The notes beneath the pieces are model-generated. The model ran no database searches. It saw only the letters and a list, made by a program, of their open reading frames with translations, and was not told where the DNA came from. From Escherichia coli (GTDB lineage: Bacteria; Pseudomonadota; Gammaproteobacteria; Enterobacterales; Enterobacteriaceae), in NCBI RefSeq assembly GCF_048403405.1, contig NZ_CP183129.1: 64,000 bases of DNA; one strand, 5' to 3'. Shown here piece after piece: positions 1-64,000 of the stretch. How positions within the stretch are numbered: the stretch's first letter is position 1; each line of letters begins with the position of its first letter. A program made the translations under genes and the position numbers.

Positions 1-2
1 AT

Positions 3-551
3 CCGGTCAGCGATAACGCGGCGCTGACTGGGTTAAGTAAGCTTTTCCGGCACATTCAACCCGCCGTGAACGATCCTCAGGATCTGCGCGCAAAACTGGA
101 AATGCTGTGGGCGTCTTACTATGGCGGCGTAGCGATAACCCATGCGGGCACGCATCTCGTTCATGCGCTCTCCTACCCGTTAGGTGGCAAATATCATCTG
201 CCGCATGGCGTCGCGAATGCCATCTTGCTGGCGCCGTGCATGGCGTTTGTTCGCCCCTGGGCGGTCGAGAAATTTGCCCGGGTCTGGGATTGCATTCCCG
301 ATGCGGAAACCGCCCTGAGCGCGGAAGAAAAATCTCATGCCCTGGTGGCCTGGCTACAGGCATTAGTCAATCAACTCAAGCTACCCAACAATCTCGCGGA
401 TCTCGGCGTACCGCCAGAGGATATTGCCTCTCTTAGCGAGGCGGCACTGAACGTGAAGCGCCTTATGAACAATGCGCCGTGCCAGCTTGATCTACAGGAC
501 GTACAGGCCATTTACCAAACACTGTTTCCGCAACATCAATTTAAGGAATAA
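3..551 (+). CDS. Iron-containing (group III) alcohol dehydrogenase family protein, C-terminal ~182 aa; 5' end lies beyond the left window edge
   Basis: Frame is open from nt 3 with no stop before the track's GTG at 66. Contains HALSYPLGGKYHLPHGVANAILL, the His-rich metal-binding segment typical of Fe-ADHs (FucO/YiaY/EutG-like). Stop lies 3 nt before the next ATG. Confidence 0.8.
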   Translation, partial: PVSDNAALTGLSKLFRHIQPAVNDPQDLRAKLEMLWASYYGGVAITHAGTHLVHALSYPLGGKYHLPHGVANAILLAPCMAFVRPWAVEKFARVWDCIPDAETALSAEEKSHALVAWLQALVNQLKLPNNLADLGVPPEDIASLSEAALNVKRLMNNAPCQLDLQDVQAIYQTLFPQHQFKE

Positions 552-554
552 ATC

Positions 555-1442
555 ATGCCGAAAACCATTGAAGGTGTATTAACCGCCATCGTCACCCCGT
601 TTACCGCGACCGGCAGTCTGAATATCCCGGCGTTAAAAGTGCAGGTGAATCGTCAACTGGAAGCGGGTAACGCGATTTTTTGCGGCGGCACCAACGGCGA
701 GTTTTTTGTGTTGAATGAACAGGAGAAGCTCAGCGTTACGCAAACCTGCGTGGATGAAGTGGCTGGTCGTGCGCCGGTCGTGGCACACATTGGCGAGATC
801 TCGACGCGCGAAACGATTCGTCTGGGTCAGCAGATTGAAAAACTTGGCGTAGATGCTGTGTCGGTCATTACCCCTTACTTCGTACCGCTGAAACAGGAAG
901 AGTTGATTGCGCATTACAGCGCAATTGCCGACGCGCTGAGCATTCCGATGTTTCTCTATAACATCCCGGCCCGCACTGGCAATACGATCCAGCCGGAAAC
1001 CGCGCGTGCTCTGGCGTCGCATCCCAATATCATTGGGATTAAAGACAGCGCCGGAAGCGACGAAAGCCTGAAGGGTTTTCTCGATGCTGTGCGCAACATT
1101 GACGGCTTTAATGTACTCAACGGCCCGGATTCGCTGATCCATAAAGGGTTTGTCGAGGGGTGTTCAGCCTGTATCTCTGGGCTCGCCAACGTCGCACCGC
1201 GGGAAATCAATGCTATCTGGTCTCGCGTCCATGCCGGTGATATTGAAGGGTCTTATGAAGCACAGGAGAGTGTAACGGGCCTGCGTACCGACCTTTATAA
1301 AGTAGCGTTCTCCCCGGCTGCGGTGAAAAAAGCGTTGCAGCTTATGGGGCATGATGTTGGTGATAGCCGCTACGCGGTTAATTTCACGCCTGAACAGATC
1401 AGCGAGATTCAACAAATTATTCGTCATTATAACATTAATTAA
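555..1442 (+). CDS. DapA/NanA-family class I (Schiff-base) pyruvate aldolase/lyase
   Basis: 295 aa. Motifs GGTNGEF, VITPYF, YNIPARTGN and IGIKDSAG (putative Schiff-base Lys) align with the DHDPS/N-acetylneuraminate lyase family. AAGGA RBS precedes the start, which follows the ADH stop closely. Confidence 0.85.
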   Translation: MPKTIEGVLTAIVTPFTATGSLNIPALKVQVNRQLEAGNAIFCGGTNGEFFVLNEQEKLSVTQTCVDEVAGRAPVVAHIGEISTRETIRLGQQIEKLGVDAVSVITPYFVPLKQEELIAHYSAIADALSIPMFLYNIPARTGNTIQPETARALASHPNIIGIKDSAGSDESLKGFLDAVRNIDGFNVLNGPDSLIHKGFVEGCSACISGLANVAPREINAIWSRVHAGDIEGSYEAQESVTGLRTDLYKVAFSPAAVKKALQLMGHDVGDSRYAVNFTPEQISEIQQIIRHYNIN

Positions 1443-1501
1443 ATTAACTCTATTATCCAGCCCGCGATAAAGTTTAGATAAAGAGAATAAAGGATTACTC
1501 C

Positions 1502-2260
1502 ATGTTTTTGTGGTTTATGCAGCCAGATATCTGGCTCACTTTAATTACCCTCACCTTTCTGGAAATTATTCTTGGGGTGGATAATATTATTTTTCTTTCA
1601 CTGGTGGTGGCAAAACTTCCGTTATCACAACAAAATATGGCGCGTAAACTGGGTTTAAGCTGCGCGATGATTATGCGGATATTATTGCTGATATCCATTG
1701 CGTGGCTTTCACATATTACCCAGCCGCTTTTTACCGTGCTGACGCTGGAGATTTCGTTCCGCACGTTGATTCTGCTCGGGGGCGGGCTGTTCCTGATTTA
1801 TAAAGCGATACAGGAGATACGCGAAGAGCTGTCGCCCGCGCAGGAAGACGAACATGGCAGCGGATCGCGGCAACTGTCGTTGTGCGGTGCCATCGTACAG
1901 ATAATGCTGCTCGATATCGTGTTTAGCCTGGATTCGGTGATCACCGCCGTCGGCCTTTCTCAGCATATATTTATCATGATTGCCGCCGTAATGATTGCCG
2001 TCGGTGTCATGATGTTTGCGGCGAAAACAATTGGTGATTTCGTTAACGCCACGCCGTCAATAAAAATACTGGCGTTAACCTTTTTATTATTTGTCGGTGT
2101 ATTGCTGGTTGCCGATAGTCTCAACATTCATATTGCCAAAGAGTATCTCTACTTCGCGATATTTTTCTCATTAAGTGTTGAGACACTCAATATTATCCGT
2201 GAAAGAAGAAATAAAAAAGTTTCGACATTGATCGAAACGCATGAATCGCACTCGCATTAA
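1502..2260 (+). CDS. TerC-family integral membrane protein (YgdQ-like)
   Basis: 252 aa and multi-TM. LEIILGVDNIIFLSLVVAKLP and IVQIMLLDIVFSLDSVITAVG are the duplicated TerC-family signature and closely resemble E. coli YgdQ as I recall it. AAGGA RBS. Confidence 0.8.
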   Translation: MFLWFMQPDIWLTLITLTFLEIILGVDNIIFLSLVVAKLPLSQQNMARKLGLSCAMIMRILLLISIAWLSHITQPLFTVLTLEISFRTLILLGGGLFLIYKAIQEIREELSPAQEDEHGSGSRQLSLCGAIVQIMLLDIVFSLDSVITAVGLSQHIFIMIAAVMIAVGVMMFAAKTIGDFVNATPSIKILALTFLLFVGVLLVADSLNIHIAKEYLYFAIFFSLSVETLNIIRERRNKKVSTLIETHESHSH

Positions 2261-2295
2261 TAAATCTATTACCGACTTTAAGATGGAGTCTAACT

Positions 2296-3465
2296 ATGTC
2301 TGTAGCCCTTATTCGTGACGGCGTCATCCGTCCATCCGAAAACGATTCGCATGTGCTTACCGCCATGCTGCCCTCGTCCTGCCCACAAAACCACGCGGCG
2401 AATATTCTGCCTTTGCCGGATGGCGCGTTAATGTGCGTCTGGTTTGCGGGAACGCAGGAAGGTATTGCCGATATTTCTGTCTGGGGATCGCGATTGCCCG
2501 CTGGCGGGATGCAGTGGAGCGATGCGGTCAAACTTTCCCACGATGACACGCGTTCAGAGCAAAACCCAGTGCTGTTTCTCGCGCCGGATAACGTGCTGTG
2601 GCTGCTATGGACCGCACAAATATCCGGGAATCAGGACACCGCCATCGTCCGCTACCGTAAGTCAGACGACCTCGGACAAACCTGGGGCGAGATTGCCACG
2701 CTGCTCGATAAACCCGGCACGTTCATTCGCCAGCCGATCACGGTGCTTGATAACGGCAACTGGCTGCTGCCCGTCTTTTATTGCCGTACCCAACCCGGTG
2801 AAAAATGGGTCGGCAATGATGATATCAGCGCAGTGAAAATTTCCGCTGACGGTGGTCACTCCTGGCGCGATGTCGTGGTGCCGCAAAGTCTCGGCTGCGT
2901 TCATATGAATATCACAATGCTGCACGACAGTACGTTGGTTGCTCTCTTTCGAAGCCGTTGGGCAGACAACATCTATATCAGCCATTCAGTGGACAACGGC
3001 GAGAGTTGGTCGGTGCCGCAAGCTACCGAATTGCCCAACAACAATTCGTCTATTCAGGTAACGACGCTTGCCAGCGGCGAACTGGCGCTGGTGTACAACG
3101 CGATGAGTGCGGCAGGCGCAGTAGAACGTCGCGCGTCGCTTTATGACGAAATCGACGATGGCGACGACAGCCGCAAAGAACCGACAGCCGTCGGACGCTC
3201 CGCTTTCTGGGGGGCCCCACGCGCGCCGATGACGGTAGCGATTTCTGCCGATGGTGGGAAAAGCTGGCCGTGGCGGCGCAATCTCGATGAAGGCGACGGC
3301 TACTGCATGACCAACAATTCCCTGGAAAAGCTAAATCGTGAGTTCTCCTACCCCAGCATCAAACAAAGCCCGGACGGTACGCTACATATCGCTTACACCT
3401 GGTGGCGTCAGGCCATCAAGTACGTGCGCATCTCCCCCGAGTGGGTTAAGGGGCAGGCATCATGA
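2296..3465 (+). CDS. BNR/Asp-box repeat sialidase-fold protein (exo-alpha-sialidase family), no signal peptide
   Basis: 389 aa. Four Asp-boxes (S-x-D-x-G-x-[ST]-W): SDDLGQTW nt 2662-2685, SADGGHSW 2842-2865, SVDNGESW 2986-3009, SADGGKSW 3244-3267. N-terminal V-I-R-P resembles the sialidase RIP motif. The N-terminus is hydrophilic, with no leader or lipobox. Confidence 0.8.
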   Translation: MSVALIRDGVIRPSENDSHVLTAMLPSSCPQNHAANILPLPDGALMCVWFAGTQEGIADISVWGSRLPAGGMQWSDAVKLSHDDTRSEQNPVLFLAPDNVLWLLWTAQISGNQDTAIVRYRKSDDLGQTWGEIATLLDKPGTFIRQPITVLDNGNWLLPVFYCRTQPGEKWVGNDDISAVKISADGGHSWRDVVVPQSLGCVHMNITMLHDSTLVALFRSRWADNIYISHSVDNGESWSVPQATELPNNNSSIQVTTLASGELALVYNAMSAAGAVERRASLYDEIDDGDDSRKEPTAVGRSAFWGAPRAPMTVAISADGGKSWPWRRNLDEGDGYCMTNNSLEKLNREFSYPSIKQSPDGTLHIAYTWWRQAIKYVRISPEWVKGQAS

Positions 3466-3932
3466 TTATCGGTAATCTCAACCATTTGTCGCTGGCGGGG
3501 CTTCCCGCCTGGGTGAGAAATATTCTGCTGTGCCCGGAGTGTTCGTTATCGGCGTTATCCGCCAGAGAGGACGGTCGCTGGCAACCTGAAGGATGTCGGT
3601 GGTTCTGCACGCTGGGAACTTCAGACACGCAACCCGCCGAACTCCGCCATACGGAGTATCACCATCTGTGGGCCGATATCCAGGTGGTGATTACTGGTTG
3701 TGAGGGCATTAATGCGGGAACGCGGCCCATCGCTCGCGAAAACGATGAAGAACGTAAGCCCGATCTGTTTATCGCCCCATCCCCTGAAAACAGTGTCGCC
3801 ATCACTCTACACCCCGGTGATTTCGCCGTCTTTATGCCTGAGGAACCTCACCAGGCGCTGTGCGCGATTGGCGCGGCTACGTCAGTACGCAAAGCGGTCT
3901 TTAAGGTACCGCGCGACATGCTGGAAGCCTAA
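3462..3932 (+). CDS. YhcH/YjgK/YiaL (DUF386) family protein
   Basis: 156 aa. GDFAVFMPEEPHQA and HTEYHHLWADIQVVI parallel GMFAVFMPGEPHKP and ELHEQYIDIQLLL of E. coli YhcH (recalled). Its ATG overlaps the upstream stop (ATGA), implying translational coupling. Confidence 0.8.
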   Translation: MIIGNLNHLSLAGLPAWVRNILLCPECSLSALSAREDGRWQPEGCRWFCTLGTSDTQPAELRHTEYHHLWADIQVVITGCEGINAGTRPIARENDEERKPDLFIAPSPENSVAITLHPGDFAVFMPEEPHQALCAIGAATSVRKAVFKVPRDMLEA

Positions 3933-3945
3933 AAGGAGAGAAAAA

Positions 3946-5226
3946 ATGACAATGGAAATGATCCTGGCATTAGGAATACTGGTCCTGATGATCGTGCTGA
4001 TCATGTCGGACAAAATGCCATTTGGCGCACCGCCACTGCTTGCGTGTTTATTGCTGGTTGTCTCGGGACTTTCGACCGTTCAACAGGCTTTTGCCGGATT
4101 CGTCAATCCAAGCGTGGTGATGATTGCAGGGTTTATGGTGGTCATGGCAGCGCTACAAAAAACCCGGCTTATCAGCAACGTTAAATCTGCGATGATAAGC
4201 CTGGTCAATAAAGGCAGTTACCGCAGCTACGGGCTGTTGTTAGTCATTGTTATGCTGGGTGCCAGTCTTGCAGGCACCGGCGCGACCGGTTATTACGTGC
4301 TGATTCTGTCGCTGGTATCCACCATTCCGTACAGTAAAAAGCTACCAACATCGAAATTAATGATGCCCCTGGGATTTGCCACCAACCACCCGCTTCTTCC
4401 TATCAATCTCGCGCTTCTCTTTGGCGTTACGGCGACCGTACTCGAAACCGCGGGTTTTCATCAGGAGATTTCGATGGGGCGCTTTGCGCTGGTGAATCTC
4501 ATCATGTCAGCGGCGTTCCTCGCATGGAGTCTTATTGCCTACCGTTTTCTTCCGGATCATCCCATTGCGGATGCTTCCGAGGATGCGCTGGCGGCACGCG
4601 AGGAAACGTTTAACGCCCTTCCTGCCTGGAAAGAATATTGCACTATTGCCGCATTCGCTGTCAGCGTTATCGGCATGATGCTAATGAACATTCTGGGAAA
4701 TATCGCCTTCGTTATTCCGGGTCTTGCGGGTGCGTTTGTTCTGATGATCGATGTACTGGACTTTAAAGAAGTTCGCGATCATATGGGAGCGCCGGTCATT
4801 TTAATGATGGCGGGGGTGATCGGTGTAGCTGATGCACTGGCGGGCACCGGCTTTACGGCGATGGTTGGCGATGCCGTTGCAGGTGTGCTCGGTTCTGGCG
4901 TCTCACCGTTTGTATTTATTGTCGCCTTTGCTTTGCTTACCAGTACCTGCGCCACCTTCACGGGTTCGAATATGGGGTCTGTTTATATTTTTGCCCCCAT
5001 CGCCATTGCCGCCTGTACCAGCCTTGGGCTTAACCCGACCGCTGCAGCGATTGCGGTGGTGATTTCAGGCTGGAACGGCGGCTATATGCCTATTGACGGA
5101 ATGCCAGCCATGATCCTCGGAATGGGGAAATACAAACTTCCCGAATTCTGGGTGTTCTCTGTACCAATGTATCTCATCCGCATTCTGGCGCTTTGTGCAG
5201 GCGCTGTTTTTATCTTCCCAATGTAA
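3946..5226 (+). CDS. Ion-transporter superfamily anion permease (ArsB/NhaD / citrate-transporter-like), 426 aa
   Basis: Highly hydrophobic multi-TM protein. I chose the start at ATG 3946, behind a strong AAAGGAGAG RBS. The track's 3700 start overlaps the YhcH-like gene out of frame and encodes a basic, non-membrane leader. Confidence 0.75.
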   Translation: MTMEMILALGILVLMIVLIMSDKMPFGAPPLLACLLLVVSGLSTVQQAFAGFVNPSVVMIAGFMVVMAALQKTRLISNVKSAMISLVNKGSYRSYGLLLVIVMLGASLAGTGATGYYVLILSLVSTIPYSKKLPTSKLMMPLGFATNHPLLPINLALLFGVTATVLETAGFHQEISMGRFALVNLIMSAAFLAWSLIAYRFLPDHPIADASEDALAAREETFNALPAWKEYCTIAAFAVSVIGMMLMNILGNIAFVIPGLAGAFVLMIDVLDFKEVRDHMGAPVILMMAGVIGVADALAGTGFTAMVGDAVAGVLGSGVSPFVFIVAFALLTSTCATFTGSNMGSVYIFAPIAIAACTSLGLNPTAAAIAVVISGWNGGYMPIDGMPAMILGMGKYKLPEFWVFSVPMYLIRILALCAGAVFIFPM

Positions 5227-5240
5227 TCTCAGACAAAAAA

Positions 5241-5269
5241 AGCGGCAGAGAAGATCCCTGCCGCTTTTT
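5241..5269. terminator. Bidirectional rho-independent terminator between the accessory operon and nagE
   Basis: Hairpin AGCGGCAG-N9-CTGCCGCT, flanked by an A-run upstream and a T-run downstream. Confidence 0.75.
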
Positions 5270-5275
5270 ATTGTT

Positions 5276-5303
5276 GGATGCGACGCTGCCGTGTCGCATC
5301 AGG
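5276..5303. repeat. REP-like palindromic unit
   Basis: GGATGCGACGCTGCCGTGTCGCATCAGG. It has the inverted repeat GATGCGAC/GTCGCATC and resembles E. coli REP consensus variants. Confidence 0.6.
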
Positions 5304-5314
5304 TATAAAGCAGA

Positions 5315-7261
5315 TTACTTTTTGATTTCATACAGCGGCGTTTGACCCGCCACGACATGGCCCTGAGCTTTAATGATCAAGCCGCTGAAATCGTCGATAT
5401 TGCTGCAAACCACCGGGCTAATCATCGAGCGGGCGTTAGCGTTCAGGTAATCCAGATCCATTTCCAGAATCGGTTGTCCTGCGCTTACCTGCGCGCCCTC
5501 TTCCACCAGACGTTTAAAACCTTTACCTTCCAGCGCTACGGTGTCGATACCCATATGGACGACGATCTCCGCGCCTTTTTCGGTTTCCAGGCAGAACGCG
5601 TGGTTGGTATTGAAGATTTTCACGATTGTCCCTGCGGCTGGTGATACGACGATTTTATCTGTCGGTTTCACCGCCACACCGTCACCCACCGCTTTGCTGG
5701 CGAATGCTTCGTCAGGAACCTGATCCAGTGCCACAACATCACCGGTAATCGGCGATACCAGCTCCGCGACAGACACCGCGTTTGGTATAGCCTGCGGTTT
5801 TGCTACAGGCGCGGCAGTTGCAGGCGCAGTTTCAGCTGACGTAGCGGCTACCGGACCACGGGCAACAACTTTCTTCATTGCATCGCCAATGGATTCCGCT
5901 TTCGCGCCAACAATCACCTGAATAGTCTGTTTGTTCAGTTTCACTACCCCAGAAGCACCCAGCCGTTTACACATCGCATCGTTGACGCGAGCCGAGTCAA
6001 CCACGGTCAGGCGCAGACGAGTAATACAGGCGTCAATTGCTTTCAGGTTGTCAGTGCCGCCAACCGCAGCAATATAGTTGGTCGCCAGTTGATTGAGGCC
6101 TTCTTCAGTGTTGCTGTTGGCTTCTTCAGTAACGATCTCATCTTCTTTATCTTCACGACCCGGCGTTTTCAGGTTGAACATGCGGATAACCAAACTGAAC
6201 ACCACGAAGTAGATAGCGAAGAAGACAACACCCATCACCAGCAGCATCCAGACGTTCTGGCTGGCGGCCGGCAGGTTATACATCAACGCGTAGTCGATAG
6301 CCCCCGCAGAGAAGGAGAAGCCCGCGTGGATACCCAGCAGCGTTGCCACAAACAGGCTGATACCGGTCAGCAGTGCGTGCAGGAGGTACAGCAGCGGCGC
6401 AAGGAACATGAACAGGAATTCCAGCGGCTCAGTCACACCGGTCAGGAACGCAGTAACAGCAACAGAAAGCAGCATACCGCCAACCATCGGACGACGCTCT
6501 TTCGGTGCTGCAAAGTACATCGCCAGCGCCGCACCCGGCAGACCGAACATCATGATCGGGAAGAAGCCGGACATGAACATCCCCGCGGTGCCGTCACCGG
6601 CATAGAAGCGGTTGATGTCACCGTGGAAAACCGTACCCGCCGCGTTGGTGAATTCACCAATCTGGAACCAGGCGATGGTGTTCAGTACCTGATGCAGACC
6701 GGTTGGGATCAGCAGACGGTTGATGAAACCAAAGATACCGGAACCCAGCGCGCCCGCAGAAACGATCCACTCGCCGCCTGCATGGATAGCGTGCTGTACC
6801 GGCGGCCAGACGTAACCAAAAATGGCCGCCAGCACCAGGCAGAAGAAGCCGGTGGCAATCGGCACAAAGCGTTTGCCGCCGAAGAAACTCAGGAAGTCCG
6901 GCAGTTTAATATCGGACCAACGGTTATAAGCTGCGCCACCAACCAGACCGGTAATGATACCCGCCAGTACACCCATGTTAATTTCCGGGTTGATGGTCAC
7001 CATCGCTTTGGTTAACACAAAGTAACCTACCGCACCCGCCAGCGCCGCCGCACCTGCGCTGTCTTTCGACCAGCTGGATGCCACACCGATGGCGAAGATT
7101 AATGCGAGGTTATCAAAAATCGCACCGCCCGCCTGGGCAATAAACGCAACGTTAAGTAAATCTGGCTGACCGAATCGCAGCAACAGCGCCGCCACCGGCA
7201 GCACCGCGATAGGGAGCTGTAACGCCCTACCGAGTCGCTGGAAAAAACCTAAAATATTCAT
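5315..7261 (-). CDS. nagE: PTS N-acetylglucosamine-specific EIICBA component
   Basis: 648 aa. Full-length recognisable NagE sequence (MNILGFFQRLGRALQLPIAVLP...), divergent from nagB. Confidence 0.97.
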   Translation of the reverse strand: MNILGFFQRLGRALQLPIAVLPVAALLLRFGQPDLLNVAFIAQAGGAIFDNLALIFAIGVASSWSKDSAGAAALAGAVGYFVLTKAMVTINPEINMGVLAGIITGLVGGAAYNRWSDIKLPDFLSFFGGKRFVPIATGFFCLVLAAIFGYVWPPVQHAIHAGGEWIVSAGALGSGIFGFINRLLIPTGLHQVLNTIAWFQIGEFTNAAGTVFHGDINRFYAGDGTAGMFMSGFFPIMMFGLPGAALAMYFAAPKERRPMVGGMLLSVAVTAFLTGVTEPLEFLFMFLAPLLYLLHALLTGISLFVATLLGIHAGFSFSAGAIDYALMYNLPAASQNVWMLLVMGVVFFAIYFVVFSLVIRMFNLKTPGREDKEDEIVTEEANSNTEEGLNQLATNYIAAVGGTDNLKAIDACITRLRLTVVDSARVNDAMCKRLGASGVVKLNKQTIQVIVGAKAESIGDAMKKVVARGPVAATSAETAPATAAPVAKPQAIPNAVSVAELVSPITGDVVALDQVPDEAFASKAVGDGVAVKPTDKIVVSPAAGTIVKIFNTNHAFCLETEKGAEIVVHMGIDTVALEGKGFKRLVEEGAQVSAGQPILEMDLDYLNANARSMISPVVCSNIDDFSGLIIKAQGHVVAGQTPLYEIKK

Positions 7262-7384
7262 CTTATTCCCCCTACGAGAACCCTATTTGGCTCGTTTAAA
7301 GCCGTATTTTTATTTTGCTGCAAATTGTACTGCCGATGTTCTGTAATCAGATTGTTAGATCATCTGCTACAGAGTGTGTGAAAA

Positions 7385-7407
7385 TTTAATTCGTATCGCA
7401 AATTAAA
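7385..7407. promoter_or_regulatory. NagC operator (nagB-proximal box) in the nagE-nagB divergent control region
   Basis: Perfect inverted repeat TTTAATT-N9-AATTAAA. This matches my recollection of the NagC box in this intergenic region. Confidence 0.6.
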
Positions 7408-7418
7408 CGCGTGTCTTT

Positions 7419-7434
7419 TGTGAGTTTTGTCACC
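7419..7434. promoter_or_regulatory. CRP (cAMP receptor protein) binding site
   Basis: TGTGAGTTTTGTCACC compared with consensus TGTGA-N6-TCACA. It lies between the two NagC boxes, as is known for nagE-B. Confidence 0.65.
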
Positions 7435-7478
7435 AAATATCGTTATCATCACTCCCTTTTACTGGCTAAACCAGAAAA

Positions 7479-7500
7479 CTTATTTTATCATTCAAAAAAT
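7479..7500. promoter_or_regulatory. Probable second NagC operator
   Basis: CTTATTTTATCATTCAAAAAAT is an imperfect AT-rich dyad about 95 bp from the first box, consistent with NagC loop formation. Confidence 0.45.
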
Positions 7501-7593
7501 CAGGTCGGATTGACGCCTGTCTGCGCAAATCCAGGTTACGCTTAAAGATGCCTAATCCGCCAACGGCTTACATTTTACTTATTGAGGTGAATA

Positions 7594-9602
<2,009 letters not shown>

Positions 9603-9610
9603 GAGAAAGT

Positions 9611-10831
9611 ATGACACCAGGCGGACAAGCTCAGATAGGTAATGTTGATCTCGTAAAACAGCTTAACAGCGCGGCGGTTTATCGCTTGATTGACCAGTAC
9701 GGGCCAATCTCGCGGATTCAGATTGCCGAGCAAAGCCAGCTTGCCCCCGCCAGCGTAACCAAAATTACGCGTCAGCTTATCGAACGCGGGCTGATTAAAG
9801 AAGTTGATCAGCAGGCCTCCACCGGGGGCCGCCGCGCTATCTCTATCGTCACCGAAACCCGCAATTTCCACGCAATCGGCGTACGGCTTGGTCGTCACGA
9901 CGCCACCATCACTCTGTTTGATCTCAGTAGCAAAGTGCTGGCAGAAGAACATTACCCGCTGCCGGAACGTACCCAGCAGACGCTGGAACATGCCCTGCTG
10001 AATGCCATTGCTCAGTTTATTGATAGCTACCAGCGCAAACTGCGCGAGCTGATCGCCATTTCCGTGATCCTGCCAGGACTTGTTGACCCGGACAGCGGCA
10101 AAATTCATTACATGCCGCATATTCAGGTAGAAAACTGGGGGCTGGTAGAAGCTCTGGAAGAACGTTTTAAAGTGACCTGTTTCGTCGGTCACGATATCCG
10201 TAGTCTGGCGCTGGCGGAGCACTACTTCGGTGCAAGTCAGGATTGCGAAGACTCCATTCTGGTGCGTGTACATCGCGGAACCGGGGCCGGGATTATCTCT
10301 AACGGGCGCATTTTTATTGGCCGCAACGGTAACGTCGGTGAAATTGGCCATATTCAGGTCGAACCGCTGGGTGAACGCTGCCACTGCGGCAACTTTGGCT
10401 GCCTGGAAACTATCGCCGCCAACGCTGCCATTGAACAACGGGTGTTGAATCTGTTAAAGCAGGGCTACCAGAGCCGTGTGCCACTGGACGACTGCACCAT
10501 CAAAACTATCTGCAAAGCCGCGAACAAAGGCGATAGCCTGGCGTCGGAAGTGATTGAGTATGTCGGTCGTCATCTGGGCAAAACCATCGCCATTGCTATC
10601 AACTTATTTAATCCGCAAAAAATTGTTATTGCCGGTGAGATCACCGAAGCCGATAAAGTGCTGCTCCCTGCTATTGAAAGCTGCATTAATACCCAGGCGC
10701 TGAAGGCGTTTCGTACTAATCTGCCGGTGGTACGTTCTGAGCTGGATCACCGCTCGGCAATCGGCGCTTTTGCGCTGGTAAAACGCGCCATGCTCAACGG
10801 TATTTTGCTCCAGCATTTGCTGGAAAATTAA
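9611..10831 (+). CDS. nagC: N-acetylglucosamine repressor (ROK family)
   Basis: 406 aa with an N-terminal HTH, a ROK domain and the CHCGNFGCLE zinc motif. Confidence 0.97.
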   Translation: MTPGGQAQIGNVDLVKQLNSAAVYRLIDQYGPISRIQIAEQSQLAPASVTKITRQLIERGLIKEVDQQASTGGRRAISIVTETRNFHAIGVRLGRHDATITLFDLSSKVLAEEHYPLPERTQQTLEHALLNAIAQFIDSYQRKLRELIAISVILPGLVDPDSGKIHYMPHIQVENWGLVEALEERFKVTCFVGHDIRSLALAEHYFGASQDCEDSILVRVHRGTGAGIISNGRIFIGRNGNVGEIGHIQVEPLGERCHCGNFGCLETIAANAAIEQRVLNLLKQGYQSRVPLDDCTIKTICKAANKGDSLASEVIEYVGRHLGKTIAIAINLFNPQKIVIAGEITEADKVLLPAIESCINTQALKAFRTNLPVVRSELDHRSAIGAFALVKRAMLNGILLQHLLEN

Positions 10832-10878
10832 TGTGCTTTTATAGTGGCGCTTATTGTTGTCAATATTCTGGGTAGTCC

Positions 10879-11631
10879 ATGACCATTAAAAATGTAATTT
10901 GCGATATCGACGGCGTGCTGATGCACGATAACGTCGCCGTACCGGGTGCAGCGGAATTTTTGCACGGGATTATGGATAAAGGCCTGCCGCTGGTGTTGCT
11001 GACCAACTATCCTTCGCAGACCGGGCAAGATCTGGCGAACCGCTTTGCCACTGCCGGTGTCGATGTACCGGATAGCGTGTTTTATACCTCCGCGATGGCA
11101 ACCGCCGATTTCCTGCGTCGCCAGGAAGGCAAGAAAGCATATGTGGTGGGCGAAGGCGCACTGATTCATGAACTGTACAAAGCCGGTTTCACTATTACCG
11201 ATGTGAACCCTGATTTTGTGATTGTTGGCGAAACGCGTTCCTACAACTGGGACATGATGCATAAAGCAGCCTATTTCGTCGCTAACGGTGCACGCTTTAT
11301 CGCCACCAACCCGGACACCCACGGGCGCGGTTTTTATCCCGCGTGTGGCGCGTTGTGTGCAGGCATCGAAAAAATCTCCGGGCGTAAACCGTTCTATGTT
11401 GGTAAACCGAGTCCGTGGATCATCCGCGCAGCATTAAACAAAATGCAGGCGCATTCGGAAGAAACAGTGATTGTCGGCGATAACCTGCGTACCGATATTC
11501 TGGCGGGCTTCCAGGCCGGTCTGGAGACGATTCTGGTACTCTCTGGCGTTTCGTCGCTCGACGATATCGACAGTATGCCATTCCGCCCCAGCTGGATTTA
11601 CCCATCGGTCGCTGAAATCGACGTTATCTGA
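10879..11631 (+). CDS. nagD: HAD-family ribonucleotide monophosphatase
   Basis: 250 aa with the DIDGVL HAD motif. It is the last gene of nagBACD. Confidence 0.95.
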   Translation: MTIKNVICDIDGVLMHDNVAVPGAAEFLHGIMDKGLPLVLLTNYPSQTGQDLANRFATAGVDVPDSVFYTSAMATADFLRRQEGKKAYVVGEGALIHELYKAGFTITDVNPDFVIVGETRSYNWDMMHKAAYFVANGARFIATNPDTHGRGFYPACGALCAGIEKISGRKPFYVGKPSPWIIRAALNKMQAHSEETVIVGDNLRTDILAGFQAGLETILVLSGVSSLDDIDSMPFRPSWIYPSVAEIDVI

Positions 11632-11638
11632 ATAGCAA

Positions 11639-11668
11639 CCACGCCTCAGGGCGTGGTTTCTTATTTTT
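11639..11668 (+). terminator. nagD rho-independent terminator
   Basis: CCACGCC-TCAG-GGCGTGG followed by TTTCTTATTTTT. Confidence 0.7.
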
Positions 11669-11887
11669 ACCCATCATTAAAATTCACCCATTCAATAAAA
11701 CCCGCCAAAAATTATCGATTCATCAATAAATACACCTCCACACCCTACCCTTTTTCATTAATCAGCAATCACCATTACGTTTTTTATTTACCCCCTGCCA
11801 AATCGCTTGCGTACAGTGCTGCTTTGCGGCATTTTTTTAAACAAGCAAACACAACAAGCAACAAATACCAGGTTAACGGAGAAGGTT

Positions 11888-13552
11888 ATGTGTTCAATTT
11901 TTGGCGTATTCGATATCAAAACAGACGCAGTTGAGCTGCGTAAGAAAGCACTCGAACTGTCACGCCTGATGCGTCATCGTGGCCCGGACTGGTCCGGTAT
12001 TTATGCCAGCGATAACGCCATTCTCGCCCACGAACGTCTGTCAATTGTTGACGTTAACGCGGGGGCGCAACCTCTCTACAACCAACAAAAAACTCATGTG
12101 CTGGCGGTAAACGGTGAAATCTACAACCACCAGGCACTGCGCGCCGAATATGGCGATCGTTATCAGTTCCAGACCGGATCTGACTGCGAAGTGATCCTCG
12201 CGCTGTATCAGGAAAAAGGGCCGGAATTTCTCGACGACTTGCAGGGCATGTTTGCCTTTGCCCTGTACGACAGCGAAAAAGATGCATATCTGATTGGTCG
12301 CGACCATCTGGGGATCATCCCACTGTATATGGGCTATGACGAACACGGTCAGCTGTATGTGGCCTCAGAAATGAAAGCCCTGGTGCCAGTTTGCCGCACG
12401 ATTAAAGAGTTCCCGGCGGGGAGCTATTTGTGGAGCCAGGACGGCGAAATCCGTTCTTATTATCACCGCGACTGGTTCGACTTTGATGCAGTGAAAGATA
12501 ACGTGACCGACAAAAACGAGCTGCGTCAGGCACTGGAAGATTCCGTTAAAAGCCATCTGATGTCTGACGTTCCTTACGGTGTGCTGCTATCTGGTGGCCT
12601 GGATTCCTCAATCATTTCCGCGATCACCAAGAAATACGCCGCCCGTCGCGTGGAAGATCAGGAACGCTCTGAAGCCTGGTGGCCGCAATTACACTCCTTT
12701 GCTGTAGGTCTGCCGGGTTCACCGGATCTGAAAGCAGCCCAGGAAGTGGCAAACCATCTGGGCACGGTGCATCACGAAATTCACTTCACTGTACAGGAAG
12801 GTCTGGACGCCATCCGCGACGTGATTTACCACATCGAAACCTATGATGTGACCACTATTCGCGCTTCAACACCGATGTATTTAATGTCGCGGAAGATCAA
12901 GGCGATGGGCATTAAAATGGTGCTGTCCGGTGAAGGTTCTGATGAAGTGTTTGGCGGTTATCTTTACTTCCACAAAGCACCGAATGCCAAAGAACTGCAT
13001 GAAGAGACGGTGCGTAAACTGCTGGCCCTGCATATGTATGACTGCGCGCGTGCCAACAAAGCGATGTCAGCCTGGGGCGTGGAAGCACGCGTTCCGTTCC
13101 TCGACAAAAAATTCCTCGACGTGGCGATGCGCATTAACCCACAGGATAAAATGTGCGGTAACGGCAAAATGGAAAAACACATCCTGCGTGAATGTTTTGA
13201 GTCGTACTTGCCCGCAAGTGTGGCCTGGCGGCAGAAAGAGCAGTTCTCCGATGGCGTCGGTTACAGTTGGATCGACACCCTGAAAGAAGTAGCGGCACAG
13301 CAGGTTTCTGATCAACAGCTGGAAACTGCCCGCTTCCGCTTCCCGTACAACACGCCGACGTCCAAAGAAGCGTATCTGTACCGCGAGATCTTTGAAGAAC
13401 TGTTCCCGCTTCCGAGCGCCGCTGAGTGCGTGCCGGGCGGCCCTTCCGTCGCGTGTTCTTCCGCTAAAGCGATCGAGTGGGATGAGGCGTTCAAGAAAAT
13501 GGACGATCCGTCTGGTCGTGCGGTTGGTGTTCACCAGTCGGCGTATAAGTAA
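11888..13552 (+). CDS. asnB: Asparagine synthetase B (glutamine-hydrolysing)
   Basis: 554 aa from MCSIFGVFD (N-terminal Cys nucleophile after Met), behind a GGAGAAGG RBS. The track's 11807 start adds 27 unsupported residues. Confidence 0.96.
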   Translation: MCSIFGVFDIKTDAVELRKKALELSRLMRHRGPDWSGIYASDNAILAHERLSIVDVNAGAQPLYNQQKTHVLAVNGEIYNHQALRAEYGDRYQFQTGSDCEVILALYQEKGPEFLDDLQGMFAFALYDSEKDAYLIGRDHLGIIPLYMGYDEHGQLYVASEMKALVPVCRTIKEFPAGSYLWSQDGEIRSYYHRDWFDFDAVKDNVTDKNELRQALEDSVKSHLMSDVPYGVLLSGGLDSSIISAITKKYAARRVEDQERSEAWWPQLHSFAVGLPGSPDLKAAQEVANHLGTVHHEIHFTVQEGLDAIRDVIYHIETYDVTTIRASTPMYLMSRKIKAMGIKMVLSGEGSDEVFGGYLYFHKAPNAKELHEETVRKLLALHMYDCARANKAMSAWGVEARVPFLDKKFLDVAMRINPQDKMCGNGKMEKHILRECFESYLPASVAWRQKEQFSDGVGYSWIDTLKEVAAQQVSDQQLETARFRFPYNTPTSKEAYLYREIFEELFPLPSAAECVPGGPSVACSSAKAIEWDEAFKKMDDPSGRAVGVHQSAYK

Positions 13553-13565
13553 GAAATGCGGTACT

Positions 13566-13591
13566 GCCCCGGAGAAATCCGGGGCTGTTTT
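13566..13591 (+). terminator. asnB rho-independent terminator
   Basis: GCCCCGG-AGAAAT-CCGGGGC followed by TGTTTT. Confidence 0.7.
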
Positions 13592-13863
13592 AGTTATTGA
13601 GCTGCTTGTTGATTCTGATATGCAGTAAGGAAATGTTCCGGGTTTGCCACATCACTGTTTGACAACTCATCACTGTAGGCCAGTACTTCATAGATTAATT
13701 TCCCACCACTATTGTTGAATTCCGAATTTCATCCTGTATGACAAAAGAATGGCTGTAGGGTGGGGAAAAAACACAAAGTAAACAATAATTGACGAATATA
13801 GCGCCACGCTGTTCGCAACCTAACCAAACAGTCACTTTCGAGCAATTTTCCTTGAAAAAGAGG

Positions 13864-13892
13864 TTGACGCTGCAAGGCTCTATACGCATAAT
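13864..13892 (+). promoter_or_regulatory. Sigma-70 promoter of the metT tRNA operon
   Basis: TTGACG (-35), a 17-bp spacer, CATAAT (-10), then a GC-rich discriminator GCGCCCCGC typical of stringently controlled stable-RNA promoters. An A/T-rich UP-like tract lies upstream. Confidence 0.55.
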
Positions 13893-13931
13893 GCGCCCCG
13901 CAACGCCGATAAGGTATCGCGAAAAAAAGAT

Positions 13932-14008
13932 GGCTACGTAGCTCAGTTGGTTAGAGCACATCACTCATAATGATGGGGTCACAGGTTCGAATCCCGTCGT
14001 AGCCACCA
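13932..14008 (+). tRNA. metT: tRNA-Met (CAU), elongator
   Basis: 77 nt ending in CCA, with anticodon loop CTCATAA. Identical to the copy at 14324-14400. Confidence 0.95.
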
Positions 14009-14016
14009 TCTTTTTT

Positions 14017-14101
14017 GCGGGAGTGGCGAAATTGGTAGACGCACCAGATTTAGGTTCTGGCGCCGCAAGGTGTGCGAGTTCAAGTCTCGCCTCCCGCACC
14101 A
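14017..14101 (+). tRNA. leuW: tRNA-Leu (UAG)
   Basis: 85 nt class II tRNA with a long variable arm, anticodon TAG and a CCA end. Confidence 0.93.
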
Positions 14102-14124
14102 TTCACCAGAAAGCGTTGTACGGA

Positions 14125-14199
14125 TGGGGTATCGCCAAGCGGTAAGGCACCGGTTTTTGATACCGGCATTCCCTGGTTCGAATCCAGGTACCCCAGCCA
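14125..14199 (+). tRNA. glnU: tRNA-Gln (UUG)
   Basis: 75 nt, TGGGGTATCGCCAAGCGGTAAGGCA..., with anticodon stem CCGGT/ACCGG and loop TTTTGAT (UUG). Confidence 0.93.
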
Positions 14200-14233
14200 T
14201 CTTCTTCGAGTAAGCGGTTCACCGCCCGGTTAT

Positions 14234-14308
14234 TGGGGTATCGCCAAGCGGTAAGGCACCGGTTTTTGATACCGGCATTCCCTGGTTCGAATCCAGGTAC
14301 CCCAGCCA
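14234..14308 (+). tRNA. glnW: tRNA-Gln (UUG)
   Basis: Identical 75-nt copy of glnU. Confidence 0.93.
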
Positions 14309-14323
14309 TCGAAGAAACAATCT

Positions 14324-14400
14324 GGCTACGTAGCTCAGTTGGTTAGAGCACATCACTCATAATGATGGGGTCACAGGTTCGAATCCCGTCGTAGCCACCA
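14324..14400 (+). tRNA. metU: tRNA-Met (CAU), elongator
   Basis: Identical 77-nt copy of metT. Confidence 0.95.
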
Positions 14401-14448
14401 AATTCTGAATGTGTCGAATATGTTCGGCAAATTCAAAAACCAATTTGT

Positions 14449-14523
14449 TGGGGTATCGCCAAGCGGTAAGGCACCGGATTCTGATTCCGGCATTCCGAGG
14501 TTCGAATCCTCGTACCCCAGCCA
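14449..14523 (+). tRNA. glnV: tRNA-Gln (CUG)
   Basis: 75 nt with anticodon loop TTCTGAT (CUG). The T-arm differs from glnU/W. Confidence 0.93.
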
Positions 14524-14560
14524 ATTTATTCAAGACGCTTACCTTGTAAGTGCACCCAGT

Positions 14561-14635
14561 TGGGGTATCGCCAAGCGGTAAGGCACCGGATTCTGATTCC
14601 GGCATTCCGAGGTTCGAATCCTCGTACCCCAGCCA
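14561..14635 (+). tRNA. glnX: tRNA-Gln (CUG)
   Basis: Identical 75-nt copy of glnV. Confidence 0.93.
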
Positions 14636-14644
14636 CATTAAAAA

Positions 14645-14672
14645 AGCTCGCTTCGGCGAGCTTTTTGCTTTT
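14645..14672 (+). terminator. tRNA operon rho-independent terminator
   Basis: AGCTCGC-TTCG-GCGAGCT followed by TTTTGCTTTT. Confidence 0.8.
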
Positions 14673-14757
14673 ATGAAATCCGAAAAAATCACCCATACAT
14701 AGTGGTCGTTAATGACCAGTGATACATTGCCTGCCTTCATAACAAAAGGATCTTGCA

Positions 14758-15342
14758 ATGAATTATCAGCTATTCTCACCATTCTTTACCAAAGTCATCA
14801 TGCTGCTTATCGCATTGCTTTGCATTGTTCTTGCCTCATTTGGTATTTCTGCCCCATTTTGTTACATCGTTTTTATCGGCATCATTTTCCCCGTTGCTAT
14901 ATCAATGCGCATACACCGTCTCAATGAAACAGGAACAGCACTCACACTAACCGAAAGCTCACACTGGATCGTTTACATCCATGGTTTTCCAGCTGAGGAA
15001 CAACGTGAAGTTTTGAAAAACCCCTGTTTCTGGTCAACAGAAAGAGTGAAACAGTTTTTCCTTCGCGGTCTTGCTGGCAAGGTTATTCTTCAACTCGCCT
15101 GCCTTGCACTTCTGGTCAATGAATATTTCCGCTCAACACCAGGTTCCGGGCAAGACTTACTCGCAGCAGGCGTGCTGTTTTTTATTTTGTTTTCGATAAG
15201 CAAAAATTTCTGGACGATGTATCTTCTCGCCACAGATAAATGGCAGTGCGAATCCCTGACCACCACCAGCGGTAGCCTTTGGTATCAGGGATTTCTGTGT
15301 AAAGGAAACAGAAGAGTTACGCTGTTTTCGCGGCTGGTGTAA
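14758..15342 (+). CDS. Hypothetical four-TM membrane protein (194 aa); no family recognised
   Basis: AAGGA RBS 7 nt upstream of the ATG. Two N-terminal and two central hydrophobic helices, with a ~50-aa soluble loop and a Cys/Trp-containing C-terminal tail. AT-richer than its neighbours. Ends 6 nt from the convergent ubiF stop. Confidence 0.55.
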   Translation: MNYQLFSPFFTKVIMLLIALLCIVLASFGISAPFCYIVFIGIIFPVAISMRIHRLNETGTALTLTESSHWIVYIHGFPAEEQREVLKNPCFWSTERVKQFFLRGLAGKVILQLACLALLVNEYFRSTPGSGQDLLAAGVLFFILFSISKNFWTMYLLATDKWQCESLTTTSGSLWYQGFLCKGNRRVTLFSRLV

Positions 15343-15348
15343 CAGCTA

Positions 15349-16524
15349 CTACAACCCTAACGCATATTTCAGCGCCTGACGTTTCAACATGCCAGCACGC
15401 TCCGCCGCCATCAAACCAAGATTACGCACAAAACGCAGTGGTGGCAGATTATTGCTGAATCCGGCATAGAACAGATCCATACCGCTCTGCATAATGAAGT
15501 TATCCGCCATGCGCCGCATCTGGTAACGCTTGAGGATCGGATAACTGGCCCACGCTTCGCCATAGCTGCGAGCGTTGACCAGAACGTCAATCAGGGCATC
15601 GACATCACGATAACCAAGATTCACCCCCTGCCCCGCCAGCGGATGGATGGTATGCGCGGCATCGCCCACCAGCGCAAGCCCCGGCTGCACATACTGCAAC
15701 GCATGGCGGCGCGTCAGCGGAAAAGCGCCAGCGGCAAGCGGTGTTACATACCCAAGACGCGACGGGAAATGCTTCGCGATTTCCGCCTGTAACTGCGCCA
15801 TATTCATATTCTGCAACTGGCGAATGCGTGCCGGAGAGTCATACCACACCAGCGATGCCCAGTTATCAAACAACGGCAGAAACGCACGAGGTCCATCCGG
15901 GGTAAATTGCTGCCAGGTGCTGTCGCCGGGATCGTTCTCACACTGTACGCTAATTAACATACACGACTGTGCATACTGCCAGGCATGAACGCCAATTCCC
16001 GCCATCTGCCGCACCTGGGAATTTGCGCCGTCGGCACCAATCACCAGCTTCGCGCGGATCGTTTCACCGCCCTTCAGTTCCAGCTCCTGAAGATCATTAT
16101 GGCGATGCAGCGCAATCAGCGAGCCTGGCACACGTAACGTTACTTTCGGATGCGCTTCCAGCGCCTGCCACAGCGCCTGTTGCAGAACAGTGTTTTCCAC
16201 CATGTAGCCAAGCACAGGCAGCTTTAATTCGGCTGCATCAAACACCACATGCGCCGTTTCCCACTCCCAAGTTTCCAGTCTGCGGTAAGGATGGCAACGC
16301 ATAGCCTGTACCGCGTCCCAGACGCCTAAACCTTTAAGCAATGATACCGAAGCCGCACTGATCGCCGAGATCCGCACGTCCGGCTGGCTATCAACAACAA
16401 ACGTCGCAGATTGGGCATGTTCGATAACCGTTACCGAAAATCCGTGCTGAGCCAGTCCCAGCGCCAGTGCGCCGCCGACCATTCCTCCGCCGACAATGGC
16501 AATTTCCGTTGGTTGATTTGTCAT
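15349..16524 (-). CDS. ubiF: 2-octaprenyl-3-methyl-6-methoxy-1,4-benzoquinol hydroxylase (ubiquinone biosynthesis)
   Basis: 391 aa from MTNQPTEIAIVGGGMVGG (FAD GxGxxG). The track ORF starts 2 codons earlier. Confidence 0.93.
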   Translation of the reverse strand: MTNQPTEIAIVGGGMVGGALALGLAQHGFSVTVIEHAQSATFVVDSQPDVRISAISAASVSLLKGLGVWDAVQAMRCHPYRRLETWEWETAHVVFDAAELKLPVLGYMVENTVLQQALWQALEAHPKVTLRVPGSLIALHRHNDLQELELKGGETIRAKLVIGADGANSQVRQMAGIGVHAWQYAQSCMLISVQCENDPGDSTWQQFTPDGPRAFLPLFDNWASLVWYDSPARIRQLQNMNMAQLQAEIAKHFPSRLGYVTPLAAGAFPLTRRHALQYVQPGLALVGDAAHTIHPLAGQGVNLGYRDVDALIDVLVNARSYGEAWASYPILKRYQMRRMADNFIMQSGMDLFYAGFSNNLPPLRFVRNLGLMAAERAGMLKRQALKYALGL

Positions 16525-16669
16525 GGTCAATCATCCTGTTAGCAATATGCTTTAAGTTTACAGGATTTTTACCCCTAAGGGCTGATAACGCTCATACTGG
16601 TCACAACGGCAGCAAAGCATTACACTATGCGCCCTGCATTCCTGGCTACTATTTCGCAAGAGCAAGTCG

Positions 16670-18094
16670 ATGACCAAAAAACTCCATATTAAAACCTGGG
16701 GCTGTCAGATGAACGAGTACGATTCATCGAAGATGGCCGATCTGCTGGATGCCACCCACGGCTATCAACTGACCGACGTGGCGGAAGAAGCGGATGTGCT
16801 GCTGCTGAACACCTGCTCAATCCGCGAGAAGGCTCAGGAAAAAGTCTTCCATCAGTTGGGTCGCTGGAAACTGTTAAAAGAGAAGAATCCAGACCTGATT
16901 ATCGGCGTCGGCGGCTGCGTGGCATCGCAAGAAGGTGAGCACATTCGCCAGCGCGCCCACTATGTCGATATTATTTTTGGGCCGCAAACGCTGCACCGTC
17001 TGCCGGAGATGATCAACTCCGTGCGCGGCGACCGCAGCCCGGTTGTAGATATCAGCTTCCCGGAAATCGAGAAGTTTGACCGTCTGCCGGAACCGCGTGC
17101 CGAAGGGCCGACCGCGTTTGTCTCCATCATGGAAGGCTGCAATAAATATTGCACCTACTGCGTAGTGCCTTACACCCGTGGTGAAGAGGTAAGCCGTCCG
17201 TCCGACGATATTCTGTTTGAGATCGCCCAGCTTGCGGCTCAGGGCGTGCGTGAAGTCAACCTGCTCGGTCAGAACGTGAACGCCTGGCGTGGTGAAAACT
17301 ACGACGGCACCACCGGATCGTTTGCCGATCTGCTGCGTCTGGTTGCGGCGATCGACGGGATCGATCGTATTCGCTTTACCACCAGCCATCCGATCGAATT
17401 CACCGACGATATCATCGAAGTGTACCGCGACACGCCGGAGCTGGTGAGCTTCCTGCATCTGCCGGTACAGAGCGGTTCCGATCGCATTCTGAACCTGATG
17501 GGACGTACCCATACAGCGCTGGAGTACAAAGCGATCATCCGTAAGCTGCGTGCGGCGCGTCCGGATATTCAGATCAGTTCTGACTTCATCGTTGGCTTCC
17601 CTGGCGAAACCACCGAAGACTTCGAGAAAACGATGAAGCTGATTGCCGACGTCAATTTCGACATGAGCTACAGCTTTATCTTCTCCGCTCGTCCAGGTAC
17701 ACCAGCCGCCGATATGGTTGATGATGTTCCGGAAGAAGAGAAGAAGCAGCGTCTGTATATTCTGCAAGAGCGCATTAACCAGCAAGCGATGGCATGGAGC
17801 CGCCGGATGCTCGGCACCACCCAGCGTATTCTGGTAGAAGGTACATCGCGTAAGAGCATCATGGAGCTTTCCGGGCGTACCGAAAATAACCGCGTGGTCA
17901 ACTTCGAGGGCACACCGGATATGATCGGTAAATTCGTCGATGTAGAAATTACCGACGTCTACCCGAACTCTCTGCGCGGTAAAGTGGTGCGTACTGAAGA
18001 TGAAATGGGTCTGCGCGTGGCAGAAACACCAGAATCGGTGATTGCCCGTACCCGCAAAGAAAACGACCTTGGCGTGGGTTATTATCAGCCGTAA
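16670..18094 (+). CDS. miaB: tRNA-i6A37 methylthiotransferase (radical SAM)
   Basis: 474 aa with the CxxxCxxC radical-SAM motif (CNKYCTYC) and a TRAM C-terminus. Confidence 0.97.
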
Positions 18095-18099
18095 TTCTC

Positions 18100-18130
18100 A
18101 GGCCCGCCGTTCCGGTGGGCCTTGTTTTTT
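18100..18130 (+). terminator. miaB rho-independent terminator or attenuator
   Basis: 10-bp stem AGGCCCGCCG/CGGTGGGCCT (one G-U pair) followed by TGTTTTTT. Confidence 0.7.
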
Positions 18131-18246
18131 CTCTCTTTATCCCCATCTTTATTGCAATGCTTGCGCCTTTTTCCTGTGGCGTGAATAATTTCCTTATAGG
18201 CCGGTGAATGTTCAGCTTCCGGCGGCATACAGATAAGAGGAACGGT

Positions 18247-19287
18247 TTGAACATAGACACTCGCGAAATCACCCTGGAGCCAGCAGACAATGCGCGTCTG
18301 TTGAGCCTGTGCGGCCCGTTTGATGACAACATCAAACAACTCGAACGCCGTCTCGGCATCGAGATCAATCGCCGCGATAACCACTTTAAACTGACCGGCC
18401 GTCCGATTTGCGTCACCGCTGCGGCAGACATTCTGCGTAGCCTGTATGTCGATACCGCCCCGATGCGCGGTCAGATTCAGGATATCGAACCGGAACAGAT
18501 CCACCTTGCGATTAAAGAAGCGCGAGTACTGGAGCAAAGCGCGGAGAGCGTGCCGGAGTACGGCAAAGCGGTCAATATCAAAACCAAACGCGGCGTAATT
18601 AAGCCGCGCACACCAAACCAGGCGCAGTACATCGCCAATATTCTCGACCATGACATCACCTTCGGCGTTGGCCCGGCGGGTACGGGTAAAACCTACCTGG
18701 CAGTGGCTGCGGCAGTTGATGCCCTGGAGCGTCAGGAAATTCGCCGTATTCTGCTGACTCGTCCGGCGGTAGAAGCCGGTGAGAAACTGGGCTTCCTGCC
18801 TGGCGATTTAAGCCAGAAAGTAGATCCGTATCTGCGCCCGCTGTACGACGCGCTGTTTGAAATGCTGGGCTTTGAGAAAGTCGAGAAACTGATTGAGCGC
18901 AACGTTATTGAAGTCGCGCCGCTGGCCTATATGCGTGGTCGTACGCTGAATGACGCCTTTATCATTCTCGATGAGAGCCAGAACACCACCATCGAACAGA
19001 TGAAGATGTTCCTGACCCGTATCGGTTTTAACTCAAAAGCGGTTATCACCGGCGACGTCACACAGATCGACCTGCCGCGTAATACTAAATCAGGCTTACG
19101 TCACGCCATCGAAGTGCTGGCCGATGTTGAAGAGATCAGCTTTAACTTCTTCCACAGCGAAGACGTGGTTCGTCACCCGGTGGTGGCGCGTATCGTTAAC
19201 GCTTATGAAGCCTGGGAAGAAGCAGAACAAAAACGTAAAGCGGCGCTGGCAGCAGAACGCAAGCGCGAAGAACAGGAACAAAAATGA
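18247..19287 (+). CDS. ybeZ: PhoH-like ATPase
   Basis: Walker [10 protein letters not shown] use the TTG start that gives the 346-aa form ([15 protein letters not shown]...). The ATG at 18208 (359 aa) cannot be excluded. Confidence 0.9.
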
Positions 19288-19751
19288 GTCAGGTGATCCT
19301 CGATTTACAACTGGCATGTGAAGATAATTCCGGGTTACCGGAAGAGAGCCAGTTTCAAACATGGCTGAATGCGGTGATCCCGCAGTTTCAGGAAGAGTCG
19401 GAAGTGACTATTCGCGTGGTCGATACCGCCGAAAGCCACAGTCTGAATCTGACCTATCGCGGTAAGGATAAGCCGACCAACGTGCTCTCCTTCCCGTTTG
19501 AAGTGCCGCCTGGCATGGAAATGTCGCTACTGGGCGATCTGGTTATCTGCCGTCAGGTGGTTGAGAAGGAAGCTCAGGAGCAAGGCAAACCACTGGAGGC
19601 GCACTGGGCGCATATGGTGGTGCACGGCAGTCTGCATTTGTTAGGTTACGATCACATCGAAGATGACGAAGCAGAAGAAATGGAAGCCATCGAAACAGAG
19701 ATTATGCTTGCTCTGGGCTATGAGGATCCGTACATTGCCGAGAAAGAATAA
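19284..19751 (+). CDS. ybeY: Endoribonuclease YbeY (16S rRNA 3' maturation)
   Basis: 155 aa with the [11 protein letters not shown] zinc motif. ATGA overlap with ybeZ. Confidence 0.96.
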
Positions 19752-19840
19752 TTTGCCAGGCATTTGACTGGCAGACGTCCCCGCCGTTGGTGATTAACGA
19801 CGGCGTTTTGATTAACTAACATGAGAACCCATACGACGCC

Positions 19841-20719
19841 ATGAGCGACGACAATTCACACAGTAGTGACACGATAAGCAACAAGAAGGGATTTTTCTCC
19901 CTGTTACTCAGCCAACTTTTCCACGGTGAACCGAAAAACCGTGACGAACTGCTGGCGCTGATCCGTGATTCCGGGCAGAACGACCTTATCGACGAAGATA
20001 CGCGCGATATGCTCGAAGGGGTGATGGACATCGCAGACCAACGCGTCCGCGACATCATGATCCCCCGCTCCCAGATGATTACCCTGAAACGCAACCAGAC
20101 GCTGGACGAATGCCTTGATGTCATCATCGAGTCCGCCCACTCACGTTTCCCGGTGATTAGCGAAGACAAAGATCACATTGAAGGGATTCTGATGGCGAAA
20201 GACTTGCTGCCGTTTATGCGCAGCGATGCTGAAGCCTTCAGCATGGACAAAGTGTTACGTCAGGCGGTTGTCGTTCCTGAAAGTAAGCGCGTAGACCGGA
20301 TGCTGAAAGAGTTTCGCTCTCAGCGTTACCACATGGCGATCGTCATTGACGAATTCGGTGGGGTTTCCGGTCTGGTGACCATTGAAGACATCCTGGAACT
20401 GATTGTTGGTGAGATTGAAGACGAGTATGACGAAGAAGATGATATCGACTTCCGTCAGCTGAGTCGTCATACCTGGACCGTGCGCGCACTGGCTTCCATC
20501 GAAGATTTCAACGAAGCGTTCGGCACCCACTTTAGCGATGAAGAGGTTGACACTATCGGTGGTCTGGTGATGCAGGCATTTGGGCATCTTCCGGCGCGTG
20601 GCGAAACCATCGACATCGACGGTTACCAGTTCAAAGTGGCGATGGCCGACAGTCGGCGTATTATTCAGGTTCATGTCAAAATCCCGGATGACTCACCCCA
20701 GCCGAAGCTGGATGAATAA
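19841..20719 (+). CDS. corC: CBS-pair/CorC-HlyC domain Mg/Co efflux-associated protein
   Basis: 292 aa with recognisable YbeX/CorC sequence. Confidence 0.95.
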
Positions 20720-20743
20720 AACCGAAACTGGATAGATAACTAC

Positions 20744-22282
20744 ATGGCTTTTGCCTCATTAATTGAACGCCAGCGCATTCGCCTGCTGCTGGCGTTATTA
20801 TTCGGTGCCTGCGGAACGCTGGCCTTCTCTCCTTACGACGTCTGGTCTGCGGCGATTATTTCGCTGATGGGGCTTCAGGCGCTGACCTTTAACCGCCGTC
20901 CACTCCAGTCTGCCGCTATTGGCTTTTGCTGGGGATTTGGCCTCTTTGGCAGCGGTATTAACTGGGTCTATGTCAGCATCGCGACTTTTGGCGGAATGCC
21001 TGGCCCGGTTAACATCTTCCTGGTGGTACTGCTGGCGGCGTATTTGTCGCTGTATACCGGATTATTTGCTGGCGTGCTGTCGCGTCTGTGGCCGAAAACC
21101 ACCTGGCTGCGCGTGGCGATTGCCGCCCCTGCTCTCTGGCAAGTGACCGAGTTTCTGCGCGGTTGGGTGCTGACTGGTTTCCCGTGGTTACAGTTCGGCT
21201 ATAGCCAGATTGATGGCCCGTTAAAAGGGCTGGCACCGATAATGGGCGTGGAAGCCATTAACTTCCTGCTAATGATGGTTAGCGGCCTGCTGGCACTGGC
21301 GTTGGTCAAACGCAACTGGCGTCCGATGGTGGTGGCCGTCGTGCTGTTCGCCCTTCCCTTCCCGCTGCGTTACATCCAGTGGTTTACCCCGCAACCGGAG
21401 AAAACCATTCAGGTTTCGATGGTTCAGGGCGATATTCCGCAATCGCTGAAGTGGGACGAAAGCCAGCTTCTTAATACGCTGAAAATTTATTACAACGCGA
21501 CGGCACCGCTGATGGGCAAATCGTCGCTGATTATCTGGCCGGAGTCGGCGATAACCGATCTGGAAATTAATCAGCAACCGTTCCTCAAAGCACTGGACGG
21601 TGAGTTGCGCGATAAAGGTAGCTCGCTGGTCACCGGGATTGTCGACGCGCGTCTCAATAAGCAGAACCGCTACGATACCTACAACACCATCATCACGCTG
21701 GGGAAAGGTGCGCCGTACAGCTACGAATCAGCCGATCGCTATAACAAAAACCATCTGGTGCCGTTTGGCGAGTTTGTCCCGCTGGAGTCGATTCTGCGTC
21801 CGTTAGCGCCGTTCTTTGATCTGCCGATGTCGTCGTTCAGCCGTGGGCCATATATCCAGCCGCTGCTGTCGGTAAACGGTATTGAGCTTACTGCGGCTAT
21901 TTGCTACGAGATCATTCTTGGCGAGCAAGTGCGTGATAACTTCCGCCCGGATACCGACTACCTGCTGACTATCTCCAACGATGCGTGGTTTGGTAAATCT
22001 ATTGGTCCATGGCAACACTTCCAGATGGCGCGAATGCGTGCGCTGGAGTTGGCGCGCCCGCTACTGCGCAGCACCAATAACGGCATTACGGCGGTGATTG
22101 GCCCGCAGGGTGAGATTCAGGCGATGATCCCGCAATTCACCCGCGAAGTATTAACCACTAACGTGACGCCGACTACCGGACTCACACCGTACGCACGTAC
22201 CGGCAACTGGCCGCTGTGGGTACTGACGGCATTGTTTGGTTTTGCTGCTGTGCTGATGAGCCTGCGTCAACGACGTAAATAA
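20744..22282 (+). CDS. lnt: Apolipoprotein N-acyltransferase
   Basis: 512 aa with a multi-TM N-terminus and a C-N hydrolase domain (ICYE catalytic Cys). Confidence 0.96.
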
Positions 22283-22328
22283 TCCCTTCTTATCGTGCCG
22301 GAATACATCCCGTATTTCGGCACGCTCA

Positions 22329-22356
22329 CCGGATGCGGCATCAGTGCGTTATCCGG
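22329..22356. repeat. REP-like element in the lnt-gltI spacer
   Basis: CCGGATGCGGCATCAGTGCGTTATCCGG matches the REP core. It is preceded by the palindrome CGTGCCGGAATAC...GTATTTCGGCACG at 22294-22324. Confidence 0.6.
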
Positions 22357-22678
22357 ATAACAAAATTCCCCTATCCAACTTTGGCACATCTATTGCTTTG
22401 TTATACAAGGCAAAGCTTGAACCAGCATCAGTACAACCCGGTTGCACCACAGCAATCCACGGGTAGCACCAAAAGAGTGCATTTTAAGAATTTTGCTTCG
22501 GAATGGTGCGGCGCATCTCGCAAAAACAAACAATAAAACAGCAATATCTTTACATTTAACCAAACTAAATGTTACCTAACAGGCACAACACTGCACAATA
22601 AAGTTGCAGACGATAACAACACAAACACTCACAACAGGTATCCATGCGTTCTTAACGCAGAAGATAAAGGAGTTGGAT

Positions 22679-23587
22679 ATGCAATTACGTAAACCTGCCA
22701 CAGCAATCCTCGCCCTGGCGCTTTCCGCAGGACTGGCACAGGCAGATGACGCCGCCCCGGCAGCGGGCAGTACGCTGGACAAAATCGCCAAAAACGGTGT
22801 GATTGTCGTCGGTCACCGTGAATCTTCAGTACCTTTCTCTTATTACGACAATCAGCAAAAAGTGGTGGGTTACTCGCAGGATTACTCCAACGCCATTGTT
22901 GAAGCAGTGAAAAAGAAACTCAACAAACCGGACTTGCAGGTGAAACTGATTCCGATCACCTCACAAAACCGTATTCCACTGCTGCAAAACGGCACTTTCG
23001 ATTTTGAATGTGGTTCCACCACCAATAACGTCGAACGCCAAAAACAGGCGGCTTTCTCTGACACTATTTTCGTGGTCGGTACGCGCCTGCTGACCAAAAA
23101 GGGCGGCGATATCAAAGATTTTGCCGACCTGAAAGACAAAGCCGTAGTCGTCACTTCCGGCACTACCTCTGAAGTTTTGCTCAACAAACTGAATGAAGAG
23201 CAAAAAATGAATATGCGCATCATCAGCGCCAAAGATCACGGTGACTCTTTCCGCACCCTGGAAAGCGGTCGTGCCGTTGCCTTTATGATGGATGATGCCC
23301 TGCTGGCCGGTGAACGTGCGAAAGCGAAGAAACCAGACAACTGGGAAATCGTCGGCAAGCCGCAGTCTCAGGAAGCCTACGGTTGTATGTTGCGTAAAGA
23401 TGATCCGCAGTTCAAAAAGCTGATGGATGACACCATCGCTCAGGTGCAGACCTCCGGTGAAGCGGAAAAATGGTTTGATAAATGGTTCAAAAATCCAATT
23501 CCGCCGAAAAACCTGAACATGAATTTCGAACTGTCAGACGAAATGAAAGCACTGTTCAAAGAACCGAATGACAAAGCACTGAACTAA
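22679..23587 (+). CDS. gltI: Glutamate/aspartate ABC transporter periplasmic binding protein
   Basis: 302 aa from MQLRKPATAILALALSAGLAQA (signal peptide), behind a GGAG RBS. The track's 22604 start is an unsupported extension. Confidence 0.95.
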   Translation: MQLRKPATAILALALSAGLAQADDAAPAAGSTLDKIAKNGVIVVGHRESSVPFSYYDNQQKVVGYSQDYSNAIVEAVKKKLNKPDLQVKLIPITSQNRIPLLQNGTFDFECGSTTNNVERQKQAAFSDTIFVVGTRLLTKKGGDIKDFADLKDKAVVVTSGTTSEVLLNKLNEEQKMNMRIISAKDHGDSFRTLESGRAVAFMMDDALLAGERAKAKKPDNWEIVGKPQSQEAYGCMLRKDDPQFKKLMDDTIAQVQTSGEAEKWFDKWFKNPIPPKNLNMNFELSDEMKALFKEPNDKALN

Positions 23588-23743
23588 TTACAAGAACCAG
23601 GGGCGGAAATTCCAGCCCTCTCGATTGTTACGTAGCACGGACAGACTATACGCCTGATGGTCGTTCCCCATCGGGCCTGAAAACCGCAATACGCTGGGTA
23701 ACAATCTTCGAGGGTAGCAGTTAACGCTGCTACCCTCTTTTTT
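23581..23743 (+). ncRNA. sroC: SroC sRNA (processed from the gltI 3' end and gltI-gltJ spacer; GcvB sponge)
   Basis: Located by position and by the intrinsic terminator at its 3' end. The 5' end is approximate, back-calculated from the ~163-nt size I recall for K-12. Confidence 0.55.
23710..23743 (+). terminator. Intra-operon terminator or attenuator between gltI and gltJ
   Basis: GAGGGTAGCAG-TTAAC-GCTGCTACCCTC followed by TTTTTT. Confidence 0.8.
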
Positions 23744-23756
23744 CTGGAGTAGATTT

Positions 23757-24497
23757 ATGTCTATAGACTGGAACTGGGGTATTTTTTTACAACAAGCCCC
23801 GTTCGGCAACACCACCTATCTTGGTTGGATCTGGAGTGGTTTTCAGGTGACGATCGCTTTGTCGATCTGCGCCTGGATTATCGCTTTCCTCGTCGGTTCA
23901 TTTTTCGGCATTTTACGTACCGTTCCAAACCGTTTTCTCTCCGGTCTGGGTACGTTGTATGTCGAACTGTTCCGCAACGTGCCGTTGATTGTGCAATTCT
24001 TTACCTGGTATCTGGTGATCCCGGAGCTGCTGCCGGAGAAAATCGGCATGTGGTTTAAGGCCGAGCTGGATCCCAATATTCAGTTTTTCCTTTCATCCAT
24101 GCTCTGCCTGGGGCTGTTTACCGCCGCCCGTGTTTGCGAACAGGTACGCGCCGCGATCCAGTCGCTGCCGCGAGGGCAAAAAAATGCCGCGCTGGCGATG
24201 GGCCTGACGCTACCGCAGGCTTATCGATACGTACTGTTGCCTAATGCTTATCGCGTTATCGTCCCGCCGATGACCTCCGAGATGATGAACCTGGTGAAAA
24301 ACTCTGCCATCGCCTCGACTATTGGTCTGGTGGATATGGCGGCGCAGGCGGGTAAATTGCTTGATTACTCAGCCCACGCCTGGGAGTCGTTTACCGCCAT
24401 CACGCTGGCGTATGTATTGATTAACGCTTTTATCATGCTGGTGATGACGCTGGTTGAACGTAAAGTTCGCCTGCCTGGCAACATGGGGGGCAAATAA
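23757..24497 (+). CDS. gltJ: Glutamate/aspartate ABC transporter permease
   Basis: 246 aa multi-TM protein. Its stop overlaps the gltK start. Confidence 0.95.
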
Positions 24498-25171
24498 TGT
24501 ACGAGTTTGACTGGAGTTCCATTGTCCCTTCCCTGCCATATCTGCTCGACGGGCTGGTGATCACGCTGAAAATCACCGTCACAGCAGTCGTGATTGGTAT
24601 TTTGTGGGGCACCATGCTGGCGGTGATGCGCTTGTCCAGCTTTGCGCCCGTAGCGTGGTTTGCCAAAGCCTACGTTAACGTATTCCGCTCGATTCCTTTA
24701 GTTATGGTTTTGCTGTGGTTTTACCTGATCGTGCCGGGTTTTCTGCAAAACGTACTGGGATTATCACCAAAAAATGACATCCGTTTAATTTCGGCGATGG
24801 TGGCGTTTTCGATGTTTGAAGCAGCCTACTATTCAGAGATTATCCGTGCCGGTATTCAAAGTATTTCCCGTGGTCAGTCGAGCGCCGCGCTGGCGTTGGG
24901 GATGACTCACTGGCAGTCGATGAAACTGATTATTCTGCCGCAGGCTTTCCGCGCGATGGTGCCGCTGCTGCTCACTCAGGGCATCGTACTGTTCCAGGAT
25001 ACCTCACTGGTGTATGTGTTATCTCTGGCCGATTTCTTCCGTACCGCTTCAACCATTGGTGAGCGTGATGGTACGCAGGTCGAGATGATCCTGTTTGCCG
25101 GATTTGTTTATTTCGTTATTAGCCTTAGCGCGTCGTTGTTGGTCAGCTACTTGAAAAGAAGGACAGCTTAA
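24497..25171 (+). CDS. gltK: Glutamate/aspartate ABC transporter permease
   Basis: 224 aa multi-TM protein. Its stop overlaps the gltL start. Confidence 0.95.
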
Positions 25172-25896
25172 TGATTACCCTGAAAAATGTTTCAAAATGG
25201 TATGGTCACTTTCAGGTGCTGACCGACTGCTCAACCGAAGTGAAAAAAGGCGAAGTGGTGGTGGTTTGCGGCCCGTCTGGTTCCGGCAAATCAACGCTGA
25301 TTAAAACCGTCAACGGCCTCGAACCGGTGCAGCAAGGTGAAATTACCGTCGATGGCATCGTGGTTAACGATAAGAAAACCGATCTGGCAAAGCTGCGTTC
25401 CCGCGTCGGGATGGTGTTCCAGCATTTCGAGTTGTTCCCCCATTTGTCGATTATTGAAAACCTGACCCTGGCGCAGGTGAAAGTGCTTAAACGCGATAAA
25501 GCACCCGCTCGTGAAAAAGCATTGAAATTGCTGGAGCGCGTCGGGCTTTCCGCTCATGCCAATAAGTTTCCGGCGCAGCTTTCCGGCGGTCAGCAGCAGC
25601 GTGTGGCGATCGCTCGCGCATTGTGCATGGATCCTATCGCGATGCTGTTCGACGAACCGACATCGGCGCTGGATCCGGAGATGATCAACGAAGTGCTGGA
25701 CGTGATGGTGGAACTGGCGAACGAAGGAATGACCATGATGGTGGTGACCCACGAAATGGGCTTTGCCCGTAAAGTGGCGAATCGGGTGATCTTTATGGAC
25801 GAGGGTAAAATTGTCGAAGACTCGCCGAAAGACGCTTTCTTCGATGATCCGAAATCGGACCGCGCAAAAGACTTCCTCGCGAAAATCCTGCATTAA
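25171..25896 (+). CDS. gltL: Glutamate/aspartate ABC transporter ATP-binding protein
   Basis: 241 aa with Walker [10 protein letters not shown] and signature LSGGQQQR. Confidence 0.96.
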
Positions 25897-26013
25897 TCAC
25901 TCTGGCGCGCATACCCAAGTGCGCGCCATCTCACGCTTTATCGTTTCACTCCTCGTATCTGTTACATCCTGGCGTTACCCTTGTCGCAAAGAAGCACACA
26001 ACAAGGAGCAACA

Positions 26014-26949
26014 ATGGCACTGCCAATTCTGTTAGATTGCGACCCAGGTCATGACGACGCTATCGCAATAGTTCTTGCCCTCGCCTCACCAGAGCTTGAT
26101 GTCAAAGCAATTACGTCTTCCGCCGGAAACCAGACTCCAGAAAAAACCTTACGCAATGTTCTGCGTATGCTGACCTTGCTTAATCGCACCGATATTCCGG
26201 TAGCAGGCGGCGCGGTAAAACCGTTAATGCGTGAGTTGATTATCGCGGACAATGTGCACGGCGAAAGCGGTCTCGACGGCCCGGCATTACCGGAACCGAC
26301 GTTCGCACCGCAAAACTGTACGGCGGTGGAGCTGATGGCGAAAACGCTGCGTGAAAGTGCGGAACCTGTCACGATTGTGTCTACCGGACCGCAAACTAAC
26401 GTTGCCTTGCTGCTCAATAGCCATCCGGAACTGCATAGCAAAATTGCCCGTATCGTGATTATGGGCGGCGCAATGGGGCTTGGTAACTGGACGCCAGCCG
26501 CCGAGTTTAATATTTATGTTGACCCGGAAGCGGCAGAAATTGTTTTCCAGTCAGGGATCCCGGTGGTGATGGCCGGTCTGGATGTTACTCACAAAGCACA
26601 AATTCACGTTGAGGACACCGAGCGTTTCCGCGCGATTGGCAACCCTGTTTCAACCATTGTTGCCGAACTGCTGGATTTCTTCCTCGAATATCATAAAGAC
26701 GAAAAATGGGGCTTTGTCGGCGCACCGCTGCATGACCCATGCACCATCGCCTGGCTGTTAAACCCGGAGTTGTTTACCACTGTTGAGCGCTGGGTTGGCG
26801 TGGAAACACAAGGGAAATATACCCAGGGTATGACGGTTGTTGATTATTATTATCTGACCGGCAATAAACCGAATGCTACTGTAATGGTCGATGTTGATCG
26901 TCAGGGCCTTGTTGATTTACTGGCTGATCGTCTGAAATTTTACGCTTAA
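26014..26949 (+). CDS. rihA: Pyrimidine-specific ribonucleoside hydrolase
   Basis: 311 aa from [16 protein letters not shown] (nucleoside hydrolase DxDxxxDD motif), behind an AGGAG RBS. The track's start is 11 codons too long. Confidence 0.95.
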
Positions 26950-26955
26950 TCACTC

Positions 26956-26980
26956 GCCGGATGACATCACGCCATCCGGC
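26956..26980. other. Single hairpin filling the 44-bp rihA/ybeL convergent spacer
   Basis: GCCGGATG-N9-CATCCGGC (REP-core-like arms), with no clear U-tract on either strand. Confidence 0.4.
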
Positions 26981-26993
26981 ACCACTCATTTCA

Positions 26994-27476
26994 TTAAGGC
27001 TCGAACGGGCGTCTCTGGAACTGGTCATGACCACATTTCGGGCATAGCGTCAGCACTTCCGGTGTGTAGATCGGGAGATGGAAATGACATTTCTCGCAGA
27101 CCAGATTACCCAGCCCTACCACTTCTCCGCTGTGATAAACCCCGTGATGATTGAGGTCCTGGAAAACTTCGCGCCATTCAAGCTGCGTTTTATCGGTGAT
27201 GTCTGCCAGCTCCTGCCACAAGCTTTCTTTAATCACCCGCATAAAGACGCTGTCAGACTCTTCTTTCAGGCTCTCTTCATAGCTCATGGCGAACTCTTCC
27301 AGGTCACGTCTGACAGCTCGCGTCAGCTCATCGACTTCGGTTCGCGTTAACTCCCCTGTTTTTATTACGCGCTCGCGCGCCTGTTCCACCAGTGCGTCGA
27401 TATCACGTTCGCCATTGCGCAGGCGTTCGCTCAGTGACGCGACCAGTTCACGGTAATATTGAGCAACCTTGTTCAT
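26994..27476 (-). CDS. ybeL: DUF1451 zinc-ribbon protein
   Basis: 160 aa with C-terminal CEKC...CPKCGH cysteine pairs. Recognisable YbeL. Confidence 0.93.
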   Translation of the reverse strand: MNKVAQYYRELVASLSERLRNGERDIDALVEQARERVIKTGELTRTEVDELTRAVRRDLEEFAMSYEESLKEESDSVFMRVIKESLWQELADITDKTQLEWREVFQDLNHHGVYHSGEVVGLGNLVCEKCHFHLPIYTPEVLTLCPKCGHDQFQRRPFEP

Positions 27477-27710
27477 CGTTTCATCTCCCGGGTCGTTAAC
27501 TGACTATAATAATAGACGTTCTTTGTTCCTTGCTTTGCTAATACGCCCACAAACTCTGTAAATTAATGTATGAATAATCCGGGCATCATTTCAACGTCGA
27601 ATGCGCGAAAGGCTGTTTTGACGCGGACGTTTGGGCTATGCTATGCGGATCTGAAAAACCACCTCAACGCTACATTTGTAGCCGTATTGAAAACAGGACC
27701 ACTGGCTGCC

Positions 27711-30293
27711 ATGCAAGAGCAATACCGCCCGGAAGAGATAGAATCCAAAGTACAGCTTCATTGGGATGAGAAGCGCACATTTGAAGTAACCGAAGACGAG
27801 AGCAAAGAGAAGTATTACTGCCTGTCTATGCTTCCCTATCCTTCTGGTCGACTACACATGGGCCACGTACGTAACTACACCATTGGTGACGTGATCGCCC
27901 GCTACCAGCGTATGCTGGGCAAAAACGTCCTGCAGCCGATCGGCTGGGACGCGTTTGGTCTGCCTGCGGAAGGCGCGGCGGTGAAAAACAACACCGCACC
28001 GGCACCGTGGACGTACGACAACATCGCGTACATGAAAAACCAGCTCAAAATGCTGGGCTTTGGTTATGACTGGAGCCGCGAGCTGGCAACCTGTACACCG
28101 GAATACTACCGTTGGGAACAGAAATTCTTCACCGAGCTGTATAAAAAAGGCCTGGTATATAAGAAGACTTCTGCAGTCAACTGGTGCCCGAACGACCAGA
28201 CCGTACTGGCGAACGAACAAGTTATCGACGGCTGCTGCTGGCGCTGCGATACCAAAGTTGAGCGTAAAGAGATCCCGCAATGGTTTATCAAAATCACCGC
28301 TTACGCTGACGAGCTGCTTAACGATCTGGATAAACTGGATCACTGGCCAGACACCGTTAAAACCATGCAGCGTAACTGGATCGGTCGTTCCGAAGGCGTG
28401 GAAATCACCTTCAACGTTAACGACTATGACAACACGCTGACCGTTTACACTACCCGCCCGGACACCTTTATGGGTTGTACCTACCTGGCGGTAGCGGCAG
28501 GTCATCCGCTGGCGCAGAAAGCGGCGGAAAATAATCCTGAACTGGCGGCCTTTATTGACGAATGCCGTAACACCAAAGTTGCCGAAGCTGAAATGGCAAC
28601 GATGGAGAAAAAAGGCGTCGATACTGGCTTTAAAGCGGTTCACCCATTAACGGGCGAAGAAATTCCCGTTTGGGCAGCAAACTTCGTATTGATGGAGTAC
28701 GGCACGGGCGCAGTTATGGCGGTTCCGGGTCACGACCAGCGCGACTACGAGTTTGCCTCTAAATACGGCCTGAATATCAAACCGGTTATCCTGGCAGCTG
28801 ACGGCTCTGAGCCAGATCTTTCTCAGCAAGCCCTGACTGAAAAAGGCGTTCTGTTCAACTCTGGCGAGTTCAACGGTCTTGACCATGAAGCGGCCTTCAA
28901 CGCTATCGCCGATAAACTGACTGCGATGGGCGTTGGCGAGCGTAAAGTGAACTACCGCCTGCGCGACTGGGGTGTTTCCCGTCAACGTTACTGGGGCGCG
29001 CCGATTCCGATGGTGACGCTGGAAGACGGTACCGTAATGCCGACCCCGGACGACCAGCTGCCGGTGATCCTGCCGGAAGATGTGGTGATGGACGGTATTA
29101 CCAGCCCGATTAAAGCAGATCCGGAGTGGGCAAAAACTACCGTTAACGGTATGCCAGCGCTGCGTGAAACCGACACTTTCGACACCTTTATGGAGTCCTC
29201 CTGGTACTATGCGCGCTACACTTGCCCGGAGTACAAAGAAGGTATGCTGGATTCCAAAGCGGCTAACTACTGGCTGCCGGTGGATATCTACATTGGTGGT
29301 ATCGAACACGCCATTATGCACCTGCTCTACTTCCGCTTCTTCCACAAACTGATGCGTGATGCAGGCATGGTGAACTCTGACGAACCAGCGAAACAGTTAC
29401 TGTGTCAGGGTATGGTGCTGGCAGATGCCTTCTACTATGTTGGCGAAAACGGCGAACGTAACTGGGTTTCCCCGGTTGATGCTATCGTTGAACGTGACGA
29501 GAAAGGCCGTATCGTGAAAGCGAAAGATGCGGCAGGCCATGAACTGGTTTATACCGGCATGAGCAAAATGTCCAAGTCGAAGAACAACGGTATCGACCCG
29601 CAGGTGATGGTTGAACGTTACGGCGCGGACACCGTTCGTCTGTTTATGATGTTTGCTTCTCCGGCTGATATGACTCTCGAATGGCAGGAATCCGGCGTGG
29701 AAGGGGCTAACCGCTTCCTGAAACGTGTCTGGAAACTGGTTTACGAGCACACAGCGAAAGGTGATGTTGCGGCACTGAACGTTGATGCGCTGACTGAAGA
29801 TCAGAAAGCGCTGCGTCGCGATGTGCATAAAACGATCGCTAAAGTGACCGATGATATCGGCCGTCGTCAGACCTTCAACACCGCAATTGCGGCGATTATG
29901 GAGCTGATGAACAAACTGGCGAAAGCACCGACCGATGGCGAGCAGGACCGCGCCCTGATGCAGGAAGCGCTGCTGGCGGTAGTCCGTATGCTTAACCCGT
30001 TCACCCCGCACATCTGCTTCACGCTGTGGCAGGAACTGAAAGGCGAAGGCGATATCGACAACGCACCGTGGCCGGTTGCTGACGAAAAAGCGATGGTGGA
30101 AGACTCCACGCTGGTCGTGGTGCAGGTTAACGGTAAAGTCCGTGCAAAAATCACCGTTCCGGTGGACGCAACGGAAGAACAGGTTCGCGAACGTGCTGGC
30201 CAGGAACATCTGGTAGCAAAATATCTTGATGGCGTTACTGTACGTAAAGTGATTTACGTACCAGGTAAACTCCTCAATCTGGTCGTTGGCTAA
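27711..30293 (+). CDS. leuS: Leucyl-tRNA synthetase
   Basis: 860 aa from [15 protein letters not shown], with HMGH and KMSKS motifs. The track's 27570 start adds 47 unsupported residues. Confidence 0.97.
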
Positions 30294-30307
30294 GCGCGGG
30301 AGGAAGC

Positions 30308-30889
30308 GTGCGATATCTGGCAACATTGTTGTTATCTCTGGCGGTGTTAATCACCGCCGGGTGTGGCTGGCATCTGCGTGATACCACGCAGGTTCCTTCC
30401 ACTATGAAGGTCATGATCCTGGACTCAGGCGATCCGAACGGGCCATTAAGCCGTGCGGTGCGTAACCAGTTACGTCTGAATGGTGTCGAGTTGCTTGATA
30501 AAGAAACCACGCGTAAGGACGTTCCATCCCTGCGTTTGGGTAAAGTGAGCATCGCGAAAGATACCGCATCGGTATTCCGTAACGGTCAAACAGCAGAGTA
30601 TCAGATGATCATGACGGTCAATGCGACCGTGTTGATCCCCGGCCGTGACATCTACCCGATTAGCGCCAAAGTCTTCCGTTCGTTCTTCGATAACCCGCAA
30701 ATGGCGTTAGCGAAAGATAACGAACAAGACATGATCGTAAAAGAGATGTACGACCGTGCTGCCGAACAGCTGATTCGTAAGCTGCCAAGCATCCGTGCTG
30801 CGGATATTCGTTCCGACGAAGAACAGACGTCGACCACAACGGATACTCCGGCAACGCCTGCACGCGTCTCTACCACGCTGGGTAACTGA
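30308..30889 (+). CDS. lptE: LPS assembly lipoprotein
   Basis: 193 aa with a GTG start and the lipobox LITAGC. Confidence 0.95.
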
Positions 30890-31920
30890 TGATTCGGTTG
30901 TACCCGGAACAACTCCGCGCGCAGCTCAATGAAGGGCTGCGCGCGGCGTATCTTTTACTTGGTAACGATCCTCTGTTATTGCAGGAAAGCCAGGACGCTA
31001 TTCGTCAGGTAGCTGCGGTACAAGGATTCGAAGAACACCACACTTTTTCCATTGATCCCAACACTGACTGGAATGCGATCTTTTCGTTATGCCAGGCCAT
31101 GAGTCTGTTTGCCAGTCGACAAACGCTATTGCTGTTGTTATCAGAAAACGGACCGAATGCGGCGATTAATGAACAACTTCTCACACTCACCGGACTTCTG
31201 CATGACGACCTGCTGTTGATCGTCCGCGGCAATAAATTAAGCAAAGCGCAAGAAAATGCCGCCTGGTTTACTGCTCTTGCGAATCGCAGCGTGCAGGTGA
31301 CCTGTCAGACACCGGAGCAGGCTCAGCTTCCCCGTTGGGTTGCTGCGCGTGCAAAACAGCTCAACTTAGAACTGGATGACGCGGCGAATCAGGTGCTCTG
31401 CTACTGTTATGAAGGTAACCTGCTGGCGCTGGCTCAGGCACTGGAGCGTTTATCGCTACTCTGGCCAGACGGCAAACTGACATTACCTCGCGTTGAACAG
31501 GCGGTGAATGATGCCGCGCATTTCACCCCTTTTCATTGGGTTGATGCTTTGTTGATGGGAAAAAGTAAGCGCGCGTTGCATATTCTTCAGCAACTGCGTC
31601 TGGAAGGCAGCGAACCGGTTATTTTGTTGCGCACATTACAACGTGAACTGTTGTTACTGGTTAACCTGAAACGCCAGTCTGCCCATACGCCACTGCGTGC
31701 GTTGTTTGATAAGCATCGGGTATGGCAGAACCGCCGGGGCATGATGGGCGAGGCGTTAAATCGCTTAAGCCAGCCGCAGTTACGTCAGGCCGTGCAACTC
31801 CTGACACGAACGGAACTCACCCTCAAACAAGATTACGGTCAGTCAGTGTGGGCAGAGCTGGAAGGGTTATCTCTTCTGTTGTGCCATAAACCCCTGGCGG
31901 ACGTATTTATCGACGGTTGA
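30889..31920 (+). CDS. holA: DNA polymerase III delta subunit
   Basis: 343 aa. The start overlaps the lptE stop. Confidence 0.95.
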
Positions 31921-31921
31921 T

Positions 31922-32563
31922 ATGAAATCTTTACAGGCTCTGTTTGGTGGCACCTTTGATCCGGTGCACTATGGTCATCTTAAACCCGTGGAAACGCTGG
32001 CGAATTTGATTGGTCTGACGCGGGTCACAATCATCCCTAATAATGTTCCTCCGCATCGTCCCCAGCCGGAAGCGAACAGCGTACAGCGTAAACACATGCT
32101 TGAACTGGCGATTGCCGACAAGCCATTATTTACTCTTGATGAACGCGAGCTAAAGCGCAATGCCCCCTCTTACACTGCGCAAACACTGAAAGAGTGGCGG
32201 CAGGAACAAGGGCCGGACGTGCCGCTGGCGTTTATTATAGGTCAGGATTCACTGCTGACCTTTCCGACCTGGTACGAATACGAAACGATACTCGACAATG
32301 CACATTTGATCGTCTGTCGGCGTCCAGGTTACCCACTTGAAATGGCGCAACCGCAATACCAGCAATGGCTGGAAGATCATTTGACACATAACCCGGAAGA
32401 TCTTCACCTTCAGCCTGCCGGTAAAATTTATCTGGCTGAAACGCCGTGGTTTAACATCTCGGCGACCATTATCCGCGAACGTTTGCAAAACGGTGAATCG
32501 TGTGAGGATTTATTGCCGGAACCGGTACTGACTTACATTAACCAACAAGGCTTGTATCGCTGA
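31922..32563 (+). CDS. nadD: Nicotinate-mononucleotide adenylyltransferase
   Basis: 213 aa with the [11 protein letters not shown] motif. Confidence 0.96.
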
Positions 32564-32586
32564 TACCTGTCGTTACGGAGGGCATG

Positions 32587-33198
32587 ATGCGACTGTGGTT
32601 AATTCGTCATGGTGAAACGCAAGCGAATATCGATGGTCTGTACAGCGGTCATGCTCCCACACCCCTGACTGCGCGCGGTATTGAGCAAGCGCAAAATCTG
32701 CATACGCTGCTACATGGTGTTTCCTTTGACCTGGTTTTATGCAGTGAACTGGAACGTGCACAGCATACCGCGCGACGGGTTCTCAGTGATCGCCAGCTTC
32801 CCGTGCAAATCATCCCTGAACTCAACGAAATGTTTTTTGGCGACTGGGAGATGCGACATCATCGCGACCTCATGCAAGAAGATGCCGAAAACTATAGCGC
32901 GTGGTGCAATGACTGGCAGCATGCTATCCCCACGAACGGTGAAGGATTTCAGGCATTTTCACAACGAGTGGAACGGTTTATCGCAAGGCTTAGTGAATTT
33001 CAGCACTATCAGAATATTTTAGTCGTCAGCCATCAGGGTGTACTGAGTCTGTTAATCGCCCGTTTAATTGGTATGCCTGCCGAAGCTATGTGGCATTTTC
33101 GCGTTGACCAGGGGTGTTGGAGCGCCATTGATATCAACCAAAAATTCGCGACGCTACGCGTCCTCAATAGCCGTGCCATCGGGGTCGAGAATGCATGA
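32587..33198 (+). CDS. cobC: Adenosylcobalamin/alpha-ribazole phosphatase (histidine phosphatase family)
   Basis: 203 aa from MRLWLIRHGET (RHG motif). The track ORF begins one Met earlier. Confidence 0.93.
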   Translation: MRLWLIRHGETQANIDGLYSGHAPTPLTARGIEQAQNLHTLLHGVSFDLVLCSELERAQHTARRVLSDRQLPVQIIPELNEMFFGDWEMRHHRDLMQEDAENYSAWCNDWQHAIPTNGEGFQAFSQRVERFIARLSEFQHYQNILVVSHQGVLSLLIARLIGMPAEAMWHFRVDQGCWSAIDINQKFATLRVLNSRAIGVENA

Positions 33199-33439
33199 CT
33201 TTTCTGTTTTTTTACGGGTAAGCCGCAACGACCATTGACAGCCCCGGGCAGGCTGATATTCTCCGCAGCCAGACTTTTTTCGCCAGACACGACTTTGTAG
33301 AAATTGTTTTACAAAAATGGCGATGCAATCTGCGGCGCGGGGTGGGATGATAGCCCACTTTCGAAAGCCGATTCGGCGACAATTGTCCCGAAATCGCCTC
33401 TGGTTCAGGTATACTGACAGACCATTTTTATCTATTTGA

Positions 33440-33775
<336 letters not shown>

Positions 33776-33778
33776 TGC

Positions 33779-34246
33779 GTGAAGCTGCAACTTGTCGCCG
33801 TGGGAACGAAAATGCCGGACTGGGTACAAACTGGTTTTACCGAGTACCTGCGTCGTTTTCCGAAAGATATGCCCTTCGAGCTGATTGAAATTCCGGCCGG
33901 AAAACGCGGCAAGAATGCGGACATCAAGCGCATACTCGACAAAGAGGGTGAGCAGATGTTGGCGGCCGCAGGCAAAAACCGCATTGTCACCCTCGATATT
34001 CCAGGCAAGCCCTGGGATACGCCGCAGTTAGCCGCTGAGCTGGAACGCTGGAAGCTGGATGGTCGCGACGTCAGTCTACTGATTGGCGGGCCTGAAGGGT
34101 TGTCGCCTGCCTGTAAAGCGGCGGCGGAGCAGAGCTGGTCGCTGTCGGCGCTTACCCTCCCCCATCCGTTGGTTCGCGTGCTGGTCGCAGAGAGTCTGTA
34201 CCGGGCGTGGAGCATCACCACCAACCATCCTTATCACCGTGAGTGA
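33779..34246 (+). CDS. rlmH: 23S rRNA m3-pseudouridine1915 methyltransferase
   Basis: 155 aa with a GTG start. SPOUT-family YbeA. Confidence 0.94.
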
Positions 34247-34276
34247 TAAGGGAGCTTTGAGTAGAAAACGCAGCGG

Positions 34277-36178
34277 ATGAAACTACAGAACTCTTTTCGC
34301 GACTATACGGCAGAGTCCGCGCTGTTTGTGCGCCGGGCGCTGGTCGCCTTTTTGGGGATTTTGCTGCTGACCGGCGTGCTTATCGCCAACCTGTATAATC
34401 TGCAAATTGTTCGCTTTACCGACTACCAGACCCGCTCTAATGAAAACCGCATTAAGCTGGTGCCTATCGCGCCCAGCCGCGGCATTATCTACGACCGTAA
34501 CGGTATCCCTCTGGCCCTCAACCGCACTATCTACCAGATAGAAATGATGCCGGAGAAAGTCGATAACGTGCAGCAAACGCTGGACGCTTTGCGCAGCGTG
34601 GTTGATCTGACCGATGACGATATTGCTGCATTCCGAAAAGAGCGCGCACGTTCACACCGTTTCACCTCCATTCCGGTGAAAACTAACCTGACCGAAGTAC
34701 AAGTAGCTCGCTTTGCCGTCAATCAGTACCGTTTTCCGGGTGTTGAAGTTAAAGGCTATAAACGTCGTTACTATCCTTACGGTTCGGCGTTGACCCACGT
34801 CATCGGCTATGTGTCGAAAATCAACGATAAAGACGTCGAACGCCTGAATAATGACGGCAAACTGGCCAACTATGCGGCAACGCATGATATCGGTAAGCTG
34901 GGCATTGAGCGTTACTATGAAGACGTGCTGCACGGTCAGACCGGTTATGAAGAGGTTGAAGTTAACAACCGTGGGCGTGTTATCCGCCAGTTAAAAGAAG
35001 TCCCACCGCAAGCCGGACACGATATTTACCTGACGCTGGATCTCAAACTCCAGCAATATATTGAAACGCTGCTGGCGGGTAGCCGCGCAGCGGTGGTAGT
35101 CACCGATCCGCGTACAGGTGGGGTGCTGGCGCTGGTTTCCACGCCTAGTTATGACCCAAACCTGTTTGTTGACGGTATCTCCAGCAAAGATTATTCCGCC
35201 TTGCTGAACGACCCGAATACACCGCTGGTGAACCGCGCTACACAGGGGGTTTATCCTCCCGCGTCTACAGTTAAACCCTATGTGGCGGTTTCGGCATTGA
35301 GCGCCGGAGTGATCACGCGCAATACGACGCTGTTTGACCCAGGCTGGTGGCAACTGCCAGGTTCGGAAAAACGTTATCGTGACTGGAAAAAATGGGGCCA
35401 CGGGCGTCTGAATGTCACAAGATCGCTGGAAGAATCTGCGGATACCTTCTTCTATCAGGTGGCCTACGATATGGGAATCGATCGCCTCTCCGAATGGATG
35501 GGTAAATTCGGTTATGGTCATTACACCGGTATCGACCTGGCGGAAGAACGTTCCGGCAACATGCCTACCCGCGAATGGAAACAGAAACGCTTTAAAAAAC
35601 CGTGGTATCAGGGTGACACCATTCCGGTTGGTATCGGTCAGGGTTACTGGACAGCGACCCCAATCCAGATGAGTAAGGCACTGATGATCCTGATTAATGA
35701 CGGTATCGTGAAGGTTCCGCATTTGCTGATGAGCACCGCCGAAGACGGCAAACAGGTGCCATGGGTACAACCGCATGAACCGCCCGTCGGCGATATTCAT
35801 TCCGGTTACTGGGAGCTGGCGAAAGACGGTATGTACGGTGTTGCTAACCGCCCTAACGGTACGGCGCATAAATACTTTGCCAGCGCACCGTACAAAATTG
35901 CGGCGAAATCCGGTACCGCTCAGGTCTTCGGTCTGAAAGCGAACGAAACCTATAATGCGCACAAAATTGCCGAGCGTTTACGTGACCACAAACTGATGAC
36001 CGCCTTTGCGCCATACAACAATCCGCAAGTCGCTGTCGCCATGATTCTGGAGAACGGCGGTGCGGGTCCGGCGGTTGGTACGCTGATGCGCCAGATCCTC
36101 GACCACATTATGCTGGGTGATAACAACACCGATCTGCCTGCGGAAAATCCAGCGGTTGCCGCAGCGGAGGACCATTAA
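34277..36178 (+). CDS. mrdA: Penicillin-binding protein 2 (elongasome transpeptidase)
   Basis: 633 aa with the STVK active-site motif. Confidence 0.97.
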
Positions 36179-36180
36179 TC

Positions 36181-37293
36181 ATGACGGATAATCCGAATAA
36201 AAAAACATTCTGGGATAAAGTCCATCTCGATCCCACAATGCTGCTGATCTTACTGGCATTGCTGGTTTACAGCGCCCTGGTTATCTGGAGCGCCAGCGGT
36301 CAGGATATTGGCATGATGGAGCGTAAAATCGGCCAAATCGCGATGGGTCTGGTCATCATGGTGGTGATGGCGCAAATTCCTCCACGCGTTTATGAAGGCT
36401 GGGCCCCCTATCTCTATATCATCTGTATTATTTTGCTGGTGGCGGTAGATGCTTTCGGTGCCATCTCTAAAGGCGCTCAACGCTGGCTGGACCTCGGTAT
36501 TGTTCGTTTTCAGCCGTCGGAAATTGCCAAAATAGCCGTACCACTGATGGTTGCGCGCTTTATCAACCGCGACGTTTGCCCGCCATCGTTGAAGAACACA
36601 GGCATCGCGCTAGTGCTGATATTTATGCCCACGCTGCTGGTGGCTGCACAGCCTGACCTGGGGACATCAATCCTCGTTGCGCTTTCCGGTCTGTTTGTAC
36701 TGTTCCTCTCTGGCCTTAGCTGGCGTCTGATTGGCGTCGCAGTAGTGCTGGTAGCGGCGTTCATTCCGATTCTGTGGTTCTTCCTGATGCATGATTACCA
36801 GCGCCAGCGCGTAATGATGCTCCTGGACCCGGAATCAGACCCACTCGGCGCGGGCTATCACATTATTCAGTCTAAAATTGCTATTGGCTCCGGCGGATTA
36901 CGCGGCAAAGGCTGGCTGCATGGCACTCAGTCACAACTTGAATTTCTCCCCGAACGCCATACCGACTTTATCTTCGCGGTACTGGCGGAAGAGCTGGGAT
37001 TAGTGGGCATTTTGATTCTGCTCGCTCTCTACATTCTGCTGATCATGCGCGGGCTGTGGATAGCCGCCAGAGCGCAAACCACCTTTGGTCGCGTCATGGC
37101 TGGCGGCTTAATGCTGATATTATTCGTTTATGTCTTCGTAAATATTGGTATGGTAAGCGGTATTCTGCCGGTTGTAGGGGTTCCGCTCCCACTGGTCAGT
37201 TATGGAGGATCGGCGCTAATTGTGCTGATGGCTGGGTTCGGGATTGTAATGTCAATCCACACCCACAGGAAAATGTTGTCGAAAAGCGTGTAA
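36181..37293 (+). CDS. mrdB: SEDS glycosyltransferase RodA
   Basis: 370 aa multi-TM protein, immediately after mrdA. Confidence 0.97.
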
Positions 37294-37303
37294 GAGGTGC
37301 GCA

Positions 37304-38392
37304 ATGCGTAAGCAGTGGCTCGGGATCTGCATCGCGGCAGGAATGCTCGCGGCATGTACAAGCGATGATGGTCAGCAACAGACGGTAAGTGTACCGCAGC
37401 CTGCGGTATGTAACGGCCCCATAGTTGAAATTAGCGGGGCGGACCCGCGTTTCGAACCACTGAACGCGACGGCAAATCAGGATTACCAGCGCGACGGTAA
37501 AAGCTACAAAATCGTGCAGGATCCGTCTCGATTTAGCCAGGCGGGACTGGCGGCAATCTATGATGCCGAACCCGGCAGTAACCTGACGGCCTCTGGCGAA
37601 GCATTCGATCCGACACAGCTGACAGCGGCCCATCCAACGCTTCCGATCCCCAGCTACGCCAGAATCACTAACCTGGCTAACGGGCGAATGATCGTGGTGC
37701 GCATTAATGATCGCGGTCCTTACGGCAACGACCGCGTTATTTCGCTTTCTCGCGCGGCAGCTGACCGTCTTAACACGTCAAACAACACCAAAGTTCGTAT
37801 CGATCCGATTATTGTCGCCCAGGATGGTTCGCTTTCTGGTCCTGGTATGGCCTGTACCACAGTTGCCAAACAGACTTACGCCCTGCCTGCACCTCCCGAT
37901 TTAAGCGGCGGCGCGGGAACAAATTCAGTGTCTGGCCCGCAGGGTGACATTCTTCCGGTCAGTAATTCGACGCTAAAAAGCGAAGATCCGACCGGCGCGC
38001 CGGTAACCAGCAGCGGTTTCCTCGGCGCACCAACGACCTTAGCGCCTGGTGTTCTGGAAGGCAGCGAACCAACACCTGCACCACAGCCCGTTGTTACAGC
38101 TCCGGCGACAACGCCTGCAACCACGCCTGCAATGGTGACACCGCAAGCCACCTCGCAAAGCGCCAGCGGCAACTTTATGGTGCAAGTCGGAGCCGTTAGC
38201 GATCAGGCTCGTGCGCAACAGTACCAACAGCAACTGGGACAGAAGTTCGGCGTCCCCGGTCGCGTAACTCAAAATGGCGCAGTCTGGCGGATCCAGCTTG
38301 GCCCATTCGCCAGCAAAGCCGAAGCCAGTACCTTGCAGCAACGTTTGCAAACCGAAGCCCAATTACAGTCATTTATTACCACCGCGCAGTAG
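37304..38392 (+). CDS. rlpA: Rare lipoprotein A (DPBB and SPOR domains)
   Basis: 362 aa with the lipobox MLAAC, a Pro/Thr-rich linker and a C-terminal SPOR domain. Confidence 0.95.
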   Translation: MRKQWLGICIAAGMLAACTSDDGQQQTVSVPQPAVCNGPIVEISGADPRFEPLNATANQDYQRDGKSYKIVQDPSRFSQAGLAAIYDAEPGSNLTASGEAFDPTQLTAAHPTLPIPSYARITNLANGRMIVVRINDRGPYGNDRVISLSRAAADRLNTSNNTKVRIDPIIVAQDGSLSGPGMACTTVAKQTYALPAPPDLSGGAGTNSVSGPQGDILPVSNSTLKSEDPTGAPVTSSGFLGAPTTLAPGVLEGSEPTPAPQPVVTAPATTPATTPAMVTPQATSQSASGNFMVQVGAVSDQARAQQYQQQLGQKFGVPGRVTQNGAVWRIQLGPFASKAEASTLQQRLQTEAQLQSFITTAQ

Positions 38393-38531
38393 CGTAAAGC
38401 AGGCATCTGATGTGTCAATTTCTGTAAATGACGTTAACAAAGTCACGCGGAAAGTCAGATGCCTGCCGGTAGTGCATTTGCTATAGTAGGGCACTTTTTT
38501 TAATTCCATCACGGATGTCGTAGTTCAGACC

Positions 38532-39743
38532 ATGAATACCATTTTTTCCGCTCGTATCATGAAGCGCCTGGCGCTCACCACGGCTCTTTGCACAGCCTTT
38601 ATCTCTGCTGCACATGCCGATGACCTGAATATTAAAACTATGATCCCGGGTGTACCGCAGATCGATGCGGAGTCCTACATCCTGATTGACTATAACTCCG
38701 GCAAAGTGCTCGCCGAACAGAACGCAGATGTCCGCCGCGATCCTGCCAGCCTGACCAAAATGATGACCAGTTACGTTATCGGCCAGGCAATGAAAGCCGG
38801 TAAATTTAAAGAAACTGATTTAGTCACCATCGGTAACGACGCATGGGCTACCGGTAACCCGGTGTTTAAAGGTTCTTCGCTGATGTTCCTCAAACCGGGC
38901 ATGCAGGTTCCGGTTTCTCAGCTGATCCGCGGTATTAACCTGCAATCGGGTAACGATGCTTGTGTCGCCATGGCCGATTTTGCCGCTGGTAGCCAGGACG
39001 CTTTTGTTGGCTTGATGAACAGCTACGTTAACGCACTGGGACTGAAAAATACCCACTTCCAGACGGTACATGGTCTGGATGCTGATGGTCAGTACAGCTC
39101 CGCGCGAGATATGGCGCTGATCGGCCAGGCGTTGATCCGTGACGTACCGAATGAATACTCGATCTATAAAGAAAAAGAATTTACGTTTAACGGTATTCGC
39201 CAGCTGAACCGTAACGGTCTGTTATGGGATAACAGCCTGAATGTCGACGGCATCAAAACCGGACACACTGACAAAGCAGGTTACAACCTTGTTGCTTCTG
39301 CGACTGAAGGCCAGATGCGCTTGATCTCTGCGGTGATGGGCGGACGTACTTTTAAAGGCCGTGAAGCCGAAAGTAAAAAACTGCTGACCTGGGGCTTCCG
39401 TTTCTTCGAAACCGTTAACCCACTGAAAGTAGGTAAAGAGTTCGCCTCTGAACCGGTTTGGTTTGGTGATTCTGATCGCGCTTCGTTAGGTGTTGATAAA
39501 GACGTGTATCTGACCATTCCGCGTGGCCGCATGAAAGATCTGAAAGCCAGCTATGTGCTGAACAGCAGTGAATTGCATGCGCCGCTGCAAAAGAATCAGG
39601 TCGTCGGTACTATCAACTTCCAGCTTGATGGCAAAACGATCGAACAACGCCCGCTGGTTGTGCTGCAAGAAATCCCGGAAGGCAACTTCTTCGGCAAAAT
39701 CATTGATTACATTAAATTAATGTTCCATCACTGGTTTGGTTAA
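38532..39743 (+). CDS. dacA: D-alanyl-D-alanine carboxypeptidase PBP5
   Basis: 403 aa with a signal peptide and the SLTK, SGN and KTG motifs. Confidence 0.97.
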
Positions 39744-39800
39744 AAATCGAACACTTGAAAGTGTAATTTCCGTCCCCATATACTAAGCATCAGTAAAAAA

Positions 39801-39829
39801 CTCCCGCCTTCTGGCGGGAGTTGCTATTT
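39801..39829 (+). terminator. dacA rho-independent terminator
   Basis: CTCCCGCC-TTCT-GGCGGGAG followed by TTGCTATTT. Confidence 0.7.
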
Positions 39830-39852
39830 AATTACGTTACGCCGGAGCTGAC

Positions 39853-40116
39853 ATGAAAACCAAACTTAACGAACTGCTTGAATTCCCTACTCCTTTTACT
39901 TACAAAGTTATGGGGCAGGCGTTACCTGAGCTGGTTGATCAGGTGGTTGAAGTGGTACAGCGCCATGCGCCAGGTGACTACACCCCAACGGTAAAACCAA
40001 GCAGCAAAGGCAACTACCACTCGGTATCTATCACTATCAACGCTACTCATATCGAGCAGGTTGAAACACTGTATGAAGAACTGGGCAAAATCGATATTGT
40101 CCGCATGGTTCTGTAA
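39853..40116 (+). CDS. ybeD: UPF0250 protein YbeD
   Basis: 87 aa with a recognisable sequence. Confidence 0.93.
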
Positions 40117-40216
40117 CTCGCTTCTCCGTTACCCGGCTCCTGGTCGGGTAACTCCCCTCTCCTCGCTGTGATATACTTTTCCCCCACTTTTACTCATTCT
40201 CCACGGAGATGCCGTT

Positions 40217-40858
40217 TTGTATCAGGATAAAATTCTTGTCCGCCAGCTCGGTCTTCAGCCTTACGAGCCAATCTCCCAGGCTATGCATGAATTCACCGAT
40301 ACCCGCGATGAAAGTACCCTTGATGAAATCTGGCTGGTCGAGCACTATCCGGTATTTACCCAAGGGCAGGCAGGAAAAGCGGAGCACATTTTAATGCCGG
40401 GTGATATTCCGGTGATTCAGAGCGATCGCGGTGGGCAGGTGACTTATCACGGGCCGGGGCAACAGGTGATGTATGTGTTGCTTAACCTGAAACGCCGTAA
40501 ACTCGGTGTGCGTGAACTGGTGACCTTGCTTGAGCAAACAGTGGTGAATACCCTGGCTGAACTGGGTATAGAAGCGCATCCTCGGGCTGACGCGCCTGGT
40601 GTCTATGTCGGGGAAAAGAAAATTTGCTCACTGGGTTTACGTATTCGACGCGGTTGTTCATTCCACGGTCTGGCATTAAACGTCAATATGGATCTTTCAC
40701 CATTTTTACGTATTAATCCTTGTGGGTATGCCGGAATGGAAATGGCTAAAATATCACAATGGAAACCCGAAGCGACGACTAATAATATTGCACCGCGTTT
40801 ACTGGAAAATATTTTAGCGCTACTAAACAATCCTGACTTCGAATATATTACCGCTTAA
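40217..40858 (+). CDS. lipB: Octanoyl-ACP:protein octanoyltransferase
   Basis: 213 aa with a TTG start. Recognisable LipB (catalytic Cys in KICSLG). Confidence 0.94.
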
Positions 40859-41117
40859 TTGCATACATCAATGGCCCAATTTACACTGGGTCATTACTCA
40901 TAATACCTGCTAATGCTTTACATCTCCTTCGCGTTTGTATATTTTCTTTATCACTTGCAGAAATGCGATGCTACGCCTTGCTCCGTAACTCACCCCATTG
41001 ATTAACTTATTGAAATAGTTGATTATGGTGAGCAAAAGCGTTCCGTTCCAATTAGACATAAGATTATTGTAATTTTTTTTAATATTATTTTTCCATGAAT
41101 AAAATTGGAGTAAGTGC

Positions 41118-42071
41118 GTGGATAGTAATAATCAAATTGAAACCTGTTTAAGCAGAAAGTCGTCAGAAGATAAACCACAAATATTTACAACCTTACGAAA
41201 TATTGATCTTAACCTTCTGACTATTTTTGAAGCTGTATATGTACATAAAGGGATCGTTAATGCAGCGAAAGTGCTTAATCTGACACCCTCGGCAATCAGT
41301 CAGTCTATTCAGAAACTGCGCGTTATATTCCCTGACCCATTGTTTATTCGCAAAGGCCAGGGTGTCACTCCTACCGCATTTGCGATGCATCTACATGAGT
41401 ATATCAGTCAGGGCCTTGAGTCCATTCTTGGCGCGCTGGATATCGAAGGAAGCTATGATAAGCAACGAACGATAACCATTGCGACCACCCCCTCGGTCGG
41501 AGCCCTGGTCCTTCCTGTCATCTATCGGGCGATTAAATCTCACTATCCGCAGCTTTTACTGCGCAACCCCCCCATCAGCGACGCGGAAAACCAACTCAGT
41601 CAGTTTCAAACCGATCTCATCATCGATAACATGTTTTGCACCAATCGTACGGTGCAACATCATGTTCTGTTCACCGACAATATGGTGTTAATTTGCCGCG
41701 AGGGAAATCCACTACTCTCTTTAGAAGATGACAGGGAGACTATCGACAACGCTGCGCATATACTCCTGTTACCGGAAGGGCAAAATTTCAGCGGTCTGCG
41801 GCAGAGAGTTCAAGAGATGTTTCCGGACCGGCAAATCAGTTTCACCAGCTACAACATTTTGACAATCGCTGCACTGGTTGCCAACAGTGACATGTTAGCG
41901 ATTATTCCCAGCCGTTTTTATAACCTGTTTAGCCGTTGCTGGCCGCTGGAAAAACTGCCTTTTCCGTCCTTAAATGAGGAGCAAATAGATTTCTCTATCC
42001 ACTACAACAAATTCAGCCTGCGTGATCCCATCCTGCACGGGGTAATAGATGTTATCCGTAATGCATTTTGA
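41118..42071 (+). CDS. ybeF: LysR-family transcriptional regulator
   Basis: 317 aa with a GTG start and the LysR HTH NLTPSAISQSIQKLR. Confidence 0.9.
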   Translation: MDSNNQIETCLSRKSSEDKPQIFTTLRNIDLNLLTIFEAVYVHKGIVNAAKVLNLTPSAISQSIQKLRVIFPDPLFIRKGQGVTPTAFAMHLHEYISQGLESILGALDIEGSYDKQRTITIATTPSVGALVLPVIYRAIKSHYPQLLLRNPPISDAENQLSQFQTDLIIDNMFCTNRTVQHHVLFTDNMVLICREGNPLLSLEDDRETIDNAAHILLLPEGQNFSGLRQRVQEMFPDRQISFTSYNILTIAALVANSDMLAIIPSRFYNLFSRCWPLEKLPFPSLNEEQIDFSIHYNKFSLRDPILHGVIDVIRNAF

Positions 42072-42279
42072 AAAAGTATTGTTACAGCCAGATCACAGCG
42101 AAGAACGAAAAAATGGCACAATCCAACAACAATTTTACATTTTCGCGACCGCTTTGGCTGCTTTCAGGTCCGTTTCAATGATATACTGCCAGTCGTTAAT
42201 TCAAAAATAGTTGATAATTACAACAATCTATTGAATTGAAACGCTTTCCTTCGTAATTCGCAACTGGAACACGCACGCT

Positions 42280-43245
42280 ATGAGTAAACCCATTGTGATG
42301 GAACGCGGTGTTAAATACCGCGATGCCGATAAGATGGCCCTTATCCCGGTTAAAAACGTGGCAACAGAGCGCGAAGCCCTGCTGCGCAAGCCGGAATGGA
42401 TGAAAATCAAGCTTCCAGCGGACTCTACACGTATCCAGGGCATCAAAGCCGCAATGCGCAAAAATGGCCTGCATTCTGTCTGCGAGGAAGCCTCCTGCCC
42501 TAACCTGGCGGAATGCTTCAACCACGGCACAGCAACGTTTATGATCCTCGGCGCTATTTGTACCCGCCGTTGTCCGTTCTGTGACGTTGCCCACGGTCGC
42601 CCGGTAGCTCCGGATGCCAATGAACCAGTGAAACTGGCGCAGACCATTGCCGATATGGCGCTGCGTTATGTGGTTATCACCTCCGTTGACCGTGATGACC
42701 TGCGCGATGGCGGTGCCCAACACTTTGCGGATTGCATTACTGCCATTCGGGAAAAAAGCCCGCAAATCAAAATTGAAACTCTGGTGCCGGATTTCCGCGG
42801 TCGTATGGATCGTGCTCTGGATATTCTGACCGCCACACCACCAGATGTATTCAACCATAACCTGGAAAACGTACCGCGTATTTACCGTCAGGTACGGCCT
42901 GGTGCGGATTACAACTGGTCGCTGAAGCTGCTGGAACGCTTTAAAGAAGCGCATCCGGAAATCCCGACCAAGTCTGGTCTGATGGTGGGTCTGGGTGAAA
43001 CCAATGAAGAAATTATTGAGGTAATGCGCGACCTGCGCCGTCATGGTGTGACGATGCTAACGCTGGGGCAATATTTGCAGCCAAGCCGCCATCACCTGCC
43101 GGTTCAACGTTACGTTAGCCCGGATGAGTTCGACGAAATGAAAGCCGAAGCGCTGGCGATGGGCTTTACCCATGCTGCATGCGGTCCGTTTGTCCGCTCG
43201 TCTTACCACGCCGATTTGCAGGCGAAAGGGATGGAAGTTAAGTAA
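42280..43245 (+). CDS. lipA: Lipoyl synthase (radical SAM)
   Basis: 321 aa with the CEEASCPN and CTRRCPFC cluster motifs. Confidence 0.97.
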
Positions 43246-43275
43246 TCCTGTAATAATTACTTACATCTATCTGAT

Positions 43276-43307
43276 AAAAAACCCGCTTTTTGAAGCGGGT
43301 TTTTTTG
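43276..43307. terminator. Bidirectional terminator between lipA and tatE
   Basis: AACCCGCTT-TTTG-AAGCGGGTT, flanked by an A-run and a T-run. Confidence 0.8.
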
Positions 43308-43346
43308 TATCGAACAAGATATTGAGGGAGCGTCCTGCTCGCCACG

Positions 43347-43550
43347 TCACTCTTTATGAGAGAGCTTTTCAGCCTGAAGATCAACGTCTGCGCCTTTTTT
43401 CGCCGCAGCATCGTCATCATTCATCGCCTTCTTGAACCCTTTAATGGCCGCTCCAAGGTCTCCGCCCAGCGTACGTAACTTCTTAGTCCCAAACAGCAGA
43501 ACGACCAGCGCCGCAACTACCAGCAGTTTGGTAATACTAATCTCACCCAT
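43347..43550 (-). CDS. tatE: Sec-independent (Tat) translocase subunit
   Basis: 67 aa, [26 protein letters not shown]. Confidence 0.95.
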
Positions 43551-43678
43551 AGATACCTTCTTGACATATAACCGGCAACAGAACGCGCCTTAAAAACCAG
43601 AGAATATTAACGGTCATTCGACGCGCGCACACAATAGCAATCTGTAACAAGGTGAATCAAGCGCCGAGTAAAAAAACA

Positions 43679-44467
43679 TCATAATAATTGCGGCGGCGCA
43701 AAGCGACGGTTGTTTAAAACGGGAAGTTGCGCGCGCACCTGACGCACACGTTCGGGCGTCACTTCCGCCATAATGAGTGCAGGCATTTCTGACGCTGCCG
43801 CAATGGTGACGCCAAAGGGATCTATAATCCGGCTTTGCCCGATATTTTTGTTCCCGCACTCCCCCGCCGCCACCATATAACAGGTGGTATCCAGCGCACG
43901 AGCGGCAAGCAACGTTGACCAGTGATGCTCTTTGAGCGGCCCACGAACCCAGGCGGCAGGAAGTACCAGGATTTCAGCTCCCTGTAATGCCTGTGCCAGC
44001 GCCAGCTCTGGAAAGCGTAAGTCATAACAGGTCATCAGACCGACCTTCATCCCTTCCACCTCCAGTAACGGAGCTATTTCATTACCAGCATCAACATGGC
44101 GTGATTCCTGAATGGCAAATGCATCATAGAGATGCAGTTTGGCATAACGGGCGACGATGTTTCCTGCCTGTAGCGCCACCAGCATATTCCATGCGCGCCC
44201 CGGCGTTGAAGGAACATGAATCGTCAGAATTGTCGTCATCATGTTACGTTTACTTTCTCGCCGTAAACGTCCGAGGAATTCGCCTTCCAGCAGCTGTGCT
44301 GATTTAACCGATAGATCTGCATCATGATCATCGCGCGCCAGCAATGCTTCCGGCAGGACAAACAGCGATACGTCGTTTTCCGCCGCCTGCGCCATCAACG
44401 AGGCACAAATCTCAGCGTTCTTTTCCCACACAGATGTAACAGCAAACTGTCCTGCGGCAACCAGCAT
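43679..44467 (-). CDS. ybeM: C-N hydrolase (nitrilase superfamily, Nit1-like amidase), intact
   Basis: 262 aa from the ATG behind a GGAGG RBS (a GTG two codons upstream is possible). Glu-Lys-Cys triad context: [24 protein letters not shown]. The frame is uninterrupted. Confidence 0.88.
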
Positions 44468-44562
44468 TGCCACCTCCTCCTGTCAGAGTCGTAAAATTCG
44501 CCAACGGCGATTATTCGGCGTTACACTTATCACTCATACAAATCAAATAGCAGGATTTTGCA

Positions 44563-44946
44563 GTGTTACAACTTCTTTTAGCAGTTTTTATTGGCGGTGG
44601 TACGGGAAGCGTGGCGAGATGGCTGTTAAGTATGCGATTTAACCCGCTGCATCAAGCGATTCCGTTGGGGACGCTGGCTGCAAACCTGATTGGGGCATTC
44701 ATCATAGGAATGGGATTCGCCTGGTTTAGCAGGATGACGAACATTGATCCAGTGTGGAAAGTATTAATCACCACCGGATTTTGTGGCGGTCTAACAACCT
44801 TCTCAACATTTTCGGCAGAAGTGGTGTTTTTGTTACAAGAGGGCCGCTTTGGCTGGGCGTTACTGAACGTTTTCGTCAACCTTTTGGGGTCTTTTGCCAT
44901 GACCGCACTGGCTTTCTGGCTGTTTTCCGCCTCAACCGCACACTAA
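44563..44946 (+). CDS. crcB: Fluoride ion channel
   Basis: 127 aa with a GTG start and four TM segments. Recognisable CrcB/FluC. Confidence 0.94.
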
Positions 44947-44951
44947 AGACC

Positions 44952-44980
44952 AAAAAAAACCCGCTGATTAAGCGGGTTTT
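44952..44980. terminator. Bidirectional terminator between crcB and cspE
   Basis: A-run, then CCCGCT-GATTA-AGCGGG, then TTTT. Confidence 0.8.
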
Positions 44981-44999
44981 GAATTCTTGCTGACGTATC

Positions 45000-45209
45000 T
45001 TACAGAGCGATTACGTTTGCAGCAGAAGGGCCTTTGGCACCGTTAGTGATTTCGAACTCTACGCGCTGACCTTCAGCAAGAGTTTTAAAACCATTAGTCT
45101 GGATTGCAGAGAAGTGTACGAACACGTCTTTGCTGCCGTCTTCCGGAGTAATGAAACCGAATCCTTTGGACTCATTAAACCACTTAACGTTACCTTTAAT
45201 CTTAGACAT
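45000..45209 (-). CDS. cspE: Cold-shock-domain protein E
   Basis: 69 aa, [22 protein letters not shown]. The track's 97-aa ORF is an upstream extension. Confidence 0.97.
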
Positions 45210-45383
45210 CAAAATTACCTTTACATGAAAAATAGACACAAATGCTGTGTCGGTTACCAGTACACCAATTGTGGTACGCTTTGTCCAGTGCAACTTTACT
45301 AAAAAGTGATAAAAGTCGCGTTATTTTTGATGTTACTTATTTTAGTTATTGATTTTAAAGAAGTTACTAAAACTTCATTTGTC

Positions 45384-45944
45384 TCAAAACTGAAAGCGCA
45401 TCCAGGCAAAGTACACATTGCCATTGTTGTAGGTACCCGGAATGTAGGTCATCTGAAAAGTCACTGGGCCATAACCCACGGAGGCCAATGGCAGTAGAAC
45501 CGGGAGAGGGATGTAATTCCAGTTATCGCGTGCCGTTACGCCAGCGGTGAATCCCAGACCTAAATGAAAATTTTCATCCGCCAGCGGTCGCCAGGTACTT
45601 TCCCATCCGTATCCGGCAATCGGTTCCCATTTGTTCCACGAGTCCTTAAATGCCATGGCATACAGGCCATGCCAGTTTCCTTTTTCATCCCAACGCGACT
45701 GACCAAAACCGCCACCCCACGGTCGCTCGTTATAGCGATCGGTTTTTTCTTTGTCGTAAGCGAAACGTGCATGCCAGGTGATGGCAGGAATATATAAATC
45801 ATAATGTTCAGGCTGTTGCCAGGTTTGTGCAATATTTTCTCTAAACGTTGTCATCCACTCATCTGCGTTAGCAAAAACTTTACCAACGCTGATTAACTGA
45901 ATAAAAACAAAGGAAAAGATAGCGACATATTGACTCACGTTCAT
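45384..45944 (-). CDS. pagP: Outer-membrane lipid A palmitoyltransferase
   Basis: 186 aa from [16 protein letters not shown] (signal peptide). Beta-barrel with a C-terminal F. Confidence 0.94.
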
Positions 45945-46429
45945 TTGTGACCATAAAACATTTATCAAAAATCTACTACTAGCATAGCAAAGCTACAATT
46001 AACATAACCTTAATAGCCCCAACATGAAGAATAATCTGAATAGCTGCTCTATTTATTTCCGCTTGTTCAAGATAAATATTTCCGCGCATCGATTAAAGAT
46101 GATTCGTCGTTTTCTGCGATGGGAATAGTCAAAAAAGAAAAACCAAGTATTTTTTGATGACAAAATGCAACCAAGGAAAAATTTCTTTATTTTTTAATTG
46201 GATACAAAAATCACCTTAACGAAGAATATAATATATATCGTCAACCCATGCTCATGGCAGATTATTTTCTGAGCACGCAACCGCAGCTAACACCATTGCT
46301 ATTAACAAATTTGCATCAATCCGCCATCAATTTACACACATTATTATGTGGTAATTGCCAAACGCTAAATATGCGTTTTGTTATCTATGTATAAAAACAG
46401 CAACTTCAATGTCTTAATGGCAGTTTTTC

Positions 46430-46443
46430 TTGATTTTAATCAG
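46430..46443. promoter_or_regulatory. FNR-like binding site upstream of dcuC
   Basis: TTGATTTTAATCAG compared with consensus TTGAT-N4-ATCAA (9 of 10 positions). It lies ~90 bp upstream of the dcuC ATG. dcuC is known to be anaerobically induced. Confidence 0.45.
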
Positions 46444-46532
46444 CATTCACCGCCAATTTATTGGGCATATTTTTTCCTTAAGTTTTAGGAATTTTTTATT
46501 ATTTACTTTGGGGCCTGGAGACAGGAAAAATT

Positions 46533-47918
46533 ATGCTGACATTCATTGAACTCCTTATTGGGGTTGTGGTTATTGTGGGTGTAGCTCGCTACATCATTAA
46601 AGGGTATTCCGCCACTGGCGTGTTATTTGTCGGTGGCCTGTTATTGCTGATTATCAGTGCCATTATGGGGCACAAAGTGTTACCGTCCAGCCAGGCTTCA
46701 ACAGGCTACAGCGCCACGGATATCGTTGAATACGTTAAAATATTGCTAATGAGCCGCGGCGGCGACCTCGGCATGATGATTATGATGCTGTGTGGCTTTG
46801 CCGCTTACATGACCCATATCGGCGCGAATGATATGGTGGTCAAGCTGGCGTCAAAACCATTGCAGTATATTAACTCCCCTTACCTGCTGATGATTGCCGC
46901 CTATTTTGTCGCCTGTCTGATGTCTCTGGCCGTCTCTTCCGCGACCGGTCTGGGTGTTTTGCTGATGGCAACCCTGTTTCCGGTGATGGTAAACGTTGGT
47001 ATCAGCCGTGGTGCAGCTGCTGCTATTTGTGCCTCCCCGGCGGCGATTATTCTCGCACCGACTTCAGGGGATGTGGTGCTGGCGGCGCAGGCTTCCGAAA
47101 TGTCGCTGATTGACTTCGCCTTCAAAACGACGCTGCCTATCTCAATTGCTGCAATTATCGGCATGGCGATCGCCCACTTCTTCTGGCAACGTTATCTGGA
47201 TAAAAAAGAGCACATCTCTCATGAAATGTTAGATGTCAGTGAAATCACCACCACTGCTCCTGCGTTTTATGCCATTTTGCCGTTCACGCCGATCATCGGA
47301 GTGCTGATTTTTGACGGCAAATGGGGTCCGCAATTACACATCATCACTATTCTGGTGATTTGTATGCTGATTGCCTCCATTCTGGAGTTCATCCGCAGCT
47401 TTAATACCCAGAAAGTTTTCTCTGGTCTGGAAGTGGCTTATCGCGGGATGGCAGATGCGTTTGCTAACGTGGTGATGCTGCTGGTTGCCGCTGGGGTATT
47501 CGCTCAGGGGCTTAGCACCATCGGCTTTATTCAAAGTCTGATTTCTATCGCCACCTCGTTTGGTTCGGCGAGTATCATCCTGATGCTGGTATTAGTGATC
47601 CTGACAATGCTGGCGGCAGTCACGACCGGTTCAGGCAATGCGCCGTTTTATGCGTTTGTTGAGATGATCCCGAAACTGGCGCACTCTTCCGGCATTAACC
47701 CGGCGTATTTGACTATCCCAATGCTGCAGGCGTCAAACCTCGGTCGTACCCTGTCACCCGTTTCTGGCGTAGTCGTTGCGGTTGCCGGGATGGCGAAAAT
47801 CTCACCATTTGAAGTCGTAAAACGCACCTCGGTGCCGGTGCTTGTTGGTTTGGTGATTGTTATCGTTGCTACAGAGCTGATGGTGCCAGGAACGGCAGCC
47901 GCGGTCACAGGCAAGTAA
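46533..47918 (+). CDS. dcuC: Anaerobic C4-dicarboxylate transporter
   Basis: 461 aa multi-TM protein. Recognisable DcuC. Confidence 0.95.
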   Translation: MLTFIELLIGVVVIVGVARYIIKGYSATGVLFVGGLLLLIISAIMGHKVLPSSQASTGYSATDIVEYVKILLMSRGGDLGMMIMMLCGFAAYMTHIGANDMVVKLASKPLQYINSPYLLMIAAYFVACLMSLAVSSATGLGVLLMATLFPVMVNVGISRGAAAAICASPAAIILAPTSGDVVLAAQASEMSLIDFAFKTTLPISIAAIIGMAIAHFFWQRYLDKKEHISHEMLDVSEITTTAPAFYAILPFTPIIGVLIFDGKWGPQLHIITILVICMLIASILEFIRSFNTQKVFSGLEVAYRGMADAFANVVMLLVAAGVFAQGLSTIGFIQSLISIATSFGSASIILMLVLVILTMLAAVTTGSGNAPFYAFVEMIPKLAHSSGINPAYLTIPMLQASNLGRTLSPVSGVVVAVAGMAKISPFEVVKRTSVPVLVGLVIVIVATELMVPGTAAAVTGK

Positions 47919-47926
47919 ATAGTCAT

Positions 47927-47953
47927 GCCGGAGGCAAGTTTCCTCCGGCTTTA
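47927..47953. terminator. Terminator between dcuC and dpiA
   Basis: GCCGGAGG-CAAGTTT-CCTCCGGC followed by TTTA. Confidence 0.65.
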
Positions 47954-47958
47954 TCATG

Positions 47959-48639
47959 TCACCCACTGTGGTATATGCGTTGCGGTCTGCCAACTTTGCC
48001 GTGAACAATTTCAGCAATAATCAGATGGCGGCTGGCGCAATATTCAAGATAACGTCTGGCAGTGGTGCGGCTGATAGTCAGTGCCTGCGCCACCGTTTCT
48101 GCCGTATGTTGCACACCAGGCTCTTTAAACAGTTTTCGCACTGCGTTTAGCGTCAAGGGGTCAATGCCGGTCGGCAGTTCGTCTTTGGGTTCACCGCGAG
48201 CATAGGCATTAAACATCTCATCAATTTGCTTCTGGCTGGCGCTATCAATACTTTCCAGCATATGTTTACGCTGGCGGAAACGGGTTAGCGTTTGCCCCAG
48301 ACGTTCATAGGCAATTGGCTTAATGAGATAATCAAATACACCACAACGTACGGCTTCAGACACCGTTTCCATATCACTGGCTGCAGTGGTAAACACCACG
48401 TCGCCGGGATAATGCGCCTGCACCAGTTCATGCAGTAAATTAATCCCTCTACCGTCAGGAAGATAGTTATCGAGCAAGATTAGCCCCGGCTTAAAACGCT
48501 CGATCATCATTCGGGCCTGCGCCAGGTTTCCCGCCAGTAATATCTGACTGAATCCGGGAATGTGACGAATATATTCCGCATGCATCTCTGCCAGCGGCGT
48601 TTCGTCCTCAACGATCAATAGGGTTAATGGAGCTGTCAT
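47959..48639 (-). CDS. dpiA: Citrate-responsive two-component response regulator
   Basis: 226 aa with a receiver domain and a CitB-type HTH. The start overlaps the dpiB 3' end by 32 nt. Confidence 0.95.
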   Translation of the reverse strand: MTAPLTLLIVEDETPLAEMHAEYIRHIPGFSQILLAGNLAQARMMIERFKPGLILLDNYLPDGRGINLLHELVQAHYPGDVVFTTAASDMETVSEAVRCGVFDYLIKPIAYERLGQTLTRFRQRKHMLESIDSASQKQIDEMFNAYARGEPKDELPTGIDPLTLNAVRKLFKEPGVQHTAETVAQALTISRTTARRYLEYCASRHLIIAEIVHGKVGRPQRIYHSG

Positions 48640-50266
48640 TAGGTTTCACTTTCGGAATATAGATTGAAAATAAGGTACCGCAGGGATCATTATCTTCGAG
48701 AGTGATAACACCACCGCAGCGCGTTACGTAGCTGGCAATCAAGTACAACCCAATGCCATGTTCACCGGGCTCGTCAGCACGCGTACTGACACCCTGCTCA
48801 AATATTTTGTCTCGTAGAGACTCTGGAACGCCGCAGCCCTGATCGGCGACTTCAATCACCACATCATCGCCTTCATCGCTGAGGAATAATTCAACGATCT
48901 TGTTTCCTTCATCGCTACGTAGGCTGGCTTCGAAGGCGTTATCAAGTAAATTGCCAACAATGGCTGCAAACTCGGTGCTGTCCAGTCCTGGCGGCAGTTG
49001 CGAAAGCTGACTTCCGGGGACGATGACCATTTTTAGCCCCAGTTCGCGGGCGCGCTGCACTTTACCAAAAAGCAGCCCCGCCACCTGGCGATCGGCAAAC
49101 GCCTCGCGCAGGCTATCAATAAGCTGTTGCTGGGCCTGAGACTCCCCCTGCACCATCGCCAACACGCGATCATACTCTTTCATCTGCAACAGACCATTGA
49201 GCGTCGACATCCAATTGAGATGCTCGTGTCGCAATGTGCGCAGGCTCTCGACGTATTGTTTAATTTGCGTCAGTTGCGCATTGAGGGTGGATATTTCGTC
49301 TTTACTACGAAAGCTGATAATGGCCCCCAGCAAATCATCACCAGAACGAATAGCTTCCCGGTTGGCAATAACGCTCAGACCGTTAAAGTTCGCCACCACA
49401 TCCTGTCGTTTTTCATCAATCTGTTCGGTAAAGAAATCGGCGGGCCTGACCACTTCAGCAATGGGTTTACCCAACCATTGCCGTCCGGGGGAGCTCAGCC
49501 CCAGCATCTTTCTTGCGTTACGATTGATGGCGGTAATGTAACCGTGCGGATCCACCGCAATGAGCCCTTCATAAACCGAACTAAACAGCGCCTCTTGCTG
49601 ACGGACCACGCGTGCGATTTGCTTTGGCTCCATGCCCATCATCTGCCGACGGATATGCGCGGCCAGGAACCACGACAGCAACATCAGAATCCCTAACAGC
49701 ACGACAAACACGCCAGCCATCGGTAATAAAAACTCAGCCCGCCAGCTATCGATTTTACTCACCAGGTAGCCAATCGACACCACGCCGATGACTTTTCCAT
49801 CGTCATCAAAGATTGGCGTTTTGGCACGCATCGCCATGCCAATTGACCCTTTCCCGGTGATGAAGTAGCTCTCCCCTTTCTCCAGCGCGCCCGGTTTGGT
49901 GAACTGCATAGGATAACCAATTTTCTCCGGATTAGGATGGTAAAGACGAATCGAGTGCCGATCGCCAATCACCACATAATCGAAATCAGTATCTCTTTGT
50001 AATTTGTCAGCGATGGTCGCCAGCCTCTTGTAGTCACGCGTTTTCACTGCGCTGATGATACTGTCATTAGAAGCAATAATTTTTGCCTGATTCATTGCCA
50101 TGTCGCGCACATGAAGCGTTAAATAGTCCTCAAAACTGGCCGTAAAATATTGCGCCAGGGCTGCAATGACAAATATTGAGAACACCAGAATCAGCAAAAA
50201 GATACGCAGCGGAAATGCCAGTCTTTGGAAAAATGCAAACTGTTTATTCTCGTTAAGCTGCAACAT
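48608..50266 (-). CDS. dpiB: Citrate sensor histidine kinase
   Basis: 552 aa from MLQLNENKQFAFFQ, with two TM segments, PAS domains and the H-box LRHEHLNW. The track's start is 20 codons too long. Confidence 0.94.
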   Translation of the reverse strand: MLQLNENKQFAFFQRLAFPLRIFLLILVFSIFVIAALAQYFTASFEDYLTLHVRDMAMNQAKIIASNDSIISAVKTRDYKRLATIADKLQRDTDFDYVVIGDRHSIRLYHPNPEKIGYPMQFTKPGALEKGESYFITGKGSIGMAMRAKTPIFDDDGKVIGVVSIGYLVSKIDSWRAEFLLPMAGVFVVLLGILMLLSWFLAAHIRRQMMGMEPKQIARVVRQQEALFSSVYEGLIAVDPHGYITAINRNARKMLGLSSPGRQWLGKPIAEVVRPADFFTEQIDEKRQDVVANFNGLSVIANREAIRSGDDLLGAIISFRSKDEISTLNAQLTQIKQYVESLRTLRHEHLNWMSTLNGLLQMKEYDRVLAMVQGESQAQQQLIDSLREAFADRQVAGLLFGKVQRARELGLKMVIVPGSQLSQLPPGLDSTEFAAIVGNLLDNAFEASLRSDEGNKIVELFLSDEGDDVVIEVADQGCGVPESLRDKIFEQGVSTRADEPGEHGIGLYLIASYVTRCGGVITLEDNDPCGTLFSIYIPKVKPNDSSINPIDR

Positions 50267-50644
50267 TGTTTTCCTTGCGGGTTGTCCCGAGCCTCTTTGA
50301 CGAATGTAATTAAAATGTTGAATCAAAATACATAGATATTAAATATAATCGTGGCAAATTTTATTCATTAAATCAATTAAATCACTTAAACCTGCGGGTC
50401 ACTTCGTAATTACATTAATTAAAAAACTTAAAACCATTAAATAAATAAAAAACCACTAACTCTATGTGAAATAAATCAAAATTTCACGCTGCAATACTCC
50501 TTAGGATGTATAGCGAAAGGAGAAAAAGATATACCTCGATCGCCCCCTTTCTCCCAAGTGAAAATAAAAGGTTATCAGTTTGCAACATCGAACAACATTT
50601 GTTGCAAATCGATAACAACATGCACCTTCAGGATACTATTTATT

Positions 50645-51703
50645 ATGTTCGGCAATGATATTTTCACCCGTGTAAAACGTTCAGAAAATAAAAAAATGGC
50701 GGAAATCGCCCAATTCCTGCATGAAAATGATTTGAGCGTTGACACCACAGTCGAAGTATTTATTACCGTAACCCGCGATGAAAAGCTTATCGCGTGCGGT
50801 GGAATTGCCGGAAATATTATTAAATGCGTTGCTATCAGTGAATCCGTTCGCGGTGAAGGACTGGCGCTGACATTAGCCACCGAGCTAATTAACCTCGCCT
50901 ATGAGCGGCACAGCACGCATCTGTTTATTTATACCAAAACCGAATACGAGGCGCTGTTCCGCCAGTGCGGTTTTTCCACGCTGACCAGTGTACCCGGCGT
51001 GATGGTGCTGATGGAAAACAGCGCCACGCGACTGAAACGCTATGCCGAATCGCTGAAAAAATTTCGTCATCCAGGGAACAAGATTGGCTGCATTGTGATG
51101 AACGCCAATCCCTTTACGAATGGTCACCGTTATCTGATTCAACAAGCTGCGGCACAGTGCGACTGGTTGCATCTGTTTTTAGTTAAAGAAGATTCTTCAC
51201 GCTTTCCCTATGAAGACCGGCTGGATCTGGTGTTAAAAGGCACCGCCGATATTCCACGCCTGACTGTGCATCGCGGCTCCGAATACATCATCTCCCGCGC
51301 TACGTTCCCTTGCTACTTCATTAAAGAACAGAGCGTCATTAACCATTGTTACACCGAAATTGATCTGAAGATTTTCCGTCAGTACCTCGCTCCCGCGCTG
51401 GGTGTAACTCACCGCTTTGTCGGTACTGAACCCTTTTGTCGCGTTACCGCCCAGTACAACCAGGATATGCGCTACTGGCTGGAAACGCCGACTATCTCCG
51501 CACCGCCCATCGAACTGGTTGAAATTGAGCGGCTGCGTTACCAGGAGATGCCGATATCCGCTTCCCGGGTACGTCAACTGCTGGCGAAAAACGATCTCAC
51601 GGCTATCGCGCCGCTGGTCCCTGCAGTCACGCTGCATTATTTGCAGAACCTGCTTGAGCACTCCCGCCAGGACGCGGCAGCTCGTCAAAAGACCCCCGCA
51701 TGA
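50645..51703 (+). CDS. citC: [Citrate (pro-3S)-lyase] ligase
   Basis: 352 aa from MFGNDIFTRVKRSENKK. The track's start is 29 codons too long. Confidence 0.94.
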   Translation: MFGNDIFTRVKRSENKKMAEIAQFLHENDLSVDTTVEVFITVTRDEKLIACGGIAGNIIKCVAISESVRGEGLALTLATELINLAYERHSTHLFIYTKTEYEALFRQCGFSTLTSVPGVMVLMENSATRLKRYAESLKKFRHPGNKIGCIVMNANPFTNGHRYLIQQAAAQCDWLHLFLVKEDSSRFPYEDRLDLVLKGTADIPRLTVHRGSEYIISRATFPCYFIKEQSVINHCYTEIDLKIFRQYLAPALGVTHRFVGTEPFCRVTAQYNQDMRYWLETPTISAPPIELVEIERLRYQEMPISASRVRQLLAKNDLTAIAPLVPAVTLHYLQNLLEHSRQDAAARQKTPA

Positions 51704-51717
51704 GAAACAGGTGAAAA

Positions 51718-52014
51718 ATGAAAATAAACCAGCCCGCCGTTGCAGGCACCCTTGAGTCTGGGGATGTGATGATACGCATCGCCCCACTCGATACGCAGGA
51801 TATCGACCTGCAAATCAACAGCAGCGTTGAGAAACAGTTTGGCGATGCAATTCGCACCACCATTCTGGACGTTCTCGCCCGCTACAACGTGCGCGGCGTA
51901 CAGCTGAATGTCGATGATAAAGGCGCACTGGACTGCATTTTACGTGCACGACTGGAAGCCCTGCTGGCACGCGCCAGCGGTATCCCGGCTCTGCCATGGG
52001 AGGATTGCCAATGA
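51718..52014 (+). CDS. citD: Citrate lyase acyl carrier protein (gamma subunit)
   Basis: 98 aa with the ESGD prosthetic-group serine context. Confidence 0.95.
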
Positions 52015-52919
52015 TTTCCGCTTCGCTGCAACAACGTAAAACTCGCACCCGCCGCAGCATGTTGTTTGTGCCTGGTGCCAATGCCGCGATGGTCAGCAAC
52101 TCCTTCATCTACCCGGCTGATGCCCTGATGTTTGACCTCGAAGACTCCGTGGCATTACGTGAAAAAGACACCGCCCGCCGCATGGTTTACCACGCGCTGC
52201 AACATCCGCTGTATCGCGATATTGAAACCATTGTGCGTGTCAACGCGCTGGATTCCGAATGGGGTGTCAACGACCTGGAAGCCGTCGTTCGCGGTGGTGC
52301 GGACGTTGTGCGTCTGCCGAAAACCGATACCGCTCAGGATGTTCTGGATATCGAAAAAGAGATCCTGCGTATCGAAAAAGCCTGTGGTCGTGAACCCGGC
52401 AGCACCGGCTTGCTGGCGGCGATTGAATCTCCGCTGGGCATTACCCGCGCAGTGGAAATCGCTCACGCTTCCGAGCGTTTGATCGGTATCGCCCTCGGTG
52501 CAGAAGACTATGTGCGCAACCTGCGTACAGAACGCTCCCCGGAAGGAACTGAACTGCTGTTCGCACGCTGCTCCATTTTGCAGGCCGCGCGCTCTGCGGG
52601 TATTCAGGCGTTCGATACCGTCTATTCCGACGCTAACAACGAAGCCGGATTCCTGCAAGAAGCCGCCCACATCAAACAGCTGGGCTTTGACGGCAAATCG
52701 CTGATCAACCCGCGTCAGATTGATCTGCTGCACAACCTCTACGCACCGACCCAGAAAGAAGTGGATCACGCCCGCCGCGTCGTAGAAGCCGCTGAAGCCG
52801 CCGCTCGCGAAGGCCTCGGCGTGGTTTCCCTGAATGGCAAGATGGTGGACGGTCCGGTTATCGATCGCGCCCGTCTGGTGCTCTCCCGCGCAGAACTTTC
52901 CGGCATCCGCGAAGAATAA
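52011..52919 (+). CDS. citE: Citrate lyase beta subunit (citryl-ACP lyase)
   Basis: 302 aa from [14 protein letters not shown] overlap with citD. Confidence 0.95.
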
Positions 52920-52929
52920 GGCAATCAAA

Positions 52930-54462
52930 ATGACGCAGAAAATTGAACAATCTCAACGACAAGAACGGGTAGCGGCCTGGAATCGTCGCGCTGAATGCGA
53001 TCTTGCCACTTTCCAAAACTCACCAAAGCAAACCTACCAGGCTGAAAAAGCGCGCGATCGCAAACTGTGCGCCAACCTGGAAGAAGCGATTCGTCGCTCG
53101 GGTTTACAGGACGGCATGACGGTTTCCTTCCATCACGCTTTCCGTGGCGGTGACCTGACCGTCAATATGGTGATGGACGTCATCGCGAAGATGGGCTTTA
53201 AAAACCTGACTCTGGCCTCCAGCTCCCTGAGTGATTGCCATGCGCCGCTGGTAGAACACATTCGCCAGGGCGTGGTTACCCGCATTTATACCTCTGGCCT
53301 GCGCGGTCCACTGGCGGAAGAAATCTCCCGTGGTCTGCTGGCGGAACCGGTGCAAATCCACTCTCACGGCGGACGTGTGCATCTGGTACAGAGCGGCGAA
53401 CTGAATATAGACGTGGCTTTCCTCGGCGTCCCGTCCTGTGATGAATTCGGTAATGCCAACGGCTACACCGGTAAAGCCTGCTGCGGCTCCCTCGGCTATG
53501 CAATGGTTGATGCCGACAACGCGAAACAGGTTGTGATGCTCACTGAAGAACTGCTGCCTTATCCGCATAATCCGGCAAGCATTGAGCAAGATCAGGTTGA
53601 TCTGATCGTCAAAGTTGATCGCGTTGGCGATGCCGCGAAAATCGGCGCTGGCGCGACCCGTATGACCACTAACCCGCGCGAACTGCTTATTGCCCGTAGC
53701 GCTGCGGATGTGATTGTCAACTCTGGCTACTTCAAAGAAGGTTTCTCCATGCAGACCGGCACCGGCGGCGCATCGCTGGCGGTAACCCGTTTCCTGGAAG
53801 ACAAAATGCGTAGCCGCGATATTCGCGCCGACTTCGCCCTTGGCGGTATTACCGCGACGATGGTTGACCTGCACGAAAAAGGTCTGATCCGCAAACTGCT
53901 GGATGTGCAGAGCTTTGACAGCCACGCTGCGCAATCGCTGGCCCGTAACCCCAATCACATCGAAATCAGCGCCAACCAGTACGCTAACTGGGGGTCGAAA
54001 GGTGCATCGGTTGATCGTCTCGACGTGGTGGTACTAAGCGCGCTGGAAATTGACACCCAGTTCAACGTTAACGTGCTGACCGGCTCTGACGGCGTACTGC
54101 GTGGTGCTTCCGGTGGTCACTGCGATACCGCGATTGCCTCTGCGCTTTCCATCATCGTCGCGCCGCTGGTACGCGGTCGTATTCCGACTCTGGTGGATAA
54201 CGTGCTGACCTGCATCACCCCGGGCTCCAGTGTCGATATTCTGGTCACAGACCACGGTATCGCAGTTAACCCGGCACGTCCGGAACTGGCAGAACGTCTG
54301 CAGGAAGCGGGCATTAAAGTGGTTTCCATTGAGTGGCTGCGTGAACGTGCGCGTCTGCTGACCGGTGAACCACAGCCGATTGAATTCACCGACCGCGTCG
54401 TTGCCGTTGTGCGTTACCGCGATGGCTCGGTGATCGATGTTGTGCATCAGGTGAAGGAATAA
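52930..54462 (+). CDS. citF: Citrate lyase alpha subunit (citrate-ACP transferase)
   Basis: 510 aa from MTQKIEQSQRQE. The track's start lies inside citE. Confidence 0.95.
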   Translation: MTQKIEQSQRQERVAAWNRRAECDLATFQNSPKQTYQAEKARDRKLCANLEEAIRRSGLQDGMTVSFHHAFRGGDLTVNMVMDVIAKMGFKNLTLASSSLSDCHAPLVEHIRQGVVTRIYTSGLRGPLAEEISRGLLAEPVQIHSHGGRVHLVQSGELNIDVAFLGVPSCDEFGNANGYTGKACCGSLGYAMVDADNAKQVVMLTEELLPYPHNPASIEQDQVDLIVKVDRVGDAAKIGAGATRMTTNPRELLIARSAADVIVNSGYFKEGFSMQTGTGGASLAVTRFLEDKMRSRDIRADFALGGITATMVDLHEKGLIRKLLDVQSFDSHAAQSLARNPNHIEISANQYANWGSKGASVDRLDVVVLSALEIDTQFNVNVLTGSDGVLRGASGGHCDTAIASALSIIVAPLVRGRIPTLVDNVLTCITPGSSVDILVTDHGIAVNPARPELAERLQEAGIKVVSIEWLRERARLLTGEPQPIEFTDRVVAVVRYRDGSVIDVVHQVKE

Positions 54463-54465
54463 GCC

Positions 54466-55870
<1,405 letters not shown>

Positions 55871-55919
55871 TTATTTAAGCACTTGATAAAATTGGAATAT
55901 TAATTGTCGGAGAACCCGT

Positions 55920-57383
55920 ATGTCTTTAGCAAAAGATAATATATGGAAATTATTGGCGCCCCTGGTGGTGATGGGTGTCATGTTTCTTATCCCTGTACCT
56001 GACGGTATGCCGCCGCAGGCGTGGCATTACTTTGCAGTGTTTGTGGCAATGATTGTCGGCATGATCCTCGAGCCAATTCCGGCAACGGCGATCAGTTTTA
56101 TTGCGGTTACTATTTGCGTTATTGGCAGTAATTACCTGCTCTTTGATGCCAAAGAATTAGCTGACCCAGCGTTTAATGCGCAAAAACAGGCGCTGAAATG
56201 GGGTCTGGCTGGTTTTTCCAGCACCACGGTATGGCTGGTATTTGGCGCATTTATTTTTGCATTAGGGTATGAAGTTTCCGGGTTAGGTCGTCGCATTGCC
56301 CTTTTCCTGGTGAAATTCATGGGCAAACGCACGCTGACGTTGGGTTATGCGATTGTCATTATCGACATTCTGCTGGCACCGTTTACACCGTCCAACACCG
56401 CGCGTACCGGGGGTACGGTTTTTCCGGTCATTAAAAACCTGCCGCCGCTGTTTAAATCATTCCCGAACGATCCGTCCGCGCGTCGTATTGGCGGCTATTT
56501 GATGTGGATGATGGTCATTAGTACCAGTCTGAGTTCGTCCATGTTTGTCACCGGTGCGGCACCAAACGTACTGGGTCTGGAGTTCGTCAGCAAAATTGCC
56601 GGTATCCAGATTAGCTGGTTGCAGTGGTTCCTCTGCTTCCTGCCGGTTGGGGTTATCTTGCTTATCATTGCGCCGTGGCTTTCCTACGTGCTGTACAAAC
56701 CGGAAATCACACACAGTGAAGAAGTGGCAACCTGGGCGGGTGATGAACTAAAAACCATGGGTGCGCTGACACGCAGAGAGTGGACGCTGATTGGTCTTGT
56801 ATTGCTCAGCTTAGGTTTGTGGGTATTTGGCAGTGAAGTCATTAATGCTACTGCGGTAGGTCTGCTGGCAGTTTCGCTAATGCTGGCCCTGCACGTTGTG
56901 CCGTGGAAAGACATTACCCGCTATAACAGCGCATGGAACACACTGGTCAACCTGGCAACTCTGGTTGTGATGGCTAATGGCCTGACTCGTTCTGGTTTTA
57001 TTGACTGGTTCGCCGGTACCATGAGTACGCACCTGGAAGGATTCTCACCAAACGCAACGGTGATTGTACTGGTTCTGGTGTTCTACTTTGCACACTACCT
57101 GTTTGCTAGCCTGTCTGCGCACACCGCAACCATGCTGCCGGTTATTCTGGCCGTCGGTAAAGGTATTCCGGGCGTACCAATGGAACAACTGTGTATCCTG
57201 CTGGTGCTGTCTATCGGTATCATGGGCTGTCTGACGCCGTATGCAACCGGTCCTGGGGTGATTATTTACGGCTGTGGCTATGTGAAATCAAAAGATTACT
57301 GGCGACTTGGTGCAATCTTCGGGGTGATTTACATCTCTATGCTGCTGTTGGTTGGCTGGCCGATTCTCGCCATGTGGAACTAA
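55920..57383 (+). CDS. citT: Citrate:succinate antiporter (DASS family)
   Basis: 487 aa multi-TM protein. Recognisable CitT. Confidence 0.95.
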   Translation: MSLAKDNIWKLLAPLVVMGVMFLIPVPDGMPPQAWHYFAVFVAMIVGMILEPIPATAISFIAVTICVIGSNYLLFDAKELADPAFNAQKQALKWGLAGFSSTTVWLVFGAFIFALGYEVSGLGRRIALFLVKFMGKRTLTLGYAIVIIDILLAPFTPSNTARTGGTVFPVIKNLPPLFKSFPNDPSARRIGGYLMWMMVISTSLSSSMFVTGAAPNVLGLEFVSKIAGIQISWLQWFLCFLPVGVILLIIAPWLSYVLYKPEITHSEEVATWAGDELKTMGALTRREWTLIGLVLLSLGLWVFGSEVINATAVGLLAVSLMLALHVVPWKDITRYNSAWNTLVNLATLVVMANGLTRSGFIDWFAGTMSTHLEGFSPNATVIVLVLVFYFAHYLFASLSAHTATMLPVILAVGKGIPGVPMEQLCILLVLSIGIMGCLTPYATGPGVIIYGCGYVKSKDYWRLGAIFGVIYISMLLLVGWPILAMWN

Positions 57384-57414
57384 TACGTTCGCCAAACGCT
57401 GAATAAATCATCAC

Positions 57415-57448
57415 GCCCGCCAGGTAAGCCCACCTGGCGGGCTTTTTT
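57415..57448 (+). terminator. citT rho-independent terminator
   Basis: GCCCGCCAGGT-AAGCCC-ACCTGGCGGGC followed by TTTTTT. Confidence 0.85.
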
Positions 57449-57496
57449 ATGATTTAATAGATAGTATTCAGTGTATGTATGAGTTCCACACCCATT

Positions 57497-58303
57497 ATGA
57501 AAGCATTCTGGCGTAACGCCGCGTTGCTCGCGGTTTCTCTGCTTCCCTTCTCTTCTGCCAACGCCGTAGCGTTGCAGGCAAAACAGTATGGCGATTTTGA
57601 TCGCTATGTCCTGGCCCTCTCATGGCAAACCGGATTTTGCCAGAGTCAACACGATCGAAATCGTAACGAACGAGATGAATGTCGCCTGCAAACCGAAACG
57701 ACCAACAAAGCTGATTTTCTGACCGTACATGGTCTGTGGCCAGGATTGCCTAAATCGGTTGCTGCCCGTGGTGTTGATGAACGCCGCTGGATGCGCTTCG
57801 GTTGCGCTACTCGCCCAATCCCGAATCTGCCAGAAGCACGCGCCAGCCGGATGTGTTCATCGCCGGAAACTGGGTTATCACTGGAAACGGCAGCTAAACT
57901 AAGTGAAGTCATGCCAGGAGCTGGCGGACGTTCCTGCCTGGAACGCTACGAATATGCCAAACACGGTGCCTGCTTTGGTTTTGATCCGGACGCATACTTC
58001 GGTACGATGGTACGCCTGAATCAAGAAATTAAAGAGAGCGAAGCCGGAAAATTCCTTGCGGATAATTACGGTAAAACAGTGAGCCGCCGTGACTTTGACG
58101 CCGCCTTTGCCAAAAGCTGGGGAAAAGAGAACGTGAAAGCAGTTAAGCTAACGTGCCAGGGTAACCCTGCGTATTTGACTGAAATTCAGATCTCGATCAA
58201 AGCTGACGCCATCAACGCTCCGCTTTCTGCCAACTCATTCTTGCCACAACCACACCCAGGCAACTGTGGCAAAACCTTTGTGATTGATAAAGCAGGTTAT
58301 TAA
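57497..58303 (+). CDS. rna: Periplasmic RNase I (T2 family)
   Basis: 268 aa from MKAFWRNAALLAVSLLPFSSANA (signal peptide), with the HGLWP catalytic motif. Confidence 0.95.
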   Translation: MKAFWRNAALLAVSLLPFSSANAVALQAKQYGDFDRYVLALSWQTGFCQSQHDRNRNERDECRLQTETTNKADFLTVHGLWPGLPKSVAARGVDERRWMRFGCATRPIPNLPEARASRMCSSPETGLSLETAAKLSEVMPGAGGRSCLERYEYAKHGACFGFDPDAYFGTMVRLNQEIKESEAGKFLADNYGKTVSRRDFDAAFAKSWGKENVKAVKLTCQGNPAYLTEIQISIKADAINAPLSANSFLPQPHPGNCGKTFVIDKAGY

Positions 58304-58450
58304 TCCTCTGATTTACAAAACACGCTAATTCGTCTTCCATAAACCATGACGATTAAGATTTATACATAATGCGCTACATTGAGGAATTCCCTGAATGTGA
58401 CGCAAATCACTTCAAAGAGTGAGCAACAGTCAGTATCATCATGTGAGTTA

Positions 58451-58485
58451 AACCCTCGCCGCCTGACGGTGAGGGTTTTCTTTTG
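58451..58485 (+). terminator. Strong intrinsic terminator ~150 nt downstream of the rna stop
   Basis: 10-bp stem AACCCTCGCC/GGTGAGGGTT (one G-U pair) with a 7-nt loop, then TTCTTTT. Confidence 0.65.
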
Positions 58486-58532
58486 GGTATGTTTATCTGC
58501 GACACTCGCAGTACCGACGACATGGAGTAAAA

Positions 58533-58943
58533 ATGTCCAGACCAACTATCATCATTAACGACCTGGATGCCGAACGCATCGATATTCTGCTGGAGCAACC
58601 CGCCTATGCTGGTTTGCCAATCGCCGACGCGTTAAACGCAGAGTTGGATCGCGCCCAAATGTGTTCGCCAGAAGAGATGCCACACGACGTGGTGACAATG
58701 AACAGCCGGGTTAAATTCCGCAATCTTAGCGATGGCGAAGTGCGTGTGCGCACGCTGGTGTATCCGGCAAAAATGACCGACAGCAATACTCAGCTTTCCG
58801 TTATGGCTCCGGTAGGTGCTGCACTGCTGGGGCTGCGCGTTGGCGATTCCATTCACTGGGAACTTCCGGGCGGCGTTGCAACTCACCTTGAAGTGCTGGA
58901 ACTCGAATACCAGCCAGAAGCTGCTGGCGACTACCTGCTTTAA
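58533..58943 (+). CDS. rnk: Regulator of nucleoside diphosphate kinase (GreA/GreB-like)
   Basis: 136 aa. Recognisable Rnk. Confidence 0.94.
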
Positions 58944-58976
58944 TCCCATCTGCACAAGCGATAACTCGCTTTGCCC

Positions 58977-59000
58977 AGAGGATGCACTCGCATCCTCTTT
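58977..59000 (+). terminator. rnk terminator hairpin
   Basis: AGAGGATGC-ACTC-GCATCCTCT followed by TT. Confidence 0.5.
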
Positions 59001-59085
59001 CCGCTCAAATATCAACCAGATTTATCATTTTGCTCTTAAGCGCAGCATTCTAATCTGAACTGGTTATTCATCTGCGGAACCTCAT

Positions 59086-59175
59086 ATGAGCGAAGCTCTC
59101 GGTATCACTGCATTTTATATATTCATAGCAGCAATTATTGTTGCTGCAGTGCTATACCTTGAACAACGCTGGTAG
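59086..59175 (+). CDS. Possible 29-aa hydrophobic small protein (MSEALGITAFYIFIAAIIVAAVLYLEQRW)
   Basis: A single predicted TM helix, a composition typical of small membrane proteins. There is only a weak GGAA Shine-Dalgarno-like element upstream, and I do not recognise the sequence. Confidence 0.25.
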   Translation: MSEALGITAFYIFIAAIIVAAVLYLEQRW

Positions 59176-59298
59176 CGCCTGGTTTTATTTATTTTCCAGC
59201 TCAATAGCAAATTCAGATCAAATCAGCCTCGCAAATCATAGATTCATAACCAATAATGTGCTGTTATGTATACATGCAAAAACAAGGAGAGAATGCTT

Positions 59299-59727
59299 AT
59301 GTACAAAACAATCATCATGCCAGTGGATGTTTTCGAAATGGAATTGAGCGACAAAGCGGTTCGCCACGCTGAATTCCTCGCCCAGGATGACGGAGTTATT
59401 CATCTACTTCACGTACTACCGGGGTCAGCCAGCCTGAGCCTGCACCGTTTTGCCGCTGATGTGCGTCGTTTTGAAGAGCATCTGCAACATGAAGCAGAAG
59501 AACGTCTGCAAACGATGGTCAGCCACTTCACCATCGATCCTTCCCGCATTAAGCAACATGTCCGTTTTGGTAGCGTGCGGGATGAAGTCAATGAGTTGGC
59601 AGAAGAACTGGGGGCTGATGTTGTAGTTATCGGTTCTCGCAACCCATCGATTTCGACCCATCTGTTAGGTTCTAACGCCTCGAGCGTGATCCGCCACGCC
59701 AATCTGCCGGTGCTGGTTGTGCGTTAA
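59299..59727 (+). CDS. uspG: Universal stress protein G
   Basis: 142 aa from [14 protein letters not shown], behind an AAGGAGAG RBS. The track's start is 11 codons too long. Confidence 0.94.
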
Positions 59728-59742
59728 TTGCCAGAATAAATA

Positions 59743-59777
59743 TCCCGCCCTGCCCGGAGCCATCCCGGCGGGGCTTT
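59743..59777 (+). terminator. uspG terminator
   Basis: CCCGCC...GGCGGG stem followed by GCTTTTT. Confidence 0.5.
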
Positions 59778-59786
59778 TTATTGCCA

Positions 59787-59817
59787 TAAAAAAGCCGCCA
59801 GGTTTGACCCCGGCGGC
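59787..59817 (-). terminator. ahpF rho-independent terminator
   Basis: On the minus strand: GCCGCC-N12-GGCGGC followed by TTTTTT. Confidence 0.6.
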
Positions 59818-59847
59818 TAAGCAATTGCAGGTGAATCTTACTTCTTC

Positions 59848-61413
59848 TTATGCTGTTTTGGTGCGAATCAGGTAGTCAAAAGCACTCAGAGAGGCTTTGG
59901 CACCTTCGCCAGTGGCGATGATGATCTGCTTGTACGGAACCGTTGTACAGTCACCCGCTGCGAACACGCCTTTCACGTTGGTTTCGCATTTCGCATCAAT
60001 GATAATCTCACCCATGCGGTTACGTTCGACTGCGCCTTCCAGCCAGTTGGTGTTCGGCAGCAGACCAATCTGGACGAAAATACCGGCCAGTTCGATGTTG
60101 TGAATATCGCCGCTGACACGATCGCGATATTCCAGACCAACGACTTTGCTGCCGTCGCCTTTCACTTCCGTGGTTTGCGCATTCAGAATAATTTCGACGT
60201 TTTTCAGGCTGCGCAGTTTGTCCTGCAGAACCTGGTCGGCTTTCATTTCTGGCGCAAATTCCAGCAGCGTTACGTGCTCAACGATACCCGCCAGGTCGAT
60301 TGCCGCTTCCACGCCGGAGTTACCGCCGCCGATAACCGCTACGCGTTTGCCTTTAAACAGCGGGCCGTCGCAGTGCGGGCAGTAGGTCACGCCTTTGGTG
60401 CGATACTGATCTTCGCCCGGAACGTTCATGTTGCGCCATTTTGCACCGGTCGCCACGATAATGCTGCGTGCTTTCAGTACCGCGCCAGAAGCTGTTTCAA
60501 TCTGATGCAGGCCGCCTTCAACCGCTGCCGGGATCAGTTTGCTGGCGCTCTGGCTGTCGATCACATCAACGTCGTATTCATCAACGTGAACTTTCAGCGC
60601 ACCTGCCAGTTTCTGGCCTTCGGTCTTCGGTACAGAAATGTAGTTTTCGATATCAACGGTATCGAGGATCTGACCACCAAAACGTTCGCCCATCAGACCG
60701 GTACGGATGCCTTTACGTGCGGAGTAAATTGCTGCCGCTGCGCCCGCCGGGCCGGAACCGACGATTAATACGTCATAAGCATCACGCTTGTTCAGCTCTT
60801 CTGCCGCACGTTTTTCCGCGCCAGTATCAATTTTGGCGACGATTTCAGTCAACGTCATGCGACCCTGACCAAACTCTTTCCCGTTTACGAACACTGCCGG
60901 AACGCCCATCACGTTGCGATCGGTGATTTCGTTCTGGAAGGTGCCGCCGTCAATTGCAGTGTGCTTGATGCGCGGGTTCAGTACGCTCATCAGGTTCAGC
61001 GCCTGCACCACATCCGGGCAGTTGTGGCAAGAGAGCGAGTAATAGGTTTCGAATTCAAAATCACCGTCAATATGGCGAATCTGCTCCAGCAGAGACTGCG
61101 CTTCTTTCGACGGATGACCACCTGTCCACAGCAACGCCAGTACCAGCGAGGTAAACTCGTGGCCCAGCGGGGAGCCTGCAAAACGTGGCCCCTGGTTGGA
61201 ACCTGGGTTGGTGATCAGGAAAGACGGCTTACGCACTGGCAAGCTGTTATCTTCTTTAAAGGTGACTTTGTCTGACAGTTCTGCGATTTCAGCCAACAGT
61301 TCCTTGATTTCTGCCGATTTAGCGCTGTCATCCAGCGTGGCAATTAACTCAACAGGCTTGGTCAATTTCTCAAGGTAAGCCTTGAGTTGAGTTTTCATAT
61401 TTGTGTCGAGCAT
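59848..61413 (-). CDS. ahpF: Alkyl hydroperoxide reductase subunit F
   Basis: 521 aa from [16 protein letters not shown], with the CHNC and CPHCDG redox centres. Confidence 0.96.
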
Positions 61414-61493
61414 GTTTATCTCCTGGGCTTTAAACATCATCATGCAAGCGGCCTCTGCGGCTACCTGGATGCAGCTTGCATCATGGTGCGGGG

Positions 61494-61519
61494 AAGAAAA
61501 TCGGGTGCCGTAGCACCCG
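61494..61519 (-). terminator. Partial terminator or attenuator between ahpC and ahpF
   Basis: On the minus strand: CGGGTGC-TACG-GCACCCG followed by ATTTTCTT. Confidence 0.45.
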
Positions 61520-61583
61520 AAGAATTAGGTGAATTTCCGAAGTATTTCGCGCCGGAGTTGGTAGCGCGAAAGACGAAGGAAAT

Positions 61584-62147
61584 TTAGATTTTACCAACCA
61601 GGTCCAGAGACGGAGCCAGAGTTGCTTCACCTTCTTTCCATTTAGCCGGGCAAACTTCACCTGGGTGAGAAGCTACGTACTGTGCTGCTTTGATTTTACG
61701 CAGCAGGTCAGACGCGTCACGGCCAATGCCTTCAGCGGTAACTTCGATTGCCTGGATGATACCCTGCGGGTCAACAACGAAGGTCGCACGGTCAGCCAGA
61801 CCTTCATCTTCACGCATGTTGTCGAAGTTACGGGTCAGGGCGCCAGTCGGGTCGCCGATCATCGCATATTTGATTTTAGCGATGGTTTCAGAGCTGCTGT
61901 GCCATGCTTTGTGGGTGAAGTGAGTATCGGTAGATACTGCGTATACGTCTACGCCCAGTTTCTGCAGTTCTTCGTAGTGGTCAGCAACGTCACCCAGTTC
62001 GGTCGGGCATACGAAAGTAAAGTCAGCCGGGTAGAAAAAGAAGACGCTCCAGCGGCCTTCGGTATCTTTTTCGGTGATTTCGATGAATTCGCCGTTTTTG
62101 AATGCCTGGTTTTTAAAAGGTTTAATTTTGGTGTTAATCAAGGACAT
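61584..62147 (-). CDS. ahpC: Alkyl hydroperoxide reductase subunit C (peroxiredoxin)
   Basis: 187 aa with the FTFVCPTE peroxidatic Cys motif. Confidence 0.97.
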
Positions 62148-62440
62148 CTATACTTCCTCCGTGTTTTCGATGAGATGTAAGGTAACCAATTTTTGCCGAT
62201 TCGGCTAATGCGTTTCCATTATCAAATCGATAAGTTTTACCTTACAACCTTCGTAAGACAACTTTGTGAACTTTGCACCGCCAGCGGCGATAAAAAGTAA
62301 AATGGCCCCCTTTCCAGGTGACCGTGTAATCTGAACTACCCTTTGGTATCTTCAGCGCCTGCCTGCAGGCTGAGGTGTTGCCCTTACAAATGCAACAACG
62401 ACATGGATTACAACACCCTCATAAACAAAGGGCAATCACC

Positions 62441-62482
62441 TGATCTAAGCTCTTACCTATGACAGTGATAGGTTATGCCTTT
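62441..62482. promoter_or_regulatory. Candidate OxyR binding region in the ahpC-dsbG divergent spacer
   Basis: ATCTAAGCTCTTACCTAT-GACAGTG-ATAGGTTATGCC shows a CTAT-N7-ATAG core resembling the OxyR ATAG-N10-CTAT tetrad motif. The assignment is approximate. Confidence 0.35.
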
Positions 62483-62518
62483 TACCCGACTTTTGCACTG
62501 ACTGAAAAGGACAAATTA

Positions 62519-63265
62519 ATGTTAAAAAAGATACTTTTACTGGCTCTGCTTCCTGCAATCGCCTTCGCAGAGGAACTTCCTGATCCAGTAAAAGCGATTG
62601 AAAAACAGGGTATTACGATCATCAAAACATTCGATGCTCCCGGAGGAATGAAAGGTTATCTCGGAAAGTATCAGGATATGGGCGTCACCATCTACCTAAC
62701 TCCAGATGGTAAGCACGCTATCTCCGGTTACATGTACAACGAGAAAGGTGAAAACCTGAGTAACACACTTATCGAAAAAGAAATTTACGCACCAGCCGGA
62801 CGCGAAATGTGGCAACGGATGGAACAATCCCACTGGCTCCTCGACGGTAAAAAAGACGCGCCGGTCATTGTCTACGTCTTCGCCGATCCGTTCTGCCCAT
62901 ATTGTAAACAGTTCTGGCAGCAGGCTCGCCCGTGGGTTGATTCTGGCAAAGTGCAATTAAGAACATTGTTGGTTGGCGTTATCAAGCCAGAAAGCCCGGC
63001 GACAGCAGCGGCAATTCTTGCCTCCAAAGATCCCGCAAAAACCTGGCAAGAATATGAAGCCTCTGGTGGCAAGCTTAAGCTAAACGTGCCTGCAAACGTA
63101 AGTACAGAGCAAATGAAAGTGTTAAGCGACAACGAAAAACTCATGGACAATCTGGGGGCAAATGTCACACCAGCTATCTACTACATGAGTAAGGAAAATA
63201 CGCTGCAACAGGCCGTGGGGTTGCCCGATCAGAAAACGCTTAATATCATTATGGGGAATAAATAA
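62519..63265 (+). CDS. dsbG: Periplasmic thiol:disulfide isomerase
   Basis: 248 aa from [17 protein letters not shown] (signal peptide), with the CPYC active site. The track's start is 20 codons too long. Confidence 0.94.
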
Positions 63266-63472
63266 AAGATAATTCATGGATGGTTGAAATATATCCCTGT
63301 TTTTCAACCATCCTAAAAAAGCATGAATTGCTCGCTCTGCCCTAAGTGGCTGTGCTATTTTAGAAAAACTTAACTCTGAGTTAAGCAAAAAAACATAATA
63401 CAAATAAATACAACAGCAACATTATTGAACAAATGAATGATTTATAGAAGAGATAATATAACGGAGTATGTT

Positions 63473-64000
63473 ATGGCGAATCTTTATGACCTAAAAAAAT
63501 TTGATCTGAATTTACTGGTCATATTTGAGTGCATTTATCAACACCTCAGCATTAGCAAAGCAGCAGAATCATTATATATAACGCCATCTGCCGTTAGTCA
63601 GTCGTTACAACGTTTACGTGCGCAATTTAATGACCCGTTATTCATTCGCTCAGGGAAAGGTATCGCGCCGACTACGACAGGGTTAAATCTGCATCATCAT
63701 CTTGAGAAAAATCTCAGAGGCATTGAACAAACGATCAATATTGTTAATAAGTCTGAGCTAAAGAAAAATTTTATTATCTACGGCCCTCAGCTTATTTCTT
63801 GTACTAATAACAACATGCTAATCCGCTGTCTTAGACAAGATACTTCAATCGATATAGAATGCCATGACATACTGCTTTCAGCTGAAAATGCCGAAGAACT
63901 GTTGGTTCAACGCAAAACTGACCTGGCAATTACACTACAACCAGTAATTAGCCGCTCTGTCATCTGCATGCCGTTACATACTATTCGCAATTCTCTTATA
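63473..64000 (+). CDS. ybdO: LysR-family transcriptional regulator, N-terminal 176 aa (3' end beyond the window)
   Basis: Open frame from ATG 63473 to the window edge. It is absent from the ORF track because no stop is reached. MANLYDLKKFDLNLLVIFECIYQHLSISKAAESLYITPSAVSQSLQRLR is a LysR HTH and matches my recollection of YbdO. Confidence 0.8.
   Translation, partial: MANLYDLKKFDLNLLVIFECIYQHLSISKAAESLYITPSAVSQSLQRLRAQFNDPLFIRSGKGIAPTTTGLNLHHHLEKNLRGIEQTINIVNKSELKKNFIIYGPQLISCTNNNMLIRCLRQDTSIDIECHDILLSAENAEELLVQRKTDLAITLQPVISRSVICMPLHTIRNSLI

Follow-up and report, generated by a model that had tools for sequence, protein, structure and literature searches.

The 194-codon open reading frame (ORF) found between the tRNA operon and ubiF in the stretch of Escherichia coli DNA analyzed here (64,000 nucleotides in all, hereafter the window) is best explained as a genuine chromosomal gene, monocistronic, whose product is a small inner-membrane protein belonging to an uncharacterised family. 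Taken as a whole, the evidence makes it quite probable that this gene is an ancestral positional orthologue, i.e., a real and dispensable gene for a four-helix, cytoplasmic-facing protein that has been lost from most E. coli, and for the identity of the gene and the evolutionary parts of the explanation our confidence is good to high. Read in this way, a rare allele of E. coli retains an ancestral enterobacterial gene, a gene may be strain-specific and lie beside a tRNA cluster without being an insertion, and it is the K-12 reference that carries the derived, deleted state. The family is small and clean, and functional tests should be easy given its confident predicted structure, its conserved motifs and the >99% of E. 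coli that are natural knockouts. No medical or mechanistic importance is evident as yet.

The order of genes within the window is asnB, the tRNA operon, the ORF and then the convergent genes ubiF and miaB. The tRNA operon (positions 13932-14635, plus strand, as detected by ARAGORN) consists of seven tRNAs, metT-leuW-glnU-glnW-metU-glnV-glnX, and is the conserved left neighbour of the ORF in all of the Enterobacteriaceae loci. It is followed by an intrinsic terminator (14641-14672, plus strand) made up of a hairpin at 14641-14666, AAAAAGCTCGC-TTCG-GCGAGCTTTTT, and a T-tract. This terminator stretch is the last part that the window has in common with K-12, since in alignment the identity to K-12 ends at 14672 and restarts at the ubiF stop codon, 15349. 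Between these two points lies a variable segment of 676 bp (14673-15348), which replaces a 116-bp REP-like part of the K-12 spacer and has as its sole content the 194-aa ORF (14758-15342, plus strand, ATG start), entered in RefSeq as the "hypothetical protein" WP_001109102.1. The gap from glnX to ubiF measures 713 bp in the window (14636-15348) as compared to 153 bp in K-12 strains DH10B and MG1655, in which the gap contains no annotated gene. The TAA stop codon of the ORF (15340-15342) is separated by 6 nt from the stop codon of ubiF (15349-15351; gene at 15349-16524, minus strand), and there is no terminator between the two genes. A search of 14500-15500 against Rfam detected nothing beyond the tRNA. 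The GC content of the ORF is 44.1%, versus 56.0% for ubiF. The original prediction, which had been made from the sequence alone, thus described this locus accurately: it had given the K-12 gap as ~150 bp, had placed a single ORF in a gap of ~710 bp here, within what turned out to be the exact variable segment, and had described this ORF as AT-richer than its surroundings and as ending 6 nt from the convergent ubiF stop with no terminator in between. The sequence "TGTAA" just ahead of the ubiF stop is common to both arrangements; it was considered as what might remain of the ORF in the spacer of K-12, and was discounted as too short.

The stem core of the tRNA-operon terminator, GCTCGCTTCGGCGRGC, is invariant in 13 aligned loci, together with the A-run that precedes it and the T-run that follows it. 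From these A/T runs on both sides the terminator looks bidirectional, and it could also stop ubiF transcripts once these have passed the ORF in the antisense direction. In ORF-bearing genomes, ubiF transcripts would encounter no other terminator-like structure before it. Strains of E. coli also vary to the left of the ORF. The gap between asnB and metT is 379 bp in the window (13553-13931) and 811 bp in strain 2014C-3075, where a 145-aa hypothetical CDS (WP_000943487.1; positions 1484-1921 of our locus L037) lies between the two genes. Copies of tRNA-Gln(CUG) differ between near-identical strains, with two glnV/X copies (14449-14635) and seven tRNAs in the window and one copy (2926-3000 of locus L002) and six tRNAs in strain 4621.

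A scan for homologous loci in one genome per GTDB species, which was limited by the search pattern, found 24 loci, and in 23 of these the gene occupies the same slot, with the last tRNA-Gln upstream and convergent ubiF downstream. The distance from the end of the tRNA-Gln to the start of the ORF is about 100-135 bp (~120 bp) in those 23 loci, and the stop-to-stop gap between ORF and ubiF is 6-13 nt in about 10 of them and up to 147 nt in the others. They span ~10 genera, including Pseudocitrobacter, Buttiauxella, the Klebsiella oxytoca complex, Citrobacter sedlakii, Superficieibacter and Kluyvera, and further carriers of the gene in this slot are Atlantibacter, Intestinirhabdus, Kosakonia and some "Enterobacter" species. 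In Intestinirhabdus alba, Buttiauxella brennerae and C. sedlakii, e.g., the homologue sits between asnB and the tRNAs on one side and ubiF-miaB on the other. The sole species representative with the gene elsewhere is Serratia aquatilis. At the orthologous loci in other genera the tRNA operon consists of 5-8 tRNAs, and in B. brennerae (7163-7909 of locus L005) a fragment of an ISL3-family transposase splits the ORF from ubiF, which is the sole interrupted junction. In most orthologues the GC content of the ORF is below that of its own ubiF, as it is in the window, and low GC is therefore to be seen as a trait of the gene and not as the mark of a recent foreign origin.

Because the same chromosomal slot is occupied in 23 species representatives of ~10 genera, the ORF-bearing state appears to be the old one, and the short spacer of the K-12 type is most likely the derived state. 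The gene would have been present in the ancestor of the Enterobacteriaceae and in the E. coli lineage, and would then have been deleted in most lineages rather than inserted in a few, with its place in nearly all E. coli now taken by the REP-like spacer. Among the species representatives, the pattern-limited scan gave no match for the other Escherichia species, for Salmonella, for most Citrobacter, for K. pneumoniae or for the E. cloacae complex. Given such a patchy distribution, vertical descent would require the gene to have been lost independently many times, and it may in part have been transferred by homologous recombination in the conserved flanking regions. The deep relationships of the ORF do not match those of ubiF: the E. 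coli ORF is nearest to that of Pseudocitrobacter, and E. coli ubiF is nearest to that of C. sedlakii.

That the ORF is a protein-coding gene is indicated by its conservation. A search of 5.8 billion proteins found 26 clusters of homologues, which, beyond the clusters and fragments from E. coli itself, are ~190-204 aa in length, are 43-61% identical to the ORF protein and originate from Pseudocitrobacter, Buttiauxella, C. sedlakii, C. cronae, Intestinirhabdus and Superficieibacter. Intact ORFs of 190-197 aa are present in 24 of 25 related loci, the one exception being a poor-quality assembly. In congeneric, unsaturated pairs the dN/dS ratio of the ORF (Nei-Gojobori, NG86) ranges from 0.09 to 0.26, as compared to 0.045-0.084 for ubiF in the same pairs, and the two E. 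coli alleles of the ORF, which differ by 10 synonymous and 7 non-synonymous changes, yield a ratio of 0.21 by the same method. The ORF is two- to three-fold less constrained than ubiF, yet purifying selection clearly acts on it. The start, MNYQ, is kept across the family, and the alignment contains the conserved blocks FPVxISMRLHRLNExGxALTLTE, WxxYIHGFPAQEQRxVLKNPCFxS and KWQCExLTTxSGSxWYQGF.

The signals for expression of the ORF are conserved as well. A Shine-Dalgarno sequence (SD), AAGGA (14746-14750, plus strand), precedes the ATG by 7 nt, as might be expected from the good ribosome binding site noted in the original prediction, and is present in most of the orthologous loci outside Kosakonia. 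Farther upstream, 38 nt from the ATG, is an extended -10-like element of the form TGnTAnnnT, TGATACATT (14720-14728, plus strand), that shows cross-genus conservation: in 21 of 26 loci a TGnTAnnnT motif begins 36-43 nt ahead of the start codon, versus 0.64 expected in shuffled sequences, and apart from this motif the genera have diverged in the spacer that precedes the ORF. A scan by strict two-hexamer consensus detected no full sigma-70 promoter upstream of the ORF. The promoter call is that of a phylogenetic footprint, which is suggestive and not proof; the ORF may be transcribed from this extended -10 promoter of its own, with a 5' UTR of ~23 nt, and would be translated from the conserved SD.

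The family to which the ORF protein belongs extends beyond the Enterobacteriaceae. A profile run against 1.84 billion cluster representatives collected 78 proteins at E<=1e-3, the non-fragment members of which are mostly 188-221 aa in length and have the same architecture. The distant members originate from other Enterobacterales (Dickeya, Leminorella and Serratia), from Neisseriales (Paludibacterium, Chitiniphilus and Chitinilyticum) and from a Flavobacteriales MAG, and all of them are annotated as hypothetical. With their common length, architecture and motifs and the evidence of purifying selection, these proteins constitute a conserved, uncharacterised family. The original prediction had recognised no family for the ORF protein, and we found none in Pfam (E<=1) or NCBIfam; searches with 56 family members gave nothing meaningful, and a profile search of solved structures returned one chance match (E 0.49). 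No neighbour is shared among nine contexts outside the Enterobacteriaceae slot, where the adjoining genes are mostly housekeeping ones, and since all of these neighbourhoods differ, the gene has no operon partner. The member from Dickeya zeae (7332-12588 of locus L034) adjoins a contractile-injection-system cluster (Pvc16_N, sheath, tube and baseplate genes) near uvrA-ssb, a neighbourhood that is seen in no other context and is probably coincidental. RefSeq already holds the ORF protein as WP_001109102.1 (100% identity) and WP_096986900.1 (96%), annotated in 9 complete E. coli genomes, and annotated orthologues exist, e.g., WP_113857514.1 of Pseudocitrobacter faecalis and a "putative inner membrane protein" of Buttiauxella. 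The E. coli entries and the orthologues are labelled "hypothetical" or "inner membrane protein" and carry neither a family model nor a function. Searches of the literature for the accessions and locus tags, or for glnX together with ubiF, returned nothing relevant.

An AlphaFold model of the ORF protein, computed from a 56-sequence alignment, has a pLDDT of 90 and a pTM of 0.82. Four long hydrophobic helices are predicted both by this model and by Kyte-Doolittle hydropathy, which agree on the two pairs of transmembrane (TM) helices that the original prediction had proposed. TM1 (residues 8-27) and TM2 (32-57) form a helical hairpin (14779-14928; all protein segments are encoded on the plus strand) with a 4-residue periplasmic turn, G29-x-S-A32, assigned from the model, hydropathy and the distribution of K+R residues. 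The next segment is a cytoplasmic loop (residues 58-93; 14929-15036), defined by the model, the K+R distribution and the alignment, which contains a beta-hairpin (65-74/77-86) and the most widely conserved motif of the protein, W70..Y73..G76-x-P78-x-x-E81....L86-x-N88-x-x-F91. A second helical hairpin of TM3 (94-125) and TM4 (132-158), at 15037-15231 by model and hydropathy, leads into a cytoplasmic C-terminal tail (residues 159-194; 15232-15339) for which the model, the alignment and the K+R distribution are in agreement and which comprises three strands (163-168, 174-182 and 185-188) and then a short helix. The original prediction had also drawn attention to Cys and Trp residues in a soluble tail. 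W162 is conserved across the family, and C90 and C164 are conserved in the Enterobacteriaceae clade only, which is also the clade whose tails contain the motif WQCExLTTxSGSxWYQGF. In a check for a possible internal duplication, in which a TM hairpin with a beta-hairpin would occur twice, hhalign matched the two halves of the protein weakly and in register (E 0.02, probability 2%).

Averaged over 56 family members, the long loop has 7.2 K+R residues and the tail 4.6, as compared to 0.05 and 0.2 for the two short loops, and by the positive-inside rule this distribution implies an N-in/C-in topology in which the two conserved soluble segments are cytoplasmic. The product is thus predicted to insert with both ends cytoplasmic, as a bundle of four helices of which hardly anything is exposed to the periplasm, and the TM2-TM3 loop and the C-terminal tail would together fold into a single beta-domain of ~70 residues on the cytoplasmic surface of the membrane. 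The positions conserved family-wide (G76, P78, E81, L86, N88 and F91, along with W70, Y73 and W162) reside in this cytoplasmic domain, next to TM3. Because the most conserved residues are there, action at the cytoplasmic face is most likely. The protein might serve there as a membrane-anchored adaptor or sensor that binds a partner or ligand, a mode of action that we propose tentatively in view of the predicted structure, the topology and the location of the conserved residues. No relative in structure or sequence points to a particular activity. A receptor facing the periplasm would be less likely, as would an enzyme that uses a known catalytic motif. A broader and speculative idea is that of an undescribed family in which a cytoplasmic beta-domain, built from two segments split by a TM hairpin, has a specific function at the cytoplasmic face; in E. 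coli, presence and absence of the gene would then be an old polymorphism at a fixed locus, kept up because the gene is of use in certain niches only.

Within E. coli, the segment with the ORF is found in 9 of 5426 complete genomes (~0.2%), at an identity of at least 99.9% in 7 and of 97.5% in 2, and the K-12-type spacer, which, judged by the REP consensus, looks like two REP-type palindromic units, is found in 5372 of the 5426. The original prediction of a real gene that varies among strains is thereby upheld, in that the ORF is absent from K-12, its frame is conserved elsewhere with a single exception and its dN/dS is well below 1. Some 45 of the 5426 genomes have neither the ORF nor at least 80% of the K-12-type spacer; an IS insertion, other cargo or an assembly problem is possible in these. 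Six of the ORF-bearing genomes match the window at 100% identity throughout the 25 kb downstream and represent one clone. The two genomes with the 97.5% allele represent a second lineage with a ubiF allele of its own, which no other genome matches at 99% or more. The nearest genomes that lack the ORF are 99.6-99.7% identical to the window over the same 25 kb, and at least one of these ORF-minus genomes, CFSAN061763, has a ubiF 100% identical to that of the window, the same asnB protein and a K-12-type spacer. Within the lineage of the window, local parsimony would favour a gain by intraspecies recombination. Between the two ORF-bearing lineages, dS is 0.077 for the ORF, equal to that for miaB of the same strains (0.080), and the nearest homologue outside E. 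coli is only 61% identical, with nothing between 61% and 96% among the 5.8 billion proteins searched. We read this as pointing to a gene that has probably long resided at low frequency in the E. coli lineage, its allele being moved among strains through homologous recombination, and consider it less likely that another genus supplied it recently. The function of the gene appears to be dispensable in E. coli. Its neighbour ubiF is an unusually diverse gene in this species: the allele of the window is matched at 99% or more in only 142 E. coli genomes and at 90-95% in 4762, and among the alleles of the window, K-12 and 2014C-3075 dS is 0.21-0.25, as compared to 0.07-0.08 for the adjacent miaB, with a near-identical tRNA operon. 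Recombination imports or weak codon bias could account for this diversity.

Other explanations of the ORF can be weighed against these data. Dispensability in >99% of E. coli, a low GC3 (45%) and the failure to find a strong consensus promoter are what might be expected of a spurious ORF or of a decaying, functionless pseudogene, an account that is already refuted for the family as a whole by the conservation of frame and length across genera and orders, the dN/dS values of 0.09-0.26, the conserved start, SD and -10 motif and a co-evolution signal sufficient for a model with a pLDDT of 90; for the ORF, its probability is negligible. It is harder to dismiss, though still unlikely, that the copies now found in E. 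coli were re-acquired after loss, by homologous recombination from an unsampled Escherichia-like donor with crossovers in the tRNA operon and ubiF. The ORF-minus sisters share the ubiF and asnB alleles of the window and differ from it in the spacer alone, the ORF-bearing strains of that lineage are one clone, the gene is found in no other Escherichia representative, and the three deep ubiF alleles in E. coli (dS about 0.25 versus 0.08 for miaB) hint at recombination in this region. Set against this history are the lack of a candidate donor, as seen in the empty interval of identity from 61% to 96%, the divergence of the two ORF alleles, which equals the genomic background, as expected from long residence, and the fact that no tract of raised divergence adjoins the ORF when the window is compared to an ORF-minus sister.

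The original prediction had favoured a mobile origin, i.e., a single-gene insertion of the defence, immunity or exclusion type at a tRNA locus, or else the remnant of a larger island, and here it has not stood up. Rarity in E. coli (9/5426), a position adjoining a tRNA cluster, a higher AT content than the flanks, membership in no known family and the location of one distant family member (L041) ~1 kb from an integrase fragment all fit such an origin. The 676-bp segment, however, consists of the ORF alone, which has no Pfam domain, and contains neither an integrase or recombinase nor a remnant of one. A repeat search of 14400-15600 found the glnV/glnX tRNA duplication and the terminator hairpin and nothing else, so that the borders of the segment have no att-like, target-site or other direct repeats and, the normal glnV/glnX pair aside, there is no duplicated tRNA 3' end. 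Neither tblastn against phages (50,697 records) and plasmids (72,556) nor a scan of the IMG/VR viral contigs with a narrow family alignment detected a homologue. PADLOC-DB 2.0 gave no match at E<=0.1 for the ORF protein and four distant family members, and PHROGs gave none for the ORF protein. The neighbours in the window are asnB, the tRNAs, ubiF and miaB, with no defence or mobile genes among them, and those of the distant members are unrelated housekeeping genes. The site does not show the sporadic occupancy, with cargo on mobile elements, that characterises tRNA islands: the slot is identical in ~10 genera, where low GC is common to most orthologues. Mobility of the ORF is already largely refuted, and we consider an insertion or island remnant very improbable. 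A standalone protective role, e.g., in toxin or phage exclusion at the membrane, is possible, with a mobile origin excluded from it. An orphan immunity protein against a pore-forming bacteriocin or a CDI toxin would fit the size and the four-TM inner-membrane architecture of the product and its presence/absence variation among strains. This too has very little probability, since the locus is chromosomally fixed, no toxin gene is nearby in any context examined, there are no plasmid homologues, no Pfam match to the ORF protein (E<=1) and no such family in 56 members (E<=0.01) were found, and constraint falls on a domain in the cytoplasm, whereas the pore domains of colicins are encountered inside the membrane.

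Two groups of known proteins invite comparison with the ORF protein. The A-type pore-forming colicins have inner-membrane immunity proteins of about 175 aa with four TM helices, and immunity to pore-forming colicins is encoded by genes linked to the bacteriocin gene, usually on a plasmid. The ORF protein is like these immunity proteins in its similar length and four inner-membrane TM helices and unlike them in that it has no sequence relation to them and no plasmid or toxin context and that its conserved domain is cytoplasmic. The PH fold is a seven-stranded beta-sandwich capped by a C-terminal helix, and the bPH (PF03703) membrane proteins such as YdbS/YdbT are a possible lead, and no more, for the ORF protein. 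Neither it (E<=1) nor any of 56 family members matches PF03703. The YdbS/YdbT-type proteins resemble the ORF protein in that a TM hairpin precedes a small cytoplasmic beta-domain ending in a short helix, and in that each is a small membrane protein that stands alone; the ORF protein differs in having its beta-domain split by a second TM hairpin.
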